A stretch of 64,000 nt of DNA from Sphagnum compactum (taxonomy: Eukaryota), in contig OZ234494.1 of assembly GCA_965153455.1 (NCBI GenBank), forward strand, positions 1,860,001 to 1,924,000, written 5' to 3'. This document shows, in pieces, positions 1-64,000 of the stretch. How positions within the stretch are numbered: the stretch's first letter is position 1; each line of letters opens with the position of its first letter. Under the pieces are notes generated by a model, which made no database searches, was not told the DNA's origin, and saw nothing but the letters and a program-made list of their open reading frames with translations. A program made the translations under genes and the position numbers.

Positions 1-960
1 TCATCTCTATTCATGTTAAATGTAACTAGTTGCAAATCCTAGGCTTTAGGTTGTTCATTTTGAAGTCTACTTCTAGTTCTCGTCCATCATCAATTTGGTC
101 TTTAATTGTTTGAAAAGTCCATGAGTTAAAATGAACTTCTTATGCATGTTTTTATGACTTTTGCAAGATCACATCCACTAGTTGTAATTCACTTGTGCAA
201 TTAGCAAGAACAAAAATGAATATGATGTTTATATGTTTTTAAAAAATCCAACTAAGGAACTTTTCATTTATATGAATGTTCCAACAATTTATAATCCATA
301 TTGTTTTTAACCCTAAGAACTAGATTTGGATTATGGGTAGGGGAAGATAATGTTTTTTACAAATTGCTTGGTTATTTCCAAAGGTAAACATTGGTTTTCA
401 CTAAAAGTAAGGTTCCAACCATCTTTGATGCAATTATTTTCCCTTTACTGTTTGGTGATAATGTCCTAGGTGTAGAATTAGTAAACACAATAGTGGGTTC
501 ATTGTAGCACTCAACGGCACAACCACTATCACCTACTTTTTATCTGAACCAAACCTAACATTCGCGCATACTCTTCAAGTTCTAGCAAGTTTTTCTTGGG
601 AATCTTCATTGATGTCTCACGTTATGTAGCTATAATATAGTTTTCTTTCAATGCACCTTCTTTTGTGAACCATTCCCACATTGTACTCGTAGTTAGCTTT
701 GCATAAGGACTAGGCATGCTTGGTGATTTGATGTAAGCAATCTACAAAAATGTAAGAGAAATCTAATTTTATTTTCATATTTCTTCATTGTTGCTAGTAT
801 TTGGGGCCATAAATGTGGTTGAAACCAAATTTGATATTTCCCTTGTTTCTTACTATGTTTTGAGGGTCTCTTGTTTTTAGTGTCATTTTTCTTGATCTCT
901 TGTTCACTCAAAATCCTCACATTCTTTTGCTTGAACTAGGCTGCCCATTGGATGCTTTTC
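1..960 (-). mobile_element. Decayed pogo/Tc1-mariner (DDE_1-type) transposase relic, running off the window edge
   Basis: Manual minus-strand translation gives ...CIKDGWNLTFSENQCLPLEITKQFVKNIIFPY (~340-440) and ...IFIFVLANCTSELQLVDVILQK (~160-225). These resemble the DDE_1 motifs GWxxTxSxNHW and FxPxNxTxxLQPxD. N-terminal fragment YQIWFQPHLWPQILATMKKY lies in ORF 693-920. Many stops. Confidence 0.7.
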
Positions 961-1631
961 TTTTTGCACAATAAATTTTGTTGCATGCCAGCTACTATCT
1001 CTCAAGCTCTCTCTTCACAACCAACACCCTTTTTTCACTTGAAATTGTTTGAAATAGACTAATAATGTACTTTTGTCCCCCGTTATCAACCATTTTGCAC
1101 AAACATGAAATTAAGGTAAAAATTGGAAGAGCATTAGAATGTGGCCTAAGAAGGAAGAAAAGGAGTCTGGAATGAAAAGTAAGAACTTGAGAATTGCCAG
1201 AAGGCTGAAATACAAGAACAAGAAGTAGCCTTGATTTAAAGATGTTATAGTAGACCTAACCATATTGGAAACTACCTATTATTATGTACCTGACCAAGAA
1301 AGGTACATAATGAGAGTACCCAATTGTTGAAAAAAAAAAATTCACCTAAACTGTAGTGGAAATTTAAAATATTTATATTTATATTGCAAGAGTAGATTTT
1401 TCATATTGTCCTTCATAAAATTGGATTGGTATTTAGTTTGGCACTTCTCTAAATTGGATTCATTCAGAGCTCACATGAATTTGTCTTGCTACTTTGATAT
1501 AAATTTTTCTACCAAGATAGAAATGACTATTATTTTGGGGTCACATGCATGCCATGTTGCAATATATTAATGAAGATGTCGTGCCACAATACACTAGTAT
1601 AATTTGATACATTCCTCAATATGACTAAGTT

Positions 1632-1881
1632 AAGTCGCGCCTTGTCAAAGCAGGAAACCATACTAACCCTTTTTCAACCTTTTCAACCATCATTTTATGC
1701 TTGGGAGGTTTTAGTGTCTCCCTAAAAACAAACGTCTTGCCCCTGTGACTTATTGTGCTTAGATGGGTCGTTGGAAATCCATATTGGGGACGGGCTTTGA
1801 CAATCGTAGAGTTAAAAAGGGTGAAAAACGTGAAAAACAACAATCATTCATTCTTCATGGCTCCTTTACAGGCGCGGACTT
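1632..1881. mobile_element. Putative MITE upstream of the FLA gene
   Basis: Imperfect terminal inverted repeats: AAGTCGCGCCTTGTCAAAG at 1632 versus CTTTACAGGCGCGGACTT at 1864-1881 (reverse complement AAGTCCGCGCCTGTAAAG). No clean TSD. Confidence 0.4.
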
Positions 1882-2364
1882 TGGACCTCGGACATTACAC
1901 AATGTCATGATGGATCATTGCGCAACTACCAAACAAACTCTTTTAGCACTGCTCCTATATACTTTTACGTGACCCCGAAGCCTCAGGCAGCAGCAATAGA
2001 AAAGAAAAGGATCCAACTATTATTGGCTACGAACCAGTGTCCTTAGTGCAAGTCCGAGTGTCAGCCACTGTTTGTCCATTCCTCCCTCAACTACCTCCAC
2101 TCCGCTGTGTGCCTCTTCCGTGACCGTTCGCCCCCGCCCAACCGTCCTCCGAGAATCTTTCCATCAATCGGCCTTAACTTGCCGGACGCACTTTCCCATC
2201 ACCTTCACCCCCCACCGTCTCTGGCGGGCGAAAAACCAAATCTTTTGATCATTTAGCTACCACGCCACATTTGTGGGCTTCCCTGCAATTCCAGTAACTT
2301 TGCATGTTACTCCGCAGTTTGCTGCCGTTTGCGCACTATGCAGATGCAAACTAGAGGATCACCC

Positions 2365-3699
2365 ATGGCGCAAACGTTAATAGTGGTGGTCGTCATCGTG
2401 GGCATTCTGTCTTCTGCAGTTCTGGTCTCTGACGCTCAGCAATCTCGGGGCTCTAGGCCAATGTTCTTCGATGAGTTTGTGGTGGAGCAGACGCGAGTGA
2501 AGAATCTACCAGTGACGAGTAACAAGAGAGTAGGGAGTGGTGGTGGATCAATCCTGCAAGCGTTGCTGGAGTCGCAGTATTCGGAGTTCGTATGGTATCT
2601 AGACAAGGCGTCGTTGCTGCACAAGATAGAGAATTTTATGAGCATCAAGGGGAGCATTACGATATTCGCGCCGAAGAACAGTTTCCTCGAACAGCACCTG
2701 GACGCGGAGTTTCGTGACTTTCTGCTGCAGGACGGGAACCAGCTGCTGCTGCAGCGGATGCTGCAGTTCCATGTTCTGCCAGTGTTTCTGGAGGGCGCGG
2801 GATGGAGCAACCGGACCGTAATTTCGCTGTCGGGCGACGCGATCAACTTGCGCTCCTACGGCCTAAAGCGTTATGTCGAGTTCTCGCGTGTTTTCTCCCC
2901 GAACTCCATCATTCGCAACGACGGGATCGTGCACGGTGTCAACGGCTTCCTCATCCCGCGGGGAGTCTCGTACCAGTTCGAGGAATGGAAGAGGAGCGGC
3001 AAGTTCGCCGTGCTCCCAAAGAGGAGCGAGCTCGCCGTGCTCCCAAAGAGCGCACCTGAGGACGGACGTGCTGTTAAAAAGAGAGGATATCCTTCGTCGC
3101 TCCCTTCGAAGCTCTCTGCCACAGCTCAGGCTCCCGAGTACTTCACGTATTTTGCCCCAGCTCCTGCGTTTGCTCCAGCTCCAGCTCCAGGACCCTCGCA
3201 ACAGAGCTTCACCTGGGATGATGAGGAAGAAGTCGCACAGTTCATGACCTCGTTAACGAACTTCGGCGGGTACAATGACATGGCGGAGCTTCTTGTCAAC
3301 TATACATCGCTAGCTGCTGAGATTGGGAGGCTCGTGAATAAGGGATATCGCTTGACGATCCTGGCGCCCAATGACGAGGCCATGGCACAGCTCACTCCCG
3401 AGCTACTGAATTCACCTCTAGAACGCATTCTGTATTATCATATTCTGTCTGAGTATCAGACTGAGGAGAGCATGTACAACGCTGTGCGCAGATTAGGTGT
3501 CCAAACGTATAGCACTCTGCAGCATCCACTGAAGCTGTCAGCGCGGGAATCCGATGGCACAGTGCTGTTTGGAGAAGGCGAGGATTCCGCACATATATAC
3601 GATCATGATATCTATATTGATGGTCGACTTTCTATTCAGGGGATTAGTAAGGTCCTAATTCCACCATCCGAAACGCCAACGCCTCTCCAGTCAGCATAG
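2365..3699 (+). CDS. Fasciclin-like arabinogalactan protein, two FAS1 domains (FLA15-18 / group B-like)
   Basis: Uninterrupted ORF with start at ATG 2338 or 2365. Hydrophobic signal peptide MAQTLIVVVVIVGILSSAVLVSDA. FAS1 motifs TIFAPKN...FHVLP...IVHGVNGFLIP and TILAPND...YHIL...IQGISKVLIP. Ala-Pro AGP linker APAPAFAPAPAPGP. Conserved EYQTEESMYNAVRR. No obvious hydrophobic GPI tail. Confidence 0.93.
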   Translation: MAQTLIVVVVIVGILSSAVLVSDAQQSRGSRPMFFDEFVVEQTRVKNLPVTSNKRVGSGGGSILQALLESQYSEFVWYLDKASLLHKIENFMSIKGSITIFAPKNSFLEQHLDAEFRDFLLQDGNQLLLQRMLQFHVLPVFLEGAGWSNRTVISLSGDAINLRSYGLKRYVEFSRVFSPNSIIRNDGIVHGVNGFLIPRGVSYQFEEWKRSGKFAVLPKRSELAVLPKSAPEDGRAVKKRGYPSSLPSKLSATAQAPEYFTYFAPAPAFAPAPAPGPSQQSFTWDDEEEVAQFMTSLTNFGGYNDMAELLVNYTSLAAEIGRLVNKGYRLTILAPNDEAMAQLTPELLNSPLERILYYHILSEYQTEESMYNAVRRLGVQTYSTLQHPLKLSARESDGTVLFGEGEDSAHIYDHDIYIDGRLSIQGISKVLIPPSETPTPLQSA

Positions 3700-5711
3700 A
3701 GGTAGGCGCAGCCGCACTTCGCCAAGTTTGCATCTGAATTTTTTCTGAACTCAACAGTCGCAATTTCTTTGGTGTGATCCAGATACGTTTCCACCATGTA
3801 AGACACCAGTGGACCTAACCCTATATTGTGCGGTCTTTAGGTTTCCAGGACTGATGTGATTGCAGCCTTTGGGGAACTACATTGCTGATGCTTCACAGGC
3901 ATGAGTCAATTGTGTAGTTACCATTTGAATGGGCAAACACTGGGGTTTGTGCCTCTGGCTTATGTCACAGAGATAAATCAAAAGTTGTGCAAGCTGATAA
4001 CACAAGCAGGATTAAACTCATTCTCAGGCCTCCATATCCAATACTTCTGATCACGAATATGCTTGAAATGTGTACACTTTTAGGTTAGCTAGGAAAGGTT
4101 AGTACCTCTGTTCCCGAGCTTTGTTGAAAACAGAAAAACAAACTTGAGTGACGTCTTGCTTACTTTGCTTTTTGAGATTGGTGAGGAGGATTAAGTACAG
4201 TATGTCTCACAGTCATCTCTGTGTGCTTGATGTGAAGAAAGCCTTGTTAATTACAGCTGTGGAGACAGAAAATGGATGATGACGGGCTGGCCAAGACTTC
4301 TAGCTGTGGATATCAACAGTGTTATGGCCCCAATCTAAGATGAGCACTCTGCCAAACATGTGAGCAATGCGGCTTACAGATGAGTACTGATGCAAATGCA
4401 ATGCTAAGCAGTTCGAACCATCCTTGCTGCAGTAGGAGCTACCTCCATGAATTAGACAAAGAAATTTGAGCAACCAAATCAAACCCATCTACTCTGTCAA
4501 TAGCATCTATTGTGGTCTCAGCTGCACCGTGGCATTGCCCATGACAGCATTCATGTTTGTCAGGAACCTTATACATAGTCCTGTTGTAGAATTGCATGTA
4601 ACCAATGAACATAAATCAGCTTGATTCTTCTGTCCTGCCAGTGACCTTGTACATGCATGAAGCGCTCTCATCAAGAAAGAAGCTATTGATTCGCAGAATC
4701 AAAAGTTCTGATCAATTTTGAATTTGTGAAATAAAGTCCTCCCTCTACCATATGGTCAACTGGTTCCAACCTCTCTTGCTATCAGGTTCATTAAACTACA
4801 GCCAATTTTGTCAAGTCTGTTTTGAGTTTCTACTGAAGGGATGGTGAGTGTTCTTCATCAAGTTAGGATTCACTGTTACATAGTTTCAAGGAGATGTAAC
4901 TAAAGGTCACGACTTTCTTTCTCATTGAACTCAGTGTATTCATTTCTCAGTGAACTCAGTGTCTTTCTGTACATTGGGTTATTGTGCTTCCTGTCTTCAA
5001 TTTCTGGATGAAGGTGTGGCTTTACTTTGTTTGCCTTCACTTCCTGCACACCACACAAAACCAATGTAGATGGCACAACTGAACAATCAGGAGGGCTGAC
5101 AATCCTGTACATCGAATCATAAAAATTGCTCTCCAGTCAACTTCGAGAGTCACTTGATAAAAGTGCAACAATAATAGGTCTCCGTCACTTTGCTACATGG
5201 CGATGTTCCCCTTGAGTAGGGTGGGCCTTAGTCTCGCTCCTATGACATCTGTCCTCCACAGCCTGTCTCTCAGACGTTGTTTCTTTTCCAAACCTGAACC
5301 TGGTGCCTTCAATTATTCAGCAATCATCAAATTCACGACCAATCAGGACATCGTGAGTTACCTACCTATAAGTGTCCACCAGATTTGTCCTGTTTGTAAA
5401 TGGTGTGGAGGACACTCTGGGTGTGAAGTTGTGGGGAACTTCAATGACCTACTCACCTTACAGATCAGAAACTCAAAAGGAGCTAGGACAAGGCCATAGC
5501 CAAGTCCAGGCCTGCATTGTGGGAATGTCCCCCACCCATAGGCCTATCAACCTCGGAGAGAATTCTTAGTGTATTTGTAAGGCACCTCAAATATGGGAAT
5601 AATTTGATCATTACGATAGGGTGGCGGAATTTCCCCTCATGAAGGTCTTTTTGGAAAGATTTCTATTTCTAAGATTATCTCGATTATTGCAACATTGATT
5701 GCGTAGGATAA

Positions 5712-5797
5712 GGCCCTGCTGTCAGGGAATTACTGTACTGCGTGGAGCTCGGATGGAGCCCTCAGTGCTCACACAGTAGTTCCCTGATAGCAGGCCC
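5712..5797. mobile_element. Very small Tourist/PIF-Harbinger-like MITE (86 bp)
   Basis: 25-bp TIRs GGCCCTGCTGTCAGGGAATTACTGT / ACAGTAGTTCCCTGATAGCAGGCCC with 3 mismatches. Flanked by TAA (5709-5711) and TTA (5798-5800). Confidence 0.6.
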
Positions 5798-6704
5798 TTA
5801 CCCTATACTTTACCCATTTTAAGTGCCAGTTGAAACATTGCCATACATAGATCACAAGGTCCTAGGAAGGGAGGGTTTTGTAGGAGTGGGAGGGATTGTA
5901 CACCTTCTTATAGGCCTAACTTCACAGGAGTGGGACATTACACTTAACAACCCCTCTTACTCTTAAAGGGTATGCATTTGAACCTCCTCTTTTCTAGTGA
6001 GGACATTTACAAGGATAAGGTGCCCTCCAAATGCACTAGAAATTTCTTCAAGTGCGCACTTTACATGCTCTAGTCCTCCAGTTGGCATTTAGGAAGATGA
6101 CATGACAATAGTCGGAGGCAAATAAAAAATTCCAGGCTCGTAGAAACTGAGAACTAGGAGGAAATCAAGTGAGATCTCAGGATGCGTCAGGTCCTTTTTA
6201 CCCAAGGACTACGACCAAGTTCAGAGGTGCTCACTTACTGACCACAGTAGCTTGGGCAAAATGATTGACTTTACTTTCCCCAATTAGTGGAAATTCATCA
6301 GCTTCAAAACTATTTGTTCAAAAATTTCTCCCAGAAATTCGCCAGGCTGCAAAATTTCCTGCTTCTGACTTACATCAATGAGGAGGACATGGTTCATTTC
6401 TAGCATTCAAAATGGGGCAGCTGCAACTGCCTGATCCACTTTCATTCCACCCCAGATCTGCAATGAAGAAGCAATTAAGTTGGTTATCTACCTCGCATTT
6501 TGTTAATATGCGTCACCTCAATGACTTTCAATCCAGCTTCCTGAATCCCCATTCCTCCAAAAATTTGGTTTCAAGGTCGAATACTCTTGCAATGGACTTA
6601 CTTAGAGTATGTCTACAACAAACAACACCATAGAGTTTATTATTCAAGGAGTGGACTGTGGAAAAGAGTGCAACTGTAGTCGATTGCAATACCAAGGCAT
6701 ATTA

Positions 6705-8267
6705 CTAGAAGAAAAACCCCATTTTTCGACTTGTCTTAGGCAATTAAAAGTGTCTTTTGCGACTATTTTTTATTAAAGAGATTTTACTCACAGGGCGTCA
6801 GCTAAGGCTGCTGTTGTTGATGGACCCAAAAGCCGCACCTGCTTTGGCCAACCAGAGTTAGCATTTATAACAAGCAGCTCTGCCACAAGAAGCTCTGTCC
6901 TGAAAATATTGTATTACATTTAATGTTATATTATGAACTGAAATTATATTGGATGAAAGTTTGTTGGCTTTATGATAGATCATGATTTTTTTTTTCACAT
7001 TTGTACTAAAAAAAAAGGTTTTCTAACCATCTTAGAATTATTCATTGTGGATATTTAGAAATTGAAACCATAGTTTCATTGTCTTTTCTTTAACCATACA
7101 AATGAATATAAATTTATAAATAATTATATTGTTTAAGAAAACCAAAAGTTTTGTCAAACTTGAATAATGTAAACAATTTTTCAGCAATGTGCATGAGATA
7201 TTTTGATGTTTGAAACAAACATCAGTATTGAATGGATATAATTTACTTGGAAAGAATTTTATTTTTAGTTTCATTTTCATTTTGAAGTTTAAGAATTTGA
7301 CAATTCTTATATTTGTTTTTGTTGCATTTTGGGTTTAGGTTTTCCATAAAAGGTGTTTTGCTGTGATGTTTGATGGGTGTATGTGTGGATAAAAAAATCA
7401 TTCAATTTTTATTATGGTAATTGAATCCTTATTATGGTAAATGATTGGGATTTACCAACTTTTATATCTTTAATGATGGTTCAATTGGTGTCCATTTTAA
7501 TTCAATGTTGTTGTTGTAATAATGACTATATTTTTCTTTTGTTAATGTTCCAATTTTAAAATTTTGAAACATTCTCCATATAATGATTGTTTCACAATAT
7601 GTTGTTGATGCTTTAAAAATGCCATCAGCTCCATTCACAAGACCATTATATGTTGCAGAGTTACCAGCATATAATTCAACCAACATATCTTTTTAAATAT
7701 TAATTGTAAAACACAAACCTGCAATTCTACCCAGATCATTTGAAAGTTTGTAAAATGGTGGGCATGATTGATGGTTCATGTCCATTGCTTTGAAAATAAA
7801 CATGGGACCTAATGTGTTGTTGAACACATTTTCATTGTGCTTTTGCACAAGTTTATTTGTATAAAATAAATACGAAATAATAAAATTGTTGGGTGGTTGT
7901 CGATTACAAATTGAATTTATAAATTCAATATCCTTTGTATTTTTTATTGCAGTACGAAATTTGTTCAAATTTTGTATAAAGACCACATCAGACTATCACA
8001 TAACTTTATTTAGTTCATAACATTAAACATATGTTTGCCAAAAAACTGGTGTTAGTGCATTAACATTATTTTTGATATTTTGAAACATTCAACTATTTTT
8101 GATAGGGAGTGTTTGATAGAAATCACATGTCATGTTACCATCAACACCACCAAAGAATTTGCTTTGAATGTGTTTTATGGACTTTAGCCTATTATCTATA
8201 ACATTAAACATTTTAACACCAACAAGTGATATTTCATCTATCACAAGGAGTTGTAATTGTTCATATC
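6705..8267 (-). mobile_element. Helitron-type relic with PIF1-family helicase fragments and a candidate CTAG 3' end
   Basis: Minus translation of 8090-8267 gives YEQLQLLVIDEISLVGVKMFNVIDNRLKSIKHIQSKFFGGVDGNMTCDFYQTLPIK (PIF1 DEIS and FGG..xDFxQ motifs). ORF 7462-7686 contains GLVNGADG (PIF1 signature). The minus strand ends ...TTCTTCTAG|T at 6705, matching the Helitron CTRR/T terminus; the subterminal hairpin is degenerate. Confidence 0.75.
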
Positions 8268-10612
8268 ACCCTAACCTCCAAGCCCTAGCCCAAGCCCATA
8301 TAGCCCCTATAGTTATAGATATACAACTATCGGATGTATCAAACACAAGGAGATGAGACTTGGTATATCAGGTATCATGTGTTCACGAATCACACTTGCT
8401 TTAGCATGTTTGATTGAGAACCAAGTGCTCTTCTAACCCAGTTTTGCTAACTATATTTTGACTCATTATGCTCAAAACCTTGCAAATTGAAGGTCAATAT
8501 GTTCAAACCTTTTGTCTCGGCACATGTTGCTGGCTCTCCCTATGGTCTCTTAGTTCTTTCACCCAAGTGATTTTACAGATGGTCTTGTCATTCTTAGCTC
8601 ACATGGATTTGTAAAACACTCCCACCCAAGATTGAAATTAAATGCATAGAAAAATTGTTCAAGGCAAGATTGCTTAATATTCATGCAGTGTCAAAATGTG
8701 ACTTACTTATAAACACTAAATTATGTTGGAAAGAAATGAGAGTTGTTGTACGCCCATGAAAACAATGACTGTGAAGCTAAAAAGCTTTATTGACAATAAT
8801 GAAAAACCTTGGAAACAAGGGCCACTGAAGAGCCCCACACTAGAATTCAAGGGTCACTTGGTATTGGCATGCTTCTTCAAATAACATTCATTGCCCATAT
8901 GCCAATGATGTGCATGCCAATATAACCTACTAGACAAGTCATGCAACAAGTCCTTCTGTAAAGCAATTGTGCATGGACAATTATATTCCCAGCTAAATAC
9001 ATCTATCGCTGATTGCAAATGTCATTTTTTGCATTAAAGGTCAAAATGTTTTGGATGCGAGGTGTTTCAATAGATGTTATTAGATAGTAATATTTGGTGA
9101 CCTTTCCCTCCTATTTGTCAAAACGTGCATTCATTCAGGGGTGCACCCAATTAGTGTTTCCTTTTTTTTGTTTTCTAAAGAGCCTCTCACCAATTTGGGG
9201 CATTGGGCAATTGGCAATAGCAACTGAAACACCCCTTCGGTCCCCAGCTCCCCAATATGGAGGTACAATTGTGCATCTCTAAGGGGTCCTTCACAGAGTT
9301 CATTTCTTTTATGGCCAAACAACAATGAATTCAAATAAAGTTACATTCACATACCTTAATTATGTCATGGCCACTACCGCCTTCAAACAAACTTAAAAAA
9401 CCTTCATATTGTCTTCTGTTGATAATAAAGATACTAATGTTCTACTTTGTAGTTGGGTTGGGGTCTTTTGGAGGAAGGCCCATCATCCTCAAGCTATGCA
9501 CAACAACCTGCGCAGTATGAAAAAATTATTCATCCAATGTATTTACAAAAAAAGTAAACATGACTATTGCTGATATTAAGCAGTGCATCACTTGTGGCTA
9601 TGAGTTCCATCTATAGAACTAGAGGAATAAGTTTCACCTTCTAAGGAAAGTCCTTCCATACTCCTCTCCTACTGTTGAACTCCTCCACTGGACCCTGAAC
9701 TCTTTGCAATTAGAGACAGAATCTAACACAAGGTGTGGAAGTGACTTCCAATCATTTGGTGTTTGAAAACAAGATCATTGGACTATATGACCACAACAAT
9801 TGCAAGCATGTCCTCCCAAAGCTCAGACTAAAATCCTTAACAAATGAACCACATGAACATTACCTACTCATATACAAATATTCTCCAATCATTACACCTA
9901 GAAGTCATATGGTAAGATACTTGTGAGCTAGGAGGCTCAACTTCAGTAAGCTTTCCCACACTAAATTCCAAAGGACCTCCATAAAAGTATGTTACAGAAA
10001 AACTTAGTGCAAGGTCCAACCAACTATTGAAGCTATGAAACCAACGACAAGCAATATTGTAAGATCTACTGCAAGTATTGCCACTATCTTCATTTTCATG
10101 CCCACCTCCATTGATCTCCAACTGGTGTTCCCTTGTCATTGCCCCTAACTGAACTATATCTATACATGAGTGTCCCCTCCAAAGAATTGAATGATTTCAC
10201 ATGATTGAAATAGTTTTTGTTGTAGCTGAACTAACTTGACAAGGAGTTTACCAACAGTTGCATAGAGAAGAAGTTTTTTGCCACAACTAACAACATGAAC
10301 TTGTAAGATAAATGGGCGAAGAGAAGCAATGAGAAGAGAGTGATCAAGTGAGTCACAAGAACCACTCCTTGGCAGAAAAAACTTAGTCTTGAAGTTACCT
10401 TCACCTTCTGACTGGTACAGTTGGAAGGCCAAAGAAATTTGTGCTTCATCCTCCAGATGAAACTGTTCCAAGCAATTCTGGCTCAAGGTTTGATGCACTC
10501 ATGTTGTTGGCACTCCTTAAGCTGTTGAATGAATCCTGTGCTGAACTTCATGCATCTTGCAATTCCCAATCAATTGATCAAGAGGAAGTCCACCCTGGAA
10601 CACTACAGCCAC

Positions 10613-13600
10613 TTATGTGGTGGCAGCATAAGCACCTAAGCCAAGTGACTTGGGTCGCTTCACAGCCTCCACAGGGCTGGCTATGCCTTGACCATCTTTG
10701 CCAAGACCCTGGCCTTCCTGAAAACCCATCTTTGACATCATACGAGATCCAAAGCCACGGGTATGGGCCTCAAATGTGCCAATTGCTGAAGCAACCACTG
10801 CAATGCCCTTTATTTCAGTCAAACCTGCAGCCTCTTTGCTCGATCTTTCCCCCTTCTCAGTGATACCTAAGGCATGGGACCCCAAAGGAAAGCCAGAAGT
10901 AACTACTAATGAAGAGCTTTCTTCTTGAGATCTGATGATGCCACTTGAGACAAATGACATTGGTTTGGATGCATATGTAGTAGTTCCTTGGCCCCTTTTT
11001 TCAGTACTTCTCTGTCCATGACCTGCTACCAATAGGAGCGTAAGCATCTTCAGACAAAATACATTCATACATTGAACAAAGCAATTCCCTGAGGATACAG
11101 TTCCCAGCTAGCTAACAGAACAAGGACCAACCCACATTTACCTGATGGTTTCATTTTATGCTTCCACTGCTGTGAGGAACCTTCAGATTGGTCATTTTTG
11201 TGATGCTTGTGGCTTCTCTGCCTATTAAGACTTAGCTGCATGATCTTTGAAGCTTGTAGAGCAGTACCATTGGATTTTTTGACCATTTTGTGCCCCTTGC
11301 TTGTCATTGCCCTACTAGAATCTGGCATTCCAACTTCTGCACCTTGTCCAAGCATCTGCAGTCACCATGGATCACAATGACACAACAGGAGATAATAGAA
11401 GCGCAGCTTCAGAGAAAATAGCCCAAGACAACATCATAGGATTAGCTCCAACACATCTTGATGCTGGGGGTAACTCACCAGATTTTTCTTTCAACCATCT
11501 AGCTATCAAAATAACTTCACAACACAATGGCATGAGGTTAAACTCACAAATAGCAACCGATCTTTGTCTATGCCTGTAGGCAAGCTAGTGTGCCTTGTGC
11601 GAGTCACTACTGTGAACCTGTCATGAAGGCCCACCACACCATCAGATAGGTCCCACAGTCCCATAGCAACAGTCTAGCCCCCAAATCCCCCAACTAAGAC
11701 ACACACAAAGAAGGCACAATGGAAGCTGGCATCACCTATACTGGCACTGCTATGGAATTGATTAGAATAACAGATCAGGAGTACAGAAAACCCACAAACC
11801 TTCTCTTGCCTGAGCCCTGACTGCTACTTTTCAATCTGTAGATGGAGGCTAACTTATGGATCTGCACAGCAGCACACACAACCTGATGTTCATAAACAGA
11901 GGCCTGGTATCAAGCTACATGAACTGTTTGCAAGTTCAACATCTTCAAATCAAACCAAAGCTGACTGTGACTGGGCTGGCCTGGAAATAAAAGAAAACAA
12001 CAGGTTGGCCAAGTAGTCTCTGCAGGCACAGTTGAACCCTAGAACTTCTGGATACTTCAGGCAATGATGTACTTGCTTCAAGACTGATCATTGAAGGAAC
12101 TCTATGGTGAATTCTCTTGAAGATTGCACCTGAGCACGATCTCGGTCTTCCATGGGCTCAAATGCAAAAATATCCACAGATTTTGTCACCACCTCTTCCA
12201 GTGCCTATTCACTCCTCATCATCCACAAATCATTAGCTCCAAGGATCTGACTTTATAACTGGTGCAGCTATATTCTTCTACTGAAGCAAGTAGATGTTGC
12301 AGGGACAAAAACACCAACACTGTTACAGAGTATTATCCTAAAGATTCAGGGTGCTACATCAACTCAGGATATTGATTTTCCAACATTCTGAAAGTTTTAA
12401 CATGCGGATTCTATTACACTCAAGGACTGTACCGCATTGACAGCTGCAAGGTCAAAGCCACGGCATTGTGCACGAATCTGACGTTTAGCAGCTATCTGCT
12501 CCTTCCGTTGTCGTTTCTTTTCCCCTGTCATACTCTGCCACCTTAGAGCACAACTTCACATTGTCTGGACAGGTAAGAGGAGACATACTGAACACAAAGG
12601 ACTTAAACACTGAGTCTCATGTAACAAGCCATACTGAACAGATGCTCCTGCTGCCATGATAATTATGACAAAAGCAGGTCATGAGACTTGCTCACTATCT
12701 AAAATGCATACTGGCTTTATAAGCCCGAGAAGGTAGTATCAATGCCACAACCCATTGATCAATAGATACTGAACATTAAGGAGTTTGGCAAAATACCAGG
12801 TAAATGTTTTAACTTCTTTTTGCCTTTGTGAACATTTATGGGCCATGCTGAGGCATGCATGGATACTGTTTGCCTTCCTGCAACTTGGCTTTTATCTGCA
12901 ACCATGTTACGATAATCATAAACACAACCCCACTAGGGTGCAAGAAGAACAAAGCTATAGCAGACAAAAATGATGGCTGTCCCCTTGACTTCATGATACC
13001 CCAGCATTCATGTGGGGTGTCAAGATTATTCTGGAAAGTCAGTATGTGCAATCCTGAGAAATTTGCAAATGTGAATTCCAAATCTAGACTCCCTCCAACA
13101 CAAATCATTAATCAGTACAAGAGACATTCTGAGTCAAATGCCCAGCCAATGGCTCAATCAACCAATTCTGTCATGTAGTATCTACTAGTTGGTGGAGACC
13201 ATAGTAAAACTAAAAAGACAAATAGGAGTTCTGAGTCTGTTCCAATTAACGTGCTGAAATAGTTATCTTGCTTATTTAGTCACACATAATGGTGTATGTG
13301 GTCAACACTTGACTGCATGCCTACAAAAGGATTACAGATCTGTAGGTGAAGTGTCCTAGGGAGTCCATTGATGCAGAAACACACCTGGTGTAAGGTTTGA
13401 CTCCTCCCAAATCTCAAACAGTTGGTCAACGTGGCGCTCATCCTCTGAGTCATCAGCCTGAGTGTCTCTACCATTATCATCCAATTGCAAATCTCTCTTC
13501 CATAATGCAGCCACTGCCTCATGCTCAACTTCCCCATCAGAGCTCTGTACAGAGCCTTCTTCAAAATGCAATGCCTCAGCAAGCTCATCAAGCTCTGAGT

Positions 13601-16600
13601 TGGATTCTTCATGTGCATTGATCACCTCCTTCCCTTTGCTCTGATGGTAAAGGTTCCACCTTCTCTCTGCAAAAGCAAACAAGATTGAGTACAGGACTCT
13701 CAAACCAAGGGTCATACCTTCATCTCTATGGCAGGCCTCTGACACCATCAGGGGCAGGTTAAAATAGTCACTCAAAAATAGATCCTAGATCTTATGGCTC
13801 TGTGTACATGATCTGGGCTATCTTCCTTTATTTTCATCAAATAATAGCTCACCTTCATAGGATACATGCAGACCCATTCTTTAAAATGTTAATGTGCCCT
13901 CCCAGGAGTAAAGGATATGGTGCTATTAATGTCTAGAAATAGACAAATCAGAAAAACAAGAAGACAAAGAAGGGGACTCATGAGGTTGTGTCCATTGAAA
14001 GGGTTGACTGGGGCTCTTATCACTGCTATCATATCCTTTTCAGTCATGGACCCTTCTTAGTAGTCACACACAGGGCAATCTAGTTGCCCACCAACTCTTT
14101 CTCTTTGGTGATTTGGCAACCCATATCCTCACAAACTGCAGGTGAACGGTTGTTCTAGTGAACCCTCATCATTTTCCAGTTGACTACAATGAGTAACACT
14201 TCATTTTTCCGCCTAGCAAAATTTAAATATATTTGATTGCAGAGAGAAACACCACGAAAAATAGGCAACCAAACTAGATCCATGAGAGTGTACAGTAAAC
14301 TCCTCCATTATATGTGAAGTAACCAAACAAATGTTGTGTCAGTTCTGGCCAAGCCAAAACAAGAATGAGTGTGTTCATAACTCTGTTAGTGTCACTCACA
14401 AAGTATCAGATCATCACTTTCATCATAAAAGATACAAGGCAGTAAATAGCAGCCATTACTCCCAACTGACTTCATCAACTTCAGATGTAAAATTCAGTGG
14501 GTGGAGATCAGTATGTAAAATTCTGCTAGCAAATAAGGCCACAATTATTAAAAACCCATCTTCTGAATTTCTGTTGCATTTTCTGAAGCAACAGTAAACA
14601 CTCATTGACCATGTCTGCCACTGAGATTGAAACCAAAACCTTGCAAGGTGACCATAAAGCACTAATCTAGAGGATATCAGATTGCTGCTCAAAACAAGGC
14701 ATGAGTACAAACCAGGTGATGAACTTTGACCTGAGAAGCCACTAACTTCACTTGCACTGCTGGCATGAGTGGTATCCCTCTCATCTTCCAAGCCCTGCAA
14801 AACCATGTCCTCTATTGGCACATGCTCAAACAATTTGTCTCTCAGCAACCATGAGGCATCCAGGGATCCTAGGCCAACCCCAACATTTGACAGGTAGTCC
14901 TCAGCCATCTCCTCACTGACATCAGAGCTGATTGGATCACTGTTACTTTCTTCTGACACACTGGAAGAGTCTTCTGACCCCCTGTATGCATTCCTACTCA
15001 ATCCAGAGGTCTGTTGAGACCAGTGCTTCTTTCTCTTCCAAGTTGTTTTGGGGCCAACATATCCTAATCCCCATTGAGCCTTCCCACTTGCTGAGTCAAG
15101 TGCCATATATACATCTTCCTCTTCATCTAGATGCTCATTTCCACATGTAGATCCTTGATCTGTCCATACCCTCACGCCCCCAATCCTCAAAAAGCCACTA
15201 CTAATCTTGCTGTTGGGAGTCCTTGAGTTGTGCATCTTCTTCTTCCTTTTATGCAAAACTGATGATGTTTTCCCACCTGCTGTCTTCTGCTCCAGCTGCA
15301 CTGAACTGTGGTGTCCTTGAGGGTCAACATTCATGGTCTCTACAGCAGCCACATCCTCATCTTTCTTAAATTTTACATTACTCTCCACAGCAAGGTTATC
15401 TGCTGCTGGCCCTAACTGCAACACTTCAGCCACAGATGTTAATTGGTCCTCCTCATCTGCAAACCCTAGTCCTCTTGTGCTCCTCATTTCTAGATCCAGA
15501 GTGTCTAACACCTGCAATGCCAACAGACAATGTACAGTTGACATAGATGTGTCACTAGAAGACTAAGTAGATCATTAAACAATCTTAATTCACTAGCAAA
15601 AGACATACCACCAATTCAAAGCATATAACACAGCTCTTGACATCATTGCCTTCAACAAACCTGCTCAAAAGATTTGGATCTATTGAAAACAATTAAATTC
15701 CTGACCAGATTAGCCAGTCAACAGAGAGACCTGCAGCCAGGTTGCAGAGATGCAACTGAGATAAGCTTGTCATATTAAAAGGAAACAATGGCACACCTCA
15801 AGGCATGGTCGCCGGTCCATCACAACTTCTGCACGATCTCGTGCAGCAGGGACAACTACCTCAACTTCACCACCTGCTTGTGCCTCCTCCCTTGCTACAG
15901 AAACATAAGCACTCTGCACACAAAGGCACCACTGATTGTTTACTTGAGAAATATATTAAGAGAAACAACTAAACATACAAAAGGGATGCAGCTCCTCAGA
16001 GGAAAAAGACTTTGTTAATAGGCTATTGCAATATTCCATGTCAGCTTGGTGTTAGTTTCTTAGATATTAAATACATAAAGAACATGGTGATCAGAGAGTG
16101 GTGCAATCACTGTGGCCCCTCCCCAACATCGGCAATCAACCTGGACTATACACGTTAGATCTCATGTGATTTCAATGTTGTTTACATTTAATGGCAATAG
16201 ACTGCTCTTACACATTGGTGATATGGAATAGAACATTCTATGTCACTAGTTTGATTGAAAACAGATTGTTGCTTCAGAAAGAGACAGAAAACATACAAAA
16301 GTGGCATTGCCTTCACTTCTTGCATAATCTCTGTCTCCATAAGAGTAGCCCACAGAAGTGAAGGTGTTCTGGGCAGGCCTGGCAATTGGGTGCTTCCTCT
16401 TTGACACTGGCCTACCATTGCTGGTCTGCTGCCTTCCAGAAGCACTGCCATTAACACCTCCCTGTGTCCTGCCCTTTCTGCTGTTCACTGAAAACAGCCA
16501 AAGAATTGAACCTAATGACAAGTTGGAAAAAACTACAATACAGAAACAGATCTATAGCAACTTGAGTAAAAAGGGTATTCAATATGTCAAACAGAAATTG

Positions 16601-17477
16601 CATGATAGCACGTGTATCCCGTGCACACCAAAACTGCTTTTGTGCAAACGCACAACAGATTGTTTCATTGCTGTGCAATTTGAGACCCTTCCATAATCCA
16701 ATTTCACAGTGCATCTGTTATGAATGCCTGGCCATCATCCACCTTCATTCCTACCTTCCTCCGTATCTTAATGTGTTAAAGGCACCTTTACAACTGCAGA
16801 AATCCCTAGGAAAACTCAGAGCTGGAGCTTTTGTCCACCAGGCAACACAACCCTCCAACTCTGTGCGAGTTTGTCTGAAATATCTTTTCGCTGGGAGCAC
16901 ACTTTTGAGTTTATCACCCCACCTCTCTTATATGTCTGGAGCTATACAAGACTTACCAGAAGCCAAATTGGGTGTGGCCTCCCAGTCACCCAGAGCCCCT
17001 CCTCCAACAAATCCATTCTGCCTTGCCCCCCCATTTCCTAAAACCAAAACAAAAGACAAATCACCAATCTTGCACAGGAGAGTCAGTCAACCTCCTTCCC
17101 TAATCGACATCACAGAACTTGCAATCTATATTAAGACGACATTCCACTGCTCCGAGAACACCTGTTATTAATATGTTGGAATCAGCCAGGATTCAAGACG
17201 CCTCTAGATCTATAGCCCATCAAAAAAATTCGTTCTACCAAGGAAAGAAATTGTTTCAAAGGCTATTCACAAGCAAGCATCCGCATAAGCTAGTCCAAAG
17301 CTGAAGGAAGGAACGCTAAAGCCAATGACTATGGACCTGCTTGAGCATAAACCCGCGCATAAACCTAAAGCTGAAATTATTACCGTGTCGTGCCTGCCCA
17401 CTGCCTCCAGAAGTTTGATCCCTCCCTCCTTGTCTACCCCTCCCTCCACCCCTTCCCCTTCCCCTTCCTCGCACCAT
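10613..17477 (-). CDS. R3H- and G-patch-domain protein (At3g09850/Sqs1-like RNA-processing factor), multi-exon
   Basis: ATG at 17477 (MVRGRGRGRGGG, RGG-rich; exon 1 is 17477-17384). Exon ~17037-16956 has FVGGGALGDW. Acidic exons at ~15510-14713 and ~13670-13385. Exon ~12526-12433 has GEKKRQRKEQIAAKR. The R3H motif spans exons ~12205-12130 and ~11860-11800 (DRDRAQ/IHKLASIYRLKSSSQGSGKRR). C-terminal G-patch [40 protein letters not shown] ends at TAA 10613. Internal exon boundaries are approximate. Confidence 0.88.
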
Positions 17478-18411
17478 CCTAACTTCCTCTCTCCCCCTCT
17501 TTCGTTCTTGTTGCAAGCTTCTCAGTCTCTCACCCAAAGCGTACGTGTTGAGGTTCAAACGTTGACACTAGTCCGAAAGCACCAGCAAACCTACATACAA
17601 AAGACAGGTAACGACTACAAATTAGACGGAAACCGTGCACTATCTAGCAGCAGTCACTAACGGCAACGACGCAGGTGACCACAGATTCGGTGGCGCCGGA
17701 CTAGTTTGCAAAACAACCACTGAAGCAAGAAAAAGGATGGAAGCCTGTGACGCTCAAATTAAGAAACTCATTGGAAAATCTCGGACTCTCTGCGCATGCC
17801 GTTGATTTTCGCGCTAAGCCCTAAAAAGGACATGGATGGACTTCCTGTGTAGTGTGAGAGATCAGATCGCATCACGATATTGTCTATCACGACGACACGA
17901 TACGCAACACCGGACAATGAAAACAGAGGCCTAATGGCTCGAGACTAACCGTCATGTAGACAACACGATCGGAAACCCAAACCCACACTTCGCTTGCGAA
18001 AGAAATGTGTCTGCATCTGGGTGCAAAAAGTTGGCTGCATTCTACGGTGATGGTGGGTAAGGATGACAATCATCCAGCACGGAGTGCTCAAGGCTGCACA
18101 ACACCGCAATCATCAGTCTAGGCGTTTTGCAAGCAAGAGAAAAGCCCGACCAGTATGCACGGGACGGATCGGGCTAGCAATTGGTGGTTTCTCGTTGGCG
18201 TTTTGTGATCTTGTTGGTGTTCATAAGGATATCTGACTTGTGGAGGGAGGAGGTGACGATTACAAGCTTTCTCTTAAGTGGGTTTGCTGCACTTGTTGGA
18301 TTTTAAAAAGATACTGCAACAAAAAGTTCGTATCAGAGAGGCTTGGAACAACGGAAAGTATCCAGTAAAAAGATTTGCGCCAAGAAACAGCTAGTGGTTA
18401 GTCCTCCAGAT

Positions 18412-20436
18412 ATGAAGGCGGTGACAGTGGCCACAAGAAAATGGCCACTCCGAGCAACTAAACCCTTCTTTTCCTTTAGGAGAAGCTTGCAATTAGAGAG
18501 CTATGGAGTATTCCATGTAGTCAATCCTTCAACTGCCCAAGTGATTGCTGAGCTTCCTGTGGATAGTCCTGCATCCGTGGATGCCAAATTCCAAGCTCTT
18601 GAAGCAGGGCAGAAGCAATGGCAAGCAACTGGAATCGTGGAGCGTCGATCAGCCCTGGAGCGGTTCAACGAGCTGCTCCGCCGCAACGTTCCTGCGCTTG
18701 CGAAGACTTTGACGCTGGAGACCGGGAAGCCGATCTCGCAGGCCAAGAATGAGGTTCGCGCCACGGTCGACAGGGTGCGATTCTACCTCGAGAATTGCGA
18801 GCAAGTGTTGCAGGAGCAGACTGTGTTGCAAACGAATGTGCTGCAGGAGAAGCTTCTGTATGAACCTCTCGGCGTCGTGGCCAACATCTCGGCCTGGAAC
18901 TACCCCTACTTCGTCTCCGCGAACGTGTTTGCTGCCGCGCTCCTGACTGGCAATACCGTTCTCTACAAGCCCAGTGAGCATGCTTCTCTCACGGGTTTGG
19001 AGATTGCAAAGCTCTTGTACGAAGCCGGGGTTCCAAAAGACGTTTTCATTGTAACCACGGGCAAGGGCGAGACGGGTGCTGCGGTTGCGTCCCTCAAGGG
19101 ACTTGGAGGGTTGTTCTTCACTGGCTCGCACAAGACAGGGGTGGAGATCGCCAAGCAAGCGGCAGGCAACCTCGTGAAGGTGCAACTGGAGCTCGGAGGC
19201 AAAGATCCCGTGTATGTTCGGAGCGATATACCCAATGTGGCAGCAGCGGCTGCCTCCATTGCTGATGGAGCTTTCTACAACTGCGGCCAAAGCTGTTGCT
19301 CTGTGGAGAGAGTGTACGTCGACAGGGCAATCTATGGGGAGTTTGTGGAGCATTTTATTACGACTGTGAAAGGGTTCAAAGTTGGAGATCCTCTAAAATC
19401 AGACACTTATATCGGACCTGTGGCCAGGCAGCCTCAGCTCTCTTTCCTTGCCTCTCAGGTGAAGTCCATCCTGAATTTCACTGTTGCACCCCACAATGCT
19501 GCAATACTAGTTTTGCAGCTCCTAATGAAGGATCACACTGCCAGCCTATTGTAGGAAATGCAACAATGAGCTCTTTTTCTCATCTTTCTATTCCTTGTGC
19601 TATGTTATACTCTTCACATGTTCTATCCTGGATTTTGTCAAAAAATACCTTTGTAGTCCTGTCTTCTCTATCTGTGATGAGATTTGTTCTACTTCTTCGC
19701 ATGGCAGATAAAATGTATTGTGATGTTATATGCGGGAATTAAGTCCATCCTTACAACCCAAGTAGCACAGCAAAGTCTCTCTCTATGTCTGTCTTTATAT
19801 GCACACTCAGATCCTTGGTAGTAATGCTAACACTAATTTAGATTTTGGTTGTTAGAGTTTCAAATTGCATATTTCATCCTCAAAAGTCCTTTCTATGTCT
19901 GCCTTCTGTTAGTTAGTGTCTAAACCTGATTTTCAACATTGAGATCAACATAGGTTGCTGCCTGCAACAGAGAATTCTATTAAAATCGATCTTCGTTTGT
20001 GCAGGTGAATGATGCAGTTGAGAAAGGGGCAAAAATGGTGAGTAATCTTGGTTTAGATATCAATACAGATGGTTTCTACTTCCCACCCACTGTTCTGTCT
20101 GATGTAAATCACACAATGGATGTGATGCGGGAAGAATCATTTGGGCCAGTAATTGGCATTCAATCAGTGGATGGAGATTTGGAGGCTCTGAATTTAATGA
20201 GAGACACGCCTTATGGGCTTACTGCCAGTGTCTTCTGCAAGCATAGTGCAGATGCTGAGCAAATTCTTCGTGAGCTTCAAGTGGGAACTGGTTACTGGAA
20301 CTGTTGTGATCGGGTGTCACCTCGGCTACCATGGTCAGGCCGTAAGGGGTCAGGTCTAGGAGTTACTCTTGGCTTAGATGGTATCAGGGCTTTTGTTCAA
20401 CCAAAAGGAATCCTCCTCCAGAATCCAGCAACATGA
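18412..20436 (+). CDS. Aldehyde dehydrogenase, probably ALDH23 family; two exons, 492 aa
   Basis: Exon 1 is 18412-19458 (CAG|GTGAAG) and exon 2 is 20005-20436 (TGCAG|GTG); the join is phase 0. Motifs WNYP, KPSE, FTGS, ELGGKDP (catalytic Glu), NCGQSCCS (catalytic Cys), EESFGP. Basic N-terminus lacking acidic residues resembles a mitochondrial presequence. The family assignment is from recollection, not a search. Confidence 0.92.
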
Positions 20437-21430
20437 GGAAGGTTGATCGGGTTAGCAGATGAAGCAGTGTCTCACATATATGCATATTATACACATGGAA
20501 TGGCTCAGTAAAGTACATTCAAGGAGGACAAGGATTGATGATGTTTGACATGTGGTACACTTCAAGCTTAAAAGAGTCCAGAGGGTATTGTTTTCTAACG
20601 ACCTGCTACAACTAACAAACAGCCACTCTGGAAACTGTGTTGTTGTGGAATTTCCTCTGCAAATCTCATGGATATGTTTTTAGGTAACTTCTAAGTGTTT
20701 ACTGTGAGGAAAACGCCCAAAATGCCTGCTTGATTTCACCAAGGATGTAACTGTACAAAATGTACAATGTACAATGTAACTGTACAATGAGGAGAGGTCA
20801 TTTAAATCATGTTTTGCAGATACCAACATTCGATGTCCTAGGCTACAATTCTCTGTCACCAGATGTTCTCAAGGTTCTGTGAATACCATTTTGTATTACA
20901 CACCTGAATGCTAGTTGTCACTGGCTGGATCAAAGAGTAAAAATATTTGGGGGCGGAAACCAAATTCAGTACAGTTCAGAAGTGATGAGATTTCATTGAC
21001 TCTAGGCATCTTCATGAATCCGATACCTTGGACTGGGTGATGACAGCACCTATTGAGCTTGATTTGAGTCAATATTATGCTCTACATTTTGCTCAAATCA
21101 AAGTAGCTCCATATTTCAAGTGCAAAATGATGTCACCTTTTTTGATCCTTTTTTTGCTTGAATGGCATCACGTAACCAAAACACTCATGTATGTAGCTTT
21201 CATGGTTTATCAGTCACTGGAGATACTATTCAAATGCTGTTTGTGTGGGGTGGATCTGTCCAGAATCAGATCTATAGGGTCTTCACATTTTTCAATAAAG
21301 AAAGATCTTCCTCTCCTTCCATTTCTTGTTCCCTTGCCCACTTGCTCACTTTGGGGGGGGAGGGGCAGGGGCAACATATGTCAAGGGAAAGAGGGGAGGA
21401 GGAGAGGATAATTGAGGCAGATGAAAAGCA

Positions 21431-24400
21431 TCAAGTTGGGGGGAAGAACTTATTGAGGCCTAATGGCAATCTGTAAAACTCAAGGTTACGCGGGTCAGAC
21501 CCAAAGTTCCGGAACTTGTCCCACCAGAGCAGTCCACGGTCCTTTCGCGATGCCTTGAGGGAGTTGTCAAGTGTCACCGCAACAATCATTGCTACTGTTG
21601 CACTTGATGAAAATGTCACATTGATTATGTCATCAAACTGTCCTTGTCCAAAACAAACATGCAACAAACACATTCGGCACCCACCCCAAAACAGATGCAA
21701 AAACTTCAGACAGGTTCTACATTTTCAGGATGTTTCTCATCCTTGTAGAAGTAGAGTTAGCTCACTGTCTTGGTTTTTAACTGCAGAATTGTAACAATAT
21801 CTAACACAACAAGCTTGGGAGATAACTTGCACTATCATTACCCATCATTGATGTCCTTTCTTCTAAAACATTAAGGCATGTGCATCAATGTGATAAGAAA
21901 GGCTAGGGATTCATGCTCCAACAAGAACCCTTATCCCAAATTCAAAACTGCATGTCTGAAAAGTCAGGAAACAAACAATACATAGATGCAAACTACATAA
22001 GTAAACTGACTTTGGGAGTAACTGGGTTGAAAGGTTGAAACAATCCAACATGGGAACACTTCCGAATCAGTTAAGTAAAACTTGGTCAGCATGTTATCAG
22101 TTAAATCTTTTGCCCTGCCTGCCCAAATCCTGCTTGTAGTACTCAAACACATCTGGTCAAAATGCAGTGAACACATCCAAATACATTGACCAAGAGTAAT
22201 CTAAGACAAGAATCATGCGTTGGTGAATTAGAAAGGTGGACAATAACATACCCAATGAGCTTGTGTATGAGCAGGGCCATGTCCTGCTGAAATTGTGTAC
22301 TCTCTGAAATACTGTGGAACTGAAAGTGCCATGAACAATGAAAACCCAACTACAAAAATGTTCCGCTGTGAATTCATGTTCAAAAACTGCAGACATGAAA
22401 TTCCGGTTGACCCTGCCATGATTGCAACATAGAGCCTTTCATCAGGATTTGTCATAGAAGAGACTTCAAAATGAAAATTTGGGGGCAAGAAGGCTTCTTG
22501 TGCATATAGCATAAAGAATGAGCTCTTGGTGCATACCGAAGTATGCGAATAGGATGCAGAAAATAGCTGCTACCATGGGTTGAGGCACAGATGCAAAAAT
22601 GCCACCAAATTTGCCTGCAAATACACTGCAGGCATCAGTTTGAGCCAATCCTGCAGACAGAAAAGAGTTTAGAACCTGAAGCAGGTAACTAGAGGTCACC
22701 ACACACAAGATCAGATACACATGGTCATCTCTGGAAAATGTACTGTTGTCATCTCTAAAGAGTAGCTATATCTCAAGAAAAGGCATAAGCTAGAGTTGCA
22801 GGAAATGGTTTCAAACTTTCCTCTTCAGGACTTCTATCCTCACAACTGTTCTGGAAACCAAAGGATTACTCGTGATTACAACCATTTGTTACTGACTTGC
22901 ATGATTTATTAGACCAGAGGTCCAAAAGTTTGTTCATCCTCTCGTTCCAAAACCCAGGGTGAGAGCCATAACCTGTGAACTCTCAGAGATAATCTTGTCA
23001 CTTATGTGAAATCTAGTCTTGACTTCAAGAGTGCAGTAACAAACCAAGAATAGAGCAAAAGAGCATAAATCCTGCTGCAATTTGCACCACTCGGCGACTT
23101 CCAACTCTTGTGATCCCTATGAGTCCTATATTCTCTCTGGAACCCACCATAACCCAATGATTGGAAATTGGACTATCACTGATTTTGACATGTCTAGGGC
23201 TGATACCATCTGAAATACACAAACAATAGCTTGAAGAACTTTTGTGGCCAATAAACTACAACTTAAAGTCAGATGTAAGGGTCTTTATCAATCACTGCTT
23301 ATGAGCTTAACAAAACAGATATTGGAAATAGTTTTGTTACTGAAGTAATTAGTAATGGCAAAACTCTATAGAAGGGTGTGCTGCTTGTGCTTACACTGAT
23401 ACTGTAGACCCTGCTGCTGTGCCAAACATGCCATCCAGCAAAATTCCAAGTCCCTGTCACAAACAGGACTATTCTATAAAAAAGTCTTTGAAATGTGAAA
23501 CTGGACATAGGATTCCCAGTGAAACACAAAAAATCATCTGTTGACACTAAAAAAGATGCAAAAAGACCAAGCCATGTAAGGACTTGAGGCTGATTGATAT
23601 CTTCTGGAAAGTATTTTTGAACTCTGATACAGGAAGAAGAGCCATCCCAAAACATGGAGGCAGTACCTCCCAGCCAATGCCTCGGCTAATGACATAAGGT
23701 GGAGGTGGAGTGGCTCCCGAAAGACGTGACACTGCATAATATTCACCTGTTGACTGCCAAAACCATAATTTGGCAAAAATGTTTACAGAATATGTTATGA
23801 GATGGTATCGATACAGGTAAACATTAGATGTTTATGGAATCTCCAACTGAGTGTGCAAGAGAACTTACCTCAATCAAAGTTGCCAGTGCTCCAGCAATGA
23901 TCCCAAATGCATGACGTGCATCAAAAGTTGGAGCTCCCCATTGAAGAGGCCATGGTACACGTATCCTGCAGAGAAAAATATTCAATGATATCATAGATAT
24001 CACAGATATCACAAACGCCTTTCCTTGTTTCCCCTTCTATGCAGTGCCTTTTATAACTGCTGCCAAGTTTTCCTGACCTGCCTCCCCCTCTCCCCTAACC
24101 AAGTGGTGGGATCCATTCCATGAAATCACCTCACATTTACTATGAATCAGTGATCTCTGCTTGGCTGCTGGGGATACAAAGTTCTGCTACTGAGTTCATA
24201 TGGTTTTCACCAAGTTGAATCAGCATTACAGACTACAGTGTATTTCACCTGGATCTGGATGGAAGTTCAGTGTCACCCTCTCCAGATTTGGCTGACAGTC
24301 ACAACTATGCTTACAATTTGAGGCAGAAAGAACACACCTGAGATAAATTTTTACTGGGTTAATGGGTTGTTTAGATACAATGAGTTGACTCACAGAGAGC

Positions 24401-27400
24401 CAACTGCTTTCATCAGCTCCTGGTAACAGACATTGGTCACTGTATGACATCTGACCATTATCACTAGAAAAAAGCAGTGCAAATTGAGAAAGTAGAAAAG
24501 AAAACACCAATATGCAGGAAACCAGAGACAACTATGAAAGAATGGGACTGTTGAATGATGAGGACAAACAAGGAAGATAAACAAGGTGTAGAAAATTCAT
24601 GATATCCCCATGAAAGGATTTCTCCTATCTGTCATGCTGCTCTGTTTTGCTTTGCATGGGAGCAGGAAAGCAAGCAGGCATCATGTAGTCATTGACATGC
24701 AACTGTCCTGTACCTACAGATGCCCCTTGACAGGTGTGAGGCAAAAGAGACATGCCGAAACAGGGAAAGAGGTTCTCAAGAGATTACCAGGGTGATGTGC
24801 CAATGATGTTGGACCAATCAGTTCGACAATGCATCTTTCCTTTCAAAGTTGCATGCTGATAGGCTCCACTCATTGTCATCAGATGAGCATATGGCCAAAC
24901 AACAGCAATACCCAGTATGACTGGAAACAGCTCAAAAATTGGTCTTTCTCGGACCTTCATGTGCTTCACATACTGCATGAAGAAATGAGAAGAAAAGACT
25001 GCATGTGTGCATGAGAGAGATTGTAGGATAACAAGTCATTAATGTAGAAATCTAGCAACATAATAATACAGGAAATTTTGGAACTTAGAGACCTTTCCAT
25101 GCAGCAGGAATATGTCAGTTTGAACAAATGAGAGAACAATGATTCAAGTGGAGTAGTACAAACACACTGCTACAGCATAAGTAAACTAATGGCTTGAATT
25201 CTGATCTTGATTACACAGTGACCATCACCTGGGAAAACAAGATGATAACAAACATCTGTGGAAGCCCAATCTCAATGCATTTACCAACCTGCAATAAGAT
25301 GTCAACTGCAATTCCATGAAATGCTTATGTTTACCTCATATCAAGCATCCTTCAAGAAACTTCTGAACCACCATGAACCAACATGATATTCTCATGAGTA
25401 AGACCTTTTTCCCAAGGAGCCTTACACCCCTTTTGGCATACTACTTGCATACATGGAAGAATAGACAGATGCATGTACAGGCCTTGGAGCTATCTGCCTT
25501 TCCTTCTTAAAAGAGCTTCCAAAAATCACACTTTCTCTGTCTCTTAAGAAGTTGCAACGACACAGGTTTTGGAAGCTGCAATGATACTGGTTTAGGAAGT
25601 TGCAATGAGACAGTGATTTTCAATGTCGAGAGCTGCAGGAATTTGGAAGTAAATACTTACACCAGGAAAGCCATATTCAAAGTGACCAAACCCAACCATG
25701 ATTATTGTGGGAGCAATCACAACTGGACTGATAAATCTGCAAGTAGAAGTATGCACAATCAAAGGACATCATAAGTTAGACACCAGCATCTAACAAGTTT
25801 CAATAAGAGACATGTAGAGATGGGAAAAACTTCTGTTGCTACAAAGTGACACTTGCAGCTCATACTTGGTAATGTGTGCAAAAATACCATCTTATTTGAT
25901 AGTAAGCAAATGCAACTAAGATTCAGAAGGCTGCAAGCACTTAGAATTAACAGAGAAGGCCTTTCGGCAGAGATACCTGGTGAGGATGCCCCATAACCCA
26001 CTGAAGCCAAGCACAATGTGCAGAATGGACGATGCAATAATTGCTCCTTGAACAGCACGCATGGTGGCATTAAACCTCTGCCCATTTTGTGCAACATGTC
26101 AAGGAAAGAAAGGGACAACATCAGATAAACACTCTTCCACAACAGCATCTTAGTCTTAGGCCAAAAATTTTAAGAGAAACAGATCTTCATGCAGGAACAT
26201 CTCTCATTAACCTATGACAGGATAGTTCCAAGCTGAACTTGGTTGGGGACCAATAAGAGGGATGGTACATCATGATCGTTAGCAATGATTAGCAGAGACT
26301 CTGAGTTGATGATGTTGATCGTGGGGATAATGAAGGCAAAGGATCCCCCCACTACAGTTGGCAGCCGAGTTCCAAATGTGGTCTGGAACAATGTGCTGAG
26401 GCCCGAGACAAACAAAATGGTCTGAATTACCCTCGACTTGTCAGCCTGCCATCTCAATCACTAGTCAGAAGCAGCCATATAAAAAGTACATATTGTTCAC
26501 GAGAATCTAATCTTCTGTGTCCACCAGACTAAGGAGCATAGAACACAGAATTGCAAGATAGATCCAGTTCAGAGAGATGGTGGAGAACAGAGAGAAAAGA
26601 TGTAAAACTTACGTCATCTCCTCCCATCATCGGAACCAGGAGGCTGGGAATCATTACAGATGAGCCAAGCACGGTCAGATAGTGCTGGAAACCAAGAGCG
26701 ATCGCCTCCGCTGTGCAGCATATCGCAAGTTTAAAACAGTATCTAACCACATCCTTTGGCAGATTCTAACGATCATGACCACTTGGAACGCTAAAGGTTC
26801 ACTACACACAGAGGGAAGTCGAGGCAGAGTAAGAACATTTAGCAGAAAAAGATAGCTTCTCTTGAAGGTCTACACTCCCATGAACAGTCAATTCGTGCTC
26901 ATCATCTCAATCACATCCTGTCAAATGCCCAAGAAGTGATGATGCATTCCTCGCAGTGAACTTACAACGCTTTGAGATCGGCCTAAAGAACTAATGCTAC
27001 CAGGTTAGAGCACACAGGTTATAAAATCACGCTGCCACTATCTCATCAAAGGTGCAACCGGAATGACGGCTGCTGGGAGTGAGAGCAGACTCCCAGCAGC
27101 CACCCGACAAAAACTTTTTGAAATCGGTTTGCAAAATAGTAACCAGGATGCTCATTTGCAGAAGAATGGACGATTGTCACAACCTAGCACTGGTGAGGTC
27201 ACGTAATTTTCTCACTTGCCGGAAGGTGTGGAAACTAAGCATTCCCTCAAATGGATAGTCACAATCATCCACAGCAAGGTTAGACACCGATGGACAGTGG
27301 CCTACGTGAAGGAGACTGATTAATTCAAGTGCTTCAAATTTCCAGTGTCTGCCAATTTTCTGAACTCTGCATCATGTCAGTGCGTGAAAAGGGAATCACA

Positions 27401-27715
27401 TCGAAGGATTTTAATTTAGTCCATGCTTGCTGGTGATCGAGTGATCGAGTTGCATTTATTCAAGTTAAGGCATTCAGTGCAGCGTAAGTGTAAGAATTTA
27501 AACGCGGAACCTATACACCATTAGGGGAGAAAGCAAAGAGCTATGTACATACGCCAAGGCGGGTTGTCATTGATGCAATACTTGAGTTCAGGAAGCTGCT
27601 CTTGACAAGGATGGTTAAGATCTTCGGGCTTCGGCTGTCCAGGCTGTCCGAGGGGTGTCTGCAGCGAGCCCGGCATGGCGGCTGCTGCTGCTTGCGGCAG
27701 CGGACCCCCCGCCAT
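21431..27715 (-). CDS. Nucleobase-ascorbate transporter (NAT/NCS2 family), about 14 exons
   Basis: Start MAGG at 27715 (or ATG 27730). Exons encode LKYCINDNPPW, EAIALGFQHYLTVLGSSV (TM1 QH), VSGLSTLFQTTFGTRLP, PWPLQWGAPTF, SRLSGATPPPPYVISRGIGW, the NAT signature ENIGLIGITRVGSRR (~23095-23138), KFGGIFASVPQP, FLNMNSQRN, and LWWDKFRNF...FYRLPLGLNKFFPPT* ending at 21431. GT-AG boundaries are visible for most exons. Confidence 0.95.
27068..27101. repeat. Perfect 13-bp GC-rich inverted repeat (hairpin) in NAT intron 1
   Basis: GGCTGCTGGGAGT-gagagcag-ACTCCCAGCAGCC. Confidence 0.85.
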
Positions 27716-28549
27716 CGCTAAGAACTCCATGTTGCCTGATTTTTTTCCAACTCCGTTCTTGCTCAACTGTCCTGGTTCCTTCTTCCGGCACTTCTCGATT
27801 GAATCTACGAATGCAGCTCCACACATGCGCCGCTTCAAATCATTTTCCGCAGCTTCTTGCCATGTTATATAGAAAATATGAGCCAGCCCGTATATAATTC
27901 AAGCAAGGATCTTCTTCCTCTGCCAAGAAACATCCTCCATTCACATACGAAATAATGCCAAAAGTCTCGGTTTCAGGGTACACATTTCCCACCACACTCA
28001 CTTCTCCGGATCTCCGAAGCTTCAACAGTTTACCCAATGGCCCAATTCAGCTGCACCAAGAGGACAAACATCACCCGATCCTTCCACGCCCAAGAAAAAC
28101 GCCACCCTTCAGACAGTACAAAGATCACCACCCACATTGTTTCTCCTCTAAACCCCAGTTGTCGTGTTGCAAAGCAATATATCCATCATCTTCAGAGGAT
28201 ACCATTACAGTGCAAACTGTAATGATATTCATTTCTATTAGCAGACGCAAACTGGATCGGTCCAAAGAAGAAAGAAAGCGAGGAGAAGACCGAAACGGAG
28301 AATGAGACAGAGAACCCTCTCTCCAACCTCCGGAATATCCAAGGGAGAAGTCCAATAAATAAAAGACACGTGTGAAACGAGACGCTGGCTGCCAACGGTT
28401 TTGGGATCCAGTTACAGGGACATTTCGCTTTCACACTTGACAGCTGGGTCTCGCCATGCTTTGTCTTTTGTTCTTTTAAGTTCTATGTTCACACGAGGTA
28501 TCCCTTTCGGCTTGATTTACCCAGCACCCACCAGTGCACCATCCAAAAA

Positions 28550-30590
28550 ATCCCGTTCTGGGATTTCATGGAAGGGATGAAACTATCCCCCCGGGGTCAG
28601 TTTACTTGGTCAGTTTTTATATCACTTTTTTTTCGGCCCACCCCTGACCCCAAGTTTTTTTTTGGGAAGCACCTACCTACCCTCCAAACCTAAACCCTAA
28701 ACCCTAACTCACCTAACCCCTTCTTCCTACAAACTCACCTACCTCTCTCATCTTGTTGGCCCCCTCCCCACCCACCTCCTTTTGCACTCACTTCCATCGC
28801 CAAAGCTTGAGTAGCTCAAAGCTTTAGGAATGATGCTCGTCTTCAGGAGCTTCAATGTGGTGGCCATTGGAGCACGAAAGCAAGAGGAGCAAGGAGCTTC
28901 AAGAGTGCTGCTCGTCATCAAAAGCTTAAACATGGTAGCAATAGGTGCGTGAAATCAAGAGGAGCTAAGTGGGAGCTTGAAGGTAAGCTCCCTTCTCCTC
29001 CTCCTCGTTCATTTTTTGCATTCTTATTTTTCTTTTTCTTTTCTTTATTGCGAAGAATACGACGATGGCAATGTCGTCGTGTCGTCGTCGTCCTCTTCTT
29101 TTGCTTTGCAACCATGAAAAATGACAACGAACAACTACACTACTTATCATCCTTTTCTTGTGGTATTGTTGCAAATAAGATGACCATGGGGAAAAATGAC
29201 GATGAGCAACATAGCTGCTCATCATCGTTCTCATGTGGTTATGCAAGAGTGAAAGAATGACAATGATCAGCCACACTATTCATCATCATCCTTTTTTCCT
29301 TTTTTTTCTTTTTTGCAACTGTGAACAAGGACAATGAGTGCAACTCATCATCCTTTTCAAGTTTCAAAATACGTGCAAGTAATGACGACAAGTAACGTTG
29401 TTGTTTATCATTGTTTTAGTTCTTTTCCAAAAGAAAGAACAACGAGCAGCTGCCCTGCTCATCATCATCCTTTTTTTTCATCATTCTTTCTCTTCAAACA
29501 GCCCGGCTATTCATCATCATTTTAATTCTTTTCCAAGAGAAAAAACGATGATGAGCAATCGCACTGCTTGTAGTCATTTTTATTTTTTTTGTTTGTAACT
29601 ATGAAGGAAGACGATGAACTGCACTCGTTGTCTTCTTCAAGTTTCGAGGTAAACATTCAGTAATGAAAGGTCATTGACAAGCTTTTGTTATTGGGCGCAA
29701 GCTGACAATGAACATCCTATTTTTCTTTTGGCAGTTCTGAAAGAGGACAACGAGTTGTGCTCATCATCCTCTTCAAGTTTCGAAGCATGCATAGGTAACA
29801 ATGACAAACAACATTGTTGTTTGTCATCGTTTTAATTCTTTTCCAAGAAAAAAGAACAACGACGAATAGCCGCGTTATTCATCATCATTTTATATTTTTT
29901 GTTCACAACTATGAAGGAAGACAACGAACTGCACTTGTCGTCCTCTTCAAGTTTTGAAGCAAGTGTTCAATAATGAAAGCTTGTTGACAAGCTCTCATTA
30001 CTGGGTGCAGGCTAACAATGAACATCTTTTTTTTTGTAGCTATGAAAGGGGACAACAAGTTACATTCGTCATCCTATTTGAAACAAGCTTTAGGTAATGA
30101 CAACAAGCAACATCACCACTTGTCATCAGCCCTTTTTTTTTTTTACAAATGTGAAAAAGACGACAATTACAACTCATTATCTTCTTCACAACTACAGAGT
30201 AAGCGCCACATAGTTATTTCCAAGGTAAAAAACATGGGTGCTCATCTTGCGCTATATAATGATGAACGCGACAACGTTCATCATCATCAATTTTTTTCAT
30301 TTACTACTTGTAGGCTCCTAGTGTTCCTCTGCTTTGCATCTACACAGTTGGTGAGAGAATGGAAAATGAACCAAGAACTAAAATAATGCATGTTATGTTG
30401 TTTGTGTTTTTGTTAAATGCAAATTCGAAAGAAAGCAATGGATGTTGGAGCAGATCAACAAGTTTCAACAAATGTTATAGATGGCATGGGAGGTGTCATG
30501 AATGAAGGACATTTAAAGGCTAGGGTGATGGGACATAAGCAAATGTTGAGAATGTGGTGTCACCAAAAAGAAAGGAGAGATTTTTTCTCT
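28550..30590. mobile_element. Unclassified repetitive element: C-rich end, telomere-like motifs, and an internal ~310-bp tandem duplication made of short palindromic modules
   Basis: ACCTACC tracts and AAACCCT copies at 28670-28745. ACTATGAAGGAAGAC...ACAATGAACATC occurs at ~29598 and ~29908 (period 310). Recurring GACGAYGAG...CTCRTCRTC mini inverted repeats. Confidence 0.5.
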
Positions 30591-32324
30591 GTGTGTAAAT
30601 CCCTAATGTTGGGTATACATACTCAATAGGAATTTTTGAAATCTTCCTGAGTTAGAAAGAAGGTTATTACAAGTATTATCTCTACATCTATATCCTTACA
30701 AACACCAAACTTTATTATCTTAGTTCTATGGACCTCAAGGGATTAGATCTCTCTTGATTTCCTTTCAAGGAGCCAACTGGTTACTTAATGAGAGTGGTAG
30801 CTCACACTTCAACAACAGAAATCCCACAAATACAATCCCGACATCATCACATGGTTCCTCCCACAAATTGGACAGAAACTCAGAACAGAATAGGTGAGTA
30901 ATCTTATACACTTCATAGTATCCCTTTGTTCCCAAAATCCTCGGAGCTCCCATTATCCAGCATATACTCTCTTCTCATAATGACCACATTGCACATTCAC
31001 ATTAAGACCCCCAACTTTCAAAGATGAGGCTGCCTCAACAACCACTCCTGTATCCTTGACTCTCTCATCATTTCCCTTGTGTTGATCCCTAAAAATGAAA
31101 ATGCTAGACCCCTTAATCTCTTTTTGACGTTCTTGGCACAGTGGAAGATCAAGCATCAGGGTTCTTGATGAAAAAGAAGTCCAGATCAACTTCTGCACCA
31201 AACTGATTACAATCCAAATCCAAAATCAACTCCACACTTGTTGGTTATCATAAAATCTAAAAACTTAGCTTCATCCCCTCGCTAAAAGTCTGCATTCCTT
31301 CTCCTCGGCCAACTTTATATAGCTTGTCTTTTCTCCACCACCCTTCGCTCCCCTGAAAGCTCCCATCAATCCTCCACCAGAGCCGTGATTCACACAGCTC
31401 ATAAATTGAGCAGCCAAAATCGTGTTCCATCACTAAAACCAGTTCACCAAGATCACTCCACAATAACCTGCAAAACAACAAACCAAGCCAAAGACAGAAA
31501 AACTAGAAAATAATTTTTTTGGCGCCCTTGAAACATCACACCTCTAACAGTTCTACCGCAGAGCTGAATTAGGGTTTTCTGCTTTCATCCACATAAAACG
31601 TTTAACATTGTTTTTAAGTCACAGTGGTTCCATTGGTTGCAAATGAAATTATTGAAGAAGAAGAAGCGAAAGTAAGTGAAGATGTTGGGGAAACATCTAA
31701 GGGAGATGTTAATTAAATTAAGATGGATTTGGAGAGAACTATTTTGATGATATAGGACCAAGAAAATGTAATTTCTATTGTTCCATTATTGGAGCAAGAG
31801 AATGCAATGAAGATGTTGAATCTCATGCACATATTGATGGAGGTGACATAGGCATTGAACTTCACTTATTATAATTATTACCCCACCCATCCTCTTAAGT
31901 GGAAAGGATGTGTGGGGTTTTTTTTGTCAAATTTGTGATTGTAATACCTTCCTTAATTGTGGTCCTTAAACTTCTTCATGCCCCACCTTCCTTCTCCATG
32001 TGAAAAGGTGGGTGGGGCATTTTTTTTGGGTTTAAATCTATAGGCAATAACTTTAGGCTTTGTAGGTGATATTGTTATATTTAAGATTTGCTTCATTTTC
32101 TGCAAATTTCAATACTATAGTTTAACAATACCTTCATCTTGTGTTTTTGTTCTTTTTTCTTTCTATATAATACCCTCATCTGGTGTTTTTTTCTTTTTTC
32201 TTAGATTGTGCAATACCCTCATTTTATATTATAGTCGTATATCTATCTATGTAATACCTTCGTTGTTTAGGGGATAAGCTTCATCTAAAATATTAAGTCT
32301 CACATTAAGTTTTTTTTATATTTT

Positions 32325-33210
32325 TTGGTTTCAAATGCGGTTGCCCCTCCCCCGGTTGCCATAAAAGGTGTCCATTGGGCAAATGATGGGCCCAAGTTTG
32401 CTTGTAAGGTTGATAGGTGCAATGCATCCTATGCAGCCAAGTACAATTTGGTGTGGCATTTGCGAGCGCATCACAATGTTACCATGGAACCAAGCAAGCC
32501 CGAACGCCCATCTATTCGGAAGCAAGGCCCAAGGGTTCAAGATCACATGGCAATGCATGTGCAGGTCTTGAATAACCCTTTGGCCCAATCTTGTCGCAAT
32601 GAACAAAAGGTTATTAGGCTAGGGGGCATGCATTCTTGGAGTGGGATAGGTTCCAAGTTGATTTGCAATACACACTTGAGGTGCCTAAGCCCGCACTTGT
32701 GAAGGTAGCCTCTAACCACATTCTTCAGCTTTTTGACATGATTGCATGGGGTGTGGGGGCCATCCCTCTCAATGTGTAAGCCAAGCTGGAATGCAATGAG
32801 GACCTTGCACTTGTGATTGAAATGATTCGAGCCGAGTATACAAAGGCATTCAAAGGCACTTGCATGGAACACGACTAGAAGTTTGCATCAAATAAGACAA
32901 TGTGTCGTAAGGAAATTGGCCTCTTTTTGCAATACCATGATAAAAAATAATTCATGGTCAGTAAGTTTCTAACAATGCCATACTGAATTTTATTTGAATT
33001 CTAGGTTTTAGAATTCATATGCAATACTTATTATATTATGTTGTTTGTTTTAGGGTTTGAAACACCACCAAGGAGGTGTTTGTGGTGGATATTATGGATG
33101 CAGCATTAGCCAATCGACGGGTTTTTACGCAATGGCACACCTAGGATGTAGAGGTTGTATCAGTGCGGTACAAGAGGGCCAATGGGATCCCATCCGCCTC
33201 CGGTAGTGAC
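32325..33210 (+). pseudogene. Frameshifted C2H2 zinc-finger gene, probably carried by a transposon
   Basis: FACKVDRCNASYAAKYNLVWHLRAHH fits C-x4-C-x12-H-x3-H. After a frameshift near 32620 the frame continues ...HAFLEWDRFQVDLQYTLEVPKPALVKVASNHILQLFDMIAWG with in-frame stops. It is embedded in CAATACC-rich repeat DNA. Confidence 0.6.
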
Positions 33211-33549
33211 ATAGATTAGATTATCCCGTAATTTATCCCACTTTTGATTAAGGTGTTGTTTTGGTCTTCAGGATTTTGGGTAACAATTAGTTTTTGAGGC
33301 AACCACATGTTCCCCAATTTAGGTTGGGGTTGTTTTGGACTTGGGCATTTTTTGCACATTTTTGTAACAAATGTCACCCCTGTTTTTTTATTTAAGGCAT
33401 TTTACTTCCATTTCGCACCATCTTGTGTTAATAATTACAAATACATTCTCACATATTCTTATATGTATGTTTGATAAATTTATCAAAACAATGATTGTAG
33501 TCTTGCACTCAAACCAAAAAATCTTTCTTTACCCCCCAAAATTAGAAAT

Positions 33550-34400
33550 TCAAACTAAAAAAAAAAGCAATACCCGCATGAACGTATTCTATAAACACCA
33601 TGGATTGAATTGTTTTGGTCCAAGCTATTGGAGGGGTATTGCTTGTGCCCATAAATATTCAATGCACATGTAATACCCCTATTAAGGTATATTAAAAATC
33701 CTTTGGGTTTTATAACATATTTAAAGAATCCTAGAAGGGTATTGCATAACCTTAACAAAACCTAGAAAGAATACAATACCTTCATGAGGATATTCTATAA
33801 ACAATATGGATTAAATTATTTTGGTCCAAGCTATTGGAAGGGTATTGCTTGTGCCCAAAATTACTCAATTGGTATGTAATACTTTTGTTAGAATATATCG
33901 AAAATCTTTTGGGTTCCATCACATATTTATTGAAACCTGGAAGGTATTACTTAAACCTATAAGGAAATCAATACCTTATTTGGGGTAATCTACAAACACC
34001 ATGGGTCCAATTATTTTGGTTAGTCTATCAGAGGAGTATTGCTTGTGACTAGAAATATTCAATTCACATGCACTACCCCTCCTCAAGTATCCCATAAAAC
34101 CTTTGGGTTCCATAACATATATTTTGAAATTTGGAAGGGTATTGCATAGCCCTATCAAAACCTAGAAGGAAAGCAATACCCACATCATTTTGCAATAATA
34201 CATAAACCATGAAACAATTTTTTTTTTAAAAAAAACTTATTCCATGCTCATTATATCATACTAAACATGTTGATTCAAATAAATAAGGGTATTACAAAAT
34301 TCTTCACATTGATGGTAAAATGTCACTTGAACAAAGTTATGTAATTGAAATGCAATACCTGCATCATCTTGGGATATGCATTCACCATGAAACTTGGAAG
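33550..34400. repeat. Left arm: ~3 tandem ~200-bp units plus adjoining sequence, inverted relative to 38520-40730
   Basis: GGGTTYYATMACATAT anchors at ~33705, ~33911 and ~34106. 34141-34393 aligns to the reverse complement of ~38523-38780. Confidence 0.85.
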
Positions 34401-37400
34401 GGTATTGCATAACCCTACCAAAATGTAAAAGGAATAAAATACCACACCATATATTCTAAACCATGATACAAATGAAGGTACTATCAAGTTCGTCACATTG
34501 ATGGTAAAAGGTAATGAAACTATCACTAAAATGAAGATATTGTAGTTACACTTCAAAACTTTCTTGAAGTAAAACCTTATACCATCAATGTAGCAAATAT
34601 TGCAATACCTTCATTTACATATACCAGCAATTTTGCATTGGTCCATTAAACGATTCTTACCATTTATGAGTTTGAAAATGTCTTTCAATTATATTTAATG
34701 TTTATTTAAAAAATTTAACATGAAATAATCATTAAGATATTATATGTATAAGAATGAAACAATAATAATAAATCCACACATTAATTAATTAAATATATCT
34801 TTTTTGATATATTATAAAATAAATTTTACATAGAGGTAAGAAAATACATTGAGTAAACATACATGATATTAGGTACTTATATTTCAAAATTCAATTAAAA
34901 CCTTGATTCTTAAACCTTAACCCTAAACCTTGATTGAAGGAAGTCAGGGTTCTAACTAAAGGAATTTTTTATGTTCCAAAACAAAAAGAACAAGGAGGAT
35001 GATTTAGTTAATGCTAGGGTTGATGAGAGATGCCTATGGCTTGCCTGGGAATATTCATCAATGATACAATGCATTGCTATGTTGCAAGAAATTCTATTTG
35101 CATTTTAGAGGTAGCATAGCTAAACAATGTAAGAGGTCCTAATTCTGCAAGGAGGGAACAACGGATGTAGTTGGCAAGTGACCTTATGCAATACCAAATT
35201 GTATGATCATTAGAAAGCATTTGCAATGGACCATTGCCTAAAGAAGAAAGTGTTTACTCTTATTAAAATAATTGTTTTGATGTCCATTTTTTTATGATTT
35301 TAGTTTTGAAAAGCCAATCCCTAGAGGTTTATCAAGCCCGAGACTAAAGCAACAACTTTACTATATTCAATTAAGGCAGGATGATGACATCATTGAATCA
35401 GGGGTATTTGAGAAGCAAAAACCACCTGGAGACTATGATGCATGAAAATGGAGCTTTGGCACATTCACCCAATGTCCAAAATGATCCTACTACTTATCTT
35501 TGATCATCATAAACAAGTCAGTCACATGAGGTAACATATAGATCATATGCATTAAGGACATGATTTCTACCAACCATTTGACTAGCTACCTAATGCCCAA
35601 GTCTTTTCCTGAATAATCTATTGTATTTTTTTATTGAAGAATCAATTTGATGATCTAGGTGGTGAACATCTTAAAATAGTTCCATTCACAGCAAAATCAT
35701 TGTTGTGCTCAACGAAAGTTGGAGGATTCAACATCTTCATGCTTGATGTAGTAGTAACTTAATCACAATAACTATAATGTTGTCTAACTCTTTGGTGGAT
35801 TCAATCTACACAAGGAGTTGCACCGTTAAGTCATGTTCAACTTCTCAACGTGTCGAGAACATTGCATAACAACTTGGCCTTCACAAAGTTTTTGAATCCA
35901 CACAAACTTTGGCATGGTTTCCAAAAGCTTACGAACATTTTCATACCCAGTTATTTTTTAGTTCAAATCACACCCAAAACTATATTTCAAGGTTTCTTGG
36001 AAGCTTCCAGGAGCAAACCCTCCTCTATGAACAAACAACAACTTGAACATTAACTCCTCGTAGTTAGCTATCATCTTTAGAACACTATGGAAGTTAGTTA
36101 TATTGTAGTTGTTTTTCTTTGTTGTTACAATGATAGTGATGTGGTGGGAGATGGAGAACGTACCTCCTTCGCCCTATGATTTATTGGAACATTCCCATGT
36201 TCTTCTAAAGCACACTTTGGTTCTCCACCACAAAGAGAATTTGGGCTTGTTCAATGTGCAAGCGCTTATCCAAGTGCTTGCATATGGGTGCTTGAAAATA
36301 TTATCTAAAATTGTCTATATAATTGTCACCCAATCAGGCATCTGCTTACAACATTGTTGCTACATTTCATCACATTTGGTAAAAAAAACTCCACCTTGAA
36401 TATCTTGTCAATTTGATGGGTAGAGAATCTCCGACAAATTGGACAATACGCACTTCCTTTTTTCTTGTTTGCTTGCTAATCAGAATAAACATGATAGTTG
36501 TGTGTTTGTTGTGCAGTTAATGTGGGACATTACCTAATGTGGAGGAGTCGGAGGTTACATCTAGTACAAATTATAAATATTCATTGCCAGTATGTTGTTA
36601 CAAAATTCCAAAGGCTCATATTAGAAGTAACAACTTACATAATTATATATTAATTTCATGGTGCATTATTTTCATTTTTCATTCGAAGTTTTACAATTAT
36701 ACCTAAAGAATTTGACTAACAACTCATTTGGACTACAACCCATTAATTATGGCCATTGATGAAGTTATTACCTTAAGTTTGTTGTTGCAAAATTTGCAAG
36801 TGATATGGTGTGATAATGTCTTGATTTTGAGTCAATTGATTAGGCAAACAATTTTGAAAGGTTTTAAAACTTGCCTATCATTTCACTGTACATGTTAAAA
36901 AATTTTGTTTTCATGAGGTCACTGCATATCAATAGGTATTCAAAGAAAACCACAATAAAAAAAAGTTTTAAAAGATTACAAAATTTGAACCAAATTTGGG
37001 TTCTCAAAAACTCTTTAAACTGGTATTGCACATTCAATGTTACACACATTAACCATGGCATTGGCAATGCTTTCAATGGGTTGATGATTTCTAGAAAAAT
37101 TCATGTAATGTAACAACCACCTTTGACGTAAGAGGATGAATGAAAATGGAGACAAAACTATGAATAGGAAATTATTTCAAGTTTAACTTTTTGTAAGTTG
37201 ATAGTATCTTAGTTTATAATCATCATAAATGAAAGGATTTAAATAGTGGATCCTAGGTAGAATCATGCTACATCCATTACAAAAGGATTACATATCATAG
37301 CCCGACTAATGAATTCAGTTGTTACTTTTAAAGCATTTGGAACACAAATTTTAAACAACCACAATTGGAAAAAAATTCAAGGTTTTAAAAGCCTCATTTG

Positions 37401-38519
37401 AAGAATGCACCTTTGAAGAATACCCCACCTTTGCCCCACCTTCCTCCTCGATCAAATGTTTTATTAAAATTTCTACCAAGCTAAAATAGTTATGCGAATA
37501 TTCTATTTCTATAAATGTAAATATATATAATTTCAAACATTAATAAACTAAGAATATCATCATTCAGTAGATTGTAAACTAAAATTGATATTGAATTAAT
37601 TTACAAGGACTAAACTTACATAAGATTAATAATTTATATTTCAAACTTCAATTACAATATTTCAATTTACATAGAAATAATATTCAATTCCACACATTGA
37701 TAAAATATACAACATTAATAACTTATCTTTTGGAATTTTTAATTATCATTAAATTTTACAAAAAAAATTGCACTATACATAACCATGGGTGTTTATATGT
37801 AGTTTAAATTTAATATATATTTTTAATCGATTCTTATCTAATTTTAAATAAATAAGAAAACATTTATATGTATCGAAATGAGTCAACAATATAATTCCAT
37901 AATATCATTAATTATATATAATGTACTACTCGATATGTTATAAATAACAATATATTTAGACCAATATTATACATTATAAAAAATAAAATTTACATAAGGA
38001 CTGGTGTTATATCTTTATAAAATATAAAATATTATCGACCTACTATATAATTATTTTAAGCTAAAAATTATTTATTATATGTCAAAAAAAATTCAATCAT
38101 ACATAGGATTAATATATGGGAGAGACCATTTTTATTATTATATGAACCATTAAAAAAAGTAGAAAATCATGTGCTTTAATTAATTTTTAAAAACATAAAT
38201 ATTTTATTAAATTTGAAACTTTATGTTCTTTTTTCTGAAATGAGGTTACAACTTCAAAAGGGAAAAACATAAATATTTACATCATTGAAAAAATGTGAAA
38301 CATGAATTTTTAATTTTTTGATTTTGACAAATTTTGAATTCTAACATTAATTATTAAATTTTACATTAAACCCTAAACCCTTGTACCATCAATGTGACCA
38401 ATTTTTCATTATGTTCAATTTTTATATATGTTAAATCATATTGTAAGATGAATAAATAATTTTGAAAACATGGATTTCATGATATATTGGTAGAAAATCA
38501 AATATTTAAAAAACATTTT

Positions 38520-40730
38520 TATGTTTCATGGTGAATGCAAATATCCCATGATGATGCAAGTATTACATTTAAACTCCATAATTTTGTTCAAATGATCTTT
38601 TACCATCAATGTGAAGAACTTTGCAATACCTTCATTTACTTGAATCAATATGTAGGGCATGTTATATAAAACATGGAATAAATATTTTTTAAAATATCAT
38701 TTTGTTTCATGGTTTAAGATATTATCACAATATGATGCAAGTACTACTTTCCTTCTAGGTTTTGGTATGGTTATGCAATACATTTACAAGTTTCAAAAGA
38801 TATGTTATAGAGCCCAAATGATTTTTGGGATACCTTGAAAAGAATAATGCATGTGCATTGAATATTTTTATTCATGAACAATACCCTTCCGATAGTTTAG
38901 ACCAAAATAATTTAGACCATGTTTGTCGCGACCTTAGCTTTGGGCTTGAAAAGGGGCGAGCCGAGAGTGAAGCCCAAGAGTCACATTCACACTCCCGAGA
39001 ATGTACGAAAATGTGAGGGAATGAACCCACACACACTCCCAAGTGGGCTCCCACTTTGGGAATTAAAGTGCCAATGGATTTTTGAATTTTCAAAGGGCGA
39101 TTTTAGGGTCAAAATTCATTAGATTGAAAAAATCTTTATACCATTGGAAAACTCTTGAAACTTAGATGTCTAAAATGGGTTTGCATGACCCATTTGAGTA
39201 TTTAAAACATAAGGTATGGCCGAAAGAAGGGCCGAAAGTCAAAGTGCCAATTTGACTCCCAACCATTAAAAGTCAGGAATTGCCATGATTTATTTGCATG
39301 CAGGTGGTTTGACACATATCATTGGAAAGCTCTTGACAAGGGCTACAATGTTTTTAGAAAACGTACATCAATTGGAGGTCTTCACAAAAAGTAGTTATGG
39401 GCCTCTAAAGTCGTGGGAAACTCAATTTTGGGACTCTTAACTTGGGAGTCCCGGGATAAAATGACATTTGGGTGCAGCCCCCATAGCTAATCACAGATAA
39501 TACTATAAGGGGGAAGGTGGTGGCTTCCCCCAAGTTTAGGCTATGGTGAATATTGTGAGTCCGTGTATGCCCATGGCTCGTCCGTGCACCAAAAGTGCTC
39601 CAACTATGCACTAACCAATTTGTTATTTGGTTTGTGCAGGTCCGTGTGAATAATTGACCCGCTTATCACTCGTCCTACTCTCCATCCCAGAGCTCCAACA
39701 TGCCCTTCTTACCCCGAAGTGTTACGAGCTAGGGAGCATACCCTAACTCTTTTTTTCTTCCGCTATTTTCACCTTTCGACTTGCAGTTGAGTCTATCAAG
39801 GAGTTTGGCGAGTGCATCAATGTTGGTAAGGTTGTGCATTACCCCTCCAAGTTTGAAAATATATGTTATGGAACCCAATGTATTTTTGGGATAACTTATA
39901 AAAGGTATTGCAGGTGTATTGTGTAATTTTGAACATGAGCAATACCCTTCTAATAGTGTACACCCATGGTGTTTAATTACTGAATACTCTAATGAAGGTA
40001 TTGTTTCTTTGTAGGTTTTGGTATGCCTATGCAATACCCCTGCAAGTTTCAAAAGAGATGTTATGGAACCCATGTATTTTTAGGACACCCTACAAAGGGG
40101 TAATGCATGTGCATTGAATATTCTTTGCCATATGTAATACCCCTTTAATAATTTAGACTAAAATAACTTAGCCCATGGTGTTTACTGAATACCCCAAGTA
40201 GGGTATTGTTTTGTTTATAGGTTTCGGTAGGGTTATGCAATACCCCTCCATGTTTCAAGTTATGGAACCCAATGTATTTTTGGGATACTTTGAAAAGGAT
40301 AATGCATGTTCATTGAATCTTTTTAGGCATGAACAATACCCCTCTAATGGCCTAGACCAAAATAATTCAGCCCATGGTGTTTCCAATGTAGCCCATTAAG
40401 GGTATTACATCCCATCTAGGTTTTGGTAGGGCTATGCAATATTCCTTCAATTTTCAAAAGATATGTTATGGAGCCCAATGTTTTTTTGGGATACTTTGAA
40501 ATGGGTATTGCATGTTCATTGAGTCTTTTTGGGCATGAACAATACCCATTTTATAGTCTAGACCAAAATAATTCAGCCCATGTTGTTTATAGTGTAGCCC
40601 AATGAGGGTATTGCATTCCTTCTAGGTTTTGGTAGGGCTATGCAATACCCCTCCAATTGTTGAAAGATATGATGTGGAGCCCAAATTATTTCAGGGTTAC
40701 CTAGAATGGGGTATTGTACATTCATTGAAT
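38520..40730. repeat. Right arm: ~6 tandem ~194-206-bp units in the opposite orientation, interrupted by a solo LTR
   Basis: TATGGARCCCAA-like anchors at ~38805, 39867, 40061, 40261, 40467 and 40673. Units are rich in GGGTATTG / CAATACCC. Confidence 0.85.
38924..39819. mobile_element. Solo LTR (896 bp) with 5-bp target-site duplication
   Basis: Begins TGTCGCG and ends GCATCA (TG...CA). Flanked by identical ATGTT at 38919-38923 and 39820-39824. No coding capacity. Confidence 0.85.
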
Positions 40731-41583
40731 ATTTTGCTTAATGAACTTAGAGTACAACATGCATTTAATGCGTTTAAGTTGAACTAGAGCTCTATATCGC
40801 TTTGATTATCCTCTTGGTTTGTAATACCCTCATGGAAAACACTCTCTGAGTAGAACTTGTATTACCTTTATATAGAGGGTGTTAAATACTTTAATCGTTC
40901 CCTTATTTTGTTTGAATGAACAAGAGCAAGCTCCATGCAATACCTTCATTATATTCGTTCCTCATCTTAGTCAACCGTTGGCGGTCTATTGGAGTGGCAA
41001 CCATGTAGGTAGGTGTAGCCATGTAGGTGAGGTTTGGAAGGTACTTACTTAAAGTGTTAGTAGGTAGGACGGTGGAAGGGTAGGTAGGTGGGTGGGGATG
41101 AGCGTAACACATTTTAAATTTAAAGGTGAGTAGGTAGATGGGGAAGAGTCTACTTTAATTTAAATATATAGGTGAGTAGGTTGGTGAGGGACAGTGGGGG
41201 GTAGTGGGTGGGTGGGTGGGTGGGAAAAGTTTTCTAATTCTTGAACTCAGAGTCAGCCTTTGTCCCGCAATGAGATTTAAAAGGTCCTAAATCTCATCAA
41301 GTGGACATTATTAGAGAATAGAAAGTGTACAACCTCGTCGACATGGATCCTGCTTTTGAACATGCAAATTACACTATGCATGTAACCACCTGAACATGGT
41401 ACTTCTGAAACATATAGCAAGACTAGGTATACAAGGTTTCAATGAGACATGCACTATCTTACTGTAACTGCTATGCACCAGAGCTGTATTGCTCACCATG
41501 ATTTGATTCATGCTCACAGCCCTCTTTCTAACATGAAGGAGAATGATGTACAGGCAGGAGACCTTATCACAATCTTGCCTGAC

Positions 41584-44500
41584 TTAGTGGTCATCTCGAT
41601 CAACTAAAGCCTGGAGCACACTTGACTTTTGCTTCCCATATGTGCACCTACATATGTGCATGGCTCGATGATGAGCAGATTTAAACTGGACTGACTTCTT
41701 GCCAGTGGTGTGCTTTGCAGAATCCTTTGCAAGAACAGACATGTGTACTGTGCTTTCACTGCCAGGACACACAGCTGCCATAGCTTCAACTACAAGTTCT
41801 AAATGTGGACTCAACTCATGTTCACTAGTAATCAGGTCAATGAAATGCACAAAAGAACCCCTGATCCAGTTTTCTTCAACAGCCCTTAGCTTCAGGTCCT
41901 TCAACTTTCTCTCCAGCTCATGGCTGAACCTCAAGGCTGTTGTTGCCTGATTGTCTGCATGCTTTGCATCAGACACTTTCTCAGGCTTTGGCCTGGCTGC
42001 CAGCTCCATCTGTAGAGTGTGTAATCTGTCAGGTCAATTATAGCCCAAGATACAAATTGCATCTAAAAACTCTACAGGAACTAGGTTAAATATAATAATT
42101 CAAGTAGTCACAGTGCACGTAAAGCAAGAGAAACACCACCAACCAGGATGTATACACACCCAAATTACGAAACAGGAAGGCACTTACAAGCTTTCTATAG
42201 TGATTTGTAACTTGAGACAGAGGGGTATGCAGTGCATCTTCCAGTTTGCAACGTGGGCAGTGGCAAACAAAGCCCCATCCCTTGGTACTCAGGTCCTTCC
42301 GCTGTTGATGTGGCTGGAAGATATCAAAGTAGCCTCGAGTGATCTCTTCCCCAGCCTGCAACTCACGGGATGCAAAAACAAACAGAGCTCTCCCCACCAA
42401 TATTTGTGATGAATTGGGCATACATGAATGGTTGATGAAGGACGGTAGCCACCATAGCCCCCAGTTCTCAACCTGCACCCATATATATCTCCATTCAAAT
42501 AAGTAAAAAGAAGTGTGCAAAGTGTTGATAACACTTGCCCCAGTTGCATATATACCAAGCACTTCTTGAGAAATTCCTACTTGAGAGCCTAGATGTGTTA
42601 GAAGACAATAAACATTATATCTATGAAATTGCAGAGCCCCATGGCCCCCATAGCCCCCAGTTCTCAACCTGCATCCATGCATATCTCCATTCAAATAAGT
42701 AAAAAGAAGTGTGCAAAGTGTTGAGAACACTTGCCCCAGTTGCATACATACTAAACACTTCTTGAGAAATTTCTGCTAGAGAGCCTAGATGTGCTAGAAG
42801 ACATTAAACATTATATCTATAAATTGCAGAGCAATCTTCACAACACCTTGAAGGTGACACAACAATAAGTGCAGTCATAGCCTCATGAGGGTCACTCACA
42901 CAAAGTGTCAGACCATAACTTTCATCATGAATAGCAGCAACATGTTGACATTAAAACATTAATCAGCAAAATATAAACTGACCTTGATTTCCTGATCTCC
43001 TGAACCTGGCAGATTCTTCCACCCTATAGTGGCATTCCCATTGAAAGCATTCAGCTGAATAATGCGGTGGATGCAGCTAGCATCAAGTGGGGCCATAGCT
43101 ACAGGACTGCACCTACTGTTTGAGGTCAGCAAATTTGCAGGAGGAGTTGGCAATTTTTTGACTCCATCAAATAACATGTGCAACTTTTGATTATCCCAGC
43201 CCAAAGCATGTGGATTTGCACAGATTGGACCAAATGCTTCCTGGACCTTCCGATTAATGGATTGCTCAGAAACTTCAACTCCTGTTTGATGATCGAAACT
43301 TTGCACCTCCGTGAAAGCTATGGGATTTGAAACAAGTAAAAGCTCCCCAGCCTCCACGTGTTTTTTCAAAACCAGCCCACGCCCACATCCATGACCCACC
43401 TCAGCAACCTTAACAGGGCCAATGTAATCAGTGCAGGAAGGAAACTCCCCAACATACCTTCCCCTCAAATAGAAATTTGACAGGTCAAACAAACCCATTT
43501 CACTTTGCTGGACACGGATGATGCTCTCATGAAGTGCAGCTTGAAGGTCTTTGTCTGATGGAGCCCGTGGAGCAGCTTCCTGCAAGGCAAAACACCATTA
43601 CATTCAGAAGGTTGACACAAATTAAAGAAAAACAACTGTGCATTTGTACAATTCATACTGATGGGGTTAGACATGTCAACAATACTCAATAAGAATGTAA
43701 TTGTGCACGAGTCACTTAACATTGTAGATGACAGACACACATCACATCCACCAGTGTCTATGCAGATGCTGGAGTTTGTTGAGCATTAGTGGTGACACCA
43801 CATACTAGATGTGTCAGTCAGGAACTTTCTACCAGCACTTCAAACTGTTTAGAGAAATATCTAGTCTTAACCACAGATTCTGACTGCAGTATTAACTGAT
43901 GTACTCACAGAATAAACAGAGATTGGTTTGGTCATGTGGATAGAAGGACAGACGCACGCACTCGTAAGATTAAATTAGCATCATGGTACTGGTGAAGTCC
44001 AAGCAATGCCCTTCCTTTTCTGAACAGGCTTTTGAGGTGGTCATGTTGTAGGGCAAGTGCCTTTTCAGCATCCTCCAACCCCTTCTCATACTCATGAAGT
44101 CGAATCCAGGCTTCTGCACGGTTGGAAAATCCAAGCAACACTTCAGATTCAGATGCATGGCCATTTGTTACACCACTCTTCTCTGTGGATGTAGCAGATC
44201 TGGTACGCTCCTGCTCCTTCATTGCCTGAAGAATACCCCTTGTATACAGTTCTGTGGCACCACGAAAGTCTTCATGCAGGAAAAGTTTGTTTCCTTGCAA
44301 GCGTAATGCATGGGCACTGAAACTCTCCTTTGGCGTACTGCTCAAATCAATCTCCTGTTGAGCTTCACCACGATTTGGTTTGGGAACCTCACCTGTTTTC
44401 TCATATTTTGAAGTTTCAACAATCACTGGCCCAGTCTGGGTATTCCTATCAAGATGGCACCTTTCCAATTCAACAGTCTCAACAAGGTTGTTATTTGATA

Positions 44501-47500
44501 GAGTGCAACTGGACTCCTGCACAACTGGCCTGCTCACAACTTCTTTAGATTCCTCACTCTTTGCTTCTCCAACCTCTGAGGCAACAGGTATATCTTCAGT
44601 TTCTTCATCATGCATAACATCTTCATCCTCACTTGTGCTTGGCAAAATCTCATTACACTCCACTGCTGCACTGCTGACAACTTCTTTCACTCCATGACTT
44701 GTTGTTGCTTCCATCTCTAAAGCCCCAGCTACATCTTCACTTCCTTCATTGCGCCTATCATTGTCAGTGCCTTCATCCACACTTCTGCTCGAGAAAATTT
44801 CATTAGATTCCTCTGTGGCTGGACTGCTGAGAGTCTCTCTTGCTACATTGCTCTTTTCTGCTTGTAGCACTGAAACCCCAGCTATACTTTCTTCATCAAA
44901 TCTAGCACCTTCATCCACACTTAGGTTTGAAAAAAATTCATCAGACTCTTTTGTGGCTATACTTGGCACAATCTTTTCATCATTCTTTTCTGCTTCCACC
45001 TCTACCACCCCAGGTCTATCTTTGCTTTCTTCATCATGCCTAACATCATTTTCTTCATCATGGTTAACATGTTCAATGCCTTCATCCACACTTTTGCTTG
45101 GCATAATTTCATTACAATCCTCCATGCCTAGACTGCTGACAACTCCCTTCAATTCATAACACCTTTCTGTTTCCATTTCTGAGGCCCCAGCTTTCTCTTC
45201 ACTTTCTTCATCATGTTTAACATGTTCAATGCCTTCATCCACACTTGTGCTTGGCATAATTTCATTGCAATCCTCCATGAGTGGGTTACTGGCAACTCCC
45301 TTCAATTCATCACTCATTTCTGCTTCCATTTCTGATGCCCCAACTTTATCTTTACATTCTTCATCATGCCTATCAACTTCATCCATACTTGTCAATGGAA
45401 ATTTGTCCTTCTCCACAGCTGGACTGCTGACAAACTCCGCAGCTTCATCACTCTTTTCTGCTTCCATGTCTGATGCCCCAACTTCATCTTTAATTATGTC
45501 ACCAAACCTTTCATCTTCATATCCTTCACCCACAATTGTGCTTGGCATAAGTTCATTAGACTCTTCTGTAGCTGGGCTGCTGACACCATCCTTCACTTCA
45601 TTGGTCTTTTCTTTCACCTCTGAAACTCTCGTTATATCTTCAATTTCTTCACCATGCCTATCATCTTCGGTGCCTTCATCCATCCTTGTGCTTGGTGAAA
45701 TTTCATTACACTCCTCCACTGCTAGGCTGCTGACGACCTCCTTTGATTCATTGTTCCTTTCTTCTTCCATCTCTGATGCCTCAGCTTTATCTTCAATTTG
45801 TTCATCACACCTTTCATCTTCGGTGCCTTCATCCACACCTGTGCTTCGCACAAGTTCATTAAAATTTTCTGTGGCTGAGATACTGACAACCTGCTTCACA
45901 TCATCAGTCCTTTCTGCTTCCACCTTTGAAATCCCAGTTAAATCTTCACTTTCTTCATTGCACCTATCAACTTCAGTGTCATCATCCACATTTTTACTTT
46001 GCAAAATTTCATTACACTCCTCCATAACCAGGCTGCTGACAACCTCTTTTGTTTCATCACTCCTATTTGTTTCACCACCAAAAATCCCACTGACAGCTTC
46101 CCTGTATCCATCACCCTTTTGAAATTTGGTGGCGTCACCCGCACTGTTGCTTTTGGTGGCTGTGGTGCCAACAACCTCATCTGCAGCATCATCCAGTGAT
46201 TTAGCATATGAATTCCCAAAATCAATTGCACTGTCCACATTATATTTTTCAGATATAGTGGCTTCAACCATGCTTTTGCTTGATGAAATCTTGGGAAAAT
46301 CAGCCACAACTGCCCTGCTAACCACCTTTCCTGCTTGAGCATTATTAGATGTGTCAGAATGTCCCACAGTTGCCCTGTTCAAATCACCTAATCCAGATTC
46401 ATTGGCTTCAACAACATTTTCTCTTTCTGAACCTTCATCTTTGATCTCCTCCACAGCTGGGTGGCTAACAACTTCTGTTTCACCAATGTCAGCATTTGGA
46501 ACCCCAGTTACAGCATCCCCATTTACATGACATGGTTCAGTTTGGGCAGCTTCATCCAGATCTTTGCTTGGTAAAAAATCTTCTTTGACCTCCCCAACAT
46601 CTTTATCTTTTTGACAGGTTCCTGCACCTAAATCCCTCACTGTGGATACATCCTCTGCTGCTGAACCTTGTGGCTCCACAATGTTATCTTGTGGGAATGG
46701 AATCTCAACCTCTTTGGCATCTGTGTGATGATCTCGTTTACACATATCAGCATCTACTATGACAGAAGATTGTTTTTGGTGATCACCTTGCTGAGTCACA
46801 CCAGCATTTACAAGGAAAGAAGCTACTTTGTGAGTGCTGTCAGGGCTTTGAGACATAGTGTCATTGCTGCTATTGTGAACAACTGATTCACTATGCTTTG
46901 GACTTGTGAAAGCCCAATGACCCTCAGGAGTCATGGGCCTCGAAAGAAACACCATGTCAGTGGGATGTTCAACTAGTATACCAACAAGCCCATCTGGGAA
47001 CCTAGTCAAATAAGGGTCCCTTATTGCAACCCTTGATCCCTCTGGAAAGTAATGCTGTGCTTGTGCCATGCTGGCCCTTAGGGGCACTGAATTTTTCAGC
47101 ATCAGTATTGTTGCCAATCCAGAGTCTTCCTCCAATACGCTCACCTGGAGACCCCACACCCAACATAAGGTCTGTAAATTGTCAACAGTTTCTGCTCTGC
47201 AATTCAAGAGCAGCACCTTAAGGTAATATCATGCCTACCTCAACAGAGTCTCTCACGACAAACAGCCCTCTTGCTCCAAGAATTGCTTGTAAGCAGGAGC
47301 TGATACTCCATTCATTCTGCAGCCTCTTATAGGGCTGCTCCGACCACTATATTGAGAAAGTCGCTCTATTTGTCGCGGAGAAGGGAAATCACTCTCCGAA
47401 TTTCAATGCCCGACTATGCGCCAACTACAGAGACTACTTTTCTTGCAGGGGACGCCTCTCAAGATGCACATTACTTTAACGTGATTAGCGTTTTTTTGCT

Positions 47501-47994
47501 TAAAAAAGGACTTTGAAATAAGTGGAGTCTGAGAAAATAGAGCCTCAAACCATTCAGGAAGATTCTTACTTACGACGTGAAAATAAAAGACAGGCTGTTC
47601 GGGTTGGGGTGGAACATTCACTGACCACAGAATGGATCTTGTAGGCCGTGACGCAGAGACGCCCCTGCAGCACATGCCTGCGATGGGTCTTTCCCACCTT
47701 CATGTCGGCCAATGTCACGGGTTTGAGCTCCTTCCAAGGAAACTCGTCAAGAACAGGAGCGATAGGTGGCGCCTCGCTATCTGGCAGCTGAGTGCCAGGC
47801 AGCAAGCCGCGCTCTAGCATATGTGCATCGTGCAACGCTGCCAGATGCGCTGCCATAAGGCCCAATTTCTCGAAACTCTCAGAAGCGTGCACCGTTTCCG
47901 TGTGATCTGGTCCCATCAACTTTCCTGGCGAATGCTCATGGTGCACATGGTGCAATACCCCTTTACCCAAGTTTCCTGGACTTCCCTGATCCAT
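41584..47994 (-). CDS. TPR + SET-domain protein (putative lysine methyltransferase) with a long acidic repeat region; 5 exons, 1,619 aa
   Basis: Exons 47994-47626, 47144-43962, 43579-42983, 42472-42188 and 42009-41584, all GT-AG and phase 0. TPRs LRLQGNKLF..DFRGATELYTRG, FSNRAEAWIRLHEYEKGLEDAEKAL, KSLFRKGRALLGLHQY. SET motifs GRGLVLKKHVEAGELLLV, GLWWLPSFINHSCMPN, ELQAGEEITRGY. Post-SET WGFVCHCPRC. Confidence 0.9.
42453..42831. repeat. 196-bp tandem duplication spanning the intron 3/exon 4 junction of the TPR-SET gene
   Basis: CATAGCCCCCAGTTCTCAACCTGCA... begins at both 42453 and 42649 and continues with high identity to ...AAATTGCAGAGC. Confidence 0.9.
44480..46060 (-). repeat. Coding tandem repeat, ~153 bp / 51 aa, about 10-11 units
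   Basis: Consensus ~EVVSSxxxEExNEIxPSxSVDEGxExxRxDEExEDxxGASExEAExxxExK. CTGACAAC-like anchors at ~46036, 45883 and 45730 (spacing 153). Confidence 0.9.
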
Positions 47995-49109
47995 TCTCTT
48001 TCTTCTCTCTCTTAAAGCCTTGCTCCAAGAATACGAGAACCAAACTAGCTGGAGATTTGATGTCCAACTTGAAATGGAAGTTCTTCCTTCTATCCTGCTA
48101 TCCTCCTGTCTTCCTCTCTCCAACGCAACGACAAGAAAGCTAAATGGACAGATCTGCTCTGCTCTCCTCTTCTTTCTTTCTCCCAACTAAGGACAAGAGG
48201 AAAATCACAGCAAAACAAGTCAACTTCTAGATGACAATATTTCTGTCCACCTTGTTTCTTTGCTTCTTTCTCCAGGACAGATACCCACAAATGGACAGCT
48301 CTCCTCTCCTCTCGTTGTCTCCAAACCGATGCCGCAGCAAAATCTTAACAAAACAATTCAACTTCCAAAATGTGAATCCTTCTGTCCTCCCTGTTTCTTG
48401 GAGTTTTCGCTCCAAGACAATCATGACAAGAAAACTAACAGCACAAACTAATCCTTAAAACTTCATCATCAACCCTCTCTCTTGCACCCACCTAGTCTCT
48501 ATTCAGGATCCTGAAAGCCAAAAACACAAACCTCCAAAAAATAGACAAAGCTGGACCAACTCAACATTCCAAAAAAAGAGCCCAAAATAAAACAAAGAAG
48601 CACACAAAATGTGCCGTCTTCTCCATAGAGAGAAATCCGAAACGCCGAAGCAAACCCGCCATCCACCTATCTGGTTGGCATTATTGTGGGTGGTGGCAAA
48701 AGACCTCTAATAATAGGCTTCAAGAGAAGTAAGTGTCCATAACTAAAAAGTTTTTGATCTCTTCTCTCTACTTGACTGGCATTATTGCAACAATACTAAA
48801 AAGACTTTCAATGGGAGGTGAGATGGAGGACTGGGGAAACAACCGATCTTATTGAATAAGCCAGGCACAATTGTATGTGTGTTTTTGTGGACAGGAAGGA
48901 CGAGGAAGTTTGGTTTGTTGTTTGTTGCAACAGTAAAGCAAACGATGTGCGCACGGCTCCTACATACGGTACCTTATGTAACAAACGTGTAGCAAAGTGA
49001 GTCAAGGGCGGCACATCAGTGCCCTTTCACCTGGGACGGGTCCTAGTGAATTAAAGCTTTAAAAACCTGACCTAAGTTTTCCTTGGTATTTAAAGGAACC
49101 TCAGATAGC

Positions 49110-49500
49110 CAAGGGTGGTAAAAACCCGATTTTTTCCGCACGACAAATCGGGTTTAAGGTTTAAATGAATAAAACCCGATTTCTGGGTATTAAAATCATG
49201 GTTTTATTCCGGGTAACATTAATCGAGGCCGGCACGTGTCAGGATCTGTTTTGACTCAAAAGCAAGGTCGCTAAGGGCATGATTCGTGCAACTTCCTGTC
49301 TGATCAGCGATGGCTGAACGTTAACAACGATGCCATCATCAACTACATGGCGACGTTGCCCGAATGTCCTTTCGCAGTCCGCACCCTATTAAAACTTGAT
49401 TTTCAAAATAAAACCCAATTTTGTGCGATCTCAGACAATGAAGTTTTATATTAAAACCTTAAATAACCCGATTGCAAAAAACCAGGGTCTACTACCCCTG
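49110..49500 (+). mobile_element. Non-autonomous hAT element (391 bp) with an 8-bp TSD and a transposase remnant
   Basis: TSD CAGATAGC at 49102-49109 and 49501-49508. Imperfect TIRs CAAGGGTGGTA / TACTACCCCTG. Subterminal AAACCCGAT repeats. Internal frameshifted fragment CLISDG(W)xNVNNDAIINYMA at ~49297-49353 resembles the hAT first catalytic Asp motif. Confidence 0.85.
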
Positions 49501-49769
49501 CAGATAGCAGAGTCTTCCTCATAATGGATTTGCTAGGTCCTGACTCCTCCTGAAAGCACGCATAAGGTTTCCTTCCTTCAATTTTTGTTTAGGGTTTAAC
49601 ACTTATGACTGGCAGGTCCATGGGGCTTTCATTGTTCTCCAGCCTGGAACTCGTCCCTGGTGAGGTGCCCTCAACTTTCCCCTAGACTCTTTAATGCCTT
49701 CCCATACATGTATTGTAAGGTAAAGCCTTAAGGCCAGGTCATTTTCAAAATAAGGGGTTTAGGACAAAG

Positions 49770-49870
49770 ATTAAATCATTAAGTTTAACCATTATATTTA
49801 ACCATTAATTTTAAATCATTAGGTTTAACCATTATTTTAAATCACTAAGTTTAACCATTATTTTATGTTA
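49770..49870. repeat. AT-rich minisatellite, ~26-bp units
   Basis: TAAATCATTARGTTTAACCATTAT-like unit repeated about 3 times. Confidence 0.7.
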
Positions 49871-50479
49871 TTAAGTTTAGATGTTAAGTTTAGTCACTAG
49901 CTATCACCTAAGCTTTGCCATTATGTTTAATGATGTGAAATCACATATGAAATTTTTAAAATCTAATAAAAGTTGAACACCTTTGATGGTATAGTCCATT
50001 AATAAGGACTTGGTTTATTAATGTGAAGGTTTGAGGTTCAATTCTTTATACTTACAACCTATATGCATGTTTAAAAGGCTAGGGTAGGTAGGTTAAATTA
50101 AAGTAGTTCGATGAAATTAGGTTAAGTTGCGTAGGTTAGGTTAAGTTAGGCTAACACCTAGCTATCTAATGCCTTTTTTCAACCTACCTACCTACCTATT
50201 AATTTTTTAAATAATAAATTAGAAAATGATTTTAATTTAAGTATAAAATTGACCTAGTCAAATGGTCCATTATCTACCAGTCAAATAATCAGTTAGTTTG
50301 TCAGTCACTTTGCTAGTTAAAATGAAAAGGTGTAGTTAATAAAAAAAAGCCACAAGTCAAAATAGACATTGTCGAAATTGACTTGTCGAAAATGGCACCA
50401 AGGCCAAGTCGACCAGTGTCATTTTTGGGTCTTTTTTGACCAATTTCCCAAGTAAAAAAAACCATGATCTGTAGTGTTG

Positions 50480-51700
50480 AAAGGGGACAATGCTCCCTAA
50501 AGGTCCTTCGACATCTTATAACTCTCTAAAAATAGCAGTTTGAGAAACATTATTAAAAACATTTTCAACATCAACTTGCATCATGACCTAATCAAGGTGT
50601 AGGTCAAGGAAGGTTCTGATGCCAAAAAGGGTGGTTTCATAACCTCTAGGGGTCCTTACTCCAAACTAATGGGGGGATAAGTGCTTTTGAAATGACCCCT
50701 GAAGTTGTAAAACAATGGAGCAATTATTAAGTTGAAGAAATGTTTCACCTATGACAATAAAACGAAGACCTCTAGTGTCCTTTGCCATTGCTAACAATCT
50801 GCTAACCCCCAGCACTAGGGCCATTGACCTAAAGATATCACCATGGCCAACAACAGCAACTTGGAATAATTTTGAAAACCTTGAAGATGGGTCCTTTGGT
50901 ATGAAACACCCCAAAAGATGTTCATAAACCATCCCAGATAGGCCACCCGAACACAAATGGGGAGAAGTGGCTAAAGCCTATGTAAACAAAGTCCTACCCA
51001 TGACAACGGTATGTTCAAGCTGACAGTCAAAAAACATTGGAAGAACATGGTATGATGGAAAAGGGGTGCAGTTAACATAAAGTTGCAATGGTGTCCTCTA
51101 AGGGGATAGTTAGTATCATGGTTGAAGAGCTCTAGCAACACGACTATATTGTCTCGCTCTACCCAAAATCAAACATCGCAAAAATGATGGTCGAAAAATT
51201 ATCCAATGAGCGATGGGAATAGGGAGCACATGAAGCATGTGAGGCATGTGAAGCATAGGAGGATTCCTCCTAAAGCAAATATTGGAGTTGCCCATCATAA
51301 ACCTTCTAAAGAATTAAAACCTCTCACTAAAATAAACGACGTCTTCAAGTATAACGCAAACACCAACGTCGCAATAGGAGGAGAAGGAACCATGTTGATT
51401 TGTCCATTGAATCTTGAGCAATTCGGTAAAGGGGTCAGTAAAAACCTTACCTGATGTCATCCTGGATGGCTTAAGGGATCTTATGAAACAATTGAGGGCA
51501 TGCAAAACAAGCCTCAAACAACCCCAAAATGAAACTAGATTAGGCCCGAAATTAACCTCTAAAAGCAAGAGGGATAGAACCAAGGTTTAACACAAGAAGG
51601 GAGGACATTTACAAAGATAAAACAACTTAACTAGCCTAGGAGACAAGGCTAACATGAGGATGAGCATCATTTGAAGAGTAAAGGCCAGAGCAATGTGGAC
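50480..51700 (-). mobile_element. Decayed CRE-like (RLE-clade) non-LTR retrotransposon, 5' part and RT N-terminus
   Basis: SRLLAMAKDTRGLRFIVIGETFLQL, then PH*FGV, then MQVDVENVFNNVSQTAIFREL (RT motif DxxNAFN). Truncated before the YxDD motif. Clade assignment is by recognition only. Confidence 0.75.
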
Positions 51701-52279
51701 AAAGGGCATCTCGAACCAATGAACGACGCAAAAGGGAACGATACAAAAAAAGGTTACACTCAAAACATTAGGATGCAAAAGCCCAAGCAAACCCTAAAAA
51801 AACTTGTGTGTGCTTACTAGTGCAATTTTGTCTGCAAACTTTTAAATATATTTACACTACTAGAATGGGTTGTTTTATTAAATGAAGACCCATTTATATC
51901 GTGTTTTTCTTTGCATTCATTTTCTTGTGTTGTTGTTATTGCTCGTTTTCCTTCCTTCCAGCTATTACCTGCAAACTAACAAATTAATTGGAAGTAGTTG
52001 CATCTATCAAAGGTCTTACAAACTAAAAATGAAATAAAGAAGCACATAGTCCTTCTTTCTTGTGATTTGGGAATGTACTTGTGTTTTCCAAAAATGGTAA
52101 TGGTTTGCGACAATTTCTCAAAGGCGAGTTGTATTTAACAACATAGTGCAAAAGCCACACACCACAGTTTACTTATTAAAGTTCATTCTAAAGCTACTTA
52201 AAGTTCATAGAATCTAGATCAAACAACAAATGTGAGACATTAAACACCCTTTAATGAACTTTTTCGGCTTGTCTTTTTA

Positions 52280-53290
52280 TGCCTTGTGTGGTTCTATAAG
52301 AACTTTCTTTTTCATGGTTTTGTTTTCATGTTGTTGTTGGATTTTCATTCGTTTTTGTTGGAGGCGATAGGTGTGAATAATTTGGGACCCTTCCCTTTCC
52401 AAGCACATTTGAAATCAATAAAAGAACTTCTCCCCCAGGGGCTACAACCTGTGTCCCCCCTTTTGAGTAATTGACCAAAAAAGGTGCAGATCGCCTTTAG
52501 GAGGGTATTTTAGAAAGATTTCATGACCATTCTTTTATTAGCATCATTTTTTATTTACCTTCTAATTCACATTGAGTGCACTTGAGGTCATGTGCGGGGC
52601 TAGGTGCAAAAGTTTAGTTGTTACCCTACCTGGTCATTCTTTTCTCATGCATGCCTTCAAATGTTTTCTCCATCGCATCACACTTTAGGTTGGGTCTTTC
52701 CCATTTTTTAGTCCTTGCGGTATCACCTTATATTTGTAACTAGCCTTAGAATCCTATGGGGATCCATCTTCTTCATTGCACGCATGGTGGCGAAAGGACG
52801 GCCTCACATGATGATGTGCGAGATGTTTTTGCGGCCATTGCAAAAAATGCAAAATTTCATGTATCATGAAAGTAGACCCATGTCCTTTCACCCCCTGCCT
52901 TATAGTCTTCACGCCATCAAATCAACATTGTGTTGTCAATCAATGGTGTCTGTACATTAATAGATGTTGTCATCATCAACCCCATTTGAATTAATTTGGT
53001 TTCACAGACTATTTTTTTTCATGGGGGTGTGACGATAATTGTAGCTTAGGCGAAAGATGGTCTTTATCGCTGTGGAGATTTTCAAATGTCTACACCAGTA
53101 GGCGGACGAGTTTCTTCATCGATGTGCCAACATGGCATGGGGAGCAAAGGGCACTAGAATCCCTCCTCTTTCAATTTTGTGCACATTTTATAAGTAGAAG
53201 GTGTAAGTGGCATTATAACATGCGCAAGTAGTCTCTATTTTGAAACACGTTGTTGCCATAGGTGAAGGTTCTTTTATGTTAGGCATCCTT
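52280..53290 (+). mobile_element. Decayed CRE-like non-LTR 3' part: CCHC knuckle plus restriction-like endonuclease
   Basis: An alternative frame gives ICN*P*NPMGIHLLHCTHGGERTASHDDVRDVF...INIVLSINGVCTLIDVVIINP. This matches the CCHC, RHD-like and D-x-D motifs of RLE non-LTR elements. Many stops. Confidence 0.7.
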
Positions 53291-56200
53291 TCAAGAGGTC
53301 CTCCCCTTTCTCTATTTGATATGCTGGTGCTTTGGTTTATTTAAAAGATTAGCAAGGATTCATCATTTTGCTTTCTTGTTATGTAAGTAGAACAAAAAGT
53401 AACAAATTCAAACCAAAGTTGGTTGATTATTGATTTTTTCAATATTTGTCGAATTGGTTATTAATTTTTTAGGTATCAAATATTTTTTAAATTCAAATTT
53501 TTAGATATTCACTTCATATTAATGTGTTGGAAAATTCAGTCAATAAAGGTATCATATTTTTTTGAATTTTATGGCTAAGAATTGGCAAATATGCGGGCTA
53601 GTTTTTGAAAGACCTTGTTGAAAACCGGCCAATATAATGCCTAGTCCAATTATCAAACAATAAATTTCTTGGTTTTTTTTTAAGCAATTTTTTTACCAAT
53701 CTTCTTGTTTTCATTTTTTTTACATTAAGCAAAACTCTCAAACTCTCATTGTGTAATAAGATTATCATGGAACCACACCTTATTTCTTTGCATTCACACA
53801 TTTACACATTATTCCATTGCATTCACACAATTTCACACTATTCCATTGGATTCACACATTTACATGAAGGTTGGATTGGATCAGACTTTCATAATCTATT
53901 AAGATACCACCTTGATGATCTACCAATCACAACTCTTCAAACCCATTCAATCCATGTTCCTTGCAGCTTTATATTTCTAAACTTGAATTTCTTTTTATAA
54001 ACATAATTATATTTCTAATGGTCACGCCACACTTGGAGGTAGTGTGTTTTTTCTAATTTTTCCTAATTAACGTCTAAAGAAGTGGCACCTACCAACCAAA
54101 AGTTATCTACCACTTACTTTCTACCTTCCTCCTAACTTTTTATCTATGGCTTGTCCACAGATAAAGCTTTAGGGCACGGTTAACTTAGTTTTTAAAGCTT
54201 TTTCAAAATAGTGGCCACACCATGTGATGATGATTCGGACTTTCTATTCTTTTTTTTCCCATAATCATCAGTGCCACATTAAAACATAACTTCTTCAAAA
54301 CTTCCTTCAAGTTGCTTTTGCATTTGTTGTTGTCCATGTTGATGCAAAAAAAGGAGAGCAGCAAATCCAAATTGCAAGGTTTGTGTTGCTACAAGAGAGG
54401 GATAAAAACAAAGTCTAGAAATTGCATGTGAAGGCAATAGACATGAATGCTCGCCAAGGTTGAAGGCCTTAGCGTTAAGTTACCACTGAATTATCTTAAA
54501 GTTATTAATGGAGATTACTACCTTTGGCATTTTTTGAAAAAATCTTCTAATTTTGTAGATTTGAAGAAAGTTAGTTAACTTTGACTTACCTCCCCCTTCC
54601 ACATCAACATCCACATAAGATCCATGTAGGATTTAAAGGTAGGTACCTTTTTATGTGTGGCTACAATAATAACTTTATCGCCACTAACTCTAAAATAACT
54701 CTAATATACCTCCAAGTGTGGCATGACCATAAACATGACTTCATTTTCATAATTTGGAATTAAATGACCAATAAAAAATAAACCAATAGCCTTTATAATC
54801 TCTATTGACTCATGCCTTCTCTCACAAAACCTAAAAGCCAAACCGTCATTTCCCAAATCCAATTCAATCCTAATTCCTTGCATTTATTTCTCTAAACACA
54901 ACTTCATTTTCACAATCTAAAATTGAATAAAATTATTCACCTTTCATGAACAAATCATTAAGACCTAATGAAACATGTCTAATCTTTGTTATGCCACCAT
55001 CTCTCATCACCACTTATTACTTTACTTTATTTATGGTTCAATATAGTTGGTACATGCAAATTTTATAAAGGGTTTGATAACAACGTACAGCGAACATAAA
55101 ATTACTATAGCATGTTACCATCACCAAATTGAAGAATAGCTCCCACTTTGTGAAAGAGCAACCCCACATTGTCAATGAGCAGCACCCAAGCTTGCAGGTT
55201 GGGTTCACAAGATCTATTGATGATGTTGTTTTTGGGAAGGCAAGGACTAAAGTCAATGAGATCCAATTTAGTGATAGATTAGTGAGAATAGGTACCTTGC
55301 AAACCTATTGGCTAGTGTGGGTATACTTTATGTACCATCCACTAATAGATGCAATTGTTTGATGCGCCTTAGTTGGAACCTTCATTTGATTTGTTTCCAA
55401 TGCCATTTCATGATGTCACCTCCCATCTAAACTCTTGGATATTCTATTTCTATCCTTTCACATTTTCAATACCAACAAGATAATATGGTATGATGCTAAA
55501 TGAATAAATTACAAAGAGAAAAGAAGAGTATTGGATCAAAAGATGTAGGGGCAAACGCAAAATGTGCCAAATAGCTCCATTTGTTTGTCAGTATAAAATG
55601 CACATTTGCACACAACCTAGTCAAAACACAAATGGACAACATTTAATTATGCACAAACGCCATGGGGCACAAAATCATTCATCAAAAGACAAAATTTTAA
55701 CAACCAATGGACCTAGTTGTGAACAACAAACAAAATAATTGGTGTTCCTAGCTTTAATAACTCTACACAATGTATACATGTTTATTCATAACGTGCATTC
55801 AATCAACATTAAATATTATGAGAACGTTTTTTTTTCCCCTAATTAATCAAAATCCAAGATGTTGATTATTAAAGGTCAGAACTTTAAAATGAAATAGATG
55901 GCAAATATAAATAATTTCAAATCAATTGTGCATGGGAAATCAAACACTTTACCCTTGGATTGAGAATTGAAAAAGGAGTTGGTCCATGCAAATTAGAGAA
56001 CATTGCTAACTATCGTAACACATGAACAGTTTCAGCATAAATTAAATTATTCCTGATTTTGTCGAATTTTGAAAAAATATTTACGACTTGTGCTGAAATT
56101 TTAATAATTATTATAAAATCAAAATTTGAAGTATTCATCTATAGGGTTTGAAATTCAGACCTACCACTTTAAAAAGGTTAAGAATGTTTAGACACATTTA

Positions 56201-57742
56201 AACTATTTCACAAAAACAACCAAATTATTGTTACTATTTTGTATAAACATTACATGTTGAAAATCTCAAAATTAAAAAACCAACTGCCAAAGTTAAGATT
56301 TGAAATTTAATTAATTATTCGACGATTTGTTGCCGAATCCATTGGGATACTACAATAAAACATCTAGCCATTAAAGTTGACATCTCAAGAATCTTGTTGG
56401 TGCAAAAAAGCTAGTCCTACAAACAAAAGAACAAAATGTTCATAAACATTCATCCATTGCTCCAACTTGTGATCAACATTGAAATGACCAATAACATCCA
56501 AAAGTGTATCATTTTCATCAATGAAAAGAATTCATCGATGGAATATTGATAGTAATGAACCTTCAACATGAAATAGATGCAAACTTACTTCAATTATTGT
56601 GAGTTGAAGGGGGAAGTCGACATTGCACAACCCCAATAGCTCCTCAATCTTAGTCCTTCGAGATTTCCACCAACGTTCAGAAAAGCATTCAAGGGAAATT
56701 GCAATCAAAATTTACAGACGACTATTGAAAACAAGTCGAAAGAAAAGCAATCCATTCTAAAATATTGTTAAAAAGCCCAGGTGAGAGTAGAAATTGAGAG
56801 TGACAGATGATGAGAGATGGAGTTCTACTTTACGGTTTTAGGTTTAGGGCAAATGATGAAATGACCATGACCTCCTAGAAGAAAGGGAGGAATTTTATCG
56901 ATAGCATAATTTTGGGCGCTAACAACAAGATCTGCCACGTTTTATTTAAGCCCTAACTAGGCATGTGGTAGTCAAACCCTTGAGACAAAAACCAGGAGGC
57001 GTCTGTGCAGGTGTTACACATTTATTTGTACTTTTCTGACGCTGTAGTTCTTCACCTAAACAGAGCTTGTTAAACTCTTCTTGCATGTCAAGACAAAACC
57101 AATTTGGTCAGCTTTTCAATGTGTTTGTGAATTCTCTGATGTTTAGGGGTTAAGGGGAAAAGACAATAAACAGGCTCCCAACAAGCATTTAATTGTCCAA
57201 GGTATTTAATTGACTAACAATGGCCATTGCTCAGCCAGCCCCCTGTGCAAAGTCATGTGATTCTGTCACAAGATTTGATTGGTTTGACCCTGATTTCAGA
57301 ATAAATAAAGAATTTTGATTGTTGCTATTTAACATCGAATACTGTGCTGATGATGTTCAGTACTCTCACCCTCTTTTGAAAAGTGTTAGGTTTGAAATCG
57401 ACAAAAAAGAAAGTTAAATACCCTTTTTGCAATGCAAAACCACGGCAATTTGCAAAACGACACTTGCTCAAAATTGGGTGAAACAAAGTTCAGTGAGTTT
57501 TGTAACTATCTAAGCTCCACCCAAAAACAAACAACTCCTTTATTTTAGAATATAATACGCGTATAATGATCACGTGTCCCCCACCCACAGATGTCATAAA
57601 AGACCCTCTAAAAAAACAACACTCAAAGACCATTTATGTCTTTACATCTGGACGAGTAATAGTGACTGTCGAAATCCATATTAGAAAGAAGCTTTTCAAG
57701 GGGTTAACATGACCACTGCAAATGGACCATTAATACCCGAGA

Positions 57743-57769
57743 GCAGCAGGATTTGCATTATCCTGCTGC
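57743..57769. repeat. 10-bp perfect stem hairpin
   Basis: GCAGCAGGAT-ttgcatt-ATCCTGCTGC. Confidence 0.7.
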
Positions 57770-58399
57770 AAGATTTAATGAAACCGGGTTGGTGTTTGCC
57801 AGTGCGGGGGTGGAGATGCTCTTAGTTCTCAATAGACCCACAACCAAAACATAGATTTATTTGGCAAGAAGATGAATGAATGGTAAAGCTACTACTATGG
57901 TATCCACATCCATCAAGACTGAGAACCAAACTTGAACTCGTTTTGCCCTCACGGTTTTTGCCTCAAATCCGTGAGGGGGTTACATTTACTTGGAAGGCTA
58001 AAGTCGGTCGGTTGCTGCTTAAAGTCTACTCCTGTGGGAGGGCCACACATGTTGGAGTGTTCTTTTATTGCCCATGCCTTTCCAGATTAGGAATTGAAGA
58101 TGTTTTGTCTTTTGTTTTGTTTTGCATGAACATGTGATTCACACAATCTTTTGCAATGCCTTGATTTTTAGGTGACATTATTTCCTATCTGATTGTCACC
58201 CCAAAGTATATGGCACGTTCCAAAAATAAAATAAAATAAGGCTATTGTTCTATGAGCTTCCAACTTCATGATTTTCTTTTAACTATTTGCATCATAATTT
58301 CACATTAGTCCTGCGAAGGTTGGGGCGAGGAAGCCCTAATGTCACGTCTTCAATGCTATTTTCTGAATAGTTTTTTCACGGTTCAAGTTAAGACATAAA

Positions 58400-58598
58400 G
58401 GTGCATCCACACATAATGTTAACTGAAAATCTAGGTGGCATCTTAGGTGGCACCCAATGTTAAATGGGTGATTGTTTAACATTAAATGAATGTTATCTTA
58501 ACATAAAATCTTCATGGCAAATAGGTTTAGGTCCTAAACACTAGCTTGGTGTTAGGGGACTTAATACTAGAGTCCTTAACACCAAGTGTGGATGCACC
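58400..58598. mobile_element. Tourist-like MITE (199 bp)
   Basis: TIR GGTGCATCCACACATAATGTTAA versus TTAACACCAAGTGTGGATGCACC (20/23 match). Right flank TTA, left flank AAA. Confidence 0.7.
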
Positions 58599-59804
58599 TT
58601 AATTGGGATACCCCTAAAAGTGACACCTTTCACCCATTTTCATCCTCATTTGGCTGTTTCACCCTCACTTTGTAGCTATCCTTAAAGTCTTTTAAATTGG
58701 GACCCAAAGTTCAACAACAAGAATACGCTCTCCAAATTTCGACATGGTTAATATTTTTAAACTATATTTCCAAATCTTGTGTCTACTTAAAGGATCTACC
58801 TACCTTGGTTAAGGACCTACTTAGGCTACCTACCCACTTACCTAGAATACTTACTTACTTGCCTATCTAAGTTACCTATCCATCTATTTATTTGCTTAGA
58901 TTACTTATTCACCTAGGCTACCTACATCCTTACCTAAGTGCTAGGCTACTTACTTATGTACCCACTTACCCATTTAGGCTACCTACCTTCTTATATTTCC
59001 TAGCTAGGTCTGTTTCTACACAAAGGAAGAAACATGGATGGGGGACCAAATTAGTTTTACCTCAATTTTAGGAGGTTTGTGTAGATTGTATTTTTTTCAA
59101 AAAATTGAATTAAATCCTGGTGGTTATACAAGGTGATGAATATTGAAAAACAAGGATTCGAAAAGATATAGGCCATAAGGGATTTGAAGAATTTAGAATG
59201 TTTCAAAATAAAAAAACAATTGTGAAAGATCCATCATTTAAAATATATTTTATTATATACATAACATGAATTTCATTGTGTAATTTCAACTAAAAACTAG
59301 AAACTCTGGATTGCAAGTTTGAAAGTTCAACGAATCCATCAATAGTTGGCATATTATTACAATTACAATTAAAATATTCATGATTTTCCAATACTTAGAT
59401 AAACAACATCAACATTTTCTCGAAATAGATTTCCAATTGGAGAACATTGGTTTTTACCCTTTCAAACTACAAACATTGTTGGATAGTCTATAGACATTAA
59501 TCCAAACCAATTGCAAGCAAAAAATCAATAATTAAATTTGATAAGTAGACATAATACAATCGTTAACCTGAAAACACATGTAATCAATTTGTCTCAAATA
59601 TAAGGTGAAAGTTTTATACCTAAAAAAAATTGAATAATGCCAATATCCCCATTAATTTTTTCATATATTGCATAAACCAAGAATAATTCAATGGAAAGGA
59701 AGTTAACATGGCTTAAAATATTGACATGATTTCATAATGTAATGCTAGTTGTTTTTGCCAATGACTGTTCAATCAATGCTAGCCACAAATGAAATGCAAA
59801 GTCC

Positions 59805-60100
59805 AACCATTGTCAAAGATGTCTTTCTTAGTAAGCATAACTATGATTGATGCACATTCAGTTTTAAAAAGTTCCACCAAACTTGCCTCTAAAAGTTCTT
59901 TCGTCTTAGCTTTAACCAAAGCTCGTTCCATATCATTCAACCTATAAGGTCGTTAAAAAATAAGGGTATCATCATCCAAGATGATCCGTACTTCTTGCCT
60001 TTTGAGTTTGCCTAACTCTTCGAGGTTGAAAGCAAAACAATGCACATACTTTTATAAAAATTGTTGCACCTTGCGTGCCTCACCTCTTGTTAATGTCGGA
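59805..60100 (-). mobile_element. Ty3/gypsy pol fragment: start of the reverse transcriptase
   Basis: PTLTRGEARKVQQFL*KYVHCFAFNLEELGKLKRQEVRIILDDDTLIF*RPYRLNDMERALVKAKTKELLEASLVELFKTECASIIVMLTKKDIFDN. This follows the gypsy pre-RT pattern PxxxxPYRxxxxE...LLxxGxxExSxxxxAxxxVxxxKKD. Truncated afterwards. Confidence 0.8.
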
Positions 60101-60539
60101 GACCAATTTCAGGATCCAATGTGTTTGCAATTATAGGTGTTTAGGGCAATGGTGACTCATCCCTAATGCCCGAGGTTGAAAACACACCTTGTAATTGCTA
60201 CAAGGTTGATATGGGAACATCCAAACTTGAAGCCCCCATTCCATGTGCATTTGAAGTCCCTTCAACTTTTTCAAACAAGTTCAAAATCTTGAATGCCAAA
60301 AATGCATTTGACATGTGTTCTCCCCACTCCAAACATTGAGCCTCATGTCATCCATCACCCTTTCCTTTCATGAAAAATCCCATAATTGGCAAGGATGTTT
60401 GGCCCATTTGGGATCATCAAATGTGACCCCATGATCAGGCTGCCACCCTACATGAATGTACGTAACCCAAGATGAAATGCAAGAGATGATGAAGAAAGGG
60501 AAACATGGGTGGTTAAGTGGGTGGGAAATGAACAATTGT

Positions 60540-61350
60540 TGGTGTTCAACCAAACTTGGGCTAATGACCCATGTCACATAGTTCAAGTCCATGACTTGAC
60601 CAAGGAAAAGCCTTCTAATGGCTTCCTATAAGCCAACGAGATGAATGGTGTGGGTATGAAACCCCATAACACATTCATGTTCATTAACATTGGGTTCCAT
60701 CCAACATGAATGTTGTGAATCCCAAATCATGTCAGGACCATCATCTTGAAATACATGTGAAACTAGAAAGTTCATGATGGTGGGCAATGTTGCTCGTGGT
60801 CAGCCCACCTTTTTGAAAATGTCAAGAGGTGGCCGATCATCATGTTGCACTATGTGGGACATGTGTCCTAGATCCAAAATGGCATCCACTATAAGATTTT
60901 GAGGTCATGGCACCAAATGGTATGTTCGTTGCAACAATTCTAGTGGTGTTATATTGGTCCATAACCACTATAACCAATGTGCATGATATTGCACTAATGC
61001 AACATCCACCAAAATGGGCTAGCCCAACCAACCATGAACTTGATCCCATGTCATCAAAACCTGTAGCCATAAATCACCTAAAGGATGGACATTCTCCAAA
61101 AGATAAATGAATGGTTTGTAAATGCAACACCATTTGTAGGAGCTACCAAAAGAACCTCGATCTTGGGTCAAGCAAACCACTGCCTATGCTTACTTTAAAA
61201 TGATTTTGACTGACCATCCAACTACGACCATATCCACTAGGCCAACATCATCCAAATGTTGTGCCCCTAACAATATAATGTCTTGAAGTAATGCCCCCAA
61301 ATATCCACGCAGAGCTATAGTTGGTAATAGTAGCTCTAGATATTGATCCT
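60540..61350 (-). pseudogene. Decayed C5 cytosine DNA methyltransferase domain, retrotransposon-borne
   Basis: Motifs occur in order: VDMVVVGWS(C)Q (IV, ~61205-61237, 1-nt frameshift), GLLDPRSRFFW (V), IYLLENV (VI, ENV at 61088-61096), VDVALVQYHAHWL*WLWTN (VIII), EPNVNEHECVMGF (IX), EAIRRLFLGQVMDLN (X, ~60581-60625). Motif I is absent. Confidence 0.8.
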
Positions 61351-62383
61351 TATTTAACAACTTACCTCTTCTAAAAAATTCAATGAAAAAAATCATTACA
61401 CTTGGAATTTTGAAAGGCCTTACTAATGTGTTTTTTATGGCCATTATCAATAATGTTTTTCATTTAGCTTGATGGACATCACATTCAATTTGTGATTTCA
61501 AAACTTGTTTGAATAATCCAAATTGATTTAGTTTTTTTTTTTAACATTAACTCAAAATTTATTTAAATACATATTATACCCTATCAAAACCTATTCAATA
61601 AAAGATTTTATGAAAATGTCTTCCAACTTTACATAATTCTATCATTACATGGTTTTTTGAAAAGAAATTTTGTTGCAATGTTATTATTAAACTTTTTTTC
61701 TTTTAGAAAGGTTAGTTCGTTTAGTAGATTTACTAAGTGGCCTTCACCATTTGGCAACCATGTTTGGGACATCACACCACAACTTTTGGTTCAAAGCTCA
61801 AGATTGATAAATTTTTTGAATATGGAAACCTAAAATTGTCCTTACAATGTATTATGTGCACGCAAAGTTTTTTTTTTTTCTTTTGTAGGGAGCCTCTTTG
61901 ATTGGGCCATCGCTAGAAAAATTGAAACTTTTGCACTCCCGAAATTAAAAAATTGCACTTTGCCCTCTTGAAACAAAAATATAGAAGTCTTTTCCTTTGA
62001 TTACCTTCATCATGTCCAAGAATAAAATTGGGTTGCAGTTATATGATAAGTGGTTGGTGAGATCTCTTGGGTGTTGTTGTATCACTTCATTGCTTGAGTA
62101 ATAATTTTATTACTAAAAGTGTTAGTGACCATTTTTGCCCCGATGGCAAGGAGCACCACACTTTCATTTCCTATGTTTTGCCTAAACTTGTAATGAGAAA
62201 ACTTACAAAGGTGGTAGCAAGCACCACACCTTTATCCCATATTCTTTGCCCAGAACTTAACAGGGGCAAACTTCCAAATGTGTCCAAAAGGGAAGGCTTC
62301 TTGCACAGAGGTGCAAAGTGCAAAAGGTCAAATGACGATTACCTTCAAAACCTTGCCTAAACCATATTAGACTTAAGATCTGG

Positions 62384-62412
62384 ATCCTATGTTAAGGGCC
62401 TTAACATAGGAT
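62384..62412. repeat. 29-bp near-perfect palindrome
   Basis: ATCCTATGTTAAGG-g-CCTTAACATAGGAT (14-bp arms). Confidence 0.85.
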
Positions 62413-63526
62413 GCTCATGCTGGTTCTAGGGCCAAGTCTAACTAGTATTTCTATTAGGAATTTTCACTTGGAACCAAAGGGATGATCATCCATAGAAAGA
62501 TGTTAAGAAACTAGCGATCATGGCTATAAACCAGATATGAAATACAAATCTTTAATCATCTTTTTATGATCTTGGCTATCCGTTGAAAACCAATCATAGG
62601 AATCTGACAATTTGTACTACTGTTTTTTTGCACTTTTGGCAATTGAAAACCTTCAAAATCACTTGATTTTTGAACTTTTAATTTTTGAAATTTCTTTTTG
62701 GTGAACTTTCTCCAACAATAAAAGGTTGAATCTAAATGACCTTGGCTTTCCTTGGGTTGGGTCTGGGTCTCGAGGTAGGGCCTTGACCCATGGCTTGTCT
62801 TATGGCAAGTCTTGTCTCATGTAAATCCACTGGATCTGGTTTTTAAAACTGTACCCACATTGGAACCGGAACCAACCAACATTGCTTTAAGACACACCTA
62901 ACATCCCAAGCTTCCTGAATGCAGTTGTCGTCCACACTGAGATTCTCAGACTAACTAGGATTACCCAGAAGTTCAAATGTAAGTGCTCTCTTGTTACATC
63001 CTTACCGTGAAGTCCATCACACTGACATACCATCCCACTGCATGCTTCTTCATCTCATCCAGTAACATACCAACCCCTAGGCACAATTCACTCAAATTTT
63101 CATGCATCAAATAATCTACCACAGTTTGGAACTCAGTGAAGCCTGACACAAGTCCAACAAATCATTGAAAGATAAGCTCATGAGTCATGACTGCCAGGGA
63201 CTTTCTATCATCCATCTACCAATGGGATCACAGAAGTTTTGAAACATTCAACCCATCACACTCTTCTAGAGAGACATGCTAAGTATTGGAACCAGGAAGA
63301 GCAGTGGAATCAATGAAATTATGCCATCTTACCAATGCAAGCCTTCTCTCCAAAGAGATCAGCGTTTACAAAAATTTCTAAGTTACATGCATGCTAGTCT
63401 GTGGCTTGACAACTACTGCCACCTTCAAAAACCACCTGATCAAGCTAACTGACTTCTTCACCTCCATCCACTCCTGCCTTCATATTCACACCCTTTCTCT
63501 GAGTTCATCCTCTTCTCCCAGAAGCT

Positions 63527-64000
63527 TCAGCAGCTCATCATTAAATTGGCAAGCATTGAGTTTTGCAAAAAGCAACTAATTTCCCGGTGCCTCCAAGAAA
63601 CACTACTTTCCAGTGCCAGAAACGGCGCCTTGAACCACCCATCAGCAGCAGAAGCATCCCTAACTAGAACCCTACCATCCACTAACCCAACTAGCTGGAA
63701 TGTTTTTGCTGTTACATTTTGGTCACTTGAAAACTGATCCTGTGACCCTTTCTTTATCACATATATTTTGAGAGGCTGGTATTCTAGTTTCAAAATATTC
63801 TGTTCATAGATGCATTGTTCAAGGCAACACAAGCCAGTGATGAAAGAAATTTACCAAACATGACAATCTACATACAAGCAAAAAGAGGCAAATCTCAATG
63901 ATGGGCTTGACTGAGAACACAATGCCACTGGTACCACAATGCTAAGGATACCAGTGTTGTCACTAAATGTTAAATCTTCTTTAGATTCTTGCCAATTTAT
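63527..64000 (-). other. Possible terminal exon(s) of a minus-strand gene entering from beyond the window
   Basis: Open frame from the window edge (INWQESKEDLTFSDNT), a candidate donor near 63950, a candidate acceptor GAACAG near 63803, and more gene-like composition than the flanking DNA. No recognisable domain. Confidence 0.25.

What the first reader, a model, noticed from the sequence alone, without database searches (positions are those of the whole stretch)
59805..61350. Relic of a Ty3/gypsy retrotransposon carrying its own cytosine DNA methyltransferase, in a land plant
Seen in sequence: reading through stops on the minus strand gives ...VDMVVVGWS(C)QNHFKVSIGSGLLDPRSRFFW*LLQ / IYLLENVHPLGDLWLQVLMTWDQVHGWLG*PILVDVALVQYHAHWL*WLWTN...RATLPTIMNFLVSHVFQDDGPDMIWDSQHSCWMEPNVNEHECVMGFHTHTIHLVGL*EAIRRLFLGQVMDLN. 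About 450 bp further on the same strand is the gypsy RT start (RPYRL..E...ELLEASLVE...KKD). Established: this is the C5-MTase motif order IV(PCQ)-V-VI(ENV)-VIII-IX-X. The VIII/IX/X segments parallel DNMT3 (DAxxVSAAHRARYFWGN; ERVFGFP; RQRLLG). DNMT-carrying retrotransposons are known from dinoflagellates and the streptophyte alga Klebsormidium. Inference: the DNMT was encoded inside pol just before RT, so a self-methylating LTR lineage existed in this bryophyte-like genome. This copy is dead. The ORF track shows only unlabelled pieces of it.
Basis: partly seen in the sequence, partly recalled or inferred. Interest (0 to 1): 0.88.

Follow-up and report, generated by a model that had tools for sequence, protein, structure and literature searches.

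The report
Retrotransposon relic carrying DNA methyltransferase
This is a dead 1.5-kb piece of a jumping gene that once encoded its own DNMT3-like DNA cytosine methyltransferase; it sits in a moss- or liverwort-like genome and points to a family of such elements in land plants that still has intact copies.

Summary

**What is in the window**
- Window 59782-61330 (minus strand) is one colinear internal fragment of a roughly 9-kb Ty3/gypsy LTR retrotransposon.
- It covers most of a DNMT3-like C5 methyltransferase domain (motifs IV, VI, VIII, IX, X), a tail, a UAG-CAA-UUA stop, and the first ~105 residues of the RT open reading frame.
- The window copy gives no Pfam hit.
- Its read-through translation finds 536 relatives at E<=1e-3. 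Ten of the 13 scanned reach the PF00145 cut-off.

**The element family**
- Metagenome loci and database proteins show gag-PR-DNMT, an in-frame UAG, then RT-RNaseH-INT-PHD, between ~340-bp TG..CA LTRs.
- RT follows the DNMT in 50 of 60 loci.
- Profile and fold comparisons put the domain nearest DNMT3A/B/C.

**Distribution**
- Named relatives come from Marchantia, Calypogeia, Sphagnum, Closterium and Cymbomonas.

**State of the window copy**
- It has at least 8 stops and at least 4 frameshifts, and its catalytic Pro-Cys is destroyed.
- It was already dead in the ancestor shared with an 88%-identical syntenic contig.

**Novelty**
- The kind is known: Gypsy-DNMT3 of Klebsormidium.
- I found no report of it in land plants.
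- This scan earlier noted a degenerate DNMT-like domain in a diatom gypsy element (e1-2850094), with a different domain order.

The parts
59782..61330 (-). Whole relic: internal fragment of a DNMT3-carrying Ty3/gypsy element. It corresponds to ORF1 residues 993-1251 and ORF2 residues 29-134 of the intact locus L001.
   Evidence: tblastn. GC block. No gag, PR, RNase H, integrase or LTR elsewhere in the window.
61220..61330 (-). DNMT region between motifs I and IV (..LPTIALRGYLGALLQDIILLGAQHLDDVGLVDMVVV). Motif I itself is missing or unrecognisable.
   Evidence: Alignment A1. tblastn of P0008, P0012 and L004 starts at 61327-61330.
61146..61219 (-). Motif IV, broken. GW, then Ser in place of Pro, then a Cys codon lacking one base (a frameshift), then QNHFKVSIGSGLLDPRSRFFW in the next frame.
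   Evidence: The orthologous contig L066 reads GWPCQNH here. The frame-shifted piece matches 41 of 80 loci.
61088..61096 (-). Motif VI, ENV.
   Evidence: Invariant column in A2.
60953..60982 (-). Motif VIII (AHWL*WLWTN; intact relatives read AHRPRLWWTN), with an in-frame stop.
   Evidence: Aligns to AAHRARYFWGN of DNMT3A through the family profile.
60659..60685 (-). Motif IX region (NEHECVMGF; relatives read DERERAMGF).
60581..60616 (-). Motif X region (RRLFLGQVMDLN; relatives read RRQVLGQAMDLN).
60192..60200 (-). TAG CAA TTA: the family's conserved in-frame stop between the gag-PR-DNMT ORF and the RT ORF.
   Evidence: An in-frame TAG-CAR-YYN lies between DNMT and RT in 29 of 46 loci, against a background of 0.165 per kb. 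L001, L002, L004 and L007 have same-frame ORFs on both sides.
59782..60102 (-). Start of the pol ORF: pre-RT leader and RT N-terminus (..LTRGEARKVQQFL*KYVHCFAFNLEELGKL..RPYRLN..KKD..), cut off after about 105 residues.
   Evidence: tblastn of L001 ORF2 29-134 (E 4e-22) and L004 (E 7e-24). Matches 61 of 80 loci at about 46-54% identity in the rows shown. Closterium P0108 hits both the DNMT and this piece in order.

Best explanation
Window 59782-61330 (minus strand) is a decayed, non-functional internal fragment of an LTR retrotransposon of the Ty3/gypsy type whose coding region includes a DNMT3-like C5 cytosine methyltransferase. Intact relatives are about 9 kb long with ~340-bp TG..CA LTRs. 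ORF1 encodes gag (CCHC), an aspartic protease and the DNMT domain. An in-frame UAG in a CAR-YYN context follows, then ORF2 with RT, RNase H, integrase and a C-terminal PHD finger.

Inferred mechanism for the living element: most ribosomes stop at the UAG and make Gag-Pro-DNMT, while occasional read-through makes the full Gag-Pro-DNMT-Pol. The methyltransferase would therefore be made in Gag-like amounts, probably travel with the particle, and methylate the element's new cDNA or nearby DNA, as proposed for Klebsormidium Gypsy-Dnmt3.

Shown here: homology, domain order, linkage, DNMT3-like fold, conserved catalytic motifs, purifying selection in one pair of copies, and the conserved stop. Inferred: read-through, packaging and enzyme activity.

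The window copy lost both ends, lost the catalytic Pro-Cys, and picked up stops and frameshifts. It was already dead before the split from the organism behind contig L066. It does nothing now.
For: - **Homology.** 536 relatives at E<=1e-3. tblastn E 1.6e-34 to 2e-45. All 80 of 80 metagenome loci match the DNMT frame, and 61 of 80 match the RT-start piece.
- **The relatives are C5 methyltransferases.** PF00145 reaches its cut-off in 10 of 13 scanned proteins, in L004 and L001, and in Marchantia Mp_4g09160 and Mp_8g17980. Motifs I, IV (GWPCQ), VI, VIII, IX and X are present in order.
- **DNMT3 type.** The family profile hits DNMT3A at 8e-22 and DNMT3B/3C at about 1e-20, against DRM at 3e-9, HhaI at 1e-6 and DNMT2 at 1e-3. 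An AlphaFold2 model of the L004 domain (pLDDT 82.7) matches DNMT3A with TM 0.69/0.79, E 1.7e-18.
- **Gypsy architecture and linkage.** P0112 has CCHC-PR-DNMT-RVT_1-RNaseH-INT. L001 ORF1 is PR-DNMT and ORF2 is RVT_1-RNaseH-INT-PHD. RT lies downstream in 50 of 60 loci and PR upstream in 46 of 56. LTR pairs with TG..CA ends occur in 4 of 18 loci tested.
- **One contiguous fragment.** The span is 1546 nt in the window and 1536 nt in L001. Seven other loci (L040, L043, L055, L057, L061, L073, L074) match both parts in order at 64-72% nucleotide identity.
- **The copy is dead.** There are 5 in-frame stops in the DNMT frame, 1 in the motif IV piece and 2 in the RT piece. Frame changes are seen. The Pro-Cys is destroyed.
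- **The copy is old.** L066 is syntenic over window 63421-51290 at 82-88% identity and shares 5 of the 11 stops checked. The relic is no better conserved than its flanks: 0.89-0.92 against mostly 0.92-0.96.
- **Selection in live copies.** dN/dS is 0.13 for the DNMT domain between L001 and L002.
- **Host.** The window's aldehyde dehydrogenase is closest to Sphagnum (71%), Marchantia and Riccia (69%) and Calypogeia (68%), then Diphasiastrum (66%), Chara (60%) and Klebsormidium (59%).
Against: - The window copy itself gives no DNA_methylase hit at E<=10 and no relevant PDB sequence hit. Its assignment rests on transitive homology.
- The window holds no LTR, gag, protease, RNase H or integrase of the element.
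- 10 of 60 loci lack RT downstream of the DNMT. These include the window's own orthologues L066 and L077, and L049/L051, where integrase follows directly.
- LTR pairs were seen in only 4 of 18 loci, and the repeat finder saw none in the 4 loci it was given.
- The relic joins the bryophyte clade of the DNMT tree on a very long branch with SH-like support of only 0.80. The tree has no outgroup.
- The host is placed by one gene only.
- Read-through, packaging and methyltransferase activity are inferred, not shown.
- dN/dS comes from a single pair of copies.
Confidence: 0.93

Rival explanations
1. A pseudogene of a host DNMT3 or DRM gene that happens to lie next to an unrelated fragment of a gypsy RT.
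For: The domain is DNMT3-like. The window holds no other part of the element.
Against: All close relatives are element-borne, with gag CCHC and protease upstream and RT downstream. The window span equals the span in an intact element (1546 against 1536 nt). The conserved UAG-CAA-UUA junction lies between the two pieces. Closterium P0108 and seven loci match both pieces in order. There is no sign of introns, or of the PWWP/ADD or UBA parts of host enzymes; this last point is an inference from the Pfam lists.
Confidence: 0.02
2. The fragment has been kept because it was taken over by the host, for example as a regulatory element or a non-coding RNA, which would explain its presence in two diverged genomes.
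For: It is present at the syntenic place in a contig 82-88% identical over 12 kb.
Against: Identity inside the relic (0.89-0.92) is lower than in most of the flanking non-coding DNA (0.92-0.96). Stops are both shared and private. No open frame survives. Shared presence is what is expected for any old neutral insertion.
Confidence: 0.04
3. Chance resemblance of decayed AT-rich repeat DNA to methyltransferase motifs.
For: No Pfam hit on the window translations.
Against: E-values of 1e-34 to 1e-45 against independent proteins.
Confidence: 0.005

Closest known systems
KnitGypsy-Dnmt3 of the charophyte Klebsormidium nitens (de Mendoza et al. 2018, PMC5890265; I read section 9 and passages). It is called 'Gypsy-DNMT3' of streptophytes in the preprint 10.64898/2026.05.21.726589, of which I read passages only.
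   Same: An LTR Gypsy element whose coding region holds an intronless, non-rearranged, Dnmt3-related DNMT with conserved key residues under purifying selection (their Ka/Ks <0.2; here 0.13 for one pair). The host is a streptophyte.
   Different: The hosts here are land plants: a bryophyte-like window, Marchantia, Calypogeia and Sphagnum. In this clade the DNMT ends a gag-PR-DNMT ORF that is followed by a conserved UAG, and the integrase carries a PHD finger. The paper's text says 'Pol polyprotein ORF' and never mentions PHD (0 occurrences). Its Fig. 4c and supplements were not visible to me. No K. nitens element sequence was available, so a direct comparison was not made. The paper's DIRS-like A-coding-B-A-B repeat layout was seen in only 1 of the 4 loci I checked.
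SymbioDIRS-Dnmt3 and SymbioLINE-Dnmt of Symbiodinium (same paper).
   Same: Retrotransposons that captured a DNMT. Self-methylation of cDNA was proposed.
   Different: A different retrotransposon class (DIRS with tyrosine recombinase; LINE), a different host kingdom, and an independent capture.
Host de novo methyltransferases DNMT3A/3B/3C (animals) and plant DNMT3.
   Same: Closest by profile (E 8e-22) and by fold (TM 0.69/0.79). Motif order is I-IV-VI-VIII-IX-X.
   Different: No PWWP or ADD domains. The domain is fused to gag-protease of a retrotransposon. The stretch between motifs VIII and IX is longer.
Plant DRM2.
   Same: DNMT3-derived catalytic domain. Weaker profile hit (E 3e-9).
   Different: DRM has a permuted motif order (stated in PMC5890265). 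The domain here is not permuted.
Gypsy elements with the order RT-RNaseH-DNMT-INT-PHD. These are metagenome proteins P0046, P0071, P0073 and P0054, with a Cymbomonas protein in the same DNMT clade. An earlier scan note (e1-2850094) reports a catalytically dead DNMT fold in that position in a diatom.
   Same: Homologous DNMT domain (28-31% identity to the window). The same PHD finger follows the integrase.
   Different: The DNMT sits between RNase H and integrase. The group forms a separate clade in the DNMT tree (SH-like support 0.99).

Membership tests
C5 cytosine DNA methyltransferase (Pfam PF00145), DNMT3 branch | Profile match above Pfam's gathering score | tested here: not met
   The window translations, as pieces and as read-through frames, give no PF00145 hit at E<=10. 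Homologues do: 10 of 13 proteins reach 22 bits, L004 scores 49.8 and L001 51.1 bits, and Marchantia scores 35.6 and 34.9 bits. The relic is therefore a decayed derivative of a member, not a scoring member.
C5 cytosine DNA methyltransferase (Pfam PF00145), DNMT3 branch | Motifs I, IV (Pro-Cys), VI (ENV), VIII, IX and X in unpermuted order | tested here: inconclusive
   In the window IV, VI, VIII, IX and X are recognisable in order and motif I is absent. Intact relatives have all six.
C5 cytosine DNA methyltransferase (Pfam PF00145), DNMT3 branch | Catalytic Pro-Cys intact | tested here: not met
   The window has Ser in place of Pro and a Cys codon lacking one base. The orthologue L066 keeps PCQ. 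Of the 27 locus copies translated, most keep the GWPCQ motif, and 5 of the 27 have no stop codon in the domain.
C5 cytosine DNA methyltransferase (Pfam PF00145), DNMT3 branch | DNMT3-like fold and closest sequence affinity | tested here: met
   Tested on relatives, not on the window copy. Profile search: DNMT3A 8e-22 against DRM 3e-9 and HhaI 1e-6. An AlphaFold2 model of the L004 domain (pLDDT 82.7, pTM 0.85) matches 6f57_D DNMT3A with TM 0.69/0.79.
C5 cytosine DNA methyltransferase (Pfam PF00145), DNMT3 branch | Methyl transfer to cytosine | not testable with these tools
   This needs an enzyme assay on an intact copy.
Ty3/gypsy LTR retrotransposon | pol order PR, RT, RNase H, integrase | tested here: met
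   Met for the family: P0112, L001 ORF1 and ORF2, and tblastn on 80 loci. The window keeps only the RT N-terminus.
Ty3/gypsy LTR retrotransposon | Long terminal direct repeats with TG..CA ends | tested here: met
   Met for the family: L047 (342 bp, 92%), L059, L015 and L007, which is 4 of 18 loci tested, with element length about 9.0-9.1 kb. Not present in the window. Target-site duplications were not found in the flanks shown.
Ty3/gypsy LTR retrotransposon | gag with a CCHC knuckle | tested here: met
   P0112, P0091 and P0136 have zf-CCHC. The Marchantia ORFs have two CCHC patterns. None is present in the window.
Gypsy-DNMT3 lineage of streptophytes (KnitGypsy-Dnmt3) | Unpermuted Dnmt3-related DNMT inside the coding region of a Gypsy element | tested here: met
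Gypsy-DNMT3 lineage of streptophytes (KnitGypsy-Dnmt3) | Common descent with the K. nitens copies (sequence clustering) | not tested
   No K. nitens element sequence was returned by any search (searches show no Klebsormidium name among DNMT hits). The paper's supplements are closed.
Gypsy-DNMT3 lineage of streptophytes (KnitGypsy-Dnmt3) | DIRS-like repeat layout A-coding-B-A-B (legend of Fig. 4c in PMC5890265) | tested here: inconclusive
   A 115-bp B repeat flanks the 3' LTR in L059 only. It is absent in L047 and L015, and L007 ends at its LTR.

The most novel reading that the evidence does not exclude
A lineage of gypsy retrotransposons carrying a working DNMT3-like methyltransferase has persisted from green algae into land plants. 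It is still intact, and possibly active, in liverworts and mosses, including the laboratory model Marchantia polymorpha. The enzyme is made as the tail of Gag-Pro upstream of a leaky UAG, so it would be as abundant as the capsid, and it methylates the element's own new DNA or host DNA. I found no report of this for land plants.
Probability: 0.35. Interest if true: 0.8.

Novelty: new member of a known kind. Interest (0 to 1): 0.6.

Why it matters
Retrotransposons that carry their own cytosine methyltransferase invert the usual picture of methylation as a host defence. So far they are described from dinoflagellates and one charophyte alga.

The relic in this window is inert. Following it, however, shows that the same kind of element occurs in bryophytes. 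Annotated Marchantia genes are really gag-PR-DNMT ORFs with every catalytic motif in place (Mp_4g09160, Mp_8g17980, Mp_6g11220). There is also a Sphagnum fallax protein, a Calypogeia protein, and many copies in metagenome contigs.

Marchantia is genetically tractable, so what a transposon-borne DNMT does could be tested directly in a land plant. The family could also affect gene annotations: these ORFs may be listed as host 'DNA (cytosine-5)-methyltransferase' genes and so inflate DNMT counts.

The conserved UAG-CAR-YYN junction and the integrase PHD finger are testable leads on how the element is expressed and where it integrates.

Tried and rejected
- **Pfam on the window.** Six ORF pieces and three read-through frames gave no DNA_methylase or RVT hit. 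The RT-start piece also gave none; my reading is that it lies upstream of where RVT_1 begins.
- **PDB sequence search.** phmmer of the read-through frame returned only three unrelated hits at E 0.58-0.79.
- **Whole-genome search.** No genome is held for this window, so no census in the host was possible.
- **Second copy or LTRs in the window.** None found.
- **The repeat finder on L001, L031, L032, L024.** No direct repeats of 80 nt or more. Self-blastn on 18 loci then found LTR pairs in 4.
- **dN/dS for the RT part, L001 against L002.** The ungapped comparison was misaligned (71% identity), so I do not use that value.
- **B-A-B repeat layout.** Seen in 1 of 4 loci, inconclusive.
- **Literature.** Searches turned up only PMC5890265 and one 2026 preprint on element-borne DNMTs. 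One search, with min_terms 2, returned 6,176 unrelated papers and was useless. For one search I saw the listing only.
- **Earlier notes of this scan.** None for this genome.
- **Pararetrovirus.** I considered this and rejected it, because the relatives have integrase and LTRs.
Full report
**The observation**

Exact positions were checked:
- GWS at 61211-61219. Two bases left from a Cys codon follow, and then QNHFKVSIGSGLLDPRSRFFW in the next frame (61146-61208).
- ENV at 61088-61096.
- AHWL*WLWTN at 60953-60982.
- NEHECVMGF at 60659-60685.
- RRLFLGQVMDLN at 60581-60616.
- RPYRL at 59938-59952.

The block has GC 0.38-0.43 in flanks of 0.26-0.30. It has no second copy and no flanking repeats in the window.

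Direct profile searches fail. There is no DNA_methylase hit at E<=10 for six ORF pieces or for three read-through frames. A sequence search of the PDB found nothing relevant.

**Homology**

phmmer of the read-through frame (P0001) against 1.84 billion representative proteins gave 536 hits at E<=1e-3, 180 at <=1e-10 and 9 at <=1e-30. I scanned 13 of them against Pfam. Eleven have PF00145 at E<=0.01 and ten reach the 22-bit cut-off. The two without it (P0004, P0009) are short proteins that begin after motif IV.

tblastn back to the window gives:
- P0008 residues 1343-1603 on 61327-60560, E 1.6e-34.
- Calypogeia fissa P0004, E 2e-45.
- Marchantia P0009, E 4e-35.

The resemblance is therefore real descent, not chance.

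**What the relatives are**

- P0112 (2188 aa) has, in order, zf-CCHC, Asp protease, DNA_methylase, RVT_1, RNase H and integrase.
- P0008 has a CCHC gag, a DSGA protease and the DNMT.
- A scan of metagenome contigs with alignment A1 matched 160 stretches. Of these, 84 encode a relative and 80 were kept as loci.
- Local tblastn with protease, DNMT, RT, RNase H and integrase segments shows the same order on one strand in most loci.
- RT lies within 2 kb downstream of the DNMT in 50 of the 60 loci that have at least 1200 bp downstream. A protease lies upstream in 46 of the 56 that have at least 1200 bp upstream.
- The ten loci without RT include L066 and L077, which are the window's own orthologous relic. 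They also include L049 and L051, where integrase follows the DNMT directly.
- Self-comparison of 18 loci found LTR pairs in four (L047, L059, L015, L007). These are 307-344 bp long at 86-94% identity, start TGTCATG.. and end ..TTTTCA, and bound elements of about 9.0-9.1 kb.
- L001 ORF2 carries RVT_1, RNase H, integrase and a C-terminal PHD finger.

**One fragment, not two**

L001 ORF1 residues 993-1251 match 61327-60566, and ORF2 residues 29-134 match 60102-59782. Nothing else in the window matches. The span is 1536 nt in L001 and 1546 nt in the window.

Seven further loci match both parts in order at 64-72% nucleotide identity. Closterium P0108 matches both parts in order. The RT-start piece matches 61 of 80 loci, and the frame-shifted motif IV piece matches 41 of 80.

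**The junction**

In L001, L002, L004 and L007 the gag-PR-DNMT frame and the RT frame are the same frame, split by one stop. An in-frame TAG-CAR-YYN lies between the DNMT and RT in 29 of 46 loci, against 0.165 such words per kb overall. The commonest form is TAG CAA CCC (21 loci). L004 has TAG CAA CCA, and L001 and L002 have TAG CAG TTA. The window keeps TAG CAA TTA at 60192-60200.

UAG-CAR-YYA is, from memory and not from any call, the read-through context of tobacco mosaic virus. Read-through here is an inference. The algal-type P0112 has no stop at this point.

**Which methyltransferase**

A profile of nine domains (A2) hits DNMT3A at 8e-22 and DNMT3B/3C at about 1e-20. It hits DRM at 3e-9, HhaI and HaeIII at 1e-6 and DNMT2 at 1e-3. 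The printed alignment pairs AHRlRlwwtN with AAHRARYFWGN, and ErERAMGF..RrqlLG with EMERVFGF..RQRLLG.

An AlphaFold2 model of the L004 domain (pLDDT 82.7, pTM 0.85) matches DNMT3A-DNMT3L 6f57_D with TM 0.69/0.79 and E 1.7e-18. All listed top matches are DNMT3A, B or C.

Motif order is unpermuted, unlike DRM. Of the 27 locus copies translated, five have no stop in the domain (L001, L002, L004, L007, L063). dN/dS between L001 and L002 over the domain is 0.13, with dS 0.26.

**State and age of the window copy**

The aligned part has:
- five stops in the DNMT frame (61021, 60970, 60907, 60802, 60628);
- one in the motif IV piece (61145);
- two in the RT piece (60054, 59955);
- frame changes at motif IV and after it, before the TAG, and before the RT piece.

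Contig L066 is syntenic with window 63421-51290 at 82-88% identity. It carries the same fragment with the same ends. It shares the stops at 60970, 60907, 60802, 60370 and 60111, lacks six others, and still reads GWPCQNH. The fragment was therefore already truncated and dead in the common ancestor.

Identity is 0.89-0.92 inside the relic and mostly 0.92-0.96 outside it. This argues against any retained function.

**Host and distribution**

The window's aldehyde dehydrogenase is nearest to Sphagnum compactum (71%), Marchantia and Riccia (69%) and Calypogeia (68%). Diphasiastrum (66%), Chara (60%) and Klebsormidium (59%) follow. That is one gene only.

Named carriers of the DNMT family:
- Marchantia polymorpha: Mp_4g09160, Mp_8g17980, Mp_6g11220 and several MARPO models. 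Mp_4g09160 has two CCHC patterns, a protease motif and all six DNMT motifs.
- Calypogeia fissa.
- Sphagnum fallax.
- Three Closterium strains.
- Cymbomonas.

In an unrooted FastTree of 34 domains, none dropped, the window joins the Marchantia-Sphagnum-Calypogeia clade with SH-like support 0.80, on a long branch. The RT-RH-DNMT-INT-PHD proteins form a separate clade with support 0.99.

**Comparison with what is known**

De Mendoza et al. 2018 (PMC5890265; I read section 9 and passages) describe KnitGypsy-Dnmt3 in Klebsormidium. It is an intronless, unpermuted Dnmt3-related domain in the Pol ORF of an LTR Gypsy element, with Ka/Ks <0.2 and a DIRS-like repeat layout. Their text has no occurrence of Marchantia, moss, liverwort or PHD.

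A 2026 preprint (10.64898/2026.05.21.726589; passages only) refers to 'streptophytes (Gypsy-DNMT3)' as the known case.

Searches for land-plant reports found none. The library lacks most subscription journals. Figures and supplements were not visible, so absence from print is not proven.

I file this as a new member of a known kind. Common descent with the K. nitens copies was not tested.

I did not test that claim. It parallels the second architecture seen here.

**Verdict**

The locus itself is a dead relic. Its value is as a pointer to a DNMT3-bearing gypsy family in bryophytes that has intact copies in a model liverwort.

Noticed in passing
L001:5086-8226 (also P0046, P0071, P0073, P0054): The integrase of these DNMT-carrying gypsy elements ends in a PHD finger (PF00628) where chromoviruses have a chromodomain. 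This could steer integration by reading histone tails.
   Followed up: partly
Proteins P0046, P0071, P0073, P0054: A second architecture, RT-RNaseH-DNMT-INT-PHD, carries a homologous DNMT in another position and forms its own clade, which also holds a Cymbomonas protein. The domain seems to have moved within the polyprotein.
   Followed up: partly
L059:15312-15426 and 15766-15880: A 115-bp repeat (93% identity) brackets the 3' LTR, giving a B-A-B layout like the DIRS-like arrangement reported for KnitGypsy-Dnmt3. It was not seen in L047 or L015.
   Followed up: partly
L077:1-3351 against window 62732-58444: A third related contig joins window 62436 directly to about 61263, so it lacks roughly 1.2 kb of AT-rich DNA upstream of the relic. 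It also holds a 150-bp stretch like window 38942-39094.
   Followed up: no
window 43932-47228 (-): A 1098-aa open frame is made largely of acidic repeats of about 50 residues (..VSSPA.EE.NE..PS..VDEG.ED..). Its C-terminal end looks TPR-like to my eye, which I did not test. SET-domain exons lie next to it at 42086-43597.
   Followed up: no
window 59750-61250 against the flanks: The relic has diverged slightly more from its orthologue than the surrounding non-coding DNA has (0.89-0.92 against 0.92-0.96). This would fit faster decay of methylated CpG in an old transposon, but I did not test that.
   Followed up: no
window 53776-53864: Three tandem copies of a 29-31-nt unit (84% identity) lie in AT-rich intergenic DNA.
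   Followed up: no
Marchantia proteins P0302, P0297: Public annotation names at least one of these gag-PR-DNMT transposon ORFs as a DNA (cytosine-5) methyltransferase. Counts of host DNMT genes in bryophytes may therefore include transposon copies.
   Followed up: no
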